Part shown: one piece after another, positions 1 to 64,000 of the stretch | Position numbering within the stretch: position 1 is the first letter of the stretch | Layout: the number at the start of each line of letters is the position of its first letter | The notes under the pieces: model-generated | What the model was told of the DNA's origin: nothing | What the model saw: only the letters and a program-made list of their open reading frames with translations | Database searches by the model: none | Source of the DNA: an uncultured virus (IMG/VR IMGVR_UViG_3300042016_000026) | Taxonomy: Duplodnaviria > Heunggongvirae > Uroviricota > Caudoviricetes > Schitoviridae | Virus record (IMG/VR): IMGVR_UViG_3300042016_000026 | DNA length: 64,000 nucleotides | Direction: 5' to 3' (one strand) | Program-made: the position numbers and the translations under genes

Positions 1-789
1 GACGAAGTTGTAGTTGCAGCGCAGCTCCATTTCACGCAGCAGGTAGGCGTCCAGTGAGTGAGTCACGTTGGCCACCAGCTTCAGGTCGGTCTTGGTACCC
101 TCGTTGATGTAATAGTCATAGGTGAACGTGGCGCCGTCCAGCTCGTCGACCTCGACGCGCTCACCCTCAACCTTCTGCATCACCTTGATGCGCACGTTGA
201 AGTTGTCCGGGCACACCCAGCGGTGTTCCAGCGCATACGGCTGCCATGCCAGGCGCAGATCCCCCAGCAGCTCTACGGCTTTCGGGGCGACTTCTATAAG
301 GCCAGCATAGAAGGCATCCAGCTCCGGGGTATCCTTGCCGAATATCTCACGCGGCTTGGCTTGGGAGCCGTACAGCGTGGTCATGGTGGCGTCTTTGGAG
401 TCTTGCCGGGTGACGATCAGATCGCCTTCCAGCATCGCCCCAGCGGCGTTGGTCACCATGGTGTACGCATCGTTGCGCAGGTTCGGGTCAATCAGGTTGG
501 TGGCCAGACAGCCCTTGTAGCACTTGGTCACCACGGACATGATGGACATGCCCGAGCAGGTGGCATCCAAGCCAACCATGTGGCCGATGGCTTCACCGCG
601 GCAGGCACGGTACAGGGCATTGACGGCCTTGAGGTACAGTGGACGTTCTTTACTGCTGGTTTCGAGGTAAGGCAGGCGGTTGAAGTTATCCTTCACCCAC
701 TGAATGCGTTGTTCGAACAGCTTCTTGTCGTCATAGCCGTTATTGGCGATATCGATGCAGATAAAATCGAATGCGGAATACATCTTCAT
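1..789 (-). CDS. RNA polymerase II subunit 2 (N4 gp16-like), runs off the window start
   Basis: Translated by hand (absent from ORF track): MKMYSAFDFICIDIAN... with T7-type motif A GLDATCSG, motif B RQDSKDATMTTLYGS and motif C ANVTHSLDA. Confidence 0.93.
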   Translation of the reverse strand, partial: MKMYSAFDFICIDIANNGYDDKKLFEQRIQWVKDNFNRLPYLETSSKERPLYLKAVNALYRACRGEAIGHMVGLDATCSGMSIMSVVTKCYKGCLATNLIDPNLRNDAYTMVTNAAGAMLEGDLIVTRQDSKDATMTTLYGSQAKPREIFGKDTPELDAFYAGLIEVAPKAVELLGDLRLAWQPYALEHRWVCPDNFNVRIKVMQKVEGERVEVDELDGATFTYDYYINEGTKTDLKLVANVTHSLDAYLLREMELRCNYNFV

Positions 790-811
790 GGATTACTCTC
801 CAAATGGGTGA

Positions 812-1099
812 TTAATTAAGAATCATGTCGGCAAGAATCATTTCTTGCCCTGATGGATCATCATTGAACAGAACACAACCAATACGGATTTGTTTGTTGC
901 CCATCACCGTTATATTGCGAGCAGCATAACAATTACCGTTATTTACGATGCAAACATAAATCGCACCCAAATTGTTTGGTGCCCCGGGGTATATCTCGTA
1001 ATCGTCTAACGAGTACTTAGGCAAGTAGAAGACTTCGTCTTGGACGCTCTCTTCTACTTCACACTCGACAGGCTTATGGCGAATAAATAGGCGTGCCAT
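812..1099 (-). CDS. Small hypothetical protein, paralog of 1108-1398, C-terminal-motif family variant
   Basis: Starts MARLFIRHKPV after GGAGG SD; ends QEMILADMILN. Confidence 0.8.
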   Translation of the reverse strand: MARLFIRHKPVECEVEESVQDEVFYLPKYSLDDYEIYPGAPNNLGAIYVCIVNNGNCYAARNITVMGNKQIRIGCVLFNDDPSGQEMILADMILN

Positions 1100-1107
1100 T
1101 ACACCTC

Positions 1108-1398
1108 CTAGTTTAAAAGCATGTCGGCGAGCAGCATTTGCTGCACACATGGTTGATCTTCGAGTTTTGAACATAGAATGCGCACTAAACTCGTGTCTTC
1201 ATGTGAATGAAGACTTCGCGCCGCCCAAACTACTCCTTCGTGCACAATGCACACATAAACACAGTCATTAAGGTACGAATCCAATGAAATACCATTGTTC
1301 GTAAGCGATAGCCGTCGGACTACGAACACATGGGGTGCTCGTAGTCCCGGCTGTACATGACAATCGACAGGCTCATGCCTGATGAACAGGCGAGCCAT
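1108..1398 (-). CDS. Small hypothetical protein, paralog of 812-1099, C-terminal-motif family variant
   Basis: Starts MARLFIRHEPV; ends QQMLLADMLLN; start overlaps upstream stop (TAATG). Confidence 0.8.
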   Translation of the reverse strand: MARLFIRHEPVDCHVQPGLRAPHVFVVRRLSLTNNGISLDSYLNDCVYVCIVHEGVVWAARSLHSHEDTSLVRILCSKLEDQPCVQQMLLADMLLN

Positions 1399-1823
1399 TA
1401 CGGAACTTCCGAGATGCCGTCGTGCCAATCATTATCGGGATTCTGGCGCTTACGCTTCAGATAGCCCTCTTCATTGAGGATGAAATCCCCAATCTCGTAG
1501 ATGCTAAGCAACTCTTCACGATTTAGCGTGGAAGTGTTGCCCATGTCGGAAATGACCCCGAAAGTCTTGCCTGAGTGGCCGACATGATAAATCATGCCAT
1601 TACCACGCTGACGCCCGTTCAACGTGTACAGTTGCGCGAACAGAACAGGCTCGCCACTGATGTTGTGCGCGGAGGCCCACTCAGGGAGTGGACCCAGTTC
1701 TATTTCGAACTGCTCAAGTACTTTACGCGCAGTAGCTACAAGTTCAACTTGTTCTGGAGTCTGTGGTTTGACTAAATCAGCCAAAACCTTGAGCGCCAGA
1801 TACATCATACGATCAGTTTGCAT
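1398..1823 (-). CDS. Hypothetical protein
   Basis: ORF from MQTDRM with GAGGA SD. Confidence 0.75.
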   Translation of the reverse strand: MQTDRMMYLALKVLADLVKPQTPEQVELVATARKVLEQFEIELGPLPEWASAHNISGEPVLFAQLYTLNGRQRGNGMIYHVGHSGKTFGVISDMGNTSTLNREELLSIYEIGDFILNEEGYLKRKRQNPDNDWHDGISEVP

Positions 1824-1929
1824 AATTGAATCCTCTGAAGGTGCCACACTTGGTGAAACGCATCGAACCGATGCGTCTTGGAGTTTTGATCTCTTTTACT
1901 TCTGGTTTTGGTTCAACTTTCTTTTTCAC
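1813..1929 (-). CDS. Small basic peptide (38 aa)
   Basis: GTG start overlaps RNAP1 stop (GTGA); MKKKVEPKPEVKEIKTPRRIGSMRFTKCGTFRGFNYAN fills the gap exactly. Confidence 0.5.
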   Translation of the reverse strand: MKKKVEPKPEVKEIKTPRRIGSMRFTKCGTFRGFNYAN

Positions 1930-2855
1930 AACTGAAACTCAGGTGGAACGTCGGTAACGACTTGTTTATGGGAGAATTCAAGCATGGCCTTCTTGTAAGG
2001 AGCACCTTGAGTCGAGATGTGATAGCCGTTGGCGTAGATACGCCCACGTTTATCGTATTTGTGGTGCAAGTAGAACTTGTTGCCCTGCCCTGCCATCAAC
2101 AGGTAGAACTCATGCGATTGGCGCTTCTGGTTCAACCACATGGTTTGTTTCTCGGGAGAATCCAGCTCACTGTTGGGCATTTCCTCAACAGTGCTCAGGA
2201 ACACCAGATCGAGCGACAGTGCGACTGAATTCTTCGAATCCAGCACATCAAGGCACACATCGTCGCTGTGGTGACCTTTATTCAGGATCACCGAGTCCTG
2301 TCCGATGGTCAGGTATGGCGTATCCTTGTTATGGCGCAGCTTCTTCGGCGGATGCACCAGAGGTGGCAGGTAGGCGCAGTTGGCAATGTACTCCTGCAAC
2401 TGAAGGGACAGGGTGATGTTGCTGATGATGTTCCAGCTCCCGAAGCGGTTCGCCTGGGTCAAGTCGAACAGATCCGTCTCACACAACACGGCCGTTATCT
2501 CGGCAATGGTGGTGATACTGGACTTCTTGTCGTCCCAGCCCAAGACGCCGGCCATACGGGCTGTGAAGCTGGTGAACAGTTCTTCGTGCTGGCAGTAGGC
2601 CGAGGCCACGATGACATCAATAACCAGCTCACGCAGGTTCATGCCCCTCAAGCCAGAGATGCGGATGTTCTTGGACTCATAGCTGAAGGTCCGGGCGACC
2701 CACTCAGTGAGCAGTTCGACACCCTTATCCAGCAATGGCTGCACTTCTACGTCGGCAAGGACGTAGTCACGCATGTACTTGTCGATATGATGACGGGCAA
2801 AACGGTACTCGTTTGCACGTTGCATATCGTCGGTCAGCATAAGGGTAGGTTTCAC
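1926..2855 (-). CDS. RNA polymerase II subunit 1 (N4 gp15-like)
   Basis: T7-family DxRGRxY motif (YDKRGRIY); upstream of RNAP2. Confidence 0.92.
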   Translation of the reverse strand: MKPTLMLTDDMQRANEYRFARHHIDKYMRDYVLADVEVQPLLDKGVELLTEWVARTFSYESKNIRISGLRGMNLRELVIDVIVASAYCQHEELFTSFTARMAGVLGWDDKKSSITTIAEITAVLCETDLFDLTQANRFGSWNIISNITLSLQLQEYIANCAYLPPLVHPPKKLRHNKDTPYLTIGQDSVILNKGHHSDDVCLDVLDSKNSVALSLDLVFLSTVEEMPNSELDSPEKQTMWLNQKRQSHEFYLLMAGQGNKFYLHHKYDKRGRIYANGYHISTQGAPYKKAMLEFSHKQVVTDVPPEFQL

Positions 2856-2865
2856 GGATAATCTC

Positions 2866-3090
2866 CTAGTTTACGATCATTTCAGCTAAAAGAACTTCTT
2901 CAGGTACTTTATTGGCAATTCGCCACTGAAGATCACCACGATGCAGACAATGCCAACCTTTCGACCACGAAAATAAACCACGGATGAAGATTTGCCCTTT
3001 TGGGCAAGTCGCGGATATATAAGCAGTCTGCTCGCTGGCAATGTCCTCAACTTCAACACTATGGTCTGCCATCAGGATAAATAGTCGCAT
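2866..3090 (-). CDS. Small protein, C-terminal-motif family
   Basis: 74 aa, ends KVPEEVLLAEMIVN. Confidence 0.8.
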   Translation of the reverse strand: MRLFILMADHSVEVEDIASEQTAYISATCPKGQIFIRGLFSWSKGWHCLHRGDLQWRIANKVPEEVLLAEMIVN

Positions 3091-3097
3091 AAGTCTC

Positions 3098-3322
3098 CTA
3101 GACTAACATTGCAGCAAGTTTTATTTCTTCAGGGGCTTCAGTTACTGTTCTCCAGACAGCCCCGGTGTAGGTTTTAAGACTTCCATCAATAGCCAGCATA
3201 TATACCACTGAGGCGGTGCAGTTTTGCAAAACTCTAGCCCGCTGGGTTGCACCAAACCTTTCGGTTTCTTCAACCTCCACCTTGCCTCTAAAGATGTACA
3301 GCAATGTGCGCGTATCGACCAT
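3098..3322 (-). CDS. Small protein, C-terminal-motif family
   Basis: 74 aa, ends EAPEEIKLAAMLV. Confidence 0.8.
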   Translation of the reverse strand: MVDTRTLLYIFRGKVEVEETERFGATQRARVLQNCTASVVYMLAIDGSLKTYTGAVWRTVTEAPEEIKLAAMLV

Positions 3323-3329
3323 AAGTCAC

Positions 3330-3590
3330 CTAATTTGTGCAGGTATGCACGACTTGTACAATTTCAGGTAATTGCTCGACGTTAATCGGCAGAAGTGCGT
3401 CGAAGTAACTCATCACGTCACTCTGACGGGTGCCACGTTGTAGAACCCGCCATTGCAAGCCTTGAGGCTCAAGGAACCTGACATATAAGTCACCGAAGGG
3501 GAATTCAGAGGCTAGAACCGAAGAGGTTGTAGCCCAATGTTCTTTAAGCAGGCGAATCTCGCCTTCAACTACGTGAACTATCAGTGCCAT
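3330..3590 (-). CDS. Small protein, C-terminal-motif family (degenerate)
   Basis: 86 aa, ends QLPEIVQVVHTCTN. Confidence 0.75.
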   Translation of the reverse strand: MALIVHVVEGEIRLLKEHWATTSSVLASEFPFGDLYVRFLEPQGLQWRVLQRGTRQSDVMSYFDALLPINVEQLPEIVQVVHTCTN

Positions 3591-3903
3591 GTATACCTCC
3601 TACAAGTGCAAGCATTTTGATGGGTTCAGGCAAAGCCAGCACAGCAGACCAGCCAATCCCATCAGGATCGGCATAACCCCAACGGGATTGATCCTCCCAA
3701 TAGAAATAGTTGAAGTACCACTTCATTTGCAAAGAGTTTCCTTTAGAAAAACTCAGACGCATCTCAGGCCGGCCGCAGAATACACAGCCAGCCTTGTGTT
3801 TGTAGAACTCATCCCAATGTGGGCGTGAGTCTGCACTTTCAGTTTCAAAGACCGCTACTATCTGATCCTTGGTTTCGTTTAGGACTACCCAGATGCTGTT
3901 CAT
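3565..3903 (-). CDS. Small protein, C-terminal-motif family
   Basis: 112 aa, ALPEPIKMLALVGG near the C-terminus. Confidence 0.75.
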   Translation of the reverse strand: MNSIWVVLNETKDQIVAVFETESADSRPHWDEFYKHKAGCVFCGRPEMRLSFSKGNSLQMKWYFNYFYWEDQSRWGYADPDGIGWSAVLALPEPIKMLALVGGIHGTDSSRS

Positions 3904-4190
3904 GGCGCCACCAATTGCATCATCAGGATTACGTCAGGCACTGCTGATAAGCCCACAGCAGTGAACTTATGCCGCTTGTTTGTGTAACAATATTCGCCTT
4001 TGTACCAACGGCGTGCATCATCTTGCAGATACACCACACAGAATGGGTCATTTTTATGTGCTCCCTCGCATACTTGCATAAATGCGCTGAAAGAATCCCG
4101 AGAACTTACTTCGGGAACGTTATTGACGATCAGGAATAGAATTCCCATAGACACCGGACAAATGTCTGGTGCCCAAGCATAATTTCTCAT
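3900..4190 (-). CDS. Small protein, C-terminal-motif family
   Basis: 96 aa, ends AVPDVILMMQLVAP; ATGA coupling. Confidence 0.78.
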   Translation of the reverse strand: MRNYAWAPDICPVSMGILFLIVNNVPEVSSRDSFSAFMQVCEGAHKNDPFCVVYLQDDARRWYKGEYCYTNKRHKFTAVGLSAVPDVILMMQLVAP

Positions 4191-4441
4191 TCGAGCATCA
4201 TCCTCGTAAGTTTGACTATCTCCGGCACACGGTTAGTGGCCAACCACTCTTTGATCTGTACTCGCCAGATCAACCACATCTCGCGGTTATCTGTGGTCAG
4301 GTACCAGTGATACAGGGTGATTTCCGCGTTGACTGCGGCAGTGGCGAACATATATTCACCAATGCCATCAGCCACGGTGGAAGCCTCCGCGCTAAGCACA
4401 GAATCCTGCACTTTGTTGTATACGATGGTGATAGCTTTCAT
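4187..4441 (-). CDS. Small protein, C-terminal-motif family
   Basis: 84 aa, ends RVPEIVKLTRMMLE; ATGA coupling. Confidence 0.8.
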   Translation of the reverse strand: MKAITIVYNKVQDSVLSAEASTVADGIGEYMFATAAVNAEITLYHWYLTTDNREMWLIWRVQIKEWLATNRVPEIVKLTRMMLE

Positions 4442-4653
4442 GACAGCATCATCATGGCGACTTTCACCACTTCGGGTATATCTGCGTCTACAACGTAGCT
4501 GTACCCTTGTTTTTCAGGTGTCCACACTAACCATTGGGCACCATTGAACGAATACACGTCCATATCGTCACGAAGGTACGGAATGTTCAATATCTGAACA
4601 TCAAGCACCAGTTCCTGCGTATTACGGCACCAACCGACTTTCTTTATGCTCAT
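4438..4653 (-). CDS. Small protein, C-terminal-motif family
   Basis: 71 aa, ends DIPEVVKVAMMMLS; ATGA coupling. Confidence 0.8.
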   Translation of the reverse strand: MSIKKVGWCRNTQELVLDVQILNIPYLRDDMDVYSFNGAQWLVWTPEKQGYSYVVDADIPEVVKVAMMMLS

Positions 4654-4877
4654 GTCAGTAACATGTACGCCAAGCGTACAGCCTCCGGCAAGTTTTCAGG
4701 GCGGCACCATATGGCGTCATGCGACAAGCCATAGACGTACCAACGATCAGGCATTGCACTGTTGCCGTGAAACAAGGCGTAGACCGCCTCGTTCTCGTTT
4801 AAAGGTCGCCCGACCCAATGATCGGCCACCTGTGTCACCTCTTTCGAGTCGAGCAGGTACCGTGCAGACATGATCAT
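4650..4877 (-). CDS. Small protein, C-terminal-motif family
   Basis: 75 aa, ends NLPEAVRLAYMLLT; ATGA coupling. Confidence 0.8.
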   Translation of the reverse strand: MIMSARYLLDSKEVTQVADHWVGRPLNENEAVYALFHGNSAMPDRWYVYGLSHDAIWCRPENLPEAVRLAYMLLT

Positions 4878-5101
4878 GAGGCCACCAACTTTGCCAGACG
4901 AACTACCTCTGGTACCTCGTGTTCAGGTATTTGTTTTCCCATGGGTCTGTCGCCTTCAGGGGTAGCTGTGTAAATCCACCACGCCATTTTGCCGGCCCAA
5001 TACAGAGGACGGTAAGCAGAACGTGGTGAACCCGGCCATTCCTCAGAGGCGTGTACCACCTCACGGTCAACCGTGTCATAGACGAAGAAGATGGCAGTCA
5101 T
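4874..5101 (-). CDS. Small protein, C-terminal-motif family
   Basis: 75 aa, ends EVPEVVRLAKLVAS; ATGA coupling. Confidence 0.8.
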   Translation of the reverse strand: MTAIFFVYDTVDREVVHASEEWPGSPRSAYRPLYWAGKMAWWIYTATPEGDRPMGKQIPEHEVPEVVRLAKLVAS

Positions 5102-5349
5102 GAGGCCACCATTACAGCCATTCGCACCAACTCAGGTACCTCATGATCCAGATAGAAGATGACTTCTCCCGGGTACCGTGAAAGCACCCACGGCAGTCTG
5201 TGACCGTGGCGGTACTTGTAGACCCAGTGAGTGTCGAACAGGCTATTACTTACATCACCTGCATCGACAACCGTCTGGGTCGTGTAGTCCCACAGGACTT
5301 TGACCGTCTCGAATGGATCACCAAAGGGGTTATCCCCTGTGGCCATCAT
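5098..5349 (-). CDS. Small protein, C-terminal-motif family
   Basis: 83 aa, ends EVPELVRMAVMVAS; ATGA coupling. Confidence 0.8.
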   Translation of the reverse strand: MMATGDNPFGDPFETVKVLWDYTTQTVVDAGDVSNSLFDTHWVYKYRHGHRLPWVLSRYPGEVIFYLDHEVPELVRMAVMVAS

Positions 5350-5786
5350 TTTACTGGTTTCCAGACTTGGATGTTACCCGGCAGGGGATCGATGAGCCCC
5401 TTGAGCAGCCACTCCGGTTCGGTGTAGCCGGGCCACTCCAGTGCATAGGTCTTGCCACGGTTGGCCAGGGCCACCGCGGTCAAGTCATGCAGCGCCTTGG
5501 ACACCAAGCCGATGTTCACCCCGTTGCGGGGAACCTGCATGTGTTGTAGGATGCCCACCTTGCCAGAGCAACGCAGATAGAACTCGCCTCCGTCACCGCA
5601 CGTCTCCTTGATCCACGCTCCCATCTTCACCTTTAGGGTAGGGTATTTAAGACCCAACACCCCGGCCAGACCATTGAGCATAATAAGCTCTCCTGTCTCA
5701 GCCTTCAGCTTACTTCCTACACAAATGATGAAATGATCGACTTTGTCGAAGACTTCCATCATATCTCCGTAAATAATCTTGTTCAT
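5346..5786 (-). CDS. Possible degenerate macro-domain (ADP-ribose-binding-like) protein
   Basis: N-terminal IIYGDM and IMLNGLAGVLGLKYP resemble the macro-domain GD and MGxGIAxxxxxxYP patterns. Confidence 0.45.
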   Translation of the reverse strand: MNKIIYGDMMEVFDKVDHFIICVGSKLKAETGELIMLNGLAGVLGLKYPTLKVKMGAWIKETCGDGGEFYLRCSGKVGILQHMQVPRNGVNIGLVSKALHDLTAVALANRGKTYALEWPGYTEPEWLLKGLIDPLPGNIQVWKPVK

Positions 5787-5788
5787 GA

Positions 5789-6019
5789 TTAACTCCGTAG
5801 CATATTTGCCATTATGACAACGTCAGGTGGAGTAGCAGGTTTCCAGATGGCTGTCATGATCGAATTGGTGTTCATATAACACCAACCTAGGGTAATCTCA
5901 GACCAGACACGACAATCCGGGTAGTTTTTTGCCTCCCAGCGACAACCGTAAGTATCAGGCTCATCGCGAGTGATAACACCCATGAGTTCGCCATCCTTCA
6001 CCACATACCAGACAAACAT
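5789..6019 (-). CDS. Small protein, C-terminal-motif family
   Basis: From MFVWYVV; ends TPPDVVIMANMLRS. Confidence 0.75.
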   Translation of the reverse strand: MFVWYVVKDGELMGVITRDEPDTYGCRWEAKNYPDCRVWSEITLGWCYMNTNSIMTAIWKPATPPDVVIMANMLRS

Positions 6020-6023
6020 GGGT

Positions 6024-6398
6024 TCAACCTGCACAGAGCATTGCCACCTGAAGCTCAGGCGGCACCTCATCATGCGGAACTGTCATGAATGACGGACGAC
6101 GGTACAAAGTACCGACATTCGCATTCTTCCAGCGGATTTCACGCCAGACAACATCGTTGCCCGGCTTGAAGAAGAACACACGGCATTTGCCGAACTTCTT
6201 GAACGCTTGACGTGCGTATTCAGCAGCATCAAAGCGTTTGTGCTCATCAAGGTGCTTAACACCATCAGCGAGCACAACAGAGCAGAGAACTGCATCATTG
6301 ATGAAGGCACGCTTCACAACATGGTTTCGGGTGTTCATAGGATCATCCAAATCGTCGAGGGATAGTATCCCGGAGTATTTGCCCCGGAGTTTGCTCAT
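6024..6398 (-). CDS. Small protein, C-terminal-motif family
   Basis: From MSKLRG (ATGA coupled); ends EVPPELQVAMLCAG. Confidence 0.72.
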   Translation of the reverse strand: MSKLRGKYSGILSLDDLDDPMNTRNHVVKRAFINDAVLCSVVLADGVKHLDEHKRFDAAEYARQAFKKFGKCRVFFFKPGNDVVWREIRWKNANVGTLYRRPSFMTVPHDEVPPELQVAMLCAG

Positions 6399-6709
6399 AC
6401 AGGCTCCAAGACACCCAAAGGAGTCATGACATGGGTCATTGTGGTGCCAGTCCATACGCATGCCCGCATAATGCGGAACATAGCGAATGAATTGACATAT
6501 GCTTGCAGCTCTTCGAGGGATTCAGCATGGTGTATGACACGCTGCCAGCCAGAACCCTCAAGATGTTTCAGATCGACCGCAAGGCACAGCATGGCAGGCA
6601 CTGCGGTGTACTTCTCACTACCTTTCTGGCTTTGCACCAGCTCAACGAGCACATGCACGATGAATGCGAGCATTGTCAGGATCATCAGTACATCAATGGT
6701 TGTTTGCAT
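6395..6709 (-). CDS. Hypothetical protein with N-terminal hydrophobic segment
   Basis: 104 aa; VLMILTMLAFIVHVLV. Confidence 0.7.
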   Translation of the reverse strand: MQTTIDVLMILTMLAFIVHVLVELVQSQKGSEKYTAVPAMLCLAVDLKHLEGSGWQRVIHHAESLEELQAYVNSFAMFRIMRACVWTGTTMTHVMTPLGVLEPV

Positions 6710-6711
6710 GG

Positions 6712-7356
6712 TTATGCACCTTGTTGTTCAGAAATGAGGCGAAGGCGTTCGCACTCGACATTGATGCCATTACGGATTGACTTACGCACGCTAGGTAGCG
6801 CAACTTTGTCATTCAGCACGTTAGTCACGGCAGTCTTGATACGATCAGTACGTTCGTTGCTCTTGTCGTACATAGCGTACAACTTGTTGATGGTATCAGC
6901 CTGATTGTCGATAGACTTCTGCATAAGCTTCTGCATTTGCAGACGACCACGCTTGGCGCCCTTACGGACACCAGCAGTGTGCAGATTCTTAGCTTTCTGG
7001 CTTACGCTTGGGTCCAATGCTTCAGCTCTCTCGTGTGTAACCAGATGAGCCAGCATCATCAGAGGATTATCGCCATGTTTGTCGAAATCCCAGCAATAGT
7101 TGATGGTCATGACGTCAACTAGTGCGGCGCGGTATTTATCCGCGTATGCCCACTTAGAGTAGTGGCTTCTGGCGTTGTCTTCAGCATCCTGCAACAGTTC
7201 ACGCCATTTGGCATCCACAGCTTGCAGGTGGTCACGTTGCAAGGCATTGGCATGCACTTGCTGAGCTTCTTGACGGCAATAGCCCCACATTGCCCCTACA
7301 ACGAGGCAGAACACTGCACCGATAGCACCCCAGCAATACAGATTAATCATTTCCAT
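6712..7356 (-). CDS. Membrane-anchored helical/coiled-coil protein
   Basis: N-terminal TM segment (WGAIGAVFCLVVGAMWG) followed by a helical region. Confidence 0.75.
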   Translation of the reverse strand: MEMINLYCWGAIGAVFCLVVGAMWGYCRQEAQQVHANALQRDHLQAVDAKWRELLQDAEDNARSHYSKWAYADKYRAALVDVMTINYCWDFDKHGDNPLMMLAHLVTHERAEALDPSVSQKAKNLHTAGVRKGAKRGRLQMQKLMQKSIDNQADTINKLYAMYDKSNERTDRIKTAVTNVLNDKVALPSVRKSIRNGINVECERLRLISEQQGA

Positions 7357-7439
7357 GGTTTAAACTCCGTAAAGGTTCAATAAGATATAGATAGCTGCAA
7401 ACAGGCAGCAGAATTTGGTCATTTGTGCAGCAACGAGCT

Positions 7440-7757
7440 TTACCACGGGTTATTCCCCCGAGGTCCGCAGTTTGGCTGAGCTTTCGCCTTATAATGGCGA
7501 TTGCGCTTGTTTCGGGTCTGTTTGAAGTGACGCATGTCGATCATGTCGTGCATGCCCCAGATTTTGCCTTTACCGGCATGAACTGGTACTTGATACATCA
7601 CTGTCCCATCTCGCAGACCAACTGCGTAAACCGCAGTCATGTAGTCCTCAAGATGGGAGAAATCCATACCGGTCACAATTATTGGGTACCTCATAGGGCT
7701 CAACATACTTGCCTCCTGCAAAAAGGAAGGCCACCACCCCTGAGGGATGATGGCCAT
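7440..7757 (-). CDS. Hypothetical protein
   Basis: 105 aa with basic C-terminus. Confidence 0.65.
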   Translation of the reverse strand: MAIIPQGWWPSFLQEASMLSPMRYPIIVTGMDFSHLEDYMTAVYAVGLRDGTVMYQVPVHAGKGKIWGMHDMIDMRHFKQTRNKRNRHYKAKAQPNCGPRGNNPW

Positions 7758-7762
7758 CGGGA

Positions 7763-8095
7763 TTACGTCAGGTCGAGCATTGCTTCTTCGTCGGTGCGGG
7801 TTGGGTTGAAGCTGAATTCCAGCTTGCTCACCACTTCCGCCAGACGACGTGCTTTTTCAGCCGCGATCTCGTCAGGCTTGGTGTACTTCTCGTCGCCCGG
7901 GCGAGTCATACCGAGGTACGCCGCCAGTTGTTCGTGAGAGCGATTGCCTTCAACGAAACGGATGGCATCAACACGGATCGGCGCACCAGCTTTGGTGGCC
8001 ATGTTCAGGTTGAAGAAGCCGAGGGTCTTCTTCACGGAATTGCTGCTTTCAGCACGAGCAGGGGCAGCAGCGGTGTTTTTACGTTCAACAGCCAT
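7763..8095 (-). CDS. drc: ssDNA-binding RNAP II cofactor (LUZ7 Drc / N4 gp2-like)
   Basis: Resembles LUZ7 Drc as recalled (MAxxxKN...[FY]xNxxxxTxxG...TRxxEExxLDL); early-region position with a hairpin element just upstream. Confidence 0.7.
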   Translation of the reverse strand: MAVERKNTAAAPARAESSNSVKKTLGFFNLNMATKAGAPIRVDAIRFVEGNRSHEQLAAYLGMTRPGDEKYTKPDEIAAEKARRLAEVVSKLEFSFNPTRTDEEAMLDLT

Positions 8096-8147
8096 GGGAA
8101 ATACTCCAGAATAATGGAACAGAATGAGATTTTGTGGCAGATGATTG

Positions 8148-8167
8148 CCTTTACAGGGCCGAAGGCC
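8148..8167 (-). promoter_or_regulatory. Candidate vRNAP hairpin promoter
   Basis: Template (+) strand CC-TTTACA-GGGCC-GAA-GGCC; GNA triloop with C-G closing pair as in N4 vRNAP promoters. Confidence 0.6.
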
Positions 8168-8429
8168 GCTCTTGATTTACCAGCGCAGTCAGCGCTTTCA
8201 ACTCGAACTCAGGCAACCCGAACAGGCCCTTTTCAGGCCCGCTCATGAACAGCGTGGCTTCGAGGTACAGATGCCACTGATTGTCACCCAGCTTGAACTT
8301 GCCGATGGCATTACCTTTCTCGGTGAGATAACCGGAGCTATCCACACGATACAAGGGTTCAGATTCACCTAACACGGTGTAACTGATCGAATCATCGTCC
8401 AAATCGAACGATTGGTGTAAATGCTTCAT
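8151..8429 (-). CDS. Hypothetical early protein
   Basis: 92 aa, AAGGAG SD. Confidence 0.75.
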   Translation of the reverse strand: MKHLHQSFDLDDDSISYTVLGESEPLYRVDSSGYLTEKGNAIGKFKLGDNQWHLYLEATLFMSGPEKGLFGLPEFELKALTALVNQERPSAL

Positions 8430-8438
8430 GGTTACTCC

Positions 8439-8699
8439 TTAATTGGGCACAACAACGCCCAAATTGATGGTAAGCCCTGCACAAATGGCAGCAACGTACA
8501 AGGTATCGAAGGAAACACGCCATTCTTCACCACGGTTGACGAAACCGACGATGTTTTCACTGACTTTCATGATTTCAGCAGCTTTCTTCTGAGTCCACGA
8601 ATTATCACGCACAATCTTGCGCAATTCGCGGGCAATCAGATCTTTCTGGTGACCGAGGCACTGCCTTGCGAAGCAATTGGTGTGTTGAACCTGTTTCAT
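8439..8699 (-). CDS. XRE-type HTH protein
   Basis: WTQKKAAEIMKVSENIVGFVNRG...VSFDTL. Confidence 0.7.
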   Translation of the reverse strand: MKQVQHTNCFARQCLGHQKDLIARELRKIVRDNSWTQKKAAEIMKVSENIVGFVNRGEEWRVSFDTLYVAAICAGLTINLGVVVPN

Positions 8700-8881
8700 A
8701 GCTGACCTCCGGGTAATGGCTTCACATTGTCGATTGATCGCCATTGCTCAACCCCATTGTGCAAACGTACCCAAATTTGGTTATCACGCACGATACGACG
8801 CGTGTTTGCGGGTGGTGCAATCACAGTAGCGATCTCATCCCCGCTCACGATCACACGTTGGCCTATTAAGTAGCTCATCAC
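8696..8881 (-). CDS. Small hypothetical protein
   Basis: 61 aa, beta-rich, SD present. Confidence 0.65.
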   Translation of the reverse strand: MMSYLIGQRVIVSGDEIATVIAPPANTRRIVRDNQIWVRLHNGVEQWRSIDNVKPLPGGQL

Positions 8882-8984
8882 TCATACCTCTGGTTTAGGC
8901 TACCGCAAGGCCCCAAAAGGGGCACATAGCAGTATGGTTTTCATCGCCGAAAAGGGCAATTATTGCATTGTTAGAATATCGGTT

Positions 8985-9275
8985 TCAGAACTTGAACAAG
9001 TTCACCTTTACACCCTGCGAACGCAGGTTGTTGTACTCGTTGATCGCACGACGCTCAGCCTCAGCCGGAGTTGTGCAAGCAGACTCCTTACGGATCACAA
9101 CCAGTCGCAGATCACGCATTAAAGCCTGTTGGATCGCACCATCCTGCAATAGTGCAGCTTGTTGCGTGCAGGTGGTCATGTTCTTGGCCATGGAGTCCAT
9201 TTCAGTATGGGACACTGCACATTGCATGTCACTGGAGAAGTTCATAACACAGGATACAAAGTAAGCGGCTAGCAT
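8985..9275 (-). CDS. Hypothetical early protein
   Basis: 96 aa ORF with SD. Confidence 0.7.
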   Translation of the reverse strand: MLAAYFVSCVMNFSSDMQCAVSHTEMDSMAKNMTTCTQQAALLQDGAIQQALMRDLRLVVIRKESACTTPAEAERRAINEYNNLRSQGVKVNLFKF

Positions 9276-9277
9276 GA

Positions 9278-9724
9278 TTATTCCTTAATCGATTGCATGT
9301 AATCGCCAAGCAAGTTGGCAATCGTTTCATCACTGGTTTGTGGTAGGCCAGCTTCAGCAATAGCCTCATGAATCTCATCAAATGAATGAGCGCAGTGATA
9401 CGCCGCTTCAATGATTAGGAACATGGCATCTTCTGCCCGAAGTTTGGCAATCAGCCCACGATAGAACGTGAGTTGATAATGCCGAAACTCCGGACTGAGC
9501 ACAGCCACTTGTTGTGGCATGGCCTTAATCTCACGTAAGTGGCAGGCCAATGTAACGTGATTGCCAATAGCAACACGGATTACACTCTGTGCCTCAAGGT
9601 TTTCAACCTCGGAGATATACTCACGGCGGCACATCCAATCAAGGTGACAGCACATATACATGCTGCTGTCAGGATCGCTATCGAGCAGGCTTAGGGCCAA
9701 CTCAAGTGTTTGTGAAACATGCAT
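9278..9724 (-). CDS. Hypothetical early protein
   Basis: ORF from MHVSQ. Confidence 0.7.
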   Translation of the reverse strand: MHVSQTLELALSLLDSDPDSSMYMCCHLDWMCRREYISEVENLEAQSVIRVAIGNHVTLACHLREIKAMPQQVAVLSPEFRHYQLTFYRGLIAKLRAEDAMFLIIEAAYHCAHSFDEIHEAIAEAGLPQTSDETIANLLGDYMQSIKE

Positions 9725-9726
9725 GG

Positions 9727-9948
9727 TTAAACCCTCTTGATGGCACACTTGATAAGGAAAGTGTCGAGCTGATCATGCAGACGCTTGGCGTCTTCTTTGT
9801 TCAGCATCACACTGATCTTTTGGTCTTGGGCATTGGTCATGACCAAGGCAAACTCCAACAAGGGAGGTCGTTCCACGTCAGTTACATACGCAACTAACGT
9901 GTCCTTGGGATTAACAGTGCAATGGTATTGCTCACTGATCTGAGGCAT
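9727..9948 (-). CDS. Hypothetical early protein
   Basis: 73 aa, AGGAG SD. Confidence 0.7.
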   Translation of the reverse strand: MPQISEQYHCTVNPKDTLVAYVTDVERPPLLEFALVMTNAQDQKISVMLNKEDAKRLHDQLDTFLIKCAIKRV

Positions 9949-9962
9949 GGAGATAACTCCTA

Positions 9963-10190
9963 TTATTCCGTGAGGAATTGACGTATTTGTTGAACATCTT
10001 CGAGTTGAACACCGATAAAGCCACGCTCATGGATATTGGCGAGAATGGCCTCATCTTTGCTGCCATACATCACTAACATACAACCAACCTTGGCCAATAC
10101 CGCAGACGCTTCGTCCATGTCCTGCGGCCATGCACCAGTTGCTTGGAACTGCGTCATAACTTGAACAGCGCGATCACCGATAACAGACAT
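9963..10190 (-). CDS. Hypothetical early protein
   Basis: 75 aa, AGGAG SD. Confidence 0.7.
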   Translation of the reverse strand: MSVIGDRAVQVMTQFQATGAWPQDMDEASAVLAKVGCMLVMYGSKDEAILANIHERGFIGVQLEDVQQIRQFLTE

Positions 10191-10205
10191 GGATATAACT
10201 CCTAT

Positions 10206-10382
10206 TTAACTGGCATCAAATGCATTGTATTCAGCAGAGCCGTACCAAAGCACGATGTAATCATCAGACATGTGATTCATTTGGCTTAACTCTTCACGGT
10301 AGCACCAAGTACCACAAGGCCAGACAATAATGTCTTCGAGTGAGTGAACAGGAGCCGATTCAGCAGGTTTGAGCATACGCAT
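10206..10382 (-). CDS. Small early protein (58 aa)
   Basis: Hand-translated: MRMLKPAESAPVHSLEDIIVWPCGTWCYREELSQMNHMSDDYIVLWYGSAEYNAFDAS; AGGGG SD. Confidence 0.7.
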   Translation of the reverse strand: MRMLKPAESAPVHSLEDIIVWPCGTWCYREELSQMNHMSDDYIVLWYGSAEYNAFDAS

Positions 10383-10393
10383 GGGAATACCCC

Positions 10394-10573
10394 TTAAAGT
10401 TGATGAGCTACTTGCTCAAGAAGTGTAATGGCTTGCTGAAGATGATCAGCACGCACAATGAACGCAGAACCATCAGCATCACTAGTTTCAGGTGACTTAC
10501 CCAATGCTTCCGCTAATTGATAAATCATATTGGGTGTCACGATAGCAGCAGTGTCAGGTTCATAAAGATTCAT
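10394..10573 (-). CDS. Small early protein (59 aa)
   Basis: Hand-translated MNLYEPDTAAIV...QVAHQL; same AGGGGTATTCCCATG leader as the adjacent gene. Confidence 0.65.
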   Translation of the reverse strand: MNLYEPDTAAIVTPNMIYQLAEALGKSPETSDADGSAFIVRADHLQQAITLLEQVAHQL

Positions 10574-10602
10574 GGGAATACCCCTAATTGACTAATTGAA
10601 TA

Positions 10603-10623
10603 CCAATACAGGCCCGATAGGGC
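10603..10623 (-). promoter_or_regulatory. Candidate vRNAP hairpin promoter (variant)
   Basis: CC-AATACA-G-GCCC-GATA-GGGC, same CC-n3-ACA spacing. Confidence 0.5.
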
Positions 10624-10624
10624 A

Positions 10625-10852
10625 TTAACTCAGCATAGTAGCAAGCAGAATGACTTCAGGCACCTCATCATCGGTGATTTGTTTGGCACAAATCTTTGGT
10701 GAGTTGGGTTTAATACAAGACCACATAAAGTTTTCATTCCACCAGTAATAGGCAACACCACCGTAATCATGCAGTGCATTAATCACATCCTCATGCAATG
10801 CCATGCATTCGAACGCTTTAACACTGCCATCGGATAACAACATGTATTCCAT
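10625..10852 (-). CDS. Small protein, C-terminal-motif family (outlying member)
   Basis: From MEYMLL with GAGG SD; ends EVPEVILLATMLS. Confidence 0.78.
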   Translation of the reverse strand: MEYMLLSDGSVKAFECMALHEDVINALHDYGGVAYYWWNENFMWSCIKPNSPKICAKQITDDEVPEVILLATMLS

Positions 10853-11185
10853 GATGAATACCTCAATAGATAACCGGTACATCACCGATAGGTGAAGATA
10901 CACCATAGGTGTGCATAGTATTGATGAATGGGGATGACAGGATACAGGAATGGGGAAACCATTCACTAACACAGCACAGATCCACACTCAACTCACTGCG
11001 TTCACTCCTAAACCTCCCCTATTTCTCCCCCTATGGGGAATCTGCCTCACTTTGCACTCGACGAGTGGTAATTGGACTGTTTATGGGAAGGGAGCCGAAG
11101 GCCGCGTGAGCGAAAGGGATCTTCCTCACCAACTGTCTAAAGGGGAGAGAGATGTGTGCTTTGTGTGTGATCTATGTGTGCTTTG

Positions 11186-11217
11186 AAAAAAGATGCCTCA
11201 CCTCCGCAGAGGTAAGG
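11186..11217 (-). terminator. Probable intrinsic terminator
   Basis: Hairpin CCTCACCTC-CGCA-GAGGTAAGG followed by a T6 run on the minus strand. Confidence 0.5.
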
Positions 11218-11308
11218 ACTTGGTGAAGACGGTATGCAGGTACCAACCAATAGCGATGACAGACCAGACGAAGGCACAGGACAAGGCAAGGGATTGCTCA
11301 AAGGACAC
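11198..11308 (-). CDS. Small hydrophobic peptide (36 aa)
   Basis: GTG start; MSFEQSLALSCAFVWSVIAIGWYLHTVFTKSLPLRR. Confidence 0.5.
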   Translation of the reverse strand: MSFEQSLALSCAFVWSVIAIGWYLHTVFTKSLPLRR

Positions 11309-11310
11309 GG

Positions 11311-11406
11311 TTATTCACCTAGATTGGTGGAGAACACCATGTACAGAGCAGTGGTACCAAGAACGACAGTAAAGCCGAGCAAGATAGCTTGATATGCTAA
11401 GGACAT
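11311..11406 (-). CDS. Small hydrophobic peptide (31 aa)
   Basis: AGGAG SD; MSLAYQAILLGFTVVLGTTALYMVFSTNLGE. Confidence 0.6.
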   Translation of the reverse strand: MSLAYQAILLGFTVVLGTTALYMVFSTNLGE

Positions 11407-11432
11407 GGGATTCTCCTAGTTACGAAGGGTGA

Positions 11433-11747
11433 TTATGCAGCTTTGGATTGCTTGGTGGGTTTATCGGCTTCAGCTTCGACCTTGAGTGCAGCCAGTTTGG
11501 CAGCGAGGTCAGAGGCAGAGATAGCAGACTCAGCAGCGCGGATACGGGAGTTGATGTCGTATTTACCACGGAGAGTGTCGAGTTTCTCGTTACGTTCGAG
11601 AGTAGCGATCTCGTTGAAGCCTTCGGCAGCACCTTCTACCCAAGAGGCAGAGTGAACAGCAGCGTTGGACAGCTTGGTACCAGCAGTGAACAGGTTGGTG
11701 AGCATCAGGAAGAACTGAGCAGCCATTGCAAAGAATTGTGCGAACAT
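11433..11747 (-). CDS. First early gene (N4 gp1-like position)
   Basis: 104 aa amphipathic helical protein; first gene downstream of two hairpin elements. Confidence 0.75.
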   Translation of the reverse strand: MFAQFFAMAAQFFLMLTNLFTAGTKLSNAAVHSASWVEGAAEGFNEIATLERNEKLDTLRGKYDINSRIRAAESAISASDLAAKLAALKVEAEADKPTKQSKAA

Positions 11748-11789
11748 GGTGTATCTCCAATCGATTGGTAAGGAAGGGCACCGAAGTAC

Positions 11790-11810
11790 CCCTCACATAG
11801 CCGAAGGCCT
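11790..11810 (-). promoter_or_regulatory. Candidate vRNAP hairpin promoter
   Basis: CC-CTCACA-TAGCC-GAA-GGCCT. Confidence 0.55.
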
Positions 11811-11902
11811 AGGTTAATAGATCCTCTACGTAATGGATGATAGCTAGCGTACAGAGCGCAGTGATCAGCATAAGTAAGGTCCATGGACAGTACAGGAGTG
11901 TA

Positions 11903-11923
11903 CCTGGACAGGGCCGCAGGCCC
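11903..11923 (-). promoter_or_regulatory. Candidate vRNAP hairpin promoter
   Basis: CC-TGGACA-GGGCC-GCA-GGCCC, perfect 5-bp stem with GNA triloop. Confidence 0.65.
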
Positions 11924-12134
11924 GTAAGGTAACAGAGGGTGGTGGGTGCTTGAGGAAAACTCAAAGGTGTAGACCCCGGGGGGGTATATCGGCTTGGGGG
12001 TCAGCCGTTACATATGTACTGCAAGCGTCAGTCTATGAGGAAATTCTACCCTACTGCGACGAATGGTATCTAGTCTTAGACGGTACAGCCTTTCTGTACC
12101 ATACTCCCCCATATCTCATTGACGGGTGGTTCCT

Positions 12135-12434
12135 ATGACTGTTCAACACTATTCGAAAGCGGGCAGCCCCTTCCAGTACATCGCTGCACGAATGGGCGGG
12201 CCATTTGATCCCTTACCTTCTTGGTTTCCGCTTTTGCAGCAAACCGGTAATCTAAGGTACGATAGCGAACATAACGTCGAGGTTCGTACGATTACGGGTG
12301 CTTGGCAGACTGTTCAGCAGGGTGATTGGGTGGTTCTGCAACGTGCAGACCCTAAAGCGGGTATTGGGTTCGATCAGTGCGCTGTGTGGCATGTCGAGCA
12401 TGAAGACTTCATAAAATTATGGAATGCGATATGA
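12135..12434 (+). CDS. Hypothetical protein
   Basis: First gene of the late block, from MTVQHY; ATGA coupled to next gene. Confidence 0.7.
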   Translation: MTVQHYSKAGSPFQYIAARMGGPFDPLPSWFPLLQQTGNLRYDSEHNVEVRTITGAWQTVQQGDWVVLQRADPKAGIGFDQCAVWHVEHEDFIKLWNAI

Positions 12435-12829
12435 CTAAAGCAGTTTGGATGCACCACGGCCCCTTTCCCAGTGAATCGGTGTTTGTGCCGAACAAGGTGG
12501 AGTGGAAGAAGCTGATGCGCAAGCTGAAGGCGGAAGATGAGCCGTATCCTGTGAAAGACGCCTGTGTCACAACGTTCTTCGAATCCCCGCTTGGTCGGGT
12601 GCGTGTGTTGACGGTCGGGGATCATCTGACCAAGAAGTGCACGCCGCTGCGCTTGGCTGCGTTGATTGCGCATGAGGTGCAGCATATCTGGCAGGGTATC
12701 AAGGTAGACGCCGGGGAGACTGAGCCGGGCAGTGAATGTGAGGCTTACATGGTGCAATGGTTGCTGACCCAGGCGCTTGAAGCGTTTGAGGCCACGCGGT
12801 TCAAATTGTTTAAGGGGGCGGCAGCATGA
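12431..12829 (+). CDS. HExxH-motif protein (zincin-like)
   Basis: IAHEVQH...ECEAY. Confidence 0.6.
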   Translation: MTKAVWMHHGPFPSESVFVPNKVEWKKLMRKLKAEDEPYPVKDACVTTFFESPLGRVRVLTVGDHLTKKCTPLRLAALIAHEVQHIWQGIKVDAGETEPGSECEAYMVQWLLTQALEAFEATRFKLFKGAAA

Positions 12830-13512
12830 CTACTGCATTAACACCAGATGAATTCAAGATGGTGCTTCCGGCACAGTTCCGGGGGAATGTGACACAAGAG
12901 GTCATGGATGGGGTCAATGCGTTGTTGGCTGACCCTAACTTGGCCGAAGCTTACCGTGAGCGCATGATTGGGCATACGTCTGTGCTGCGTGAGGGTAAGT
13001 TCAAGCTTGAGAGTTATCTCGGTGCCGTGAAGTACGTCACGCAGAAGATGATGAACAAGAGCAATCTGGATGCGTACATTGCGACCTTTCCTGATAAATA
13101 TCAGGACTTTGTTGCGCGAGGCGTAAGCCAGAAGGATATCAGCTCCTATGTGTCGGCTTTTAACAAGTCGAAGCTGGTGACGTTGATCATGGAGCAGGCG
13201 TTGATCCCTGCGTGGATCGGCAATCAGGACATGTACCAGCAGGCGTTGAATGCGCAGTTTGACCTGGGTATGAATGCGTCCAGTGAGAAGGTGCGCGTGG
13301 AGGCGCTCAACAGTGTGCTGTCGCAGTTGAAGCAGCCGGAGAAGACCAAGATCACGCTGGATGTCAGCGAGGAAGTGGGCGATACCATGGGTGCTGTGCG
13401 TAAGCAGATGCAGGATCTGGCCGAGCAACAGCGGCAGTTCATTGAGGGTGGTTTCGGTAATGCCAAAGAGGTCGCGGCTCAGCGCCTTCCATTTGAGATT
13501 ACCCAACAATGA
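12826..13512 (+). CDS. Putative terminase small subunit (N4 gp69-like)
   Basis: 228 aa helical protein directly upstream of and coupled to TerL. Confidence 0.7.
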   Translation: MTTALTPDEFKMVLPAQFRGNVTQEVMDGVNALLADPNLAEAYRERMIGHTSVLREGKFKLESYLGAVKYVTQKMMNKSNLDAYIATFPDKYQDFVARGVSQKDISSYVSAFNKSKLVTLIMEQALIPAWIGNQDMYQQALNAQFDLGMNASSEKVRVEALNSVLSQLKQPEKTKITLDVSEEVGDTMGAVRKQMQDLAEQQRQFIEGGFGNAKEVAAQRLPFEITQQ

Positions 13513-15173
13513 ATGTCACCGAAATGGAAGTCGCGGTTGATGATGTGTATCAATCTGTTGATGGTTGGCTTGATGGGGTCGATTACTCCATGGACCCGAC
13601 CTATGTGCCGTCGCAGTTCGCTTTGGAGTTCGTGACGTTCATTAAGCTGGTAAACGGTGGGCAAGGCGAGGAAAACGAAACACCTGTGCTGCACTTGCAC
13701 ATGCTCGACGAGATTGAGTTCGTTGAGTACGACGAGAAGGGTGAAGTTAACCGATTCCCCCGCATTGCCAACATGGTGTTCCGTGGTGCGGCAAAGACCA
13801 CGCTTATGGGCGAATACCTGTTCCTTTACATCGGAATGTACGGGGGGCTGCCGAACTTCGGCAAGATCGAGCTGGCTCTGTACGTTTCCGACAGTATGGA
13901 GAACGGCGTTAAGAACATGCGCAAGAACTTGGAGTTTCGCTATGAGAATAGCGATTTCCTCAAGAAGTACATGCCAGCCAAGTCCGCGGACAACCCGGGG
14001 GGTACCGACTTCACCGATATCCGCTGGAAGTTTGTGAACCTGGACGGCAACGTGTTTATCGTCAAAGGCTACGGCGCCAAGACCGGTGTCCGGGGTTCCA
14101 AGGAAATGGGTAAGCGCCCGCGTCTTGCGGTGCTCGATGACTTGATTTCCGATGATGATGCACGTTCGCCGACGGTTATTGCCGCCGTAGAGGATACAAT
14201 CTACAAAGCGGTGGACCACGCCCTGCATCCGCAGCGAAACATGATCATCTGGTCGGGTACACCCTTCAACGCCAAAGATCCACTGTATAAAGCGGTGGAA
14301 TCGGGGGCTTGGCGGGTCAACGTGTACCCTGTGTGCAATCAGTTCCCTTGTGCGGAAGAAGACTTCCTTGGTGCCTGGCCCGACCGCTTCCCGTACAGCT
14401 TCGTGAAGAAGAAGTTCGATACGGCAATGAAGGTGGGTAAGGTCGACACATTCAACCAAGAACTGATGCTTCGCATCATGTCCGACGAAGATCGTCTGAT
14501 TCAGGACGGCGAGATCAGTTGGTACCGCAAGAAGAACGTGTTGCAGTTCAAATCGAACTTCAACTTCTACATCACCACCGACTTCGCGACATCCGAGAAG
14601 CAATCGGCGGACTTCAGCGTAATCTCGGTGTGGGCGTACAACTACAACGGTGATTGGTACTGGGTGGACGGTATCTGCCGACGGCAGGACATGTCGGCTA
14701 ACCTGACTGACCTTTTCACCTTGGTTTCGAAGTGGCGGCCTTTGGGTGTTGGTATCGAGGTATCTGGTCAGCAATCTGGTTTCATTCCTTGGATTCAGGA
14801 CATGATGATCCAGAAGAACATCTTCTTCGTGCTGACGTCCGAGAACAACAGCACCAAGCCGGGTATTCGACCGAACACCAACAAGATGCAGCGATTCAAC
14901 ACGGTTGTGCCACTTTTCAAGCTGCACAAGATATATTTCCCCGAAGAGGACAAGACTGGTTCAGTCATGATGGAAATGGTCAACGAGTTGAGTCTTGCCT
15001 CGGCAAGTGGCTTCCGTTCGAAGAAAGACGACTTCATTGACACGATCTCGATGCTTTCGGTCATGCGCCCGGTCGCACCGACCTCTCAGGACATTGAGCA
15101 GCGCGAAGGGGGTGGAATGTGGGATGATGACTACGTTCCGGAGCCCGGGGCACTGGCCAACTACTTAGCGTGA
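13509..15173 (+). CDS. terL: Terminase large subunit
   Basis: FRGAAKTT Walker A-like, LAVLDDL Walker B, nuclease TTDFA...ADFS and KDDFID motifs. Confidence 0.95.
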   Translation: MNVTEMEVAVDDVYQSVDGWLDGVDYSMDPTYVPSQFALEFVTFIKLVNGGQGEENETPVLHLHMLDEIEFVEYDEKGEVNRFPRIANMVFRGAAKTTLMGEYLFLYIGMYGGLPNFGKIELALYVSDSMENGVKNMRKNLEFRYENSDFLKKYMPAKSADNPGGTDFTDIRWKFVNLDGNVFIVKGYGAKTGVRGSKEMGKRPRLAVLDDLISDDDARSPTVIAAVEDTIYKAVDHALHPQRNMIIWSGTPFNAKDPLYKAVESGAWRVNVYPVCNQFPCAEEDFLGAWPDRFPYSFVKKKFDTAMKVGKVDTFNQELMLRIMSDEDRLIQDGEISWYRKKNVLQFKSNFNFYITTDFATSEKQSADFSVISVWAYNYNGDWYWVDGICRRQDMSANLTDLFTLVSKWRPLGVGIEVSGQQSGFIPWIQDMMIQKNIFFVLTSENNSTKPGIRPNTNKMQRFNTVVPLFKLHKIYFPEEDKTGSVMMEMVNELSLASASGFRSKKDDFIDTISMLSVMRPVAPTSQDIEQREGGGMWDDDYVPEPGALANYLA

Positions 15174-15180
15174 GGCAACA

Positions 15181-15846
15181 ATGAAACTGTCCTATATCTT
15201 CAGCCAACTGGAAACCAGTGAGCTGAAACAACTGAGCTGTATCGATCCTGCCACCGGCAAGATCAAGGCTGAGCAGTACCAGGGTATCGTCGATGTGATG
15301 AACCAAGGGCTGGTCGACCTGCACACGCGCTTTGACCTGAAGATCGGCAAGGTCGAGGTACCGATTGATCCACTGGTTTCGGTGTACGACATGACCGCGG
15401 TAGACCCGCAGGTGCGTGGCCGATTCCTGCAATTGCACAAGGTGACCGATGAAGAAGGTCGTGATCTGCAGGTCAACGCCTTCACCGATTACTCGCTGAG
15501 CTTCCGCAATCAGTTCGTGTTCGAGGTGCCGGAGTATCTGCGTACGGTGCATCCGCTGGTACGCGTGAATGTCCTGTACCGCTCGCTGCCGACCAAGATC
15601 GGTGACTGCTACGGCGATATCGATCCGGAGCTGGTCGAGGTAGACCTACCGATAGCCTACGTCTGGGCACTGTGCCTGTATCTAGCCAGTCGATTGCACA
15701 CACCGGTCGGTTTGCAGGATGGAACTTACCGTGTGAATGCGTTCCTTGGGCTATACAACGCCGAATGCACTCGACTGGAGGAATTCGGTATGGATCTGGA
15801 CTTCCAACGGGATCTGGGCCAACTCCGACGGGGGGGTTGGGCATAA
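15181..15846 (+). CDS. Virion structural protein (N4 gp67-like adaptor)
   Basis: Position after TerL; MKLSYIFSQL...ELKQL N-terminus typical of this family. Confidence 0.7.
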   Translation: MKLSYIFSQLETSELKQLSCIDPATGKIKAEQYQGIVDVMNQGLVDLHTRFDLKIGKVEVPIDPLVSVYDMTAVDPQVRGRFLQLHKVTDEEGRDLQVNAFTDYSLSFRNQFVFEVPEYLRTVHPLVRVNVLYRSLPTKIGDCYGDIDPELVEVDLPIAYVWALCLYLASRLHTPVGLQDGTYRVNAFLGLYNAECTRLEEFGMDLDFQRDLGQLRRGGWA

Positions 15847-15849
15847 AAC

Positions 15850-15880
15850 AAAAAAGGAGCCAATCGGCTCCTTTCTTTTT
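15850..15880. terminator. Bidirectional intrinsic terminator
   Basis: A6-GGAGCC-AATC-GGCTCC-TTTCTTTTT between convergent genes. Confidence 0.8.
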
Positions 15881-15940
15881 GAATAGGTGGCGGGATTACG
15901 CTCCCGCCTGTTCGCTCCACTCTTTGCAGTGGCGCAGAAT

Positions 15941-16366
15941 TTATTTTCCGGTAGAACCGAAGCCGCCCGCACCGCGGTCGCTTGATTCACTGAATTCGCT
16001 TACAAATTGCAACTCTGGTGTCGCAACTGGCACAACAACGAACTGAAACAGGCGCTCGCCTGCTGCCCACTGCACATAATCCCCTGAACGTCCTTGAACG
16101 TTCACCTTCCATTCGCCTTCGTAGTCGGAATCGATCACGCCACAGGTATTACCCAGGCGGATGCCCGACTTCACGCCTGCACCCGAGCGCGGCAGAATAA
16201 GGGCAACATGCCCGGCCGGAACCTTGGCTGCGAAGCCAAGTCCCTGCAATTCTGCATTACCGCTCACGGATGTACCGGCTTTAGGCATATACAGGTCATA
16301 ACCCGCAGCACCTTCCGTTCCGCGAGTTGGTGTGATCAAATCCGGGTGAAGTTTGATGATTTCCAC
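15941..16366 (-). CDS. dut: Trimeric dUTPase
   Basis: AAGYDL, PRSG, GVIDSDYEGE and RGAGGFGSTG motifs; GTG start. Confidence 0.95.
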   Translation of the reverse strand: MEIIKLHPDLITPTRGTEGAAGYDLYMPKAGTSVSGNAELQGLGFAAKVPAGHVALILPRSGAGVKSGIRLGNTCGVIDSDYEGEWKVNVQGRSGDYVQWAAGERLFQFVVVPVATPELQFVSEFSESSDRGAGGFGSTGK

Positions 16367-16403
16367 TATGATGCTTCCCTTTACTGGTTTAGGAGATGTG
16401 CCA

Positions 16404-18557
16404 ATGGCACTTGATGAACAACAACCGCTCGTTACTAAGAACGAGCATAGCTTAACGGATTGGTCGAAAGAACCAACCCTTTCTGAGCTGAAGGCTGACG
16501 TTGAGGGCTCGAACAACTCCCATAACGCGCAGGTTCAGCAAATTGACACTTGGCTGGACTTTCTCCATACCAAAGGTGCTGGTGCCGCGCCGAAGATTAA
16601 AAACAAGTCGCAGGTACAGCCAAAGACGATTCGTCAGCAGGCAGAGTGGCGATATGCATCGCTATCCGAACCGTTCCTGTCGTCTTCGGACATCTTCGAA
16701 CTGAAGCCAGTGACCTGGGAAGATCGGAACGCGGCGATCCAGAACGGACTGTTGCTGAACAACCAGTTGAACACCCGCATCGACAAGCAGCACTTGGTCG
16801 ACACGATGGTGCGCTGTGCCGTGGATACCGGGGTGGCTTTCCTCAAGGTGGGCTGGAAGCGTGAGACGAAGATGTCGAAGCGCATGGTTCCGCAGTACGA
16901 GTTGACCTCGAACCCGGAATACCTGCCAATCATGCAGGAACTCGACGCACTCAAGGCCGAATCCCCTTCGCAGTATTATGAAGTGGATGAAGGCTACCGA
17001 CTTGCGCACGAAACCTACGAAACCGACGGTATTCCGTACGCTCCGTTCCAAGTTGGGATGATCGAAGAAGAATTCGAAGAAGTTCTGGCGAACCATCCCA
17101 CTTTGGAAGTGGTATCGCACAAGAACGTTATCGTCGATCCTTCCTGTAACGGTGTGCTGGAAAACGCCGGGTTCGTGGTGCACAAGTTCCTGTCCAGTCA
17201 GGCTGATCTGAAAAAGGACGGTCGTTACAAGAACCTCGACAAGATCAAGGCAGACCAGTCGAATCCATTATCCGAACCTGACTACGCGGTGAATGCGAAG
17301 GATAAGACCTTCAACTTCGCGGACAAAGCGCGAACCAAGTTCGTCGTGTACGAATACTGGGGTTTCCGTGATGTTCACGGTAAAGGTGACCTGACCCCGT
17401 TCGTTGCGGCCTGGGCCGGCGATGTGCTGATCCGGATGGAAGAGAACCCGTTCCCGGACAATGCAATTCCGTTTGTGGCCATTCCCTACCTGCCGGTGTT
17501 CGAATCGGTGTATGGCGAGAGCGATGGCTCGCTGCTGATTGAAAACCAGAAGACGATCGGTGCAGTTCAGCGCGGGATGATTGATGTGCTGGCCAAGTCG
17601 GCCAACGGCCAGACTGGTATCGCGAAAGGTGCGCTCGATGCGGTGAACCAGCGCAAGTTCGAAGAAGGGCGGGACTATCAGTTCAACCCGGGCAACGACC
17701 CGCGTACGGCGATCCATACCCACACCTTCCAAGAGCTGCCGACCTCGGCTTGGCAGATGGTGCAGAGTCAGAACCAACAAGCGGAGGCCATGACCGGGGT
17801 ACAGGCTTTCTCTGCTGGTTTGAGCGGTTCGTCTCTGGGTGATACGGCAACTGGTGTGCGTGGTGCGCTTGACGCTGCATCCAAGCGTGAATTGGGCATT
17901 CTCCGGCGTATGGCCGCAGGTGTGGTCAAAGCAGGGCGCAAGATCATCGCCATGAACGCTGTGTTCTTGGAAGACCGGGAAGTGATCCGGGTTACCAATC
18001 AATCGTTCGTGGACATTCGCCGCGACGACTTGCCGGGCAACTTCGATATCAGCCTGGCGATCTCGACGGCCGAAGAGGACAACGCCAAAGCGCAAGAGCT
18101 GTCGTTCATGCTGCAAACGGTAGGTCCGAACGCAGGTTGGGGTGTGACTTCGCTGATCCTGTCCGATATCGCCCGTCTGCGGAAAATGCCGGACTTGGCG
18201 AAGAAGATTGCGGACTACCAGCCAGAGCCAGACCCAATCGCACAAGCCAAGGCACAACTGGAAGTTGCATTGCTGCAAGCACAGATCGCGACCGAACAAG
18301 CGAAGGCCGCGCACTATGCAACCGGCGCACAACTCGCTTCTGTGAAACAAGGCACCGAAGTTGCGAAAGCCAACGCATTGAATGCAAGCGCTGACAAAAC
18401 TAACCTCGATTTCCTTGAACAAGAGTCTGGTGTAGCACAAGAGCGCAACTTGCAGTCTCTTGACCGTCAAGCAGAAGGTCAGGCACGATTGCAGGCAGTT
18501 CAGTCGGTTATCCGTCAACAAGAGGCCAGCCAAATGAATAAACCTAGCGCAACGTAA
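16404..18557 (+). CDS. Portal protein (N4 gp59-like)
   Basis: About 717 aa; LTDWSKEPTL N-terminus; position between TerL and capsid genes. Confidence 0.9.
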   Translation: MALDEQQPLVTKNEHSLTDWSKEPTLSELKADVEGSNNSHNAQVQQIDTWLDFLHTKGAGAAPKIKNKSQVQPKTIRQQAEWRYASLSEPFLSSSDIFELKPVTWEDRNAAIQNGLLLNNQLNTRIDKQHLVDTMVRCAVDTGVAFLKVGWKRETKMSKRMVPQYELTSNPEYLPIMQELDALKAESPSQYYEVDEGYRLAHETYETDGIPYAPFQVGMIEEEFEEVLANHPTLEVVSHKNVIVDPSCNGVLENAGFVVHKFLSSQADLKKDGRYKNLDKIKADQSNPLSEPDYAVNAKDKTFNFADKARTKFVVYEYWGFRDVHGKGDLTPFVAAWAGDVLIRMEENPFPDNAIPFVAIPYLPVFESVYGESDGSLLIENQKTIGAVQRGMIDVLAKSANGQTGIAKGALDAVNQRKFEEGRDYQFNPGNDPRTAIHTHTFQELPTSAWQMVQSQNQQAEAMTGVQAFSAGLSGSSLGDTATGVRGALDAASKRELGILRRMAAGVVKAGRKIIAMNAVFLEDREVIRVTNQSFVDIRRDDLPGNFDISLAISTAEEDNAKAQELSFMLQTVGPNAGWGVTSLILSDIARLRKMPDLAKKIADYQPEPDPIAQAKAQLEVALLQAQIATEQAKAAHYATGAQLASVKQGTEVAKANALNASADKTNLDFLEQESGVAQERNLQSLDRQAEGQARLQAVQSVIRQQEASQMNKPSAT

Positions 18558-18622
18558 CGACAATCGGTAATATGCGGGACTTCTCACGAAGTCCCCTCTA
18601 ATTTCTCCAAGGAGCACCCCAA

Positions 18623-18967
18623 ATGGGCAATGCCGTTAAACAAATCGAAATCACCATCGAAGATTGCAAAGTAGTCGTTGAACGCGGTAAAGCGCTGCAA
18701 CGTTTGCTGGAAAACCCCGATTTCAACTCGATCATCATGAAAGGTTACATGGAGCGCGAAGCGCATCGTCTGACCTTGATGCTGGCTGACCCGGCGTGTG
18801 AAACTGTGCAAGGCCGTGAGAATATCGTGCGTGACCTGTCTGCCATTGCGCAATTGAACGCGCACTTCCGCACTATCCGCACTGCGGGTGATGTTGCTCA
18901 GCGCACCCTGGCCGAACACCAAGAAGAGTTGGAGTTCCAACTTCGCCAAGAACTGGCGGGGGAATAA
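18623..18967 (+). CDS. Conserved N4 gp58-like protein
   Basis: ALQRLLENPDFNSIIMKGY; synteny. Confidence 0.75.
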   Translation: MGNAVKQIEITIEDCKVVVERGKALQRLLENPDFNSIIMKGYMEREAHRLTLMLADPACETVQGRENIVRDLSAIAQLNAHFRTIRTAGDVAQRTLAEHQEELEFQLRQELAGE

Positions 18968-18970
18968 GCC

Positions 18971-20155
18971 ATGTCTGACTTCCTGACGATGTCCGATGCT
19001 GACTTCATGGCGCAAGGCGCTGGCAAGTTGGCTGAAGCGCAGGCTGCTGCTGAAACCAGCACCCCTGACGCAACTACTCCCGATAACGTGGAGACTTCCA
19101 ATGCCGACGCCACCGCTGCTGCCGAAGCACTTGCCGCTGGAACTGTTACTGCTCCCGATACAACTGCTACCACGGAAACAGACGAAGAAGGCGAAACGCA
19201 GAACGAAGGGGGCGAGCAGGAAGAAGGCGGCGAACTTGGTGACGGAACTGACGAAGCGAATCAGGCGCAGCCAGAACTGGGCGCTGATGGTCAACCAGTC
19301 ACCAAACCAGAAGTAAAGAAGGCAGAAGTCTCCACTTCTGATACTGGTTTGCCGGAAGGCGCTGAACGCATCTTCGCAACCTTCCGTGCGAACGGTCGCG
19401 ACATGCAAGTGAAGTCTGTGGACGAAGCAATCCGTCTTATGCAGATGGGTGCCAACTATTCGCAGAAACAGGCTGTTGCCAAGAAAGATCGCGCATATGT
19501 GAAAGTTCTTGAGCAGAACGGCTTACTTGACCATGAAAAGTTGGCGTTTGCTGTTGACTTGATGGCCGGAAAGCCCGAAGCTATCGGCAAGTTGCTGAAA
19601 GACTCCAAGATTGACGTTCACGACATCGACGATGATAAAGTTGCAGCATACCGCGCAGAATCTCGCGCACCGAGTGCAGCATCTCTGGACCTCGACGAAG
19701 TTGTAGCAGAAATCGAAGGTACTGCTCACTTCACTCGCCTTGTAGGCGAAATGAAGACTTGGGATCAAAAGTCCCAGGCATTGTTGGGCAGTCACCCGCA
19801 AGCGCTGAAACAGCTCACTGAGCAGATGGAATCCGGCGTTTACGACAAGATCATGGACGAAGTCAATCGGCAACAGGTATTGGGTGCGATGACAGGTGTG
19901 CCGGTAATGCAGGCATACAACGAGATCGGTCAGAAGATGGCCGAAGCTGGTGCTTTCAACGCCCCGGCTCCGAAGGGTCCAGTAAAGAAGCTGGTCACTC
20001 CGGGCAAAAAGACTTCGCCGGCCACGAAGGCCGATGAGGAACGGCGTCGCGCTGCTGCCCCATCGAAGGGTGCAACGACTGCAACACAAGAAGCGAAGAA
20101 ACCTGACTTCCTCTCGATGAGCGATGCAGAGTTCTTGAAGCAATCCAAACCGTAA
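18971..20155 (+). CDS. N4 gp57-like protein (probable scaffold)
   Basis: Acidic N-terminus, FRANGR...LMQMGANY, DFLxMSDAxF repeated at both ends; upstream of the capsid gene. Confidence 0.75.
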   Translation: MSDFLTMSDADFMAQGAGKLAEAQAAAETSTPDATTPDNVETSNADATAAAEALAAGTVTAPDTTATTETDEEGETQNEGGEQEEGGELGDGTDEANQAQPELGADGQPVTKPEVKKAEVSTSDTGLPEGAERIFATFRANGRDMQVKSVDEAIRLMQMGANYSQKQAVAKKDRAYVKVLEQNGLLDHEKLAFAVDLMAGKPEAIGKLLKDSKIDVHDIDDDKVAAYRAESRAPSAASLDLDEVVAEIEGTAHFTRLVGEMKTWDQKSQALLGSHPQALKQLTEQMESGVYDKIMDEVNRQQVLGAMTGVPVMQAYNEIGQKMAEAGAFNAPAPKGPVKKLVTPGKKTSPATKADEERRRAAAPSKGATTATQEAKKPDFLSMSDAEFLKQSKP

Positions 20156-20170
20156 TAAGGAAACCCCTCG

Positions 20171-21355
20171 ATGCCAGCTCCAAATACGTACACTCCAGCT
20201 TCGTATAACGCCCCACCGGGCAGTCCGTCCAGCATCGGCCCACAGGCCTATGAAGAGTATCACCAGAAACAAGCGCTGATCGAAGCGCGTAAGGAACAGT
20301 TCTTCACCCAACTGGCCGACGTTACCGTCATGCCGAAAAACATGGGCAAGAAGATCACCAAGTTCCACTACATCCCACTGCTCGACGACCGCAACGTCAA
20401 CGACCAGGGTATCGACGCGAACGGCGCCACCATCGCGAACGGCAACCTGTACGGCTCCAGCAAGGACATCGGTGTCATTACCGGTAAGCTGCCAGCCCTG
20501 ACCGAACACGGTGGCCGCGTTAACCGCGTTGGTTTCACCCGTATCGAGCTGGAAGGCACGCTGGAAAAATTCGGCTTCTACGAAGAATTCACCCAGGAAT
20601 CCCTGGACTTCGACAGCGACGCCGAGCTGGACATGCACATCACCCGTGAAATGGTGAACGGCGCTCACCAGATGTCCGAAGCTGCTCTGCAGATCGACAT
20701 CCTGAACGCTGCCGGTGTAATTCGTTACGCTGGTGATGCAACCTCCAACGTTACCCTGAACAGCGGCGACGTTGTTACTTACGACGACCTGTTGCGTCTG
20801 GGCATCCAACTGACCAACAACCGTACTCCGCGTACCATTACGCAGATCAACGGTACCCGTCTGACCGACACCCGTACCATTCCGGGCGCACGTCCTCTGC
20901 ACTGCGGTTCCGAGTTGATCCCAACTCTGAAAGGCATGAAGGACATGCACAACAACCCTGCATTCATCTCGGTCGAGAAGTATGCGGCTGGTGGTGAAAC
21001 CCTGATCGGCGAAATCGGCCAGATCGATGAGTTCCGTATCATCATCGTGCCGGAAATGCTGAAGTGGTCTGGTGGTGGCGCTCTGGTCACCGACGCGCTG
21101 TATCACGACAACGGCACCAACTACGACGTGTTCCCAATGCTCTGCATCGGCGACGGTTCGTTTACCACCATTGGTTTCCAAACCGACGGTAAATCGGTGA
21201 AGTTCAAGATCATCAAGAAGCTTCCGGGCGTTGAAACTGCGGATCGCCTGGACCCGTACGGCGAAATGGGCTTCATGGCCATCAAGTGGTACTACGGCTT
21301 CATGACTCTGCGTTCCGAGCGCATTGGTCTGATCAAGACCCTTGCCCTGCTGTAA
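20171..21355 (+). CDS. Major capsid protein (N4 gp56-like)
   Basis: [40 protein letters not shown] motifs; strong codon bias. Confidence 0.95.
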
Positions 21356-21375
21356 CGGCAACTGCAATACCATTT

Positions 21376-21397
21376 GGGGAGCTTCGGCTCCCCTTTT
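21376..21397 (+). terminator. Intrinsic terminator
   Basis: GGGGAGC-TTCG-GCTCCCC-TTTT. Confidence 0.85.
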
Positions 21398-21430
21398 GGG
21401 TACAACTCGCACCGTTTCCGGAGAAACGCA

Positions 21431-22153
21431 ATGTCTGATGACCAAGCTGTACCTGATGAACTCGAATCTCTCAAAGCCCGAGCTACCAAGCTGGGGATTA
21501 CTATTGACGGTCGCTGGGGCGTAGAAAAGCTCCGCGAAGTCGTGAACGCCGCAATCCAAGGTGATAAGCCAGTGACTGAACCAACTACCACCCCTGCTCC
21601 ACAACCGGCTCCAGCTCCAGTAGCTGCGCCAGCTCCCGCGGTTAAAGCGGTCGAGCAAGCGCCTGCTGTCGTGAAAGAAGCGCCGGTCGAGAACGAAATC
21701 AAGTCTCCGGTCGAAGTCACCAAGATGCCTTCGCTGGCTGATGCCATGAAAGAAGTTCCGGCGGATGCCGGCCCGGAAACCGAAGGCCAGAAGAAGAACC
21801 GTCTGCGCCGTGAAGCGATGGCCCTGGTGCGTGTGCGTGTGTCCTGCATGGACCCACAGAAGAAGAACCTCAAGGGCGAATTGCTCTGCGTATCGAACCG
21901 TAACTTCGGTACCGTGCAGCGTTTCATTCCATTCAACCGCGAATGGCACATCGAGAAGGTGCTGTACGACGCGATGATGGAAAAGGAATACATGGTGTTC
22001 GACCGCGAGAAGACCGGCCGTGCTGGCATCGAAGTCGTGACCCCGCGTAACGTTCCGGCGTTCAACATTCAGGTTCTGCCGCCGCTGACCAAGGGTGAGC
22101 TGAAGGATCTGGCTCAGCGTCAAGCCATGGCCGACGGTACCCGTCAGGAGTAA
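21431..22153 (+). CDS. N4 gp55-like protein
   Basis: ELESLKARATKLGI; C-terminal LPPLTxxELxxLA; Pro/Ala linker. Confidence 0.75.
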   Translation: MSDDQAVPDELESLKARATKLGITIDGRWGVEKLREVVNAAIQGDKPVTEPTTTPAPQPAPAPVAAPAPAVKAVEQAPAVVKEAPVENEIKSPVEVTKMPSLADAMKEVPADAGPETEGQKKNRLRREAMALVRVRVSCMDPQKKNLKGELLCVSNRNFGTVQRFIPFNREWHIEKVLYDAMMEKEYMVFDREKTGRAGIEVVTPRNVPAFNIQVLPPLTKGELKDLAQRQAMADGTRQE

Positions 22154-22159
22154 TAACGT

Positions 22160-22894
22160 ATGGCAGTTACCCCGATTACCCTCAACGACTTGACCCAGGC
22201 CACAGTCGGGGGTTCCGGGGCATTCGATACGCTGATGCGTTCGATGGTCGGTCACCTCGAATTGGAGTTCAATAAAGGACGCCTTCGAGGGGCTGACTAT
22301 GCCAACGTCTACCTGAATGCACTGACCCCGGTATTGCAAAATGCCGTGGTCTTTTTGCTTCAGAAGGACGAAGCGGCGAACAAAGCAGCCTTGGTCGATG
22401 CTCAGGTACGCTTGACCGAAGTTCAGATCCTCTTGGCTGAAGCCGAGCTGGAACGTGAGCTGATCAACAAGGAACTGGTGCAAGCACAGGTTTCCAAGAC
22501 CATTGCTGAAACCGTGAACCTCGGCCAGCAGTTGTTGAACCTGAAGGCTGAAGAATGCGTCCTTAAATCGCAGTACGACATCAACCTGTCGCAGAACCTG
22601 CAAGTCGTGGCGCAAACCAGTCTGGTTAACCAGAAGGTGGCAACCGAGAAGGCACAGACCTCTGGTATCGCGATTGAGCCGAATTCGGTGATTGGCAAGC
22701 AGATCACCCTGTATACCGCACAAGCCAACGGCTTCGACCGGGATGCAGAGCAGAAAGCGGCCAAGGTGATGATCGACTCGTGGAACGTACGGCGAACCAC
22801 GGACGTGGGTACCGTCGCCGACGGGGTCAACCAACTCCACGATGCCAACGTGGGCCGCGCAGTAAATGCGCTCCTTGGTGGCGTAGGGGCTTAA
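22160..22894 (+). CDS. Structural protein (N4 gp54-like)
   Basis: GSGAFDTLM...LELEF.KGR..G..YA.VY; synteny. Confidence 0.75.
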   Translation: MAVTPITLNDLTQATVGGSGAFDTLMRSMVGHLELEFNKGRLRGADYANVYLNALTPVLQNAVVFLLQKDEAANKAALVDAQVRLTEVQILLAEAELERELINKELVQAQVSKTIAETVNLGQQLLNLKAEECVLKSQYDINLSQNLQVVAQTSLVNQKVATEKAQTSGIAIEPNSVIGKQITLYTAQANGFDRDAEQKAAKVMIDSWNVRRTTDVGTVADGVNQLHDANVGRAVNALLGGVGA

Positions 22895-22910
22895 ACCAGC
22901 GTGATAGGAT

Positions 22911-22938
22911 AGGGGAACTTCGGTTCCCCTTTTCTTTT
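22911..22938 (+). terminator. Intrinsic terminator
   Basis: AGGGGAAC-TTCG-GTTCCCCT-TTTCTTTT. Confidence 0.8.
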
Positions 22939-22948
22939 GGAGCAATTC

Positions 22949-25237
22949 ATGGGGCTTTTCAGCAGCAAGAAGACTTACACGGTCAACGTCACAGTTAGCC
23001 CCGTGTTTGAAGAAGAACAGATCCCCACTAGTGCCCTTAACGGCTTAATCAAGGGGATCATGCAGGAACAGGACATTGTTCCGTCGATGCTCGACGAAAT
23101 CTCCCAGTGCATGGGCATTCGTGCCATGACGGCGCTGCACAACACCCAAATGAAGGGTTATGAGCCTGGCATTCCCTCGGCGCAGGTAGCGACCTACATT
23201 CAAGCCAAAGATCAGGTAATCAGCGCGATTGAGGCCAATATCGGCCGGCAGATCGATGTTGAGTATTACTACATGGGTCCGCTGAACTCGATGCACTTCG
23301 GTTGGCAGTACTGCCACGATTCGCTTGGGTACAACGTGGCCACCAACGAACTGACGGTGCTCAGTGCTTCTACTGGTTTCCCGTGCTACCTGTCGGACAT
23401 GAAGGCCACGTATCTGCGTGAAGATTTCGACTGGATGATCCAGACCAACGATACCGGAATGCTTGCGCAACTCGGCCCGTCTCCTCGTTCTGGTTTCCGT
23501 CCTTCGGCGCCGTACAACATGCTGAGTGGCATAGGCCAGTACGCCCAGCAGCCAGCGTACGAGGTGAGCGACGTTTCGACGGAAGACTACGTGACCATCC
23601 AATATGAGTTCCAAAACGCCAGTGGCGCCTTTGAGACTCGTGGTATCACTGTCTCCATGGCTTCGTTGGACAACATCGCCGATTTCCACATGTGCCGCTA
23701 CAAGGATTCGACCGGCAAGACCGGGTTCTTCACCTATCTGCACGGCTCCGGTACCTACCCATCTATTGATCTGGCTTACGCCCTGGAACACAGCCCGCTG
23801 GGTACGTACTTTCCGTGGGCCTACTTCCGTCACCACGGGCAAGACGCCTACGACATCGAATCAGCTACCAGCATGGGGCAGATGAAGGCTTGGTGTGAAC
23901 AACTGGGGGTGAGCTACGATCAACTGTATGACGGGGTGCATGAAGACCCGAATGTGGACGATACAGAGCAAAGTTTGCTGCTGATGGCCATTAACCCTGG
24001 CCATGAGAACCAAGCGTGCCGGGAATACCTGTTCAAGCATTTCAGCGCGCTACATGCGAACGCATTGCCACAAGTGCAACTAGACCCGTCGCTTGAGGGT
24101 AAACTGAATGCATTCACGTCGTCACCGTCACAAATGCAGCATATCCGCGATAATCGCTTCGCAATGTCCTTCCAGTTCAGCGGTATTTCCAAACGCCGCG
24201 TTCCCGGGAAGATTGCCAACAAAAATCGCTATAACTCGCACTTCGGCATCCTAAGCCAAGACAGTCAGAACTATCTGACCCAGACGCCTATCGGTACCGG
24301 GGTTGATAACGCTTTTTTGGAGCAACCGGGTTGGATCTATCAATATCAGGTCAATGACTCGGTATACGAAGAGATCATCGTCTACGGGCTGCGGGTGAAC
24401 TACCAAGTTCACAGCAAGAAAGGATTTGCGGCGAGCCGGCAGGATAAAGAGCTGCTTATCCCGCTTGACTCGGCAATCGTGCAAACCATGTCGGTTCCTG
24501 CACGAGAGCAGCTATTGTGCCGGTCACTCACCATGATGGTGAACACCGTGATCATCACCAAGTCACCTTGGTATGCGTCGTCGGCCTTCCGCATCATCCT
24601 GCTCGTGATAGCCGTGGTGATCACCATTCTGTCGGCCGGTTCGGCATGGCAGACCGTTGTTGCTGCCTGGGGGGTAGGTATCGGGGCACTTGCTGTCGTG
24701 ATCATAACAACCATCGTGAAAACCATGGTTATCAGCTATGGGGTGAAATTGTTCGCTCAAGCGGTAGGCCCGAAGGCGGCACTGATTATCGCGATAGTCG
24801 CCGTGGTCTACGGCAACTCCACGGCTGCCGCAGAAGCTTCAGCTACATGGGCAGAGAATCTGGTGCAGTTGGGTACGTCGCTGGTGAAGGAAGCCGGGAC
24901 ATTAAGCCAGCAACAGATAGCGGCGGGCCTGAAGGATATCGTTGAAGACGCTGAAGCGTTTTCTGCCTGGGCAGAAGACCAAATGGATGGGTTAACTGAT
25001 AACATGCTGGCCTTGGGTATGAATCCGGCAATTGTCGGGCTAAACGCCTTCGATGTGGTAAAAATGGGGCCGCGGCTTGTTCTTGGCGAGAATCCGTCGG
25101 ATTACTACGCACGAACTGTGCATGCGAGCAATATCGGTACATTGGCGTTCGATATGACAGAATCCTTTGTCGCGATAAAGACTTCGCTGCCAACTTTCAA
25201 TCAAACGCAGGAGAGCTTCAATTATGGCGGGGACTAA
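22949..25237 (+). CDS. Structural protein with C-terminal TM segments (N4 gp53-like)
   Basis: MGLFSSKK start; hydrophobic helices near C-terminus; synteny. Confidence 0.75.
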   Translation: MGLFSSKKTYTVNVTVSPVFEEEQIPTSALNGLIKGIMQEQDIVPSMLDEISQCMGIRAMTALHNTQMKGYEPGIPSAQVATYIQAKDQVISAIEANIGRQIDVEYYYMGPLNSMHFGWQYCHDSLGYNVATNELTVLSASTGFPCYLSDMKATYLREDFDWMIQTNDTGMLAQLGPSPRSGFRPSAPYNMLSGIGQYAQQPAYEVSDVSTEDYVTIQYEFQNASGAFETRGITVSMASLDNIADFHMCRYKDSTGKTGFFTYLHGSGTYPSIDLAYALEHSPLGTYFPWAYFRHHGQDAYDIESATSMGQMKAWCEQLGVSYDQLYDGVHEDPNVDDTEQSLLLMAINPGHENQACREYLFKHFSALHANALPQVQLDPSLEGKLNAFTSSPSQMQHIRDNRFAMSFQFSGISKRRVPGKIANKNRYNSHFGILSQDSQNYLTQTPIGTGVDNAFLEQPGWIYQYQVNDSVYEEIIVYGLRVNYQVHSKKGFAASRQDKELLIPLDSAIVQTMSVPAREQLLCRSLTMMVNTVIITKSPWYASSAFRIILLVIAVVITILSAGSAWQTVVAAWGVGIGALAVVIITTIVKTMVISYGVKLFAQAVGPKAALIIAIVAVVYGNSTAAAEASATWAENLVQLGTSLVKEAGTLSQQQIAAGLKDIVEDAEAFSAWAEDQMDGLTDNMLALGMNPAIVGLNAFDVVKMGPRLVLGENPSDYYARTVHASNIGTLAFDMTESFVAIKTSLPTFNQTQESFNYGGD

Positions 25238-25688
25238 CTTCTTGCCCTTCGATTTCGACCTTAGCGGTATCTTCGGGGGCACAACTGGCGGTGACAACGG
25301 TACGGGGCTGGTTAACTTTCCTGGCTTCGGTGGTGGCGGTTCTGCTGGCGCACCTACGGCCAATGGCGGGGGCGGTTTGTTCAGCAACCTGTTCAGCCGC
25401 CAATCCATGTTCGGTGGTGCCGACCAAAACAGCGGTATGTACACAGGTGGCTGGGCACCGGTAGCTTTGGGGGCAGGTCAGGCCATCTTCGGTGCGCTGC
25501 AAGGCAATAAGGCAACGAAGCTGGCTGAAGACCAGTTCAAGGAAGGCCGGCGTCAATTCGACCTGAACTTCAACGCTCAGCGTCAAACTATCAACTCGCA
25601 ACTGGAAGACCGCCAGCGTGCACGTAATGCATCGAATCCGACGGCATACGAGAACACTGACGACTACCTGCGCAAGAATCGGGTGTAA
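25224..25688 (+). CDS. Gly-rich ejection protein (N4 gp52-like)
   Basis: Gly-rich; INSQLEDRQRARNAS. Confidence 0.75.
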   Translation: MAGTNFLPFDFDLSGIFGGTTGGDNGTGLVNFPGFGGGGSAGAPTANGGGGLFSNLFSRQSMFGGADQNSGMYTGGWAPVALGAGQAIFGALQGNKATKLAEDQFKEGRRQFDLNFNAQRQTINSQLEDRQRARNASNPTAYENTDDYLRKNRV

Positions 25689-25690
25689 TC

Positions 25691-26968
25691 ATGGCCGAGC
25701 CGATCACATGGCGTAACGTTGGCAGCGGAGGTGGGGGCAACCCCGCCGCTTTGCTGGCGATGGGGCAGAATCAGGTTCAACAGGGTCTTTCGGCTCTGGG
25801 TGGCCTATTCCGCAACGAACAGAAACTTCAGATGCGTAATCAGGACCAAGTGCGCGAAAACAACACGGCACAGTATCTTGATGCCGTGGCAAGCGCCGGG
25901 GGCGTTGATGCGCTACAGAACCCTGAAACTCGTGCTCAACTCGAAAGTATGCGCAAAGGATTCGGCGCCGCTATCGACCGAGACGTCACGCGCAACGCAA
26001 TCGATACCCGAGTCAAAGGTTTGCAGCAGCAAGCCTTGGTGGATAATCAGTTCACGGATCAGGCGACGGAACGCCAACAACGTGGGCTGGTAGACAAAGG
26101 TTTGGAGCTGGCTCAGGCCGGGGATATGCAGGGCGTGCAGAAATTGCTCGCTGACACGCAGTTCTTGGACGAAGGTAAGGTCGCCACCAACCTCATGGGG
26201 ATCTTGGACGCCAAGACCCGCCGTCAGTACGCTGCCGAGGACCAACAGCGTCAGGATCGCTCTGAGGGCCGTCAGATTGCACAATTCCAAGAGAGCATGG
26301 CTGCTGCCTCGGAAAACCGCCAAATGCGCAAGGAAGCGATGGCTGATTCGCGCCAAGAGCGGGCTTTCCGTAATGGTGCTCGCGTTCTGGATGATGCGGC
26401 CGAGCAAGCCAAGTCGATCCTGAATACCCGACTGGCCGGCAACGAATGGGCCAACGTTTCGACTGACCCAGGCAAGGATGCGGCTGTTCTGTTGAAAGGG
26501 TTGACTGACGACGACAAGTTCATGTCGTTGGCCAATACCGATAAAACGGACATCCGTCAGATGCAGGAAGGTGTAACTGCGCTGTTGGCGACCGGTGTTG
26601 AAGCCGACGGACAGTTGTACAAGGTTCCGCCTGCATTGCTGCAACAAGTCATCAACCAGAACAGCAAAAACTGGAATCTGGGCGATAACCCGATGGAAAG
26701 CATTCGTGAGGACTTGCGCAATAGCCTATCGGGTAATGCAGGTGCAGGAAACCGTGCAAAAGTGCGTGAAGCGCAGGAAGTACGGGATCGTGCGAACAAT
26801 GTGATGCAAACCCTTAAACGGGCGAAAACGCAGCTTGGGTCTAGCTCTACGCTCGATACTTCTGGTATTGTGCAGGCACTCGCTGAGTTGGCAGGACAAG
26901 CACCGGTCAATGTGTCGCAGCGTGGCCCAGACCTCCTGCCTTCCGCAGACGAGGACTCTAAATACTGA
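25691..26968 (+). CDS. Ejection protein (N4 gp51-like)
   Basis: PITWRNV N-terminus, helical, no Cys seen, directly upstream of vRNAP. Confidence 0.7.
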   Translation: MAEPITWRNVGSGGGGNPAALLAMGQNQVQQGLSALGGLFRNEQKLQMRNQDQVRENNTAQYLDAVASAGGVDALQNPETRAQLESMRKGFGAAIDRDVTRNAIDTRVKGLQQQALVDNQFTDQATERQQRGLVDKGLELAQAGDMQGVQKLLADTQFLDEGKVATNLMGILDAKTRRQYAAEDQQRQDRSEGRQIAQFQESMAAASENRQMRKEAMADSRQERAFRNGARVLDDAAEQAKSILNTRLAGNEWANVSTDPGKDAAVLLKGLTDDDKFMSLANTDKTDIRQMQEGVTALLATGVEADGQLYKVPPALLQQVINQNSKNWNLGDNPMESIREDLRNSLSGNAGAGNRAKVREAQEVRDRANNVMQTLKRAKTQLGSSSTLDTSGIVQALAELAGQAPVNVSQRGPDLLPSADEDSKY

Positions 26969-26983
26969 TAAGGGGATACAAAT

Positions 26984-29900
26984 ATGGCAAACGGCAACGA
27001 GAACAACGGTTTCGACCAACTGTTCCCTGCCGGCCTGCCTGCCGCACAGACAGGGGGCTTTCGCCCCCTTTTTGATACCGCTGCGAAAGCAGAACAGGTA
27101 GCGGCAGCTTCTGAAGACAAGAAGCAGTCTCTTATCGACAAGATGGGTTACGACTACGACGATACCATTGGAATGGGCGTTAACCTCGCCGCTTCCCTTG
27201 CGTCCGGTGCCAGCCGCTTGGTTGGTAACCTCGCAACCCTTCCAGTCGATTTGATCTCTGGTTTGGCCCAAGGCTCTGTACCTGAAGAACAGGTCCAGGC
27301 ATTCAACCGTGTGCAAACTGGTCAAGCATCCGATGCTGACCGTGCATTGTTGAATCAAACTGCACCGTTTGAAGACGGTGTGCCGCAAACGTATCTGGAA
27401 CGCCTGCAAGGCACCCAAGGTTTGCAAGAAGTCGGGCAGAACATCGACGATTTCTTCAATATCTCCAGCATCGTGGACACCACGGAGCGTGATCGCCTCA
27501 GTCGCGATATCAAGGAAGAAACTGCCGGTGGTGTTGCAGAATTGCGCCGTGCCTCCGATGAATTCGAAGACGGCAAGTATCTCGACGCTCTGGTTACTGG
27601 CGCTGGTGGTTTGGCTTCGACTGTGGGCAATGCGCTCGCAGCCGGTGCATCCAATCCCCTGGCCACGACTGAGTACGTGGTAGAGAACGTTCCGCAACTG
27701 CTGGCTGCGGCCTACAGTGCCCCTTCTATGGTGGCCTCGAACGCCGGTTACGGTTTCGACGCTTATCGTGAAGGTGTGCGTGAGTTCTTCGACAAGAACG
27801 ACGGCCAATTGCCAAACGCTGATCAGCGTGCGGAAATGGGTCTGTTCGCCGCCTCTGCGGCACTGGCTGAACAAGTCGGTGATGCAACCATGCTTCGTGG
27901 TTTCCGTAACGCCGGTACCGGTTCTGCTTCCAAGGCAATGGCCTCGGCTGCGGGTATCGGCGGTGCAATGACCCGTGAAGGTGTTACTGAAGGCTATCAG
28001 ACCTACGCGGAAGCGCGGGCCAAGCTGGAAGACCCATCTTTGGAAGAGATCGTCGAAGGCGCCACTATTGGTGCACTTGTCGGCGGTAATTTCCAAGGTG
28101 CTGTAGAACTGGCGAAAGCCGGTGCTCCAACAGAAGATGCTGGCACTCGTGCTGCATCCGCTGAAGCTTTTACCGCTGCTGTTGAATCCGGTGATGTTTC
28201 GCCCCTGACTGATGCAGAATCCGCCACTTATAATCCGGTTCGTGCTGTTGAAGCACTGCACCAGATGAACCTGGCAGAAGGCGCTGATATCAAGGCAAAC
28301 CTCGCTCAAGTTGACCAAATTCAGCAAGATGTGACGGCTGACGTGTCGGCTCTGCAAGCCCGTCTGGAAAACACTTCCCCGGAAGCTGTGGCCCGGATCG
28401 GTTCGATCGTTTCTCAGCTTGAGGCCGCTGGTGCAGACCAAGCCCAAATCGCCGAGATGCGTGAGATCCATGAGGCTGTGTCGAGCTACACCCCAGAACA
28501 ACGGAAAGCTGATGAGGCTCGCCTTGCTCAACTGGAAACCCAGTTGGGTGGCATTCATAAAGCAGCCGAGCGCATGCGCGTAGACGCTAGCCCTGAGCCG
28601 GCTGAAGTCGAAAGCATCGCTACTGAAGCACAGGCAGGTGATGCACAGGCGGCTGACCGTCTGTTGACCCTGACCATGACCAACCCTGATTCCGTGGACA
28701 CCCAGGTCGCTGATGCTCTTGCACAGAGCGAAGCCCTGTCAGAGCCGCAACGTATCGCCATGCGCCTTTTCAGCGAGGCTCAGGTGGCAACCAACGCCCT
28801 GAAAGGCCTTACTGGCGTACGTTCGGACATTGCCACTGGTGGCGACGGTTTCAAAGGTATCTCGCAATATCGCAATGCAATCCGTATGGCCCTGGCCAAT
28901 GGCAACGAAGGTGCAGCCCGCTCGCAAGTCGATGGCATCCGCGCATTCGCAGCCAGCCGAGAGTCGAAACTGAACGCCATCACCGCTGCCTTCGAGCAAG
29001 TGAAGGGCACAGACAATTCGATCAATCTCGTGCGGAATCAGCAAGGTGAATGGGGTCCGACTGATCTGAAGGGCAAAGCCCTGAAGAAAGCCGGTGGTGT
29101 GGAAGTCTCGGCACGTTCTTTCAAGCTGCGCGACGGTGTAGCTGCGGAAGCTGACGCTTTGACCAAGACTGCTGCTGCATTCGAAGCTCTGGTAAATGCT
29201 GCTCCCACTCCTGTTTCGGCGCCGGTTGTGCAACCGACGGCTGAGGTACAGGGTGACGTTACCCCGGCAACTCCTGAAGCTGCTGCCACGCCTGCTGTTG
29301 AACCTGCATCGGTAGCTCCGGTAGCAGACGAAACACTTGCGTCCGCTGCGCCTGACGAAGCTGCGATCACCCCAGAAGAGGCCCCGAGCGTGACCGATGA
29401 GGCGCAGGCGAATGCCGGCCAACTCACCACAATCGGCGAGCGAACTGGTGCGGCGGTAACTGCCGACAACTACCGTTCTATCAATCTGGTTTCCGAGCTG
29501 TTTGAACAACAGGCCGGCAATGAGACTGATGCAAGCGTTCGCCCGCTGGTAGCTGTCAAAGACTTCGCTTCGGCCGTACAAGCCGGCGAAGTGCAGGCCA
29601 AGGACTTCATTGATCAAGAAGGTGACCTGACTGGCCCGCAAACCCAAGCCCTGAACGCTTTCTTTAACTTCGCGCAATACTCTGCGCAAGCGATCCGCGA
29701 CCAGTTTAAGGTGACTGAAACTCGTGCCAAACGCCCGGACTTCTTCTATCGGGATATGGCGCAGTTCCTTCAGAACGCGGATGGGCAAATTGATGAGAAC
29801 TTGGCGACTGCCGTCTCGTACGGCATGTTCTCCTGGGCCAACGAAAACGCAACTCAACTGCGTAATTCTGACGAGGGTATCAACGCTATTCTGTTGAGAG

Positions 29901-32900
29901 AGTTCGATTCTGAAATCTCGTCTGCTGCCTACAAAGAACTGTCGCTGATCGGTACGCGTGAAGCCGTGGTTGCCTCGCAACTCGGCGGACGTATCGTTCA
30001 AGCGATGGGTCTGCGACCAAACCAGCAAGGTACCAATGCCGAGCTGAGCAAACTGGAAGCCTCTATCGGTACCCGCGCTATCGCCGCCATGGTGAAGCTG
30101 GGCATCGTCGAGCGGGTCCAATTGTCTGATGTGAAACTTCAGGCACTGATGAATTCTGGCGAGCCGGGTAACGCCCGCATGAACCACACTTTCGTCCGGG
30201 TTAAGTCGGCCGAAGTGAATGGCAAGCGCGAGCCTGCTCCTATCGTCAAACGTATCCGTGAACGCAACGTCGGCTCGCAGTCGGTGGTTGCCAAACTGAT
30301 GTCGGTTGAAGCGGCCGGTGTTGAGCCGAGCTACACTCCGGTGAAGTTCGACCAGGCATTCGCCAAGCGCACTGGTCAAGCCGTCCCGAAAGGGCTGGCC
30401 GAGACGCAGAATAAGGAAGGCGCCAAGGCTCACGTGGTTCGTCAGAACATGTGGCATGTCTGGGGCCGTCTGAGCAAGCAGGCGCTGTATGCAATGGGTG
30501 GTGTGGTAAGCACGTCCGATGCTCCGACTCACGTCGAGAATCTGGCTTCCCGCCAAGCGAAGAACGACGGGCTGATTCAGCAAGTCGAGAACTTCGACAC
30601 CTTTATCAAGGCCATGGCTGCCGATTCGAGCACTGAAGGTCTGGATCAGCCGTTGTACTTCGGCCGTTCGGTCTGGAAGCCTCAACGTGTTGGTTTGACC
30701 GCCAACGTGGTGAACCCACAGACTTCGAAGATCCATCGTCACATGTTGGCCATGCAAGGTTGGAATGCATCCGTCGAGCTGGCTGATGCTGCGTCGATGA
30801 ACAACTTCAAGCTGCGTGTGCTGGAAGCGTTCGGCAAGAAGACTGAAGCGACCAATACCCCTGTTGTGCTGGCCGGTTACGACGCTGTCGTGTCGAATCC
30901 TGCAATTCAGGCGGGTATTGATGCGTTGGTCGACGTGCTGCGCGATGTCGGCACTACCAACGAAGAAGCTATCGTTGCTGCGGTGAAAGCCGGTGGTGAG
31001 AACTTCCATTCATTCGATGCACTGGTTGCCCTGGCTGAACAGCGTATTGCTGAGCAGGACGGCAAGCCTTTGTTCGAAACGAGCATGATGGGTGAGGTTG
31101 ACGGTGTCACCAACGGGCCAATGCTGTCCCTGCTGATGCTGGGCGCCAAAGGCTTCGAAACCATGAACCAAGGTGGGTTCTTCGAGCTGGAAAGCCCGTA
31201 CTCGCAGTTCAATGACTTCCATGCGGTCGATGGCAACCTCGACCTGTATGAGTCGAACATTGCTGGCGCGCTGAACCGTCTGCAAGGCCGCAACGTCAAC
31301 ATGCTGCAAGCCATGCAGGTAATCACCGGCCAGTTGCAAACTGCTGAGGGTAACGTGACCTCCAAAGGTCGCAACATCATCAAGAAGCCGCTGACTGCAC
31401 TGATGTTCGGGTCCAACCCGAAAACAGCCGTAGAAGGTATGGCTGATGGTTTCGTTGAAGCGATTTACAGCCGTATCGAAGATGCTGCTGCGAACCGTGA
31501 CAACGCGGCGATTACTGCGCTGTTCTCCGCGGTTAACACGCTGATGCGTCTGCCAAAGGCTGCATTGCCAGCAAACGCCGGCTACGAGCAGGCACTGGAA
31601 ACCAAGCTGACCGAACAGCAGAAAACTGCGCTGAAGAAGTCGTTCTATGAGCTGTTGGGTAAGCCAACTGAAGATGCCCTGGCTGACAACTACGCGACCT
31701 TCATTGCTCGCCGTAACGTGATCAACCAGACCGCACAACTGTCGTTTGACCTGTACAACGCGGTACGCGAAGGCGTCACCGAGTTCGTTGAAGGTTCCAG
31801 CGCAGAAGTGGCACGCAACAACGCTGGTGAAGCGATTCGTACCCTGACCAAAGAGCAACTGACGCAAGTCGATGCTCTGATGGGTGATATGGCGCCGATC
31901 CTGCAAACTGCCATGTCTCAGGCGGCAGGTCAGCGTGAAGCGGGTATGTACATGGCGAAGTCGCAGCGTAAGCTGGATTCCTCGCTGCCATATGAGCAAG
32001 AAGTCGCGTTCGGTGACATGGTCAACACAATCGCACCAGATGGCCAGATGATGGGCATCGGTTCGTCGAAAGTGTCGTCTACTCGCACCGAAGACATCGA
32101 CCCAGGCGTAATGCCGTTCATTACCTCGATTCACTCTTCCGACTCCGCGATTGCCTCGGCAGTCTACGGTGAAATGGAAGCGCTGAACGTTCACGACGCC
32201 TTGGGCGTCGATCTGAACAATGTGGCGAAAGTGGGTCAGGAACTGAACAAGGCTACCTTCGAAACCCTGCTGAACTATTCGTCGCCGACGGCTATGTCCA
32301 ACATGTTGGATGAGGTGCTGGCCGGTGTCGCTAAAGCGATGCAGAACCCTGATCTGGCCGCTCGCATCCAGCCAAAGCTGCGCGAGAAGATGATTCAGCG
32401 TGCCGAAAAGAAGCGCGGCGGTATTGCGCAACAACTGACCGCCATCCGTGAAACTGCCCGTCAGGCAGACACTGATAAGCTGTCGATGATGGCTGAGCTC
32501 AAGGCAATCGGTCAGTACGCCACTGAAGGTGGTTCGTACGTGGTAACCGACGCTGATCGCGAAGCTGCAGCCAAGAAACTGGCTGAGGTGGGTACTTCGT
32601 TCAACGAAGGTGCTGAATCTGTGGCTGAAATGCTGGACGTTGCTGCGGCTGTCGATCCTGCTGTGTATCAGCCGGGCCAACGCGCTGTGCTGGCCAACAC
32701 TTCGGTAACTACGCTGGCGCCGGCCACTTCCCTCAACACCCTGGCTTCGCTTGAGCAAACCAACGCAGTTGAGCAGGTCGTTGCTTCCATGGTTTCGGGT
32801 AACCGGACTCTGGGCGATGCTGTGCAGATTCTGCCTGAGCATCAAGCCGCCGAGGTAATCAACGCGGTAAACACTGCGTCTGAAGAGAGGCTGTCGGTAT

Positions 32901-35900
32901 GGGGCCAGTTGGGCACTCCTGTGGTGCAATCTGACACCAATCTGGTAGAGCTGCTGTCCGGTAACAACCTGTCGGCGCACAACCTGATTGATTCACTGGT
33001 TGCCTACAGCCAAGACCCGTTCCAGCGCACTGTGCTGCAAATGGCCAAGAAAGGTATCCCTGCTGGCGTGCGTGTGAACTACATCACCGCCGAGACTGGT
33101 CCTGAAGGTGCATTCGGTGAAGGTGTGGACAAATCCCGTGGTTGGTACGCACAGCGTAACGGCACCGAGGCATTGTTCATCAAATCGCCTGAATTCGTTG
33201 AATCGGGTATCACTCCAGAGCTGTTGACCCACGAACTGGTACACGCTGCCCTGGCCAACTTGGTTGATCAGCATGATGGTGCCAATACGGTCGCCGGTCG
33301 TGCAGTGGCTGATCTGGAAAGCCTGCGGCAGATCGCTGACGAGTTCATCGCCAACAACGGTGAGATGTCGGCACGCTTCCGCAATGCCACCTCCAATGTG
33401 CATGAGTTGCTGGCCTGGGGCCTGACCAACAAGGCATTCCAGCGCGATGTGCTGTCCCAAGTCCAAGTAGAGCAGCGTAACCGCAGCTTCCTCGACGGTC
33501 TGAAGACTTTCATCGGCAAGCTGACCACTCTGCTGTTCGGCGACAACAAAGTGTCGGCAAACAACGGTATGGCCAACTTGGTGGCGAATGCTGCCGGCCT
33601 GTTCCAAGAAGCCGCCGCTGTGCGCGATGCCCGTGCAACCAAGACGCACAAGTACGAAGATGCGGTCGATCACATCAATGCCATGACGGCCGAGCAAGTG
33701 TTTGACGCACTGGCTTCGGTATCGGGTGTGCAAACGGATGTTCGCCACGTTGAGTACCTGAAGAACCTGCTGGCTGAGACAGTTGACCCAGTCTATGGCC
33801 CTTACGGTGCATTCAAGGAGCAAGCGTCGGCAAACCGTGCGCTGACTCCGCTGGATGTGTTCCTGAAGGCTGTGAACACCGGCAAGCTGCCATTCAGTAC
33901 GGAAGCAACGGCCAATGCCTTTATCCTGTCGCAACAGGAAGCATTTGTACTGGAATCGGTCGAAGCCACCGTGGCCTTTGCCATGGAGCACAAAGACACG
34001 CTGTTCGTGCGCCAAGCGCTGGAAGATTTGTTCAAGGAAGCACGAGCAACCCTGAACAAAGATGGCCGCAACTTCCACAAGGGAATCTGGGCTACCGCAA
34101 GCCAGAATGAGAAGGATATCGCCAAAGCGAAATGGGACTTCGTGTTCCGTCCGCAAGCGGGCATCACCGGCAAGAATGCCTACCTGTCGCGCTTTGCGGC
34201 GTTGGGCTTGGCATCGGCTGAAGTGCGCAACGTGTTGGCGTTCTCGACAGCGAATCTGGAAACCCCGCTGAAGGAACTGCCGTGGGCCAGCCGCCTGACC
34301 GAGATCTTCCGTCGTCTGATGCAACGCCTGTCCTCGCTGATGACCAAGGTCACCCCGGGCATGGCCGGCAATCAGGCACTGCGTACCCTGGTCGAAGACC
34401 TGGTGGATATCGAAGCCAAGCGTAAAGCACGCATGGGCCAAGACAAGCTGGGCTCGCTCGACCAGATTGAGACGGTGCTGACGGCAGCGGGTGAAACCGT
34501 GCGCGAGAAAGCCGATGCTTTCGGGCAATCGAAGTTCTTCCGCAACTCCCGTATTCCGGGTGTGCCGTTTGTGGGTGCAGCGATCTCGACACTGGCCGGC
34601 GACCGTCTGGATGACGTGCTGGAGCACATCAACACCACCCGCGATGCTTACATGAAAGGTCGTCAGGGTCTGGCTACCGGGCTGCTCAGTGAGTGGCGCG
34701 GTGTTTATGACTCCCGTCGTCTGGCGGCCGAGCTGTTCAAAGGTGCCAAGGCCATCGAGCAAGAGCGTAAAGCGGTGATCGAGAACACGGCTCAGGCTGT
34801 GAACGAGGCCTTCGCCAACCAAGGTCAGGATCTGACCCAGGACCAACGCGATGCGCTGACCAAAGTGTTCCTGCGCACCAACGCTCAGGCCATCGCCGCG
34901 GTGAAAGGTGTGTCCGGGCTGCGGGATCTGATGGAAGATCCGGCACAAATGGCCGCGTACCGGGCTGATCTGGAAGCTCAGGTCAGTGCGCTGTCGGGCA
35001 ATGCCCGGTACATGATCAGCCAGACCAAGGACTTGGCGCACCACAAGGTGATTGGGGGTTCGACCTCGGCCAACCTGATGCTGTCGACCGGCAACATCGC
35101 GGCCATGTACGGCACCAAAAAAGCTGGGCAGGATGCTCATCTTATTGCTGGTTTGACGCCGTTGCTGGAGCAGTTGGTGGGTGTGTATGCACTGGCTTAC
35201 TCCGGTGATGTCGACCTGAACAATGCGAAGCAAGTGCTGCGTACCGAGATGAACCGTCAAGACGGTGGCAACGGTGTCGAGTTCATGCTGAAGCTGCACA
35301 CAGGTCTGCAAACCAAGGCGACCAAGGAGCTGTTCGCCGGTACCGAAGCGCTACAACAGACCGGTTATGTGGCCGAGATCCACGACAACAAGATCGAAGT
35401 GTTACTGGTCGATCAGAAGGACGTGGAAGCTCACCAGCGCGCCGGGTACACCGTAGGCACCCGTCTGCAGATGGACCCGAACGTGAAGGCGCTGCAAGGC
35501 GGTTCGCGTGTCCTGATGACCCGTCGGGGCTCTGGCCAGAACGCTCTGTTGACCGGCGCCATGTCGTTCACCGGCATGAATGCCAAAGGCTCCAGCCCGG
35601 TCACTGAAGCGCTGAACATGCTGCAGGGCACGCAGACCACGTCGGCTGCCGTACGCCAGCAGATTGCAGCGGCCAAAGCCGGGGCAATCGCTGACTTGTT
35701 CAACCGGGGTTCGAATTACGACCCACGCAATGCCCAAGCAGGACACATGGCCCCCACCCTGGCGCCTGACGGTCGCATAGCTGACTACCGTCACCTGATG
35801 GTCGAACACAACCGCGATGTCCTATTGGACCGCGATAATTCGATGGATCAGGTGATGGGAGTCATGGCCGGTCAGATTGCGGACAAGGTGTCGTCTGCTG

Positions 35901-37138
35901 CGCAGAACGCTGATGTGGTGCGGTCGATGTACGACCAGTACCGTGCGGACTACACGTCGCGCCCAGCTTCGTACTTGCGTGTGGCTGCGGATAGCAATGA
36001 TGCGACGCTGGCTGAGGCATACCGCCTGCTACCAGAAAGCACCAAGCGGGAAATCAAGAAGGTATGGAAAGAAGACGCGATGTATGTGCCGGCTGACCAA
36101 ATCGATCTGATTTTTGGCTACCGTAAGTTCAGTTTGACCAATGCGTTCGCTGCGCTGCCGACTGACCGTAACTTGATGGAAAAGACCCTTGTCGGGATCA
36201 CTTCCGCCATGTTCGGTGAGAAAGCTGCACTGCGCGTCGGTCAAGCCGAAGACATCATGCAAGCACTGGTCAAAGAGATGAAAGACATCCTCGTTGTGAA
36301 AAACGTGATGACTTTGGCCGGCAACATCATGTCCAACATGACATTGCTCGCTTGGGAAGGGGTTCCGCTGCAAAAGGCAATCTCTTCGCACGCAATCGCA
36401 ATCAAAGGGGCTATCGACTACCGTAAGGATTCGAAACGCCTGATGCAGTTGCAGCAATCGGTTGAGATCGGCTACTTCGCGGATACTGAAGCGGCTGAGG
36501 TGGAAATGGTGGAATTGCGGGATCGTTTGGCGCGTAACCCGATCAAACCGCTGATTGATGCCGGACTTATGCCGACAATCGTAGAAGACGTTGAAGTTGA
36601 CGATAATCGCTACACCTACAAGGCTCACTTGGAGCACAAGGTGGAACGGTTCACTTCTAAGGTGCCAGCGTGGATGCGTGCGGTCGGTCGTCAGGTCTAC
36701 ATGACTCATGACACTGCAACCTACAAGTTCCTGAGCCAATCGACTCAGTTGTCCGACTTGGTGTCTCGTTATGCGCTCTATGAGCACGCAACGACTCGCC
36801 GGAAAGATCCGCTGAGTAAAGCTGATGCATTGCGTCTCGCCGAGGACAGTTTCGTAAACTACGACCTGCCTTCGCACCGTACCCTGCAATATCTCAACGA
36901 TATGGGTATTGTGATGTTCACCAAGTATTACCTCCGGATTCAGAAGGTAATCATGCGTTTGGTGAAAGATCGTCCTGCACGCGGCCTGATTCTGGTGGCA
37001 CTGGAACATTACCTGTCTGGTTTGCAGTCGGTACTGGATTCGAGCTGGACGAACAAGATCGGCAACAATCCGCTGCAAGATGGTGCACTTGGTTACCTTG
37101 GCTCCTTGAAAGAGCTTCCGGCAATCAAGATGTTGTAA
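26984..37138 (+). CDS. Virion-encapsidated RNA polymerase (N4 gp50-like)
   Basis: 3384 aa, no Cys seen; motif A EVDGVTNG, motif B RNIIKKPLTALMFG, motif C NVHDA. Confidence 0.96.
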   Translation: MANGNENNGFDQLFPAGLPAAQTGGFRPLFDTAAKAEQVAAASEDKKQSLIDKMGYDYDDTIGMGVNLAASLASGASRLVGNLATLPVDLISGLAQGSVPEEQVQAFNRVQTGQASDADRALLNQTAPFEDGVPQTYLERLQGTQGLQEVGQNIDDFFNISSIVDTTERDRLSRDIKEETAGGVAELRRASDEFEDGKYLDALVTGAGGLASTVGNALAAGASNPLATTEYVVENVPQLLAAAYSAPSMVASNAGYGFDAYREGVREFFDKNDGQLPNADQRAEMGLFAASAALAEQVGDATMLRGFRNAGTGSASKAMASAAGIGGAMTREGVTEGYQTYAEARAKLEDPSLEEIVEGATIGALVGGNFQGAVELAKAGAPTEDAGTRAASAEAFTAAVESGDVSPLTDAESATYNPVRAVEALHQMNLAEGADIKANLAQVDQIQQDVTADVSALQARLENTSPEAVARIGSIVSQLEAAGADQAQIAEMREIHEAVSSYTPEQRKADEARLAQLETQLGGIHKAAERMRVDASPEPAEVESIATEAQAGDAQAADRLLTLTMTNPDSVDTQVADALAQSEALSEPQRIAMRLFSEAQVATNALKGLTGVRSDIATGGDGFKGISQYRNAIRMALANGNEGAARSQVDGIRAFAASRESKLNAITAAFEQVKGTDNSINLVRNQQGEWGPTDLKGKALKKAGGVEVSARSFKLRDGVAAEADALTKTAAAFEALVNAAPTPVSAPVVQPTAEVQGDVTPATPEAAATPAVEPASVAPVADETLASAAPDEAAITPEEAPSVTDEAQANAGQLTTIGERTGAAVTADNYRSINLVSELFEQQAGNETDASVRPLVAVKDFASAVQAGEVQAKDFIDQEGDLTGPQTQALNAFFNFAQYSAQAIRDQFKVTETRAKRPDFFYRDMAQFLQNADGQIDENLATAVSYGMFSWANENATQLRNSDEGINAILLREFDSEISSAAYKELSLIGTREAVVASQLGGRIVQAMGLRPNQQGTNAELSKLEASIGTRAIAAMVKLGIVERVQLSDVKLQALMNSGEPGNARMNHTFVRVKSAEVNGKREPAPIVKRIRERNVGSQSVVAKLMSVEAAGVEPSYTPVKFDQAFAKRTGQAVPKGLAETQNKEGAKAHVVRQNMWHVWGRLSKQALYAMGGVVSTSDAPTHVENLASRQAKNDGLIQQVENFDTFIKAMAADSSTEGLDQPLYFGRSVWKPQRVGLTANVVNPQTSKIHRHMLAMQGWNASVELADAASMNNFKLRVLEAFGKKTEATNTPVVLAGYDAVVSNPAIQAGIDALVDVLRDVGTTNEEAIVAAVKAGGENFHSFDALVALAEQRIAEQDGKPLFETSMMGEVDGVTNGPMLSLLMLGAKGFETMNQGGFFELESPYSQFNDFHAVDGNLDLYESNIAGALNRLQGRNVNMLQAMQVITGQLQTAEGNVTSKGRNIIKKPLTALMFGSNPKTAVEGMADGFVEAIYSRIEDAAANRDNAAITALFSAVNTLMRLPKAALPANAGYEQALETKLTEQQKTALKKSFYELLGKPTEDALADNYATFIARRNVINQTAQLSFDLYNAVREGVTEFVEGSSAEVARNNAGEAIRTLTKEQLTQVDALMGDMAPILQTAMSQAAGQREAGMYMAKSQRKLDSSLPYEQEVAFGDMVNTIAPDGQMMGIGSSKVSSTRTEDIDPGVMPFITSIHSSDSAIASAVYGEMEALNVHDALGVDLNNVAKVGQELNKATFETLLNYSSPTAMSNMLDEVLAGVAKAMQNPDLAARIQPKLREKMIQRAEKKRGGIAQQLTAIRETARQADTDKLSMMAELKAIGQYATEGGSYVVTDADREAAAKKLAEVGTSFNEGAESVAEMLDVAAAVDPAVYQPGQRAVLANTSVTTLAPATSLNTLASLEQTNAVEQVVASMVSGNRTLGDAVQILPEHQAAEVINAVNTASEERLSVWGQLGTPVVQSDTNLVELLSGNNLSAHNLIDSLVAYSQDPFQRTVLQMAKKGIPAGVRVNYITAETGPEGAFGEGVDKSRGWYAQRNGTEALFIKSPEFVESGITPELLTHELVHAALANLVDQHDGANTVAGRAVADLESLRQIADEFIANNGEMSARFRNATSNVHELLAWGLTNKAFQRDVLSQVQVEQRNRSFLDGLKTFIGKLTTLLFGDNKVSANNGMANLVANAAGLFQEAAAVRDARATKTHKYEDAVDHINAMTAEQVFDALASVSGVQTDVRHVEYLKNLLAETVDPVYGPYGAFKEQASANRALTPLDVFLKAVNTGKLPFSTEATANAFILSQQEAFVLESVEATVAFAMEHKDTLFVRQALEDLFKEARATLNKDGRNFHKGIWATASQNEKDIAKAKWDFVFRPQAGITGKNAYLSRFAALGLASAEVRNVLAFSTANLETPLKELPWASRLTEIFRRLMQRLSSLMTKVTPGMAGNQALRTLVEDLVDIEAKRKARMGQDKLGSLDQIETVLTAAGETVREKADAFGQSKFFRNSRIPGVPFVGAAISTLAGDRLDDVLEHINTTRDAYMKGRQGLATGLLSEWRGVYDSRRLAAELFKGAKAIEQERKAVIENTAQAVNEAFANQGQDLTQDQRDALTKVFLRTNAQAIAAVKGVSGLRDLMEDPAQMAAYRADLEAQVSALSGNARYMISQTKDLAHHKVIGGSTSANLMLSTGNIAAMYGTKKAGQDAHLIAGLTPLLEQLVGVYALAYSGDVDLNNAKQVLRTEMNRQDGGNGVEFMLKLHTGLQTKATKELFAGTEALQQTGYVAEIHDNKIEVLLVDQKDVEAHQRAGYTVGTRLQMDPNVKALQGGSRVLMTRRGSGQNALLTGAMSFTGMNAKGSSPVTEALNMLQGTQTTSAAVRQQIAAAKAGAIADLFNRGSNYDPRNAQAGHMAPTLAPDGRIADYRHLMVEHNRDVLLDRDNSMDQVMGVMAGQIADKVSSAAQNADVVRSMYDQYRADYTSRPASYLRVAADSNDATLAEAYRLLPESTKREIKKVWKEDAMYVPADQIDLIFGYRKFSLTNAFAALPTDRNLMEKTLVGITSAMFGEKAALRVGQAEDIMQALVKEMKDILVVKNVMTLAGNIMSNMTLLAWEGVPLQKAISSHAIAIKGAIDYRKDSKRLMQLQQSVEIGYFADTEAAEVEMVELRDRLARNPIKPLIDAGLMPTIVEDVEVDDNRYTYKAHLEHKVERFTSKVPAWMRAVGRQVYMTHDTATYKFLSQSTQLSDLVSRYALYEHATTRRKDPLSKADALRLAEDSFVNYDLPSHRTLQYLNDMGIVMFTKYYLRIQKVIMRLVKDRPARGLILVALEHYLSGLQSVLDSSWTNKIGNNPLQDGALGYLGSLKELPAIKML

Positions 37139-37228
37139 GGGTGGGGGCTGGACGCGGCGAACGCCCGTGACATACTTTGCTTGCATGCAGCAATCGGTCT
37201 TGTCCCACTGGACGGCCCCCTTAAATAG

Positions 37229-37257
37229 AAAGCCCCCTAGTTTGGGGGCTTTTTTCT
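37229..37257. terminator. Bidirectional terminator
   Basis: AAAGCCCCC-TAGTTT-GGGGGCTTTTTT between convergent genes. Confidence 0.75.
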
Positions 37258-37446
37258 TGCGTCGAACACGAACTCTTTGATCGCTGCCCAAACCAGAAAG
37301 ACAATGAAGACAAGTACGCAGAGCAATGCCCCCAAGAAGGCAATGATCTTGAACACGTACCCAAACACCACGAATGTCGTGATCAGGGCGAGCAGCGCGC
37401 CGATCCCGAAGAATATCCCCAGAATCAGCCGGCCTGCCCGGATCAA
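37237..37446 (-). CDS. Small two-TM membrane protein
   Basis: 69 aa, almost entirely hydrophobic. Confidence 0.7.
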   Translation of the reverse strand: MIRAGRLILGIFFGIGALLALITTFVVFGYVFKIIAFLGALLCVLVFIVFLVWAAIKEFVFDARKKPPN

Positions 37447-37793
37447 TGCCGTACTGGGGATTTGATCATCACGGCTCGCCCGAGGGGGAGGTCGTCGAGG
37501 TACAAAGTGCCGGTGGCCGGGTCAATGTGCCAACCTTTAGGTTGATTCCCGGTAGCTGTAGCAGCCTGGGGTTTCATGTCTTCCGGCGCACCTTTAGATG
37601 CACCCGGCGAAGGGTGGCCAGCATTGCCAGTCTGGCTGGACACTTTAGGCTCTTCAAACAGTTTTGCAGCAGCTTTTGCCAGAGTCGAGGCTTCAGCGCT
37701 TTGATTGATGCCATAGAGCATCTTTGCAGCACTTGCCAGCATATTCGCCGCTTGGGCGTGTGCAAGCAGAGCTTCGTCGCAGATTTGGCACAT
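37443..37793 (-). CDS. Hypothetical protein
   Basis: From MCQICDE with AAGGA SD. Confidence 0.65.
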   Translation of the reverse strand: MCQICDEALLAHAQAANMLASAAKMLYGINQSAEASTLAKAAAKLFEEPKVSSQTGNAGHPSPGASKGAPEDMKPQAATATGNQPKGWHIDPATGTLYLDDLPLGRAVMIKSPVRH

Positions 37794-38467
37794 ATTGCAT
37801 TCCTTCTGTTGGTGGGTGTTCTGGAAGTACATCTGCCGTCGCTTCCCATGGCAACACTCATTCAGAGTGGCAGATGTACCACCAGAACACCATCCAAGTG
37901 CAAACCTCTCCGAAGAGTCAGCTTGCGGGGATAATGTTCCGGGAAAGTTACCAACTTTCAAAGTTATAGGTTATTAGTCACAAACTTGCTCGTTTGTGCA
38001 TACCGGACTTCGGCGTTCGATATGTTGTGCTGTGCTTCGATAACCCCTTCCCATCAGCGGTAAGGGGAACGCAAATGCGGCTAACTTGCTCGCTCGCGTA
38101 CCACATTTCAATAGATGAATACTTGGGGCTTACTCGCCCCATGTTTCCTGATTTGTCAGTTAACAATGCCCTAGGAGGCATTGGGGAACACTTTACTCAG
38201 CCGGCTGCGCTACATCGCCAGCCTCCTGCCAACGGCCGGAGTATTCGCAAAGTGTTCCCCAATACCACCTCTACACTTGCCATGTGCAAGCACATCACAG
38301 TTACAGAGGGATATTGGGTTCGATCTTATGTTCGAACAGACATACCGACTATATGCCAGTCGGGTCAGCAGCCCCTGCCCGGGGTCAGGGTTTAAGAGGC
38401 ACCTCAGCATTGTTTCTGTACCTGCTGTAGCTAACAGCGTTTCTGTGTCCAGAAGAGGTGCCAATTA

Positions 38468-38541
38468 GGTGGAGTAGGTTGGATTCGAACCAACGACAGC
38501 GGGACTTGCAATCCCTGCTCTGCCATCTGAGCATCTACCCC
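38468..38541 (-). tRNA. tRNA-Cys(GCA)-like gene, atypical or degenerate
   Basis: Acceptor GGGGTAG/CTACTCC, D arm GCTC/GAGC, anticodon loop TTGCAAG, T arm GTTGG-TTCGAAT-CCAAC. Confidence 0.75.
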
Positions 38542-38731
38542 ATAATTCCGGCTCGTTGTTTTTCAAGCATGACACGGCGCAAACGCCGAGTATTACTCGC
38601 CAACTTCAGTTGGTTTTGCTGTTCAGTACCGATCACAGCATTATCGCCCTTGGTTGCGGAAGCGCAGATGACACAGTCCCCTTCCGGCATTTTTACCGAG
38701 TGTTGATGCTCACTCTATTTTTTTAACTGGT

Positions 38732-38935
38732 TTAATCCAGTTCTGATCGCATCTCGCTTCTAGGAGCCCAACCGTTGCTGGTTTTCACCAAACAGCCGAT
38801 TGAGCCGCTGAAGCGCACATTGCGTTCAGTTTGGTAGCCGTACCACGCACACTTGCTCCAGCCGATCCCGTAGCCGATGGCCACGATAACGAGTACCAGA
38901 ATAAGGATGGGCAGTACGACTTTTCCGTTACGCAC
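38732..38935 (-). CDS. Small membrane protein
   Basis: N-terminal TM segment and two Cys. Confidence 0.7.
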   Translation of the reverse strand: MRNGKVVLPILILVLVIVAIGYGIGWSKCAWYGYQTERNVRFSGSIGCLVKTSNGWAPRSEMRSELD

Positions 38936-39382
38936 TTAGGCGCCTTTGCGGATTTCGAAGTGCTCTTCGCTCAGGCGGAAGCCCAGCTCACGCGCCACTT
39001 CTTCGATCACCTTGCGCTCGGCCGGCTCGATTTCACCGTCCGACTTTGCGATAGCCAGGATGTTGAGGACCACGTCTTCGACGTGTTCATCGTTGCCCTG
39101 GATGTCGCGCAGCTCACGTAGGATTTTGCTACGGCCGACCAGGAAGTCGCCATCCAGCAGATCGCTGAAACGACGAATGGTCTTGCCGATTTCGGCGCCG
39201 AAGTGCTTCAGGTTTTCGTTACCGGCGATGAGCTTTTCGAGCTTGTTCAGCTCGTCCTTCTCGATGTCACCATCAGCAGCGGCGACCAGCAGGCCACCGC
39301 CAACGATGGCTTCCATCAGGTCACGGTTTTCAACTTTCTTGGCGCCACGGAACAGCTTGCCAGCGAATTTACCGAACATCAT
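38936..39382 (-). CDS. terB: TerB-family protein
   Basis: Duplicated motifs VAAADGDIEKDE and IAKSDGEIEPAERKVI. Confidence 0.88.
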   Translation of the reverse strand: MMFGKFAGKLFRGAKKVENRDLMEAIVGGGLLVAAADGDIEKDELNKLEKLIAGNENLKHFGAEIGKTIRRFSDLLDGDFLVGRSKILRELRDIQGNDEHVEDVVLNILAIAKSDGEIEPAERKVIEEVARELGFRLSEEHFEIRKGA

Positions 39383-39849
39383 TCATTCCTTATGAAAGCA
39401 TCCCGTTCGGCTAAAAGCCGGGTCGGGGCTGCATCAATTCTGGTGCGCATGTCTTGGGCACGGGCTACGCCCGCTTCCCATTCTGTGCGATTGAAGTCGT
39501 CACCTATATTAAAGGCGTTGACCAGTTGTGACGGGTTCGGGTGGGCAAGTGCCTGCTCCAAACCAAGGTTGTAAGCTGCGGTTGTCGCCGACGGTACTGG
39601 CTCCGGTGAAGTGCCGGTCAGTTCGTACTGGGTCATGAAGCCCACATAGGCGACATTGACCAACACAGCCCCTTCACCCAACTTGCGCTGCTCTTTAGCG
39701 GCGGTCAGTTGAGGGATGGTGAGGCTGCGCTTGTCGGACCAGACGTACGCACTGGCCGGCATATAAGAGCCGACCTGAGGGACAGACCACACCGCAAGGT
39801 ACCAATGGCGCTTGCGGGCACTCGGGTCTTGTGACGGGTGCTGATACAT
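39379..39849 (-). CDS. Hypothetical protein
   Basis: 156 aa with GAGG SD. Confidence 0.7.
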   Translation of the reverse strand: MYQHPSQDPSARKRHWYLAVWSVPQVGSYMPASAYVWSDKRSLTIPQLTAAKEQRKLGEGAVLVNVAYVGFMTQYELTGTSPEPVPSATTAAYNLGLEQALAHPNPSQLVNAFNIGDDFNRTEWEAGVARAQDMRTRIDAAPTRLLAERDAFIRNE

Positions 39850-39891
39850 GTTCTACCTCTGGTTTGCCCCAGTTGCCTGGGGCGTGCAGGA

Positions 39892-40263
39892 TCAGTCGAA
39901 CAGGTTGTCGTCGTCACCACCGCCAGCGGTTTCCAGCTCCGGCACTTCAGCCGTGGTAGTCACAGGTGCTTCCGCTTCGGCAACCGGCGCAGTTGCGGCG
40001 ACAGCCTCGACTGGTGCAGTGGCCTGGGTCTGTGCAACCGAGGCAGAGCCAGTCTCGGTCGGGGTCACGGCGGATTGCTTTGGGGCTTCAGCCACCACCA
40101 CAACCGGTGCTTCGGTGTCCAGCACGCAGGTCAGTTCTTTGGTGCCGCGCTTGAAAGCGAACTCGGCGGTGACAACGTTCGGATCGAACGCGGTCATGCC
40201 TTGAGCTTGCAGGTAAGCGCACAGTGCTTTGGTAACGTCGTTATGAGTCAGAGTCAGTTGCAT
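39892..40263 (-). CDS. Conserved N4-like hypothetical protein with low-complexity tail
   Basis: MQLTLTHNDVTKAL..Y N-terminus; ends DDDNLFD. Confidence 0.75.
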   Translation of the reverse strand: MQLTLTHNDVTKALCAYLQAQGMTAFDPNVVTAEFAFKRGTKELTCVLDTEAPVVVVAEAPKQSAVTPTETGSASVAQTQATAPVEAVAATAPVAEAEAPVTTTAEVPELETAGGGDDDNLFD

Positions 40264-40823
40264 GTTTGCGTTCCTTTATGGAATTGAATGAGTTGTTTGT
40301 ACTGATTCGTCAATAAACCAGCATAGATCGCGCCCACGGCATCAGCCATGTGCTCAGCGTCACCCAAATGGATGTCGCCATTGGACTTGCGCGGCCAAGG
40401 CGCTTCCGGGTGTTGCTTCACTGCCCAGTCGATCATTTGCTTCTTGGTAGCCGTGCGGCTGCCATGAGCGGCAAGCTTGACCTCATTGGGCGTTACTTCA
40501 ATGAATTGCGCGGAGGCGCGGAGGCTTCCCAGTATTCCAATACAGATCCCAGAACAGAGAGAGGCTCGGGCGCTTTGACTGCCTTGCGGAATCTCGGCGA
40601 AGATCAAGTTCGCAGCCAGGAAAGGCATCACGCCCTCATATAGCTGGTTTGCCGTGCTCAAGTCTTTGGAGTTCTGGCGGACCTGTTTGCCCTCGGGTGG
40701 ATTGCTACGCACAACCCGCAGGGATTTGATGGTCAGCACTCCGGTGTCGATATCGATCGATCCCCCGGCAATTCCCCAGTTACGCGAGGATGGGTCCATG
40801 CCCGCGATACTGAGGCGAGCCAT
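40254..40823 (-). CDS. RuvC-like Holliday junction resolvase
   Basis: IAGMDPSSRNWG, FAEIP, EVTPNEVK, EHMADA. Confidence 0.82.
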   Translation of the reverse strand: MARLSIAGMDPSSRNWGIAGGSIDIDTGVLTIKSLRVVRSNPPEGKQVRQNSKDLSTANQLYEGVMPFLAANLIFAEIPQGSQSARASLCSGICIGILGSLRASAQFIEVTPNEVKLAAHGSRTATKKQMIDWAVKQHPEAPWPRKSNGDIHLGDAEHMADAVGAIYAGLLTNQYKQLIQFHKGTQTCN

Positions 40824-41374
40824 TACACGCCAGCGCGTGAAAGGCGACGCTGAAGCACGGCAACATAGTCTTTCATCAAGCCATGTTGCTCACGCAGGTC
40901 AGCGATCTCGTCCACCGACATATTGAGTGAATCGAGGACACCAGCATCCAACTTCACAAGGAATTCGGAAAGACCCATCAGACGAGCGGCAACCTGATAC
41001 ATCTCGGTGATAACACGCTGCACATGGTCAGGAAGCTCACGCTGTTCCTGAGTCAGTGGGCGATTACCGCGGTGGATGTCTTCAGCCAGCATAAAGCCGG
41101 CCAGCGGCCAGATTTGGCTGCGGGCATCTTCGTAAGCCTTCTGCTTGGCAATGCCTTCGTCGTAGTTCTCACGAGAGACACTGCCGAGGTTCTTGCCCAG
41201 CAGTTTGATGCCATTGTGCAAAGTGATACTGCACAACATGCCAAGGTCGTCGATCTTGATCAGCTCTTGTGAGGCGATCATTGCATCGATAGCGGCCGGC
41301 GTAACACGCGGGGCTTCAGTGAGGCCTTTGGCTTGAATCACGGATTCCAGCGCTTGTTCAGCGGGTGTAGACAT
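40823..41374 (-). CDS. Phage Gp49/66-like domain fused to a helical hairpin domain
   Basis: APRVTPAAID...CSITLHNG...SVSRENYDEGI...A...IWPLAGFML, then QRVITE...L..FL...L.EQ...M..Y..VL.RR. Confidence 0.65.
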   Translation of the reverse strand: MSTPAEQALESVIQAKGLTEAPRVTPAAIDAMIASQELIKIDDLGMLCSITLHNGIKLLGKNLGSVSRENYDEGIAKQKAYEDARSQIWPLAGFMLAEDIHRGNRPLTQEQRELPDHVQRVITEMYQVAARLMGLSEFLVKLDAGVLDSLNMSVDEIADLREQHGLMKDYVAVLQRRLSRAGV

Positions 41375-41418
41375 GGACAGCTCCTAAAAGGGGCCGGTTA
41401 CCCGACCCATGGTGGTGT

Positions 41419-42201
41419 TCAGTCGAACAGCGAATCGACTTCGGCGCCGGAAGCGTCGGTCGGGGTACCAGCAGGACCGGCACCGCCAGCTTCTGGGACC
41501 AGATTTTCCTTCTTGACCTTGTCGATGACCTTACCGGCGTTGGCTTCGAGCCATTTCGGGTAGAAGTCAGCAACCGGAGTGGAACCGGACTGCTTGGCTG
41601 CACGCAGCTCAGCAATGGTGCACTTGTTGTCAGGGTAGAAGATTTTGCCGATTTCGTTGGTGAAACGGGTGATCGGTGCGCCAGTTGCGTCACAAACCGG
41701 CAGGTAGTCGTTGCCTACCTTTTTGGTTTTGTTTTCTTCGACCTTCAGCAGACCGAGGATGAACTTCTTGCCGATCAGCTCGACGGCCATTGGCACTTCA
41801 GTCGGCACGTCGGTTTTGGTGTCGAAGTTGCGCAGCTTGACGATTTTGGTTTCGAAGGTCAGCGCGTTCAGCTCTTTCTTGGCGCAGAACATCGCGATGG
41901 CGTTCATGTTGTTGAAGCCAGGCAGGTAGGACTTCTTGCCGTCACGTTCGTAGTACGGCTTGTTGCCTTTGGCATCGCCCGAGGTAACCCACTCGGTGAA
42001 CTTGAACTTGCGACCGTCCGGACCTTGAACTTCAAGGTTCATGGAACCGGCACCACCTTTGGACTTGCCTGCATAGGCAGACAGCACGGTGACTTCGTAG
42101 GCGTTGGAATCCCAGACGAAGCTGCCGCCCAAGCGGTCGCTGTCAGTTTCGATGGATTCGTTGGTGGTGTTAGCGGTGTTGGCAAAAGGGTTGAGGCTCA
42201 T
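41419..42201 (-). CDS. ssb: Single-stranded DNA-binding protein (N4 gp45-like)
   Basis: DRLGG, AYAGKSKGGA, WVTSG...YY..DG...YLPGF; acidic C-terminal tail. Confidence 0.85.
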   Translation of the reverse strand: MSLNPFANTANTTNESIETDSDRLGGSFVWDSNAYEVTVLSAYAGKSKGGAGSMNLEVQGPDGRKFKFTEWVTSGDAKGNKPYYERDGKKSYLPGFNNMNAIAMFCAKKELNALTFETKIVKLRNFDTKTDVPTEVPMAVELIGKKFILGLLKVEENKTKKVGNDYLPVCDATGAPITRFTNEIGKIFYPDNKCTIAELRAAKQSGSTPVADFYPKWLEANAGKVIDKVKKENLVPEAGGAGPAGTPTDASGAEVDSLFD

Positions 42202-42263
42202 GGTGTTGCTCCAAAATTATGAGAAGGAAATTCACAACAGCCCACGGAGGGGGCCACAGTTAC

Positions 42264-42977
42264 TCAGTTATAGTAGGAATCGAGACGGTCGATGACCATC
42301 TGGATGTCGTTGTCGATAAACGTTTCGTTGTCGCCCCAGAGCATCATCGGGCCACGGATACGGGTGTTGATCGTGTCCTTGGTGACCTGAGTCTGGAAGA
42401 CGTGTTTGAAGCCGACGACTTTCTCGCGGTCGGTGATCTTCAGCAGGTCGTTCTCTTCGGTGAGGTCGTCCAACTTGATCTTCTGGCACATCAGCACCAT
42501 GGAGAAGTAGGCTTCGATGCCTTGGTTCTTCAGGGAGCCGGCGACCGGGATCGCGGTTTCCATGACCATGGCGGTTTCGTTGTACACGTCGAGGACGTGA
42601 GCCAGGAAGATGACCTTCTTGGAGGACTTGGCGACATCGACCTGCATGGTCGAGCGGAAGAATTCAGCGAAGTTGCCCCACGCGGCACGGCCGTCAACGG
42701 CGGTGCGAACGTACTGGCTGATGTACATATCAAGCCAGAAGGTCAAGGTATCAACGATGATGACCTTGATGTGGTCCTGTTTCTCAGCCCACGCGAAAGC
42801 TTCTTTCACTTGGTTTGGGTTGGTCACCGTTTTCTGGGTGAACTTCGCCGGGAAAGGCAGTCGCTTGCCCGCTTCACAGTTCAAATACAGAACCGACTCG
42901 GGATCGCGTAAATTGCGCAGGGAAGCAGACTTGCCGCTACCCGACTTGCCGCAAATGAGCGCCAAATGTTCGTTCAT
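42264..42977 (-). CDS. AAA ATPase (N4 gp44 / Sak4-like)
   Basis: GKSGSGKS Walker A, IIVDT Walker B. Confidence 0.85.
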   Translation of the reverse strand: MNEHLALICGKSGSGKSASLRNLRDPESVLYLNCEAGKRLPFPAKFTQKTVTNPNQVKEAFAWAEKQDHIKVIIVDTLTFWLDMYISQYVRTAVDGRAAWGNFAEFFRSTMQVDVAKSSKKVIFLAHVLDVYNETAMVMETAIPVAGSLKNQGIEAYFSMVLMCQKIKLDDLTEENDLLKITDREKVVGFKHVFQTQVTKDTINTRIRGPMMLWGDNETFIDNDIQMVIDRLDSYYN

Positions 42978-43001
42978 AGGAATACTCCTGAATGAGATCA
43001 C

Positions 43002-43020
43002 AAAAGCCCCGGGACGGGGC
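43002..43020 (-). terminator. Intrinsic terminator
   Basis: GCCCCG-TCC-CGGGGC-TTTT on the minus strand. Confidence 0.6.
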
Positions 43021-43031
43021 CAGTGTGAAGG

Positions 43032-45188
43032 TTAAGGACGGGCTGCCAGCTCTTTGCCGACAGTGACCATGATAGAGCCCAGGATCTCGGCTTCGGACAG
43101 CTTGTCGGCCAACTTATCGTTGAGCGACGTGACGCAGTCCTTGATCTCCGCCCAGTTCTTCCCGGCTTCGATCAACAGACGGGCATAGCGGTGCAGCATG
43201 ACATTACGGTTGCCGTCACCCGTGTTGTTGATGATCCAGCGCTCGAGATTGTCCATTTGCTGCTGGGAGCCCAGCCGCTGAAGACGTTCTTCGTTCTTAC
43301 TGGTTTTCGGGATGAAGGGCAGGACATCAAACAGCTCGCCCTCGGTTTGCTCAAAGTGAGCGCCATGCGACATCCACTTCTTGCTCCGGTGAGTACAGGA
43401 CTCATCCACTTCGAACGGCAGGGATTCCAGCACGTTCTTCATGAATTCCTTGTATTCCTTCGCGTCCATTTGCAGGACGTAGTTCGTTGGAAGAACAATA
43501 CGGAACCGGTTTGCATCGTCGGTGTGACGCTTGGTCGTGTAGTAGATCGCCGAATAATCTTTCATCAGCATCTTCGCCGTGGACAAGTTCATCGTCCCGT
43601 CGATATCCAACACGATCATGTTGAAGCCGGGGATACAGGTATCCTCGGTACGATGGCCGCCGTGAACATGGTGATTAAGCCAGTGCAGGTCAGTTCCTGT
43701 GACAAGACGTTCCAGTTGAGTCCATGGGGCAGTCTTGTTTGCGTAACCATGCGCCGGGTGTTCACCGGCACCGCCACGGGCATACGACACCACCATCTTG
43801 GTCAGGTCAGTGACCTTCAGCTTCTCGCCGCGCAGGAACTCAATCCCGTCGGTGAAAGCTTTCTTGATGATGACGTTGTTCTTGTAGCCCCAGGCGATTG
43901 CCATCTTGACCATGTCGGCCCGCGATGCCTGACTGCCCTTGTAATAGGGCAAGTCTTGCATCAGGTCCGGTTCGGTCACTTCCGTGCCACAGTTGCCCAG
44001 GTAGTTCGCCAGCTTAACGTATGGGCGTTCACGAGACAGCAGAAGCTCGAAGGCCTTACCGCTTTCTTCAGCCAGTCGAACTGCTTGGTAGAAATGCGTC
44101 TCCGTCAGCTCCGGGGAGCCGTCGATGAATGCATAGGCACCAGCAGCCTTCAGGGCTTTGAAATATCGGTGAGAAATTTCCGCTTTGCGTTGTTCTTCGT
44201 GTTCGGGCAGGGCATCGGCTAAACGCTCGCAGTCGATCTTGTACTGGATCACCAGCAAGCTGGTTTCCTTGGTCATGGTCAACACAGTGTTCATGTTGTG
44301 CGAATCAGCCAAGTAACCCAGTTTTTCGCTGAAGTTTTCCACGAACGTGGACGAAACCTTGTTCGTCATGCGGTCGTAGATTTCTTCAGCCGACAGGGTC
44401 AGATCGCGGGTGCTTTCTTTGCCATAGCTGAAGAAACAGCGGCGAGCGTAGCCGGTATCGAGCAATGAGATCAGCTCGTCTTCCGTCTTGCCACCATCGA
44501 GCAATTTAGATGGTGTGCCGAACATCATGAGGTTCGTCGGCGTGTTGCCGTCGATTTCCTCGTGACGGACGTTCTCGGCAGTCACTTTGGTGATCTTCTG
44601 GCGAATGCCGCCCATATCGAACAATTCCAGCAGTGTTGTGAGCACTTCGGAACTGGACGACAGGTTGGAACCGATTTCGTCGATGATCAGGTTGACTGCG
44701 CCCGCATCTGCGAGCAACAGCTTGTGACGCATCTGCTTTACCGCAGCCGGGGTACCGGAGTCGAAGCTATAAACCAGAGGACCAAGGGAAGCGAACTCCT
44801 TCTTGATTTTCTCCAGTTCGAAGTCGTATTCCGTCGAATCCCGGGACGAGCGCCGCAGCGCCAGCTTTTCGAGGTTCGGTTCAGCAGTGAACGGGAAGTT
44901 TTCGAGGAAACGGGTACGGAATTGGTTTGTGATCTCCTTTTCCAGAATGTTCGTCGAGAAGCCTTTACCGGCACCGGATGTGGCGAGGTTCAGCGCGTAC
45001 ATGTTGACCGGGATGTCACCCCGATCATGGGTGCGGATCAATACCCGCATCTGTGAGGCAATCATGCACAGGTGGAACGTCGTCAACACGCGGAAGAACA
45101 AATGGTTCGAACTCTGTGTCTTTTCACACAGAATGCGCACCACGTCCTCCACTTCGGGGTTATACGACATGTCTTCGACAGCTTTCAT
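43032..45188 (-). CDS. DNA primase (N4 gp43-like)
   Basis: SGAGKG P-loop; VLDIDG, YTTKRH, RFRIVLP primase-polymerase motifs; GNRN C-terminal domain. Confidence 0.85.
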   Translation of the reverse strand: MKAVEDMSYNPEVEDVVRILCEKTQSSNHLFFRVLTTFHLCMIASQMRVLIRTHDRGDIPVNMYALNLATSGAGKGFSTNILEKEITNQFRTRFLENFPFTAEPNLEKLALRRSSRDSTEYDFELEKIKKEFASLGPLVYSFDSGTPAAVKQMRHKLLLADAGAVNLIIDEIGSNLSSSSEVLTTLLELFDMGGIRQKITKVTAENVRHEEIDGNTPTNLMMFGTPSKLLDGGKTEDELISLLDTGYARRCFFSYGKESTRDLTLSAEEIYDRMTNKVSSTFVENFSEKLGYLADSHNMNTVLTMTKETSLLVIQYKIDCERLADALPEHEEQRKAEISHRYFKALKAAGAYAFIDGSPELTETHFYQAVRLAEESGKAFELLLSRERPYVKLANYLGNCGTEVTEPDLMQDLPYYKGSQASRADMVKMAIAWGYKNNVIIKKAFTDGIEFLRGEKLKVTDLTKMVVSYARGGAGEHPAHGYANKTAPWTQLERLVTGTDLHWLNHHVHGGHRTEDTCIPGFNMIVLDIDGTMNLSTAKMLMKDYSAIYYTTKRHTDDANRFRIVLPTNYVLQMDAKEYKEFMKNVLESLPFEVDESCTHRSKKWMSHGAHFEQTEGELFDVLPFIPKTSKNEERLQRLGSQQQMDNLERWIINNTGDGNRNVMLHRYARLLIEAGKNWAEIKDCVTSLNDKLADKLSEAEILGSIMVTVGKELAARP

Positions 45189-45206
45189 TGATTTCTCCGT
45201 GTTTGG

Positions 45207-46190
45207 CTACAGGACCAGATCGCCGCACGCAATGAGCGCGTCTTTCTGTTTGCACGCGAGGAAGCCCGCGCAATATTTGCATCCTGTGACACCGCCGCGT
45301 TTGGTGACTACGACGCCACCCTTTGTGGCGACAAGAAGATCAGCATCGGCTTTGTTGTCAAAGTTTTTGGTAGATCGGGCACCGGGTTCGTGTGCTTTCT
45401 CCGGTTTGGCGAAATAACGATAGGTGTCCGGCTTTCTCCACAGATCCTTGTCGGAACAGGGAGGCATATCTTCTTCTGGCGCATGCTCAAGGTCAATGAG
45501 CTGCTGAACCTTGCCTTCGACGTAGACTTGCGTCTCTTCGAGCGACAGGAGCTGCAACTTGCGCGTATGCATGCGCGCTGGTGGGTAATTGTCCGGGTTC
45601 ATGTTGCGATCCCGGCCATTCCAGTCAGTGAACTGGAAGGTGAGGTTCATCCAGTCTTTCGTTACCAATTCTGGGTTGAGCCAGCGGTACATGCTGCCTT
45701 GCAGGACGTAATTCTCGAAGTCTGCGTTGAGGTACTTCCATACCGACGTATTCTTCAAATCCTCGACGGCACCGTCACCGATGAAGTCAAACTTCCCGGA
45801 TACGGTGATACCGAGCACGTCCTTCTTGCTGCGGATCTCGGTGTAGACCGGAATGATGCCACCTGCTGCAACTTCTTCCGCCGTCGGGTTAACCCGGACC
45901 TTGCGCGCTACGCCGGGTGGGTTACCCAGGGCAATCAAGGTATCGACCAGCTTGGGCGACTTCCACGCTGCCTCGAAGGCGTCATGGATCGCGGTGCCGT
46001 TACTGCTCGGGATCATGTCGGCAACGTCCTGAGACAGCATCCCAGGCGGTACACGGCGGGCCAGGATCACTTGCTTCACTGGTTTCAGCAGTGTGGTGAC
46101 CGACAGGCCGGCTTCTTCCCGGTCGTACGTCTCATGCGCAAGGTAAACCTGTGCGAAGAGCGACAAACCAGTGTTGTTGGTGAATTTCAT
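45207..46190 (-). CDS. PD-(D/E)xK exonuclease (N4 gp42-like)
   Basis: GTAIH, SGKFD, EDLKNTS, QGSMY and C-terminal Cys cluster. Confidence 0.8.
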   Translation of the reverse strand: MKFTNNTGLSLFAQVYLAHETYDREEAGLSVTTLLKPVKQVILARRVPPGMLSQDVADMIPSSNGTAIHDAFEAAWKSPKLVDTLIALGNPPGVARKVRVNPTAEEVAAGGIIPVYTEIRSKKDVLGITVSGKFDFIGDGAVEDLKNTSVWKYLNADFENYVLQGSMYRWLNPELVTKDWMNLTFQFTDWNGRDRNMNPDNYPPARMHTRKLQLLSLEETQVYVEGKVQQLIDLEHAPEEDMPPCSDKDLWRKPDTYRYFAKPEKAHEPGARSTKNFDNKADADLLVATKGGVVVTKRGGVTGCKYCAGFLACKQKDALIACGDLVL

Positions 46191-46570
46191 GCTTGATGCT
46201 CCGGTTGTTCGGCCAGCCACGCCCCAAGGGTGCGGTGGGCTTCTTTGAGGTCGTGGTAGACGGATTTGCCGCCAGTGCGACAGCCAGGCACCAGAAGCTT
46301 CTTGCGTGCGTGATACAGGCGCGAGGACGGCAGTGGGAATAGATCATCCACCCGATAGGTGTCGATGGCCCGCCAATGCGCTGGCAGAGGCTTCCAGTAA
46401 GCCGGGAAGTCCGCAGCCAGTTGCTCAGCTTCGGTATCGTTGACCACTGGTGTAAGCGACTCATTGAGCAGAGTGAACAGAGGCTCAGACAAATGTGATT
46501 GGCCCATATTGCTCAGCTTGTTCGCTGCGCCTAACAGCAAATCGTGTGGGACGGTAACGGGGTTATTCAT
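46187..46570 (-). CDS. Hypothetical protein (DUF3310-like C-terminus)
   Basis: IDTYRV...HARKKLL..G.R...K...DLKEA. Confidence 0.6.
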   Translation of the reverse strand: MNNPVTVPHDLLLGAANKLSNMGQSHLSEPLFTLLNESLTPVVNDTEAEQLAADFPAYWKPLPAHWRAIDTYRVDDLFPLPSSRLYHARKKLLVPGCRTGGKSVYHDLKEAHRTLGAWLAEQPEHQA

Positions 46571-47028
46571 GCTGCATCCTTCTGTTGTTTAAGTCGCTGG
46601 CGTAGTTCGGCCAGTGTTGGGGTATGACGCACCAGTACGCGAGGCGTCAGGTGCTTTGTCATGCGGATAATGACCAGCTTGGCTGCGGCCATGTACCGGC
46701 GAGCTTGGCGGTCAGACAGGTTCAACACACAAGCCAGATGCTCACTGGAAATGTTCTCCATGTACGAGAGCACTGCGAATAGACGTGTCGGTGACAAGTT
46801 ACCGCCTGAGCCGTGATCCAGCGTGCAGACCCCCGTGATGATGTTGTCGATCAGCACGTTCTCGTTTGCGTAGCGGAAGAAGGCGAAGCGTTGGTGGTGT
46901 GGGTTATGCAAGAAGCGCACACGGTTGGAGCTGGGGGGCATGTCACGGTGTAGGTGCATGTTCACGCGATCCGTTCCAGATTGGCCCAATGACGCGACCA
47001 GCGTTGGGTAGCTTTCCTGCAAAATCAT
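46567..47028 (-). CDS. Hypothetical protein with possible HTH
   Basis: SSEHLACVLNLSDRQARRYM. Confidence 0.6.
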   Translation of the reverse strand: MILQESYPTLVASLGQSGTDRVNMHLHRDMPPSSNRVRFLHNPHHQRFAFFRYANENVLIDNIITGVCTLDHGSGGNLSPTRLFAVLSYMENISSEHLACVLNLSDRQARRYMAAAKLVIIRMTKHLTPRVLVRHTPTLAELRQRLKQQKDAA

Positions 47029-47533
47029 TGGACGTCCTTGTTGGTTAAAAAATGGTCAATCGAAACGGACCCATATATAGAAGAGGGGGATCACCTCCCC
47101 GATTTGCCTCAGCAATCGCAAAGGCTCCCGGAGGGAGCAACGTCACCTCACCCCCACCAACCACCCGGGCACGACACACCGAGACGGTGCAGTGCCGCTA
47201 GGGCCGCGCAGCGGACCCGACGCGAGCACGGAGTCCGTCGATGGTGGGGAGTGACCAGAAATTGAACAAAAAACATACAAACAAAGAAAAACCCCCAGAG
47301 AAATGGAGGTTTTTGGTCTTGAGCACTTTTTAACCAATAAAAGGTGATGGATTCTGCTGCTGACCGGACGCGATAGTAGTTTGGGGAATAGACGTACGTC
47401 AAGTGTCGCAAACCCCTGTCGTCTTACCTATCCCGGCGCGGTGTCGCTGCGCGAACCGCTTGGGTAGGACGACGACTGGTGTTTGCTAGGGAAAAGGGGT
47501 GTAGAATCCGCTGACTTATGTTAAGGGGGCTTT

Positions 47534-48814
47534 ATGAGCGAAGTTTGTTCCATCACCGCATCCGGTGACTATGTTTGTGGTACCGGGGGTTGGGGTGGCC
47601 CAAAGCCCGGAGATCCGAACACATCTGACCTATTGCTGCATGCAGTGCCTGCATTTGGCGGTATTGACCTGACTTGGACATGGCCTGACACCTTTCCTGA
47701 AGCTGTAGCCTACACCACGATCTATCGTGGTCTTTCGGCTGACTTCAACGGTGCAGCGGTGCATGTTGCAGCAGCATCCGGCAATTTCTTCTACGACCGT
47801 ATCGAATACGGTGTTGTGACCCAGTTCTACTACTGGATCATCGTTCACTCCGTTTATGGCACACCTTCGCGATTAATTGGTCCGGCCTGGGCAACTGCCA
47901 AACCTCGCATCGAAGAGATGATCGAAGAGCTGACCGGTAAGATTGATGCAGGTGTTCTGGCAACTTCGCTGAAAAGCGAGATCGCCCGTATCGAATTGAA
48001 CCACCTGAACATCACCCAGGAGCAATTGGATCGCCAAGGCGAAGATGATGCGCTTGCTGCACAAATCACTGTGGTTGGTGCGTATTCCGATGAAACTCGC
48101 GCACTTCTGCAAACTGAAGTGCTTGCGCGTACGTCTTCGAACGAAGCATTCGTTTCGACGGTGAACACGCTGTGGGCTGAAGTGAACGGCAACATTGCCG
48201 CGGTACAGACTCAAATCACTGCCGTTGTAGACGATCAACAAGCTCTTGCACAGCAACTCACCACTTTGGAAACCCAGTTCGGCGAAGACTTGGCTCAAGT
48301 CTCACAAACGCTGGAAACTCAGATTGACGTAGTGGATGGCAAGGTTGTGGCCATCGGTGCCTTGTACACGGCAAAGGTCAACGTCAATGGTTTAATTGGT
48401 GGCTTCGGTATCTATAACGATGGTACCGAGGTGGAAGCCGGCTTTGACGTGGATCGCTTCTGGATCGGCCGCACTGGCGCCAACAAGCGCAAGCCTTTCA
48501 TTGTTCAGAACGATGTGGTGTACATCGACGATGCTGCGATCAACAAGCTGACCTTCAGCAAGCTGCGCGATGAATCAGGCAGCTTCGTTGTAGCCAATGG
48601 CAAGGTGAAGGCTCAATACATTGAAGTGGACACTTTGGTGGTTCGTGCGGCGCAATCGAACAACTATGTGAATGCCTCCACCGGTTGGTCTTTGGCTGCC
48701 AACGGTGACTTCCAAATCAACGGTCGTGGTGGTGCTGGGCGCTTGCTGATTCAAAGCAGCGGCGTTTACGGGTATCACTCCAACGGTGTCATGGCCTTTG
48801 CGTTGAGTATCTAA
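47534..48814 (+). CDS. Tail-tip/fiber protein with coiled coil and DUF1983 (lambda J C-terminal)-like region
   Basis: FN3-like N-terminus, heptad region, YTAKVNVNGLIGGFGI...DRFWI...PFIVQNDVVYIDDA. Confidence 0.75.
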   Translation: MSEVCSITASGDYVCGTGGWGGPKPGDPNTSDLLLHAVPAFGGIDLTWTWPDTFPEAVAYTTIYRGLSADFNGAAVHVAAASGNFFYDRIEYGVVTQFYYWIIVHSVYGTPSRLIGPAWATAKPRIEEMIEELTGKIDAGVLATSLKSEIARIELNHLNITQEQLDRQGEDDALAAQITVVGAYSDETRALLQTEVLARTSSNEAFVSTVNTLWAEVNGNIAAVQTQITAVVDDQQALAQQLTTLETQFGEDLAQVSQTLETQIDVVDGKVVAIGALYTAKVNVNGLIGGFGIYNDGTEVEAGFDVDRFWIGRTGANKRKPFIVQNDVVYIDDAAINKLTFSKLRDESGSFVVANGKVKAQYIEVDTLVVRAAQSNNYVNASTGWSLAANGDFQINGRGGAGRLLIQSSGVYGYHSNGVMAFALSI

Positions 48815-48815
48815 T

Positions 48816-49118
48816 ATGGCTGGTTTACAGACGTGGGATAGCGCCGGGCGCCTGACTGTTGATATGACCATGCATATCAGCCAGATGCAGGGGTATGTGG
48901 ATACCGGGGGTGGCAATGGGGCTATCGGCATCCCGGGACCGCCCGGGGGCAAGACTCAGTTCTTTATTGTGGTGCCCTTGCAGGACATGCAGAACGAGAA
49001 AGGTAAACGCCCCGGGGTGACCCTTTCCGGTGGTGTGCTGTCATGGGCCTACTCCTACGCTACCAATGGCTGGGGCTACTTTTCGGCGAACTGCCGCATT
49101 TTCTACGGGTATTACTGA
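48816..49118 (+). CDS. Small tail-associated protein
   Basis: MAGLQTWDSAG...IFYGYY, typical of genes that follow J-like proteins. Confidence 0.65.
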   Translation: MAGLQTWDSAGRLTVDMTMHISQMQGYVDTGGGNGAIGIPGPPGGKTQFFIVVPLQDMQNEKGKRPGVTLSGGVLSWAYSYATNGWGYFSANCRIFYGYY

Positions 49119-50011
49119 TGTCCAATCTGCTGGTTTACAAAGACACCGGGGAGCTGCTGTTTGACACCAACTTGATCAGCTATGGCTTGATCAAGTCCGG
49201 GTACATGGTTTATCTCGAATCATGGATACGTCGTGAGTACCTGAACAACAACCAAGACCCCAATAACGGGGCTAACTGGTCGCCAGTGCAAGTTCACTAT
49301 GATCCGACCCACACTGACACGTTGCACGGGTTTACCGTGTGGGGCTGGATCTCGCCGATCTGTTTCATCACGGGGCCAGGGTGCTTGAACGGTACCCGCA
49401 TAAATGGGGATGGTTCCATGACGTTCCTGTATTCCAATGCCGGTACCTCCACCAAGTTCTTCTGCTTCGACCTGATGGCCGACAACTTAGGGGGTTCGAC
49501 CTTCCTGAAGACGTGGGATACCACTGGGCGTATCACATTCAACTCGTTGCAGCCTCCGTTGAACGTCGTGGCTGCCTACCAAGCGCCGGGGCCGGGGAGT
49601 GTTGATCAGTTTGGGCGTTACAAGGAAACCTATGCGGGTGGCTACACACAAAGTGAGCCGGAGTTGGGTCCAGCGTCTCCTTGGCGACGTAAGCGAGCAA
49701 CTTCGCGTGTCGATATCGGATTGAGTGCAGTTGAGTACGCTGTTTACCTGCCGTGGAGCCGGTCGGTCATATTCAACGACTTCAACGACTTCAACGGGTT
49801 TTTCAACGCATCGCAGTACGGCGGGCAAGAAGGCGCTTATGGTCGGTACGGAGGTATCTCTTTTCTGTTTGGTGCCTCTGCTGGTACCACCAGCGGCGGT
49901 CTTAACACGTCTGGCTATAGTGCTGGCATTTCCTTCAGCAATCTACCAACTGACCGTTATCCGGTAGCTTTGATTATTCATACGGCTGGTTTGATCTTTC
50001 CGTACAACTGA
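49118..50011 (+). CDS. Tail-associated / receptor-binding protein
   Basis: LLVYKDTGELLFD and LKTWDTTGRITFNS internal repeat; TGATG coupling. Confidence 0.65.
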   Translation: MSNLLVYKDTGELLFDTNLISYGLIKSGYMVYLESWIRREYLNNNQDPNNGANWSPVQVHYDPTHTDTLHGFTVWGWISPICFITGPGCLNGTRINGDGSMTFLYSNAGTSTKFFCFDLMADNLGGSTFLKTWDTTGRITFNSLQPPLNVVAAYQAPGPGSVDQFGRYKETYAGGYTQSEPELGPASPWRRKRATSRVDIGLSAVEYAVYLPWSRSVIFNDFNDFNGFFNASQYGGQEGAYGRYGGISFLFGASAGTTSGGLNTSGYSAGISFSNLPTDRYPVALIIHTAGLIFPYN

Positions 50012-50058
50012 TGCCCTGTTTGCGGACGTAATCCGCCATTAGTGATAAAGTTCGCCCT

Positions 50059-50083
50059 ACCGCCCACACTCGGGCGGTTTTTT
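50059..50083 (+). terminator. Intrinsic terminator
   Basis: ACCGCCC-ACACTC-GGGCGGT-TTTTT. Confidence 0.75.
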
Positions 50084-50097
50084 ATAGGAGACAGCCA

Positions 50098-51042
50098 ATG
50101 ACTGCTGTTTTGTTCAAATTTTCGCATCCTGACGGGACTCCGGTAGTTGATGCGCCGTTTCTCGTTACAACGCGGAAACCGAGCTTCGATGAGACGCTCA
50201 ACAACGGTATTCAGGTGTCGGGTGATGTTAACGGCACCACTGACGCTCAAGGCGAGGCAACCCTCGAATTGATGGCAGGATTCGCCACGTATTACCTGAT
50301 TATGAACAATCCCGGCGCGGTACTGGGTGATGATGGTTGCTCTGCTGGTTTGCGCTATCGCTTCATGGTCACCGAGTCTTCTGACGTGTTGCGCGTAGAG
50401 GATTTGATTGTCACGACGCCAACATGGTCGCGGCACTGGGATGAGACTGCTTTACAGATCATCATTGATGCCAAGGTCACCGCAACCGCTGCCGCTGACG
50501 CCGCAGCAGCCTCGGCGGCTTATGTGGCGGAACAGGTCGGCATTCTCGACGGTATCGAAGATCGTGTGACGATCTTGATGAACCGCGCAGAGACTGGTGC
50601 GGATGAAGCTGAAGCGGCTGAAGTCAACGCGGAAGCTGCACGGGATTCGTCTGAAGCCTTCGCCGTGGATGCTCTGGCGTCCGTGGGCCTGACTCAGATC
50701 GACTCTATGGAGGCCAAGGCGGCCGCACTGGAGGCACAAGCGGCCGTTGCAGCGCCTATGGCCGCACATAACCTGCCGTCATGGGCGCTGGTGCAGAACT
50801 TCCGTCTGGTATCCGACGTAGTCCGTGATGAGAACGATACCTTGCTCTCGGCCGTTATCGAATGGCCTGACGACGTAGCCGGCACTTTTACGGCTGACAT
50901 TGTTAACTCTGAATTCCCCGGTGCGATAGATGCATGGCATGCCACTTATGCTGGCCCTCCGTCCAAGCTGATCACACAGACTGCGTATGTACGTAATGCC
51001 AATGGCGCGATTATGTCTATGCCCAAAATCACCATCGTTTAA
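50098..51042 (+). CDS. Tail fiber / adaptor protein
   Basis: N-terminal beta domain (TTDAQGEATLEL), Ala-rich coil, C-terminal beta domain. Confidence 0.7.
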   Translation: MTAVLFKFSHPDGTPVVDAPFLVTTRKPSFDETLNNGIQVSGDVNGTTDAQGEATLELMAGFATYYLIMNNPGAVLGDDGCSAGLRYRFMVTESSDVLRVEDLIVTTPTWSRHWDETALQIIIDAKVTATAAADAAAASAAYVAEQVGILDGIEDRVTILMNRAETGADEAEAAEVNAEAARDSSEAFAVDALASVGLTQIDSMEAKAAALEAQAAVAAPMAAHNLPSWALVQNFRLVSDVVRDENDTLLSAVIEWPDDVAGTFTADIVNSEFPGAIDAWHATYAGPPSKLITQTAYVRNANGAIMSMPKITIV

Positions 51043-51053
51043 GGAAGATCACC

Positions 51054-52514
51054 ATGGGAATTTTAGATGTACCTGGCATTAGCCAGAAGAAAGCTGATGC
51101 GCGCTACGCACGTCCCCAACACGCCTACCCTAAGGAAATGCCGGCTGGGCTTGGCTGGGATCTGCTGAGTTTTCCGATTACAGTGGCACTGATCCAGTCT
51201 TTTGGTATGGGCCCGCAGTACGGAACGATCAATTTCACCCCAGAACAACTGTTCGGCCTGAAGTCCACGGCGTTTTCCAATCCAGCGTTCACTTTCTACG
51301 CAACACCGACTGGCAGTGACACCAACCCGGGTACCGAAGCATCGCCGGTGAAGACCGGAGGCAAGCTGATCACTTTGGCTAACGCCACTGGATTGCCGTG
51401 CAAACTCGTCATGGATGGCGGTTCTAGCCCAAGTTCGGCCTACCCACGGACCAGTAACCTCCGTAGTGCTGGTGTAGCCCCGACGGTTGATGTCGCTATC
51501 GTTGCTCGCGGCGGTCGTGTGTCGTTGGGCACCTACGATAACTTCTCCGCCCCTGCACTCGATGGGACGTACACCAACTGCTACAACATCCCAAGCAGCG
51601 GGACATGTGACCGCGTGGTTGACCGCTGGCAATTGGATCGTTATGGCGATTTCGTGGCGCTGAAGAACGTGGCCACGGCAGCCATCTGTAACGTGACTCC
51701 AGGCAGTTGGACTGTCTCCGGTTCAGTTCTTTACGTCAATCGTGCAGATGGTTTGGCTGTAACCAATGCCAACACCCGGGCTTATCGGGGTTCGGCCGCC
51801 AACTTCATCATGACCACACAGGTTAACGTCGGTTTCTTTGCAGAAGATGGCAACTCTGGTTTCGATATTGAAGGTTCGAACGCCAATGGTGTCATCGACT
51901 TCCTAATCACCGCTCCGGGTGCTACCGGGTGCAGTGTCTTCTCCCATTGTCGTTTCCTTCAAGCGGGGGGTCTGATTAATACCGCTGCGCGGGCCATCTC
52001 CATTAATAGCTTCAATGGTTTGGTCGCCTTCTTTAATTGCTCCGGCAGTGGCGCGCAGACTGACATTTACAACTTTCACAACAACTACGGCGCAGCCAAG
52101 GCCGCGTGCCTGTTGGTGAACTGCACAAGCCCAGGTACTGGAAAGAATGGAAACCAGTCATGCAACGCCTTCACCATGCACGAAGATTGCATCGGCATTG
52201 CTGTTGCTGGGTATCTTCGCGAAGGTCACGGGGGGACTATGCGACACATCAACACTTCGCGGTGCTGGGTTGTTGGTACGGACATTGGCAATGATTTGGG
52301 GGATGCAGTTTTAGGGGGTGGTGGGAGTTTCCAACCGGCCGCAGTAGTTGCAAACGATACGGCTATTATCTGGGCCGACTCTGTCACCATTGACATGCCT
52401 GGAGGCACACGGGCATGGGTTACTAGCGTGGCTGCGGGTGCGCAGATACTTCGCCGCGATTGCCGTCCAGTAGCACAGCCGGACGCTGGCGGTGGGACAT
52501 TTGGAAGCTACTGA
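51054..52514 (+). CDS. Tailspike, probable beta-helix depolymerase
   Basis: YATPTGSDTNPGTEASP motif typical of pectate-lyase-like beta-helix starts; N/G/C-rich repeats. Confidence 0.65.
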   Translation: MGILDVPGISQKKADARYARPQHAYPKEMPAGLGWDLLSFPITVALIQSFGMGPQYGTINFTPEQLFGLKSTAFSNPAFTFYATPTGSDTNPGTEASPVKTGGKLITLANATGLPCKLVMDGGSSPSSAYPRTSNLRSAGVAPTVDVAIVARGGRVSLGTYDNFSAPALDGTYTNCYNIPSSGTCDRVVDRWQLDRYGDFVALKNVATAAICNVTPGSWTVSGSVLYVNRADGLAVTNANTRAYRGSAANFIMTTQVNVGFFAEDGNSGFDIEGSNANGVIDFLITAPGATGCSVFSHCRFLQAGGLINTAARAISINSFNGLVAFFNCSGSGAQTDIYNFHNNYGAAKAACLLVNCTSPGTGKNGNQSCNAFTMHEDCIGIAVAGYLREGHGGTMRHINTSRCWVVGTDIGNDLGDAVLGGGGSFQPAAVVANDTAIIWADSVTIDMPGGTRAWVTSVAAGAQILRRDCRPVAQPDAGGGTFGSY

Positions 52515-52564
52515 TAACAATGGTGCTACAGTAGCGCACGCTTAACAGACCCGGGGAGGGTTAT

Positions 52565-54520
52565 ATGTCATACGAACAATTGGCTGCAGCCGTCGATAAC
52601 TTAGCGGCAGTGAATTTGGATTTGGCCGCCGAAGTCCGCAATACGCAATCCACGTTCGAAGCTTCGGAACTGGCTGCGGTAAATGCGGCATCGACGGCTG
52701 TTGCTGCCAAAGATGTGACTGTGGCGGCTAAAGATGTCGCTGTCGCTGCATCGAACAACGCCACGGCCAAAGAAGCCCTGGCAACGGCGGCTGCCACTTC
52801 TGCTGATCAAAGTGAAGCCAATGCGGCTGCTTCGGCTGCTGCTGCCTCAGATTCGGAAGCGACTGCGATTGCTAACGCCGATATCTCCACCACCAGCAAG
52901 GATCAGGCCGTAGCCGCTAAAGTGGCTGCCGAACTGGCCCGTGATGTGGCACAAGACGCGGCTGCTTCGTTGGTGGGTGTCATTACCGACCGCGGACCGA
53001 TCGATCTATCTGGTGGCGTGTATCCACCTGCCCAAACCACTTCCAGCATGTGGAAGGTGACTGTGGGTGGTACGGTCGACGGCATTCAGTACGGTGTCGG
53101 TGACACCCTGATGTTTACCCTGGCCAACGATTCGTTCTACAAGATCGACAACACTGAACAGGTCAGTTCGGTCGCCGGCAAGACTGGTGCGGTATTGTTG
53201 GATAAGGTGGATGTCGGGCTGGATTCGGTGGATAACACCCCGGATGTGTCCAAACCCGTCAGTTCCCCGCAGCAAACTGCGTTGAACGCGAAAATCGATA
53301 AAACCAGCATCGTTGATGACCTGACCAGCACCGACGCCACCAAAGTGCTGTCGGCCAAGCAGGGCAAGTCGCTTTACGACCTGATCCAAGCCAACAACGT
53401 GACTCTGGTGGTTTACGAGTTCCTGGCTACGGCTGGGCAGACTGTTTTCTCGGGTGTTGACGCCAATGGCCTGACACTGTTGTACACCGCAGGTACTGGC
53501 ACTATTGTGCTGCGCAACGGTGTGCAACTGGAAAAGACCGTGGACTACACGGCTACCGATGGCAGCTCAGTGACCTTTGTTACTGCGAACGATCTGAATG
53601 ACCTGATCCAAGTCATGGCGTTCGGTACGTTCTCGGTGGCCAACCACTACACCAAAGCTGAAGACGATGCGCTGCTGGCAACGAAAGCTGACAAGTCCAC
53701 CACTTACACCAAAACCGAGGATGATGCAGCACTTCTGCTGAAAGTTGATAAAACAGCAGTGATCGACGTGGCTCACGGTGGTACCGGTAAAACGGCAGAG
53801 TTCCGTAAAGGTTACATTGATGGTTTGCGCCTGATCTCTGTGGGTGATAATGCGATCACTGTTACTGCAGGCTCTGCTTACATCCCAGGGCTTAGCAAAA
53901 TTGTCGAGATGGCAGCTAACAAGGTATTCACCGGATTAGCTACCTTGGCTTCACAGTCTCAACACCACTTCTATCTGTTTGAGTCGGGTGGTGTGGCTGA
54001 TGTCGAAGTATCTCTGACAGCACCTACGAATTACTTTGGCTCTGCCTATAACAAGACGGGAGATACCACACGGCGTTACCTGTTCAGCGTATTGTCTGGA
54101 ACCACGGGGTTCTACCCATTACGTCATAATCTTGTCACAGGCCGGATGAGTTTCCTTACTGGTGCGCCCGGTTCCGCACCGTTTGCAGTCACTATGGGTT
54201 TCGGAGGGACGTCACCTAGTTTGGTTACAACGGTGATCAGCAACTCTGGCGCTGGCTCTATCGCTCCACGCGAAACAACTACGGTGCTGCATACTTCCGT
54301 TTTCATAACAGCAGGCGGGCAAGTAAATGTATCCCCTGCTGACCAGAGTGTGGCACCGGGAGGCTCTAACTGGGGGGAAACCATTAGTTGTGGCAGTACT
54401 GCATTCGCTCCACTCGACGTCCACCCTTCTCGCACTTCCGGAAGTGTTGGTAACTATTACATCTGGATGTCGTCGGGGAACGTTAATATGTATGCCCGTG
54501 GCTACACCTTCGAACGTTAA
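52565..54520 (+). CDS. Tail fiber protein
   Basis: Ala-rich coil, VSSVAGKTGAV, VGLDSVDNTPD..KPVS, LSAKQGK, HGGTG fiber motifs. Confidence 0.88.
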   Translation: MSYEQLAAAVDNLAAVNLDLAAEVRNTQSTFEASELAAVNAASTAVAAKDVTVAAKDVAVAASNNATAKEALATAAATSADQSEANAAASAAAASDSEATAIANADISTTSKDQAVAAKVAAELARDVAQDAAASLVGVITDRGPIDLSGGVYPPAQTTSSMWKVTVGGTVDGIQYGVGDTLMFTLANDSFYKIDNTEQVSSVAGKTGAVLLDKVDVGLDSVDNTPDVSKPVSSPQQTALNAKIDKTSIVDDLTSTDATKVLSAKQGKSLYDLIQANNVTLVVYEFLATAGQTVFSGVDANGLTLLYTAGTGTIVLRNGVQLEKTVDYTATDGSSVTFVTANDLNDLIQVMAFGTFSVANHYTKAEDDALLATKADKSTTYTKTEDDAALLLKVDKTAVIDVAHGGTGKTAEFRKGYIDGLRLISVGDNAITVTAGSAYIPGLSKIVEMAANKVFTGLATLASQSQHHFYLFESGGVADVEVSLTAPTNYFGSAYNKTGDTTRRYLFSVLSGTTGFYPLRHNLVTGRMSFLTGAPGSAPFAVTMGFGGTSPSLVTTVISNSGAGSIAPRETTTVLHTSVFITAGGQVNVSPADQSVAPGGSNWGETISCGSTAFAPLDVHPSRTSGSVGNYYIWMSSGNVNMYARGYTFER

Positions 54521-54560
54521 TTAAATAATCGCCCTGCAAAGGGCGGTTTGGGGACTGTAA

Positions 54561-55346
54561 ATGACATCTAAAGCACAACGACTGTCGGGATTGGCCAAAG
54601 AGCTTGATGCTCTGGCTGCTGCTTCCAGCAGCACACTGATTGTTTATGAATACACCGCGACTGCCGGCCAGACTGTGTTCAGCGGCGCGGACAACAATGG
54701 CCTGACCTTGAACTACATCGCGGGCAACACCCTGGTCGTTTATAACGAAGGTGTGTTGCAGAAGACCGTGGACTACGCCACTACCAGTTCCAGTGTCCTG
54801 ACGCTGACTTCGGGGGCTGAAGTGGGGGCTTTGGTGCGCATGTATGCCTTCGGTACTTTTGCCGTGGCCAACGTGTACACCAAACCGGAAAGCGACACGA
54901 TCATCACCAACTTGGCTTTGAAGTCTGCGTCTAAAGCCGACATCATTGGTACAGTAAGCCAATCTGGGGGTGTGCCAACAGGTGCCGTTATCGAATACAC
55001 AACTGATGGGGCAGGGAGTACCTGCACACGTTTTGCCGACGGTACACAAGTATGCACTTATCGCTTTCGGTCACCATCCATATATGCACTAGATGTTGCG
55101 GTGGGGCCTATGTGGCGCACACGGGATACAGCCATTCTAGTGAGTGGCGTTAACTACCTAAAGGCGTTTGTTGGCGAGCTACCCAAACTGAGCTACACGG
55201 TACGCATGGATAGCTGGTACGGGTTTCCAGGCCTAATTGCTGGTACACGCACACTAACAGCATGGGTACCGTCGCATGTTGTTAGTCTTGCGTCAGTTTC
55301 AACCACTGTTGAAATTGACTGTATCGCTTGGGGCCGTTGGTTCTAA
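54561..55346 (+). CDS. Secondary tail fiber protein
   Basis: Shares the ATAGQTVFSG module with 52565 and the GxVxQSxGxPTGA...ADGT..C...GRWF module with 55390. Confidence 0.8.
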   Translation: MTSKAQRLSGLAKELDALAAASSSTLIVYEYTATAGQTVFSGADNNGLTLNYIAGNTLVVYNEGVLQKTVDYATTSSSVLTLTSGAEVGALVRMYAFGTFAVANVYTKPESDTIITNLALKSASKADIIGTVSQSGGVPTGAVIEYTTDGAGSTCTRFADGTQVCTYRFRSPSIYALDVAVGPMWRTRDTAILVSGVNYLKAFVGELPKLSYTVRMDSWYGFPGLIAGTRTLTAWVPSHVVSLASVSTTVEIDCIAWGRWF

Positions 55347-55389
55347 TCCGTAATTACTGCCCCGCAAGGGGCAAACCAAGGAGTAACAC

Positions 55390-55845
55390 ATGTCTAAAGC
55401 ACGATTGAAGTCAAAGAATATCTTGGGGATTGCTGAAGGTGGTACTGGTGCAACTTCCATGGGGGCAGGGGCTGTTGGTGCTGTAACTCAATCTGCCGGT
55501 ATTCCGACCGGGGCGATCATCGAGTCAGGTTCTAATGCCAACGGCACTTACGTTAAATACGCTGATGGCACGATGATCTGCTCTCGACAGCAAACAGTTG
55601 GGGGCGTTGGTGTCACTAACGCTGTAGGGTCATTGTTCTACTACACATGGGCTTCGCAGACTTTTGCCGTACCTTTTACTGTCGCCCCTGCGGTGAATAT
55701 CACTGCCTTCGGCCCCGGAGCCTCTATTTGGGCTACTGGCGGCTTAACAACTGCCTCCACTACGGGCGCCTTTCTTATTATGTCTCCTACCTCACAGACG
55801 GGCTCAGTGACTGTCAATACAATTGCCATCGGGCGTTGGTTCTAG
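55390..55845 (+). CDS. Short tail fiber tip protein
   Basis: GAIIESGSNANGTYVKYADGTMIC...AIGRWF, a Pseudomonas-type fiber C-terminus. Confidence 0.8.
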   Translation: MSKARLKSKNILGIAEGGTGATSMGAGAVGAVTQSAGIPTGAIIESGSNANGTYVKYADGTMICSRQQTVGGVGVTNAVGSLFYYTWASQTFAVPFTVAPAVNITAFGPGASIWATGGLTTASTTGAFLIMSPTSQTGSVTVNTIAIGRWF

Positions 55846-55857
55846 GGAATAACACAC

Positions 55858-56358
55858 ATGAGCATCAAACTCGCGCATACCGCACTGAACATCGCTATCG
55901 AGATCCTCGGTGACAAATACGGCAGCAACGAATCCAAATTGGAAGTGTTGGCCATCGGGGGGCAGGAAACTAAATTCACTGCCCGACGTCAAATCATCAA
56001 GAAGGATGGCAAGTTGGTCCCTCTGGGTCCGGCTACCAGTTTCTGGCAATTTGAGCAGGGCGGTGGTGTAAAAGGTGTGCTCACGCACGCCAGCTCCGCT
56101 ACCCTGGCCAAACGTCTCTGTGCGGTACGTGACGTAGCACCAACGTCGGCCGCTGTCTGGGCTGCGATGGAACACGATGATGTTCTGGGCGCTGGTTTCG
56201 CACGACTGCTGTTGCTGACTGATATGGGCAAATTACCTAAGATCGGTGATGCTGAAGCAGGCTGGGCGACCTATATCAAGAACTGGCGCCCGGGTAAACC
56301 GCACAAAGACACATGGGCTACCGCATACGCGAATGCCCGTACAGAATTGGGGGTCTAA
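55858..56358 (+). CDS. Putative endolysin (lysozyme-like fold)
   Basis: AIGGQET...GPATSFWQFE...FARLLL...WRPGKPH; directly upstream of spanins. Confidence 0.7.
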   Translation: MSIKLAHTALNIAIEILGDKYGSNESKLEVLAIGGQETKFTARRQIIKKDGKLVPLGPATSFWQFEQGGGVKGVLTHASSATLAKRLCAVRDVAPTSAAVWAAMEHDDVLGAGFARLLLLTDMGKLPKIGDAEAGWATYIKNWRPGKPHKDTWATAYANARTELGV

Positions 56359-56865
56359 ATGATCAAAGCCTTCCTCGGCGCGCACTGGATTGCTATAGTG
56401 CTCGTCGTCGGGGCTTTGGGCGTAGGTTTCGCTCAAGGCGTCGACTATAACGACAAGGGCTGGCTAGCCCGTTGGGAATCACGCAATGCGGATGAAGCGA
56501 CGGCCAAGGCAGCATTCGAAACTAAGCAACGTGAAACAGAACGGGGATTACGCGATGACCTCGCAAATCAACTGGAAATCAACGATAAACAACGGGCTGA
56601 AAGCCAGCGCGTTAAATCTGACGCTGATGCTGCTCTTAACGGCTTGCACGGGGAAATCTCTTCCCTCCAGCTACGTTTACAGCGAACCAGTAATGCTTCC
56701 GGCAATTCCAGCACAGTTTCGTCAGTTACCCGCGCCGCAATGGTGCTCACCGACTTGCTTGCAAGCTGTAGCACAGAGCGACAAGAACTCGCGGGATCGT
56801 TTGACGAATCTCGCAACCGAGCCTTAAAAGTCGAGCAGATGTACGATAAAGCACGGGGCCAATAG
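56359..56865 (+). CDS. i-spanin (Rz-like)
   Basis: N-terminal TM segment and coiled coil. Confidence 0.82.
   Translation: MIKAFLGAHWIAIVLVVGALGVGFAQGVDYNDKGWLARWESRNADEATAKAAFETKQRETERGLRDDLANQLEINDKQRAESQRVKSDADAALNGLHGEISSLQLRLQRTSNASGNSSTVSSVTRAAMVLTDLLASCSTERQELAGSFDESRNRALKVEQMYDKARGQ
56555..56827 (+). CDS. o-spanin (Rz1-like), embedded in the +1 frame
   Basis: Lipobox LLLTAC, Pro-rich mature part, nested in the i-spanin gene. Confidence 0.8.
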   Translation: MTSQINWKSTINNGLKASALNLTLMLLLTACTGKSLPSSYVYSEPVMLPAIPAQFRQLPAPQWCSPTCLQAVAQSDKNSRDRLTNLATEP

Positions 56866-56880
56866 GCCCCGCTTCTTTTT
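56854..56880. terminator. Terminator between convergent genes
   Basis: CGGGGCC-AATA-GGCCCCG-CTTCTTTTT. Confidence 0.7.
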
Positions 56881-57161
56881 CAACCAATAACAGCAGTGGC
56901 ATCGATTTCCATCTCTTCGCAGTATTCACGCACTACATCATCTGCACAGCGGCCGTCGTCCTCAACTTTCTGAGCCAGCGCGTCATAAGCGGTCATGGTA
57001 TCCCCTGGCCCGCAGCAGACCACTTTCACACCTTCAATAATGTCCGATTCCTCGGCCAATGACTTGGTGAACGGGCCGGCAAACATGCCGGTGAAGTTTT
57101 CTTCGTTGGTGATCTCGAAGACCACCGTGAAGTATCTTTTTACTGGTTTGTCGTCAGGCAT
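56880..57161 (-). CDS. Acidic hypothetical protein
   Basis: ORF from MPDDKP. Confidence 0.65.
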   Translation of the reverse strand: MPDDKPVKRYFTVVFEITNEENFTGMFAGPFTKSLAEESDIIEGVKVVCCGPGDTMTAYDALAQKVEDDGRCADDVVREYCEEMEIDATAVIG

Positions 57162-57174
57162 AAAATGCACCCGT

Positions 57175-57198
57175 AAAAAAGCCCCGCAGTGCGAGGCT
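57175..57198 (-). terminator. Intrinsic terminator
   Basis: AAGCCTCGC-ACT-GCGGGGCT-TTTTT on the minus strand. Confidence 0.65.
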
Positions 57199-57204
57199 TG
57201 GTAG

Positions 57205-57534
57205 TTACTGTTGATCGGGGGTCGGTTTGTCGATTCCCCAACGTTTGCCTAACACTCCCTCGACAATCGAGAAGAGTTTGCCCCCGTAGTGCGCAGCGAC
57301 CGATGTTGCAATTGGTTGGGTGAACCAACCCGGCACGCTGTCGGCAATGACTGGGTACATGTCCCAAACAAGCCAGCCGGCCAATACTGCGCCGGTCAAT
57401 TGAGCAGAGAGCCACAACAGCGAGAATTTCTGGCCCTTGGCCAAGGCGGAAGCCACGGACAAGAAGCCAGAGAGCAAGCTGAGGACTACGGCGAAAATCG
57501 TACCGGATACGGTAGGATCGTGTTTCCATGGCAT
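57205..57534 (-). CDS. Putative holin (up to three TM segments)
   Basis: From MPWKHD with GGAG SD; hydrophobic helices and charged C-terminus; near lysis genes. Confidence 0.6.
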   Translation of the reverse strand: MPWKHDPTVSGTIFAVVLSLLSGFLSVASALAKGQKFSLLWLSAQLTGAVLAGWLVWDMYPVIADSVPGWFTQPIATSVAAHYGGKLFSIVEGVLGKRWGIDKPTPDQQ

Positions 57535-57605
57535 AGCGAATCTCCGGTCAGAGGCCCAATCTGGCCAGCGCACATAATAGTGGCAAATTGACCGGAGAGA
57601 TACAC

Positions 57606-58127
57606 TCAGCCCAACAGAACCTGTCGAATCGTAGCTATTCGTGCAAACAATCCTGTGTACAACGGATGTTGCCCAAGGAAGCGTTCGCTTACCTGAATCG
57701 TCCACATTGGCCCGTAGATTTTGGTCAACAGTTCGTTGTTCAGCGCGTAAAGACCATTTACGTCAGAAATAGGCGTGAACTCCTGCGTTCGTGCGGTTAA
57801 CACGAGTTTCTGCTCATCGTCGATGTTTTCCGCTGCCTCAATGTCCAGCATCACGATGCCGGCCAGTGTTTTGGGGTCAATCTTACGGTGTAGGGTGCCA
57901 AACGGGTCGAGACAGCCAACAATGTACTTGTCTGTCGCGGCGAGGAAGAATTCCCGCGTAGACAGCTTGCCCATGTTGCTCCAGTAGCAGCTATTAGTCT
58001 GCCCACCGCCTTGCACAACAACGCGCCCAACACCGGGTGATTCATCGACCAACGATACAATGATGACTTCGGCGGTGGCTTCGTCTTCAATGCGCAGGTC
58101 TTCAATCTTGCGGATACTTACCTTCAT
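57606..58127 (-). CDS. Hypothetical protein
   Basis: 173 aa; GRVVVQ...YWSNMG..S.REFF. Confidence 0.7.
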   Translation of the reverse strand: MKVSIRKIEDLRIEDEATAEVIIVSLVDESPGVGRVVVQGGGQTNSCYWSNMGKLSTREFFLAATDKYIVGCLDPFGTLHRKIDPKTLAGIVMLDIEAAENIDDEQKLVLTARTQEFTPISDVNGLYALNNELLTKIYGPMWTIQVSERFLGQHPLYTGLFARIATIRQVLLG

Positions 58128-58130
58128 GGT

Positions 58131-58292
58131 TTACAGCTCCAACAGGGCGTCGGCCACCGCCTGGATAATGGTGATGCTCTCTTCGGGCATCTGGCCGGTA
58201 GCAATGCTAACAGCCTGGTGACGGGAAGAGAGCGGGAAGTATTCGGGATGCTGCTCTTTGATGCGCAGCGCGACTTCTTCTGGCTCGCTCAT
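58131..58292 (-). CDS. Small hypothetical protein (53 aa)
   Basis: Hand-translated MSEPEEVALRIKEQHPEYF...ADALLEL; ATGA coupling. Confidence 0.65.
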   Translation of the reverse strand: MSEPEEVALRIKEQHPEYFPLSSRHQAVSIATGQMPEESITIIQAVADALLEL

Positions 58293-58504
58293 TTCACTTC
58301 CTCGAACGAGTGCGTGACCGAGGTTGCACGGATTTCGTCGTAGACGACAGCGTTGCTGTGTCGGGCTTGGACGTTTTCGATGAGTTCTTCGAGTTCTTCG
58401 TCCTCGTTGTAACGCTCGAAGATTTCTTTGCGGGCTTCTTCGACGGTGACCCCGGGACCGAGGTCAATGATTGTTTCGATGGTGGTGGTAAGGCGGACTT
58501 GCAT
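58289..58504 (-). CDS. Small acidic protein
   Basis: 71 aa, AGGAGG SD. Confidence 0.75.
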   Translation of the reverse strand: MQVRLTTTIETIIDLGPGVTVEEARKEIFERYNEDEELEELIENVQARHSNAVVYDEIRATSVTHSFEEVK

Positions 58505-58740
58505 GGTGCCTCCTGATACAGCGTGGCGTGAAGCGCTTTACGCTTCTTGAGGGGAATCTTCAGCGTTTCCTTGCGGAACGCTACCCATTCTTCGAGGGAA
58601 ACCTGTTCCCAGTTTCCGGGTACCGGCAACGAGTCCATGTCCCAGCTCCGCACGCAGCGGCTGGCACGATGAACGAAGAAATACCGGCCGTTGACCGGTG
58701 CGTTACCGAACTTGCCGGGTGCATGCAGAGACTTGGCCAT
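58294..58740 (-). CDS. Hypothetical protein whose 3' half overlaps 58289-58504
   Basis: AAGGAG SD; 148 aa. Confidence 0.55.
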   Translation of the reverse strand: MAKSLHAPGKFGNAPVNGRYFFVHRASRCVRSWDMDSLPVPGNWEQVSLEEWVAFRKETLKIPLKKRKALHATLYQEAPCKSALPPPSKQSLTSVPGSPSKKPAKKSSSVTTRTKNSKNSSKTSKPDTATLSSTTKSVQPRSRTRSRK

Positions 58741-58742
58741 AT

Positions 58743-59216
58743 TTACTCCTTGAAGTGCGGCAGACTACGTACGTCGATACCGGCTTCAGCTAATAGCTCA
58801 ATGCCGGTCATATCGTCGTGGAAACGGTGGAAGAACACCCGGGTAATGCCGGATGGGATAATGGTGCGGGCACAAACGTCGCAGGGCGCGACAGTGGTGA
58901 ACATCCAGGCACCTTGCAGCGAAGTTCCACTGCGTAGTGCCCAACCCATGGCGTTGTTTTCGGCGTGAAGCACCGAACGATCGGTCTTCATCCGCGTGAC
59001 CAGAATGCCTGTGATGGGGTCTGCTTCCAGCACCTCAGTGTTTTCACAGCAGTTGGTGTGATGCCCCGCAGGCTGACCGTTCCAGCCGGTGACCATTGCC
59101 CCCGACGGGGACACGATCACACAGCCAACACGCTCACGGACAGCTTCCGTTTGAGCTTCAGCGGCATAGGCCTGAGCCATGAACAGGTTCAGGTATTTGT
59201 CACGTAGCGGACTCAT
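58743..59216 (-). CDS. dCMP deaminase
   Basis: VGCVIV, GWNG, HAENNA and PCDVC motifs. Confidence 0.92.
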   Translation of the reverse strand: MSPLRDKYLNLFMAQAYAAEAQTEAVRERVGCVIVSPSGAMVTGWNGQPAGHHTNCCENTEVLEADPITGILVTRMKTDRSVLHAENNAMGWALRSGTSLQGAWMFTTVAPCDVCARTIIPSGITRVFFHRFHDDMTGIELLAEAGIDVRSLPHFKE

Positions 59217-59380
59217 ACGATGTCCTCGAACACGACTGTGCAACTGGCCACACCTTGGATCTCACCCGCTTCGACCTTGTCTTCGATCAGGTCGGCGATG
59301 ATTTCCTCGTACTCGTGCCCCGTCAGCTCTTTACCGGAGCCGTCAGGCACGTTCAGGATTACTTGGATCACTACTTGCAT
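59213..59380 (-). CDS. Small acidic protein (55 aa)
   Basis: From MQVVIQ with AGGAG SD. Confidence 0.65.
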   Translation of the reverse strand: MQVVIQVILNVPDGSGKELTGHEYEEIIADLIEDKVEAGEIQGVASCTVVFEDIV

Positions 59381-59555
59381 TGGTTTGCTCCTTTTCAAAG
59401 CAGGGGACGCACTTGGCGCCGCGCATAGGACCACCCATGCCACGGATGTAAAATCCGCAGCTCACACATGAGATGACGCACGCGGTGTAGACCATCCCGG
59501 GTTTGGTTGGGTGAATTGGTGTTCCGTCGCTTTTGTAGCCGAGAACGGCACTCAT
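59343..59555 (-). CDS. Small Zn-finger-like protein
   Basis: CVSC...CVPC. Confidence 0.6.
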   Translation of the reverse strand: MSAVLGYKSDGTPIHPTKPGMVYTACVISCVSCGFYIRGMGGPMRGAKCVPCFEKEQTNASSDPSNPERA

Positions 59556-59601
59556 ACGAACGGTCTGACGTAAACGAAGTAGAACCAGGTGCTAGCGAGA
59601 A

Positions 59602-62235
59602 TCATGCAGCTTCCTTTTCACGAATTTTGTCCATATGCGCTTTGCACACGGCCTTGATGGTAGGGATGTCGGCGTTAACCGGCAATGTCACTGGGGTAGC
59701 CCAGTTCGGGTAGAACAGATCGAGTGCAGCACCGATCTTGACCGTATCGTGGTGCAATTCAGGCAGTTCCTGCCAAGACATCTCTTCGATCAGCACACGG
59801 TTCGCGAACTCCACCACTATCGGATCATTTTTGATCAGGATGTAAATGGCGTCGTGAATCAATGCAACTGGTTTGATGTCGTAGCGGAACGGGCTTGCAT
59901 GGACACGTTTCATGAACGCTGCAGCCGCACGGTTGTTCAACAGACCATAAGACTGGCCCATTGCGTTGCCTGCGGTACGACCTTCGGCTGCCACCTCTTT
60001 CGGGGTGCAATCCAGGCCCAGATAGGACCGGCCGAGCATTGGCGTACGTAAACGCAAACCAAAGGCCACAGTGACGTAGCCGTCGCGAGTAGCTTGGTGC
60101 AAACGATCCATAATGTACTCGGTGGAGGCCTTGTACAGTTCGTGGAAGTTCGCTTCGATGCGCTTCGCCTTCTCTTCCGGCCAACCGAGGTTTTTCATCA
60201 GCGTGGCGAAGGTTCCCTGATAAGTCAGGGCGAATGTTGGAGCTTTCGACTCTTGACGCAGTTCCGGGTACTTCTTGGCGATGCTGTTGATCGAATCAAC
60301 CGAAGTCGGATCGATGTCAGGCATTTGGTCGCCAAAGTACGCATAAGCCCGCAAGCAGTGACCGTCGTAGCCGTCGATGTACACCTTCAGCTTGTTAGGG
60401 TCGCGGGTAGTCAAGGCAGAGATGTAATCTTCCAAGCTGTTGAAGTCGGCCCCGGCAAAGATCCATCCGGGTGGCCCCATGAACAGTTCCTTGATCAGCT
60501 TGCCGTAAGCAGAGCCAGCGGGCAGGTTCTGCATGTTTGGGTCGCTGGAAGACAGCCGGCCCGAAACGGTACCGCCGATGTTGAATACGCCATGCAAATA
60601 ACGCATGCCGTCGGCTTTGAGGATTCCATTCTCGAATGCAGGCATAAACGCCTGAAGGATCTTGGTCACCGCTGAATAGTCGATCAGAGCCTGTAACAAG
60701 GCCAGATACGGCTTCGCTCGTTCGTGGTCGAGCAACTGCTTGATGATCTTGCCACCAGTAGCCGGCTGCTTGGTCTTGGTCTTCGCGAGGATGGGTAAAT
60801 CCATCAATTCGTACAGCAGACGCTGTAATTGCAACGGCGACCCTGGGTTGAACACGGTATCCGCGAATTTCTCCAGCGGGTGCTGTTTAACCTTCAACTT
60901 AGCGTTTGCCGCCTCCATCGCCGAGACTTGCAGCAGATAGTTCAGCTTCGTCACCATCGGATCATTCTGGATGGTCAGCAAGTATTGCTCTTGCAGCTTC
61001 TCCAGTTTTTCCTTGGTTTCGGTGACCTTTTTAGGGTTCATCGGCAGACCCACCAACTCGACGTTGATGATCAGCCGCATCGAGTCCTTCATCAGCCCGT
61101 TGTACAACTCAAGCTGTTGATCGGCTACCACCGTCGGCATGTGCTTGTCGTAGGCATAGTTCGTCGCCATGCAGTCCACTCCGTTGTATCGGAGCAGGTT
61201 TGGCAGGTCGATTTTACGGATGTCCTTAATATCGTCCTGTGCATAGTTTCCGGTGAACTCCTGCGACTGATACTTCAGGCCCAAGGTGTTACCGGAGCAA
61301 GAATTGACCGCCAGATAGCTCAGCACCTTGGTGCAGTCCAGATTGCGGGTCATGATGTCCAAACCTTCCAGACAGCTCTTGTAATCGAGCGGATCACGCA
61401 TCCAGAGGTTGTAGATCAGGTGCTTTACGTCATAGGTGGCACTGTGGAAGCGTTTGCCCCCCATGTACTGCCGGAGGAAGTCTTTGAGGATCTCACGAAC
61501 CTCTTTGTTGTCCTTCCGGTAGTGGAAGTTGCCTTCGTCGTCCTTCTCACCCAGATTGTGCAAGTCGACTGGGAAAGCCACGAAGTCATGCTTGGTCCAG
61601 GCCAGTGCGAAGGTCGCAATGCCGGAATCATCCAGACGAAGGCTGTAACCCTCAATGTCCATCGCCAAGTGTGGGAACTTGTGCAATTCCAACAGCGCGT
61701 TGCGGATTTCGTTGGCCGTCTTCGGGTAGAACTCCGAATGGATGATCTGATCCCCGGGTGGCACGTAGTTGCCCTTGTACACACTGCACAGTGCGTCCAG
61801 ACCTTGGTCGAGGTGCGCCTTCTTGTCCGGTGCGTAAACCAGCACCTGATAATTGACGCCAAGCACGACTTGCATGTGCTCGAAGCCTGGTACCGCACAG
61901 GGCAGGGAATAACCGAGGTGAACCTCTGCCTTCTTCTGCCCGGTGAGGTATTTGAAATAGGTGCCATCGGTGCAATAGATGTATTTCACATGTGCACGCT
62001 CCAGCACCTTCAGCAAGTTGGCCGAATACGACTTTACCTGTGCCGCCGACACCTTTTTCGCACTTTCGTACGATAGGGTGAAGGCGATACAGTCTTCCTG
62101 CGGAATCCCTCGATCTTTCAGCGGTTGGATGTAGTTCTTGTGGATCAGGGCCTGATCGAACGTGTATTGCTTCATCAGGACGGCCACTGGGTAGTGACCG
62201 CTTTCGTTCTTCTGAAAGAAGAGATGATGGCGCAT
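59602..62235 (-). CDS. DNA polymerase, family A (N4 gp39-like)
   Basis: Exo DIE; TVSGRLSSSDPNMQNLP; ADFNSLE; RQESKAPTFALTYQG; IHDA. Confidence 0.96.
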   Translation of the reverse strand: MRHHLFFQKNESGHYPVAVLMKQYTFDQALIHKNYIQPLKDRGIPQEDCIAFTLSYESAKKVSAAQVKSYSANLLKVLERAHVKYIYCTDGTYFKYLTGQKKAEVHLGYSLPCAVPGFEHMQVVLGVNYQVLVYAPDKKAHLDQGLDALCSVYKGNYVPPGDQIIHSEFYPKTANEIRNALLELHKFPHLAMDIEGYSLRLDDSGIATFALAWTKHDFVAFPVDLHNLGEKDDEGNFHYRKDNKEVREILKDFLRQYMGGKRFHSATYDVKHLIYNLWMRDPLDYKSCLEGLDIMTRNLDCTKVLSYLAVNSCSGNTLGLKYQSQEFTGNYAQDDIKDIRKIDLPNLLRYNGVDCMATNYAYDKHMPTVVADQQLELYNGLMKDSMRLIINVELVGLPMNPKKVTETKEKLEKLQEQYLLTIQNDPMVTKLNYLLQVSAMEAANAKLKVKQHPLEKFADTVFNPGSPLQLQRLLYELMDLPILAKTKTKQPATGGKIIKQLLDHERAKPYLALLQALIDYSAVTKILQAFMPAFENGILKADGMRYLHGVFNIGGTVSGRLSSSDPNMQNLPAGSAYGKLIKELFMGPPGWIFAGADFNSLEDYISALTTRDPNKLKVYIDGYDGHCLRAYAYFGDQMPDIDPTSVDSINSIAKKYPELRQESKAPTFALTYQGTFATLMKNLGWPEEKAKRIEANFHELYKASTEYIMDRLHQATRDGYVTVAFGLRLRTPMLGRSYLGLDCTPKEVAAEGRTAGNAMGQSYGLLNNRAAAAFMKRVHASPFRYDIKPVALIHDAIYILIKNDPIVVEFANRVLIEEMSWQELPELHHDTVKIGAALDLFYPNWATPVTLPVNADIPTIKAVCKAHMDKIREKEAA

Positions 62236-62622
62236 TTATTTAGCTCCCCGTCGAAGCCGGGCTTTGGCGTTCTTTACCTGTTGGTTTAAGCGACGTTTGA
62301 ACTCTGCCAACATGGCAGTGCGTATTTTGTGAAACATCGCCGGTTCTGTGACGGGATTGGGCAATTCCATCTCGATGTACTCGGAATGTGCGTTCCAGGC
62401 GTGAGAATTTATTTCGTAGCGAGACTGAGGGACATAATTCTCATCGTCTTCCAGCTCTGCAATACAGTTAACAATCCCCAGCGCCAAACGAACTTTGCCC
62501 TTTTTATCGATGCAAAAGTTGGTAAGGAAGCCTTCTTCTTTGTCACGTACTTCAAAATCCACAGAGGAATCGCCAGAGCTATAAAACAGCCTTTCCGTTA
62601 TGTTGTCAGGGGTATATAGCAC
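62236..62622 (-). CDS. Hypothetical protein
   Basis: 128 aa filling the gap between neighbours. Confidence 0.65.
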   Translation of the reverse strand: MLYTPDNITERLFYSSGDSSVDFEVRDKEEGFLTNFCIDKKGKVRLALGIVNCIAELEDDENYVPQSRYEINSHAWNAHSEYIEMELPNPVTEPAMFHKIRTAMLAEFKRRLNQQVKNAKARLRRGAK

Positions 62623-63146
62623 TAGCTATCTCCTTGGATTAGGTTTGTCATTAAACGCACCTTGAGAGCGTCTAACGACTTTTCTCCGATGCCCATTTCG
62701 TGCGCGGCGTCGTCCATGTCAACATCGGTCAGTTGCAGACCCTCAGTCGCCAGAACTTGCTGGAACGGTGCACGTAGTGCCGTCGGCAAACGCTGAAAGA
62801 GAACTTCAGCATCGTCCGACGAATTCAACCACTTCTGGATGTAGCCGGCCACCAACGGACGTTCCTCACGCTCGATAAAGAGCTGTTCGAATAGAATCTT
62901 GTCCATTGCTGGTTTCAGGCTGTCAAATAGCTTGGGGATGTTCTGCGGCGGCCTCACATAGCGCGACTGCGTGTGGAACTTGCTGCGATACATGAATCCG
63001 AAATATTGGATGCCGACCAGAGCGTCGTTCTCCGCAATTATCTCGGCAAGCTGTCGCTTGTGACGTTCATCGACTGGCGCATAGACAAATGCCAGTAGCG
63101 CGTCACGAACTTTCAGTTTGAACTGTGCTTTGGCGCGGCGATCCAT
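62622..63146 (-). CDS. Hypothetical protein (N4 gp38-like position)
   Basis: From MDRRAK with GGAGG SD; between helicase and DNA polymerase. Confidence 0.7.
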   Translation of the reverse strand: MDRRAKAQFKLKVRDALLAFVYAPVDERHKRQLAEIIAENDALVGIQYFGFMYRSKFHTQSRYVRPPQNIPKLFDSLKPAMDKILFEQLFIEREERPLVAGYIQKWLNSSDDAEVLFQRLPTALRAPFQQVLATEGLQLTDVDMDDAAHEMGIGEKSLDALKVRLMTNLIQGDS

Positions 63147-64000
63147 TATTTCCTCCGTAAATCTCCGGTCATGATGATTCGGCTCCGGCCCCGGCTCAGT
63201 GCCACATACAAGATGCGGGCAAGCTGCGCCAGTGTTCGGCATTTGGAACAGATGTCGTTCAGGTCCACCATGACGATGTCATAGGTTGAGCCCTGGGACT
63301 TGTTGACGGTCTGGGCGAACGATGGGCGCAGATCGATCCAAGTGTCGAGGATGATCTTCATCGCGCTGTAATCGTCCTCACGGACGGCCTGAGCGTGTGC
63401 CTTATCCTTCTGCCCGCGATGCTTGGGCATGAAATAGTAGCTGCCTTTGCCTCGCAAGAGGATCGAGTAGCCTTCCACGCCATACTCTTTGGTCAGCTCG
63501 ACTTCTTCGAGGGTGACCTCTTCGTTGGCGCTGCACTTGCTGCCGTTGTTCTGTACCGCCTCGTTGACCAGCATACGCTGGCCCGGCTGCGGCACGGTGG
63601 TACCCAGCACCTTCTTCGATAAGAAGTTGTTGTACTGGGTGACACAGTTGTTGGTGTAAGCCAGGATCTTCACCTGCTTGTTCGGCTCTTTGGTAAACAG
63701 CCGGTAAGCTTCGGCATTGAAGTCCTCTTGGCTCAGTCGGTCGATAACGCCCGGGGTGAGCGGAAACTTTGACCAGTTGCCTTCCATTACCGCAGCGCGC
63801 AGGTTGCCCATGAGCGTTTGCAGAATGCCCCCTTCGAAGCGGACCAGATCGGTCAGTTCGATCTCGCAGGCATTCATTTCGAACGCAGGCATGAAATCGT
63901 CTTCGATGGGGGTGAGTTGTGCAGGATCGCCGATGAACACCAGCTTGCAGCGCTTGGTTTGCTTGAGGATCTTCGCCAACAATTTCTTGTCGACAAAGCT
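63146..64000 (-). CDS. SF1 Dda/RecD-like DNA helicase, 5' end outside the window
   Basis: FIGDPAQL, TVNKSQGSTY and YVALSRG motifs. Confidence 0.92.
   Translation of the reverse strand, partial: SFVDKKLLAKILKQTKRCKLVFIGDPAQLTPIEDDFMPAFEMNACEIELTDLVRFEGGILQTLMGNLRAAVMEGNWSKFPLTPGVIDRLSQEDFNAEAYRLFTKEPNKQVKILAYTNNCVTQYNNFLSKKVLGTTVPQPGQRMLVNEAVQNNGSKCSANEEVTLEEVELTKEYGVEGYSILLRGKGSYYFMPKHRGQKDKAHAQAVREDDYSAMKIILDTWIDLRPSFAQTVNKSQGSTYDIVMVDLNDICSKCRTLAQLARILYVALSRGRSRIIMTGDLRRK

Follow-up and report, generated by a model that had tools for sequence, protein, structure and literature searches.

The early region of the phage analysed here, a Schitoviridae (N4-like) Pseudomonas phage near phCDa, carries 15 minus-strand ORFs that form one protein family. 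They span positions 812-10852 of the 64,000-nucleotide window (the whole stretch of DNA analysed; Table 1), of which the 15 scaffold copies occupy ~4 kb, and they lie around the genes for RNA polymerase (RNAP) II, on the same strand and side as those genes. The encoded proteins are small (71-124 aa) and mostly acidic, with a pI of 4.6-6.4 for most subfamilies; S06 (pI 9.4) is the only basic one. An earlier reading of the letters (here, the sequence-only reading) had listed these ORFs by their C-termini, and all 15 are present, with one end corrected: the ORF at 3565 does contain the quoted motif, but rather than stopping there it continues for 9 residues (IHGTDSSRS). Ten of the genes are contiguous, from 5349 down to 2866, and are mostly ATGA-coupled, with overlaps at 6 of the 9 junctions, as that reading had described. 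LUZ7 and 98PfluR60PP have genes annotated 'phosphatase' at the place matching the non-family gene 5346..5786, and the phCDa annotation at the place matching 1..789 is 'RNA polymerase'. Two genes that adjoin the array, 6395-6709 and 6712-7356, have predicted hydrophobic N-termini, as read by eye.

Table 1. Family members and context genes of the array, with tail matrix scores
Position	Strand	Feature	Length (aa)	C-terminal tail	Matrix (bits)	Remarks
10625..10852	-	S00 member	75	VPEVILLATMLS	25.5	Leftmost, near early end of genome; leave-one-out E 7e-4, rank 1
6024..6398	-	S06 member	124 (ATG at 6398)	VPPELQVAMLCAG	6.6	Longer start at 6461 possible; found by full-length profile; leave-one-out rank 1, E 0.14
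5789..6019	-	S12 member	76	PPDVVIMANMLRS	25.8	Uncertain start, alternatives 6034 and 6073
5346..5786	-	Non-family gene inside array	146			phrog_335 'phosphatase' match, E 1.4e-6; context
5098..5349	-	S09 member	83	VPELVRMAVMVAS	28.8	Next gene joined by ATGA overlap
4874..5101	-	S01 copy a	75	VPEVVRLAKLVAS	25.0	Leave-one-out E 2e-5; ATGA overlaps at both ends
4650..4877	-	S01 copy b	75	LPEAVRLAYMLLT	25.1	BLAST cluster shared with 4874 member
4438..4653	-	S03 member	71	IPEVVKVAMMMLS	28.7	Leave-one-out E 2e-7
4187..4441	-	S11 member	84	VPEIVKLTRMMLE	28.6	
3900..4190	-	S04 member	96 (ATGA-coupled ATG at 4190)	VPDVILMMQLVAP	19.8	82 aa with alternative start at 4148
3565..3903	-	S07 member	112	LPEPIKMLALVGG, then 9 more residues	21.8	11 residues after matrix match
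3330..3590	-	S02 member	86	LPEIVQVVHTCTN	7.5	Tail degenerate in this clade
3098..3322	-	S08 member	74	APEEIKLAAMLV	29.3	
2866..3090	-	S10 member	74	VPEEVLLAEMIVN	29.8	Directly upstream of RNAP II small subunit gene
1926..2855	-	RNAP II small subunit gene (N4 gp15-like)				Context
1108..1398	-	S05 copy a	96	CVQQMLLADMLLN (variant)	20.0	Between both RNAP II genes; carries aligned Tyr and Trp
812..1099	-	S05 copy b	95	SGQEMILADMILN (variant)	14.3	
1..789	-	RNAP II large subunit gene, start part				Extends beyond window; context

The only strongly conserved stretch of the family is C-terminal, xP[ED]x[VI][KR][LM]Ax[ML]h, with the variant GQ[EQ]M[IL]LADM[IL]LN in two ORFs. A regular expression derived from the members, and thus circular as a test by construction, matches 12 of the 1178 stop-to-stop ORFs of 30 aa or longer in the 64-kb window; all 12 lie inside the array, 11 of them 1-2 residues from the stop. 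An independent 11-column matrix, made only from 42 tails of the related-phage loci L005, L006, L007, and L009, places 13 of the 15 window members at 14.3-29.8 bits, with the top non-member at 10.3. When all ORFs were shuffled 20 times, 0.45 ORFs per 1178 reached at least 12 bits and none at least 15. The tail on its own does not distinguish the members at 3330 and 6024 from background, and the orthologues of the former in L006, L007, and L009 have canonical tails. Among 99 unique tails, Pro is present in 91, Glu/Asp in 77, and Lys/Arg/Gln at position 5 in 73, while positions 4, 6, 7, 9, and 10 are hydrophobic in 94-100%. In 92 of these members, the tail, 12-13 residues long, forms the free C-terminus, and a helical wheel from the column counts gives an apolar arc of ~220 degrees. 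Conservation of the tail is lowest at its last two positions, and the end residue can be any of N, G, E, S, P, T, Q, and D.

With the RNAP II small subunit gene as the anchor for retrieving related arrays, the window and 8 loci yield 106 ORFs of the family, of which 99 are unique. There are 13 clusters with 4 or more members, and each occupies a conserved place. The same set of 13 position-conserved orthogroups occurs in the 8 related genomes and is stable rather than patchy. Orthologues of S00 are found in 8 of 8, with extra tandem copies in L005, L007, and L009, and the S07 protein ends right after the motif in 5 of 8 orthologues, including those in L004, L005, L007, and L009. A profile of the 15 members detects 12 phCDa ORFs at E <= 0.01, none of which was used in building it. 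Hypothetical proteins gp38-gp48 and gp52 of phCDa (NC_048003) are true family members, as are early hypothetical proteins of Littlefix and 98PfluR60PP, which have 7 and 8 tail-carrying ORFs, respectively. The Littlefixvirus tails read xPxxhxMxxL[IV]Gxx, compared with xPExV+LAxMxx in the window family, and S06 is the only subfamily with a Littlefixvirus counterpart found by the head alone (11.9 and 9.3 bits, against a null 99th percentile of 7.7 and a null maximum of 11.4). Searches of LUZ7, Pa2, Holyagarpour, and phiA41, and of 185,579 bacterial species genomes, recovered no members. The proteins are annotated as hypothetical in all records seen, including those of phCDa, Littlefix, and 98PfluR60PP, and they have no match in Pfam, PHROGs, NCBIfam, PADLOC, or PDB, in agreement with the earlier failure to recognise a described family. 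In Pseudomonas N4-like phages, the array proteins make up a real, undescribed multigene family that is lineage-specific.

Constraint on the tail acts at the level of protein rather than DNA, since only 42% of identical residues in the 15 window tails share a codon; four Pro, both Glu, four Ala, and four Leu codons are in use. Values of dN/dS are 0.14-0.25 for tails, 0.24-0.40 for heads, and 0.04-0.12 for the RNAP II small subunit. For the most part, it is the ribosome-binding site and ATGA overlap of the next gene that determine the last 2-4 residues and the constant distance to the stop. The last codons hold GTGGCCTCATGA, GGAGG, and (T)AGGTGC..ATATGA, and the codons for the 9 extra residues of the 3565 member, whose ORF overlaps the next gene by 26 nt, contain the GGAGG ribosome-binding site of that gene. 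In the Littlefixvirus genus, a Gly near the end (15 of 15 tails) is likewise due to the downstream ribosome-binding site.

The heads were originally called barely alignable, and so they are. Leave-one-out searches with heads alone give 0 of 15 significant hits (best E 0.39), and identity between subfamilies is 0.224 vs 0.206 after one head is shuffled. Within subfamilies it is 0.49, indicating that every line has preserved its own head. In hhalign comparisons of head profiles, 76 of 78 pairs fall under 25% probability, while the tail remains readable; S02-S10 and S00-S10 reach 68% and 49%, respectively. Full-length BLAST, however, joins several positional subfamilies into two superclusters, and an aromatic pair is common to the heads: the aligned Tyr is present in 93 of 116 sequences (with Phe in another 10) and the aligned Trp in 111 of 115, at a median spacing of 9. 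A pattern chosen after the data were seen, [YF]-x6-12-W-x15-29 before the tail, occurs in 85 of 99 heads vs 25 +/- 4 shuffled ones (maximum 38 in 200 shuffles). Thus, the heads are one diverged scaffold and are not supported as independent modules. A constant tail on variable bodies, as the sequence-only reading proposed, stands; heads that are modules in their own right do not.

AlphaFold2 models of members from the two most different subfamilies agree in the order of their elements, with a hairpin followed by further strands and a helix at the end, and the order predicted in common for the heads is a beta hairpin, three strands, and the C-terminal helix. The 2866 model (S10; pLDDT 70) consists of five strands and then a helix at residues 64-73, where confidence is highest (block means 87 and 78). 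A structural neighbour search with this model gave nothing (best Z 3.1). The 812 model (S05; pLDDT 82, pTM 0.72) consists of six strands and then a helix at residues 82-94, whose confidence (block means 75 and 73) is lower than that of the barrel (87-90). It resembles six-stranded closed beta-barrels in VIA-align (4a5t_S, Z 7.5, rmsd 2.5 over 70 aligned residues; 3f3b_A, Z 6.8; 8hdr_A, Z 6.6), although a Z below 8 is in the tool's 'common arrangement' range, and its top Foldseek PDB match has an E of 0.019. In BFVD, a model of the phCDa S05 orthologue matches at E 1e-9. The neighbours include one barrel of chymotrypsin-like proteases and phage head-tail adaptor/stopper proteins (SPP1 gp16-like, PBSX XkdH). 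Unlike the former, the 812 member is a single barrel in which the context of the catalytic triad is absent, and its gene lies in the early region, unlike the adaptor/stopper genes of the structural region. All neighbours cover residues 1 to ~80 and leave the C-terminal helix outside the match, so the barrel could stand without it.

Our preferred explanation, to which we assign a probability of about one half, is a single fast-evolving small beta-barrel scaffold that is closed by a keystone helix and serves as a set of host-binding early proteins. An ancestral scaffold would have been copied and have diverged into all members, retaining an N-terminal beta hairpin, a variable insert, and a three-strand meander with the fixed Tyr and Trp, which the 12-13-residue amphipathic C-terminal helix would close. 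This helix would start with Pro and Glu/Asp; the Lys/Arg three residues past the acid may bridge back to it, and Val/Ile, Leu/Met, Ala, Met/Leu, and one more hydrophobic residue would make a wide apolar face. The constraint on the tail is observed, whereas packing of this face on the Tyr/Trp core and sheet is proposed. The helix would stay recognisable because it supplies much of the core of a small protein, while drift or adaptation in strands and loops carries the heads beyond the reach of profile comparison. Given one diverged scaffold, with the shared Tyr/Trp pair and the same element order in two models, the family comes close to the outcome that the sequence-only reading had named as contrary to its own proposal, a helix that is part of one ordinary shared fold. 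A contrast between head and tail as stark as this one is unusual for a single domain, which counts against the keystone, as do the lower confidence of the helix in the 812 model, its place outside every structural match, and an apolar arc wider than one sheet face would normally cover.

A possible, if unlikely, alternative is that the tail is a docking or oligomerisation helix, a free or half-buried peg onto one common putative hub, such as a host machine, RNAP II, the embedded 146-aa enzyme, or the other members. The heads would choose different targets, and the array would encode either one multi-subunit complex or adaptors that can replace one another. No segment but the tail is conserved over all 13 subfamilies and two phage genera, and purifying selection is stronger on the tail than on the heads. 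An apolar arc of ~220 degrees exceeds what one sheet face usually buries, leaving room for a second interface, and the structural neighbours of the 812 model exclude the helix. Tight translational coupling at 6 of 9 junctions would supply the proteins in matching quantities, and the stable orthogroup content also fits. There are working analogies for such an arrangement: the T4 internal proteins share an N-terminal capsid-targeting peptide that is cleaved, poxvirus ankyrin proteins a C-terminal PRANC/F-box-like domain, and SspB-type adaptors a C-terminal ClpX-binding peptide. Like these sets, the array may be seen as a short constant terminal element on many differing proteins. However, its bodies are one homologous scaffold rather than unrelated domains, its tail has no sequence likeness to any of these signals, and it is C-terminal, unlike the T4 signal. 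Furthermore, all the conserved features of the tail can be found in ordinary amphipathic helices that stabilise themselves (a Pro-Glu N-cap, an i/i+3 salt bridge, and a small residue, Ala, at the packing site), the Tyr/Trp pair kept in the heads would be its natural packing partner, and the sole apparent genus-wide concerted change in the tail, the Littlefixvirus Gly, is accounted for by the ribosome-binding site.

Three other explanations are disfavoured. Like the terminal helices of MinD or FtsA, the tail might insert in the inner membrane and bring the members to the envelope, consistent with a terminal 12-13-residue amphipathic helix whose apolar face is wide and which has a single basic residue, and with the hydrophobic N-termini predicted for the two adjoining gene products. 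Known membrane-targeting helices are cationic, but the near-fixed acid and usually single basic residue make the net charge of the tail about zero; in addition, most of the whole proteins are acidic, and a membrane requirement in 13 conserved soluble-looking paralogues is uneconomical, making this improbable. Even less probable is the protease-delivery tag raised in the sequence-only reading, a hydrophobic end that hands early proteins to a host AAA+ protease after takeover. The free hydrophobic C-terminus suits it, and early proteins may be needed only briefly. SsrA-like tags, however, require defined terminal residues, and here the end residues are unconserved and partly dictated by the signals of the next gene; the conserved helix lies 3-11 residues from the end, and the 3565 gene is retained in this clade despite its extension. 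Scarcely credible is a cause in DNA or RNA, by which the motif would stem from recent gene conversion or from a nucleotide signal such as a ribosome-binding site, promoter, or recombination site. Shine-Dalgarno-like GGTGG, GGAGG, or AGGTG and the ATGA overlap do lie in the final 2-4 codons, and over 51 nt the 4874 and 5098 tails share 75% identity. For the core motif, this cause is largely refuted by the codon diversity, by the position of the motif, which lies 9-36 nt before the stop and beyond the ribosome-binding-site window, and by nucleotide repeats seen only in the closest paralogue pairs.

N4 gp8 and T7 Gp2 are small ORFan early 'host-takeover' proteins of lytic phages. The array proteins are similarly small, often acidic, and encoded at the genome end that enters first, and they are early, presumably expressed before the phage's own replication genes. 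To our knowledge, however, host-takeover proteins of this kind are single genes without paralogues, whereas the array consists of 15 copies of one scaffold, grouped into 13 orthogroups that recur stably from genome to genome. Each orthogroup keeps its own head across related phages, suggesting a different binding target for each. As putative binders built on the closed barrel scaffold, the members would each engage a distinct host (or phage) molecule in takeover or counter-defence.

Among 50,697 phage records, the sole match of the window is Pseudomonas phage phCDa (Schitoviridae, Shizishanvirus; host P. fluorescens), with 80% identity across 16% of the window length. In the phCDa annotation, the matched stretch comprises small hypothetical genes flanking two RNA polymerase (RNAP) II genes. 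The place and strand of the RNAP II genes argue that the array of 15 family genes (named here by their lower coordinates) is part of an N4-type early region, which is transcribed from high to low coordinates; early timing would follow from gene order. The array genes lie on the strand opposite to that of the structural genes and are tightly packed, with ATGA at 6 of the 9 junctions of a ten-gene run. N4 itself uses three hairpin promoters. The window has three copies of a GC hairpin motif, two upstream of the leftmost early genes and one within the early region, which read GGCC-TTC/TGC-GGCC followed by (C/T)(T/A)TGT..AGG on the minus strand (GGCC-GAA-GGCC on the plus strand). None of the three sites in the window has a T-run after the hairpin, and all three are candidate early promoters for the virion RNA polymerase.

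Coordinates of the array, its neighbors and related features
Feature	Coordinates	Strand	Genome	Match
Family array, 15 ORFs	812..10852	-	window	
RNAP II large subunit, start of gene	1-789	-	window	
RNAP II small subunit	1926-2855	-	window	
146-aa gene embedded in array, overlapping next member's start	5346-5786	-	window	phrog_335 'phosphatase', E 1.4e-6
110-aa early gene	7763-8095	-	window	phrog_6271 'toxin', E 1e-8
101-aa early gene	8439-8744	-	window	phrog_2339 HTH DNA-binding protein, E 5e-6
GC hairpin motif, three copies	8148-8167, 11790-11809, 11903-11922	minus-strand reading	window	
92-aa ORF with tail-like stretch	8151-8429	-	window	
92-aa ORF adjoining S05 member	4864-5142	-	phCDa (L001)	
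Four tandem S00-like genes	2571-3568	+	L005	
Small genes flanking RNAP II small subunit	5542-5892, 7747-8019	+	Pa2 (L015)	

Two other early genes of the window have positional counterparts in N4-like phages. In LUZ7 (ORF19) and 98PfluR60PP (gp84), genes annotated as 'phosphatase' immediately precede that of the RNAP II small subunit. The 146-aa gene has no Pfam match, and by eye its protein recalls a macro-type ADP-ribose-binding domain. Genes labelled 'toxin' are found in the position corresponding to that of the 110-aa gene in LUZ7 (ORF14), Littlefix (gp46), and 98PfluR60PP (gp78).

The sequence-only reading assigned the 15 ORFs to one group by their C-termini, and these were recovered as quoted for all except 3565, which does contain the motif and extends 9 residues beyond it. 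The motif is xP[ED]x[VI][KRQ][LM]Ax[ML]h or a variant, GQxM[IL]LADM[IL]L, and ends 1-2 residues before the stop; the tail (the C-terminal helix that carries it, the upstream part being the head) measures 12-13 residues in 92 of the 99 unique members. A regular expression derived from the members matches 12 of 1178 window ORFs, all 12 inside the array and 11 at 1-2 residues from the stop, a circular result since the pattern was written from the members themselves. An independent position matrix was built from 42 tails of the related loci L005, L006, L007, and L009 only. It gives 14.3-29.8 bits to 13 of the 15 members and 10.3 bits to the top non-member, while among shuffled ORFs 0.45 per 1178 reach 12 bits and none reaches 15, confirming that the motif is enriched. 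Members 3330 (7.5 bits) and 6024 (6.6 bits) are weak by tail alone. In full-length leave-one-out searches against a background of 1163 ORFs, 13 of the 15 members come out on top, nine of them at E <= 0.021, and a profile of the 15 finds 12 phCDa ORFs at E <= 0.01.

No member has a match in Pfam-A (E <= 0.1), PHROGs v4 (E <= 0.01), NCBIfam 20 or PADLOC-DB 2 (both E <= 0.1), and a sequence profile search of the PDB with the family gives a best E of only 0.8. Every database name found for a member is 'hypothetical protein', and abstracts on phCDa, Shizishanvirus, N4-like Pseudomonas early genes, and Schitoviridae early proteins gave no description of the family. Bacterial sliding-clamp-binding motifs are QL[SD]LF-like, with a Gln and then a hydrophobic L-x-L-F. 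The family does not have this motif: Gln is present in subfamily S05 (1108 and 812) only, as Q-[EQK]-M-[IL]-L, and the other 12 subfamilies have P-[ED] in its place. These proteins constitute a new family whose general kind is known, namely the lineage-specific multigene families of phage early regions. Its unusual trait is a single terminal helix that is constant over 13 old paralogues and two genera.

With the RNAP II small subunit as the anchor, 8 IMG/VR loci were fetched, phCDa itself among them, and each has 9-13 family members at E <= 0.01. The window and the 8 loci together contain 106 member ORFs (99 unique), which fall into 13 clusters of 4-9 members each, plus 8 singletons. All 13 clusters keep a conserved array position, and two are doubled in the window (4874/4650 and 1108/812). 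Among 1.84 billion representative proteins, the family profile matched 19 at E <= 1e-3; 18 of these are small phage orthologues, and the other, a repetitive secreted protein of 1447 aa (P0013), was judged spurious. The 62 matches among 5.8 billion proteins are confined to contigs of at most 76 kb and, where named at all, are called 'hypothetical'. A search of bacterial genomes, one per species (185,579 species), found a single 15-residue chance match only. A targeted search of N4-like phages located 8 members in 98PfluR60PP and 7 in Littlefix, both of the genus Littlefixvirus, with the tail variant xPxxhxMxxL[IV]Gxx; head-only orthology between Shizishanvirus and Littlefixvirus is credible for S06 (6024) alone. 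In LUZ7, Pa2, Holyagarpour, and phiA41, no ORF reaches E 0.1 with the family profile. Two small Pa2 genes that flank the RNAP II small subunit have the tail-like ends ...LVPREIIAQSLLFD and ...IPKELQALLTIYGL; their E values (0.19 and 0.74) are non-significant, and the pair is possibly a trace of the family in Litunavirus.

Copy number varies mainly at the genome end that enters first. The most divergent of the related genomes, L005, has four tandem genes like S00 (10625) at its left end, compared with two in L007 and L009 and one in the window. In phCDa, the 92-aa ORF next to the S05 member ends in ...HKWRDLINLWFMLKP, a hydrophobic stretch resembling the terminal helix that does not have the Pro-Glu start. 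It holds the position of the second S05 copy of the window and may be a member that has diverged beyond the reach of the profile. The 92-aa ORF of the window ends in ...LPEFELKALTALVNQERPSAL, a hydrophobic helix started by Pro-Glu, in another register and 7 residues from the end; it does not match the family profile at E <= 10. In comparisons of the window with L002, L003, L008, and L004, the array has a dS of 0.55-1.7, versus 0.18-0.44 for the adjacent RNAP II small subunit in the same pairs. This two- to fourfold difference suggests mosaic exchange of array segments among related phages, or else mispaired orthologues.

The heads are barely alignable, as the sequence-only reading had observed: leave-one-out searches with heads alone give no significant match (best E 0.39). 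When the heads of the 13 subfamilies are compared profile to profile, two of the 78 pairs reach a probability of at least 49% and all others stay below 25%, and head identity between subfamilies is 0.224, versus 0.206 for shuffled heads and 0.49 within a subfamily. Despite these nearly unrelated profiles, all heads share one common scaffold, because full-length BLAST hits chain across subfamilies, a Tyr and a Trp align throughout the family, and two models have the same order of elements. The BLAST hits (at least 60% length coverage) join four positional subfamilies in one cluster and three in another. In an alignment of 116 sequences, one column has Tyr in 93 (Phe in 10) and another has Trp in 111 of 115, with median spacings of 9 from Tyr to Trp and 21 from Trp to the tail. 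A Tyr or Phe followed 6-12 residues later by a Trp that is 15-29 residues before the tail, a pattern picked post hoc after viewing the data, is present in 85 of 99 heads versus 25 +/- 4 shuffled heads. AlphaFold2 predicts strands 3-8, 11-16, 33-37, 46-50, and 56-58 and helix 64-73 for 2866 (pLDDT 70), and strands 3-6, 9-11, 23-27, 49-53, 56-66, and 70-77 and helix 82-94 for 812 (pLDDT 82, pTM 0.72), an order of elements that is alike in two very different members.

Fold comparisons place the 812 model (residues 1 to ~80) near single six-stranded barrels at Z 6-7.5, a range that VIA-align itself grades as a common arrangement; the best Z for the 2866 model in a wide VIA-align search is 3.1. Neither model has a Foldseek match in the PDB at E <= 0.001, and the idea of a kelch blade or split propeller, taken from the top Foldseek rows for 2866, was dropped at E 0.68 or worse. 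BFVD returns the phCDa orthologue of 812 at E 1e-9 and, as a weak match (E 0.027, TM 0.5), a second phCDa protein, of 92 aa, which may be the ORF next to the S05 member. The ESM Atlas has an identical entry for the 4438 protein and no usable look-alikes. Small barrels with a C-terminal helix are known from Sso7d/chromo-like proteins; no such entry is among the VIA-align matches listed for the two models or the Foldseek matches listed for 812. Chymotrypsin-like serine/cysteine proteases have two six-stranded barrels with the catalytic triad between them, whereas the family model has one barrel of ~80 residues that matches single barrels at Z <= 7.5, and this assignment was rejected. The 812 model also resembles SPP1 gp16-like head-tail adaptors or stoppers (Z 6.1-6.8; BFVD E 0.009-0.06). 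Such proteins are encoded in the structural module, beside the portal and tail genes; the family genes are in the early region on the opposite strand to the structural genes, and no sequence relation was seen. A homodimer prediction with two copies of 10625, run without controls, scored 0.05 and 0.02 against a mark of 0.42, a result that counts neither for nor against dimerisation.

The constraint on the tail acts on the protein. All synonymous codons are used freely in the 15 window tails, identical residues having the same codon in 42% of cases, and conservation of the core motif at the nucleotide level was rejected. Pooled dN/dS between the window and its relatives at unsaturated dS is 0.14-0.25 for tails, 0.24-0.40 for heads, and 0.04-0.12 for the RNAP II small subunit, indicating that the family evolves fast and that the tail is its slowest part. 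Among the 99 unique tails, Pro is present in 91 and Glu/Asp in 77; positions 4, 6, 7, 9, and 10 are hydrophobic in 94-100%, position 7 is Ala in 71, position 5 is Lys/Arg/Gln in 73, and positions 3, 8, 11, and 12 are variable. On a helix plot the apolar positions cover ~220 degrees. The tail thus bears the marks of a stable amphipathic helix closely packed on something, for which the simplest candidate would be the Tyr/Trp core of its own chain. The last codons, GTGGCCTCATGA (VAS-stop or start), GGAGG (VGG), or, in Littlefixvirus, (T)AGGTGC..ATATGA, are a Shine-Dalgarno-like element and the ATGA overlap of the next gene, which account for the endings LVAS, MVAS, and LVAP. Likewise, all 15 Littlefixvirus tails have Gly because a GGT/GGA codon lies inside the ribosome-binding site of the next gene, and the idea that a common partner had driven a concerted tail change across genera was dropped.

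Most subfamilies are acidic and one is basic. This spread of charge, a separate head for each orthogroup, and early, packed, coupled genes lead us to read the family as small binders diversified on one scaffold, each of which would be directed at a different host or phage molecule, with the tail helix as the keystone that would close the scaffold; we give this reading a probability of roughly 0.5. The alternative of the sequence-only reading, in which the helix would dock onto a shared partner or drive hetero-oligomerisation, draws on the stark contrast in conservation between tail and head, the wide apolar arc of the tail, and the omission of the helix from the structural neighbors of the 812 model; set beside packing on the core of the own chain, it is rather unlikely. 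A universal peg that plugs 13 orthogroups into one hub, each head taking a different host protein, or a hetero-oligomeric early complex of the translationally coupled paralogues joined through their helices, is unlikely. Candidate hubs would be a host protease, chaperone, or polymerase, or the embedded 146-aa enzyme of the phage, and with such a peg the array would be the bacterial-virus counterpart of the poxvirus ankyrin/F-box families, a library of interchangeable targeting adaptors.

Three further explanations are disfavoured: a degron, a membrane anchor, and a cause at the nucleotide level. In ssrA-like degrons for ClpXP/ClpAP, the 2-3 residues that close the free carboxyl end are defined and conserved. 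The suggestion that the tail is a protease-delivery tag does not agree with this, since it varies most at its last two positions, each of which admits at least 8 residue types, and one member has 9 extra residues. Membrane-targeting helices of the MinD/FtsA type are terminal, amphipathic, and of net positive charge; the tail is a terminal amphipathic helix of near-zero charge, with one acidic residue and, as a rule, one basic residue.

Unknown proteins for host takeover and counter-defence are encoded chiefly in the early regions of lytic phages, and most of them are orphans with no starting point for study. This family provides one: a single scaffold that each genome carries in 13 conserved versions, with about 100 natural sequences available and all members recognisable by their tail. 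Should the helix serve as the keystone, the family would be a natural, virus-diversified minimal binding scaffold and a probe set for the physiology of the Pseudomonas fluorescens group; if it docks, no earlier family of phage adaptors would have been built around a common terminal peg. With either reading, the motif enables annotation of these proteins, currently all 'hypothetical protein', in Shizishanvirus and Littlefixvirus genomes.
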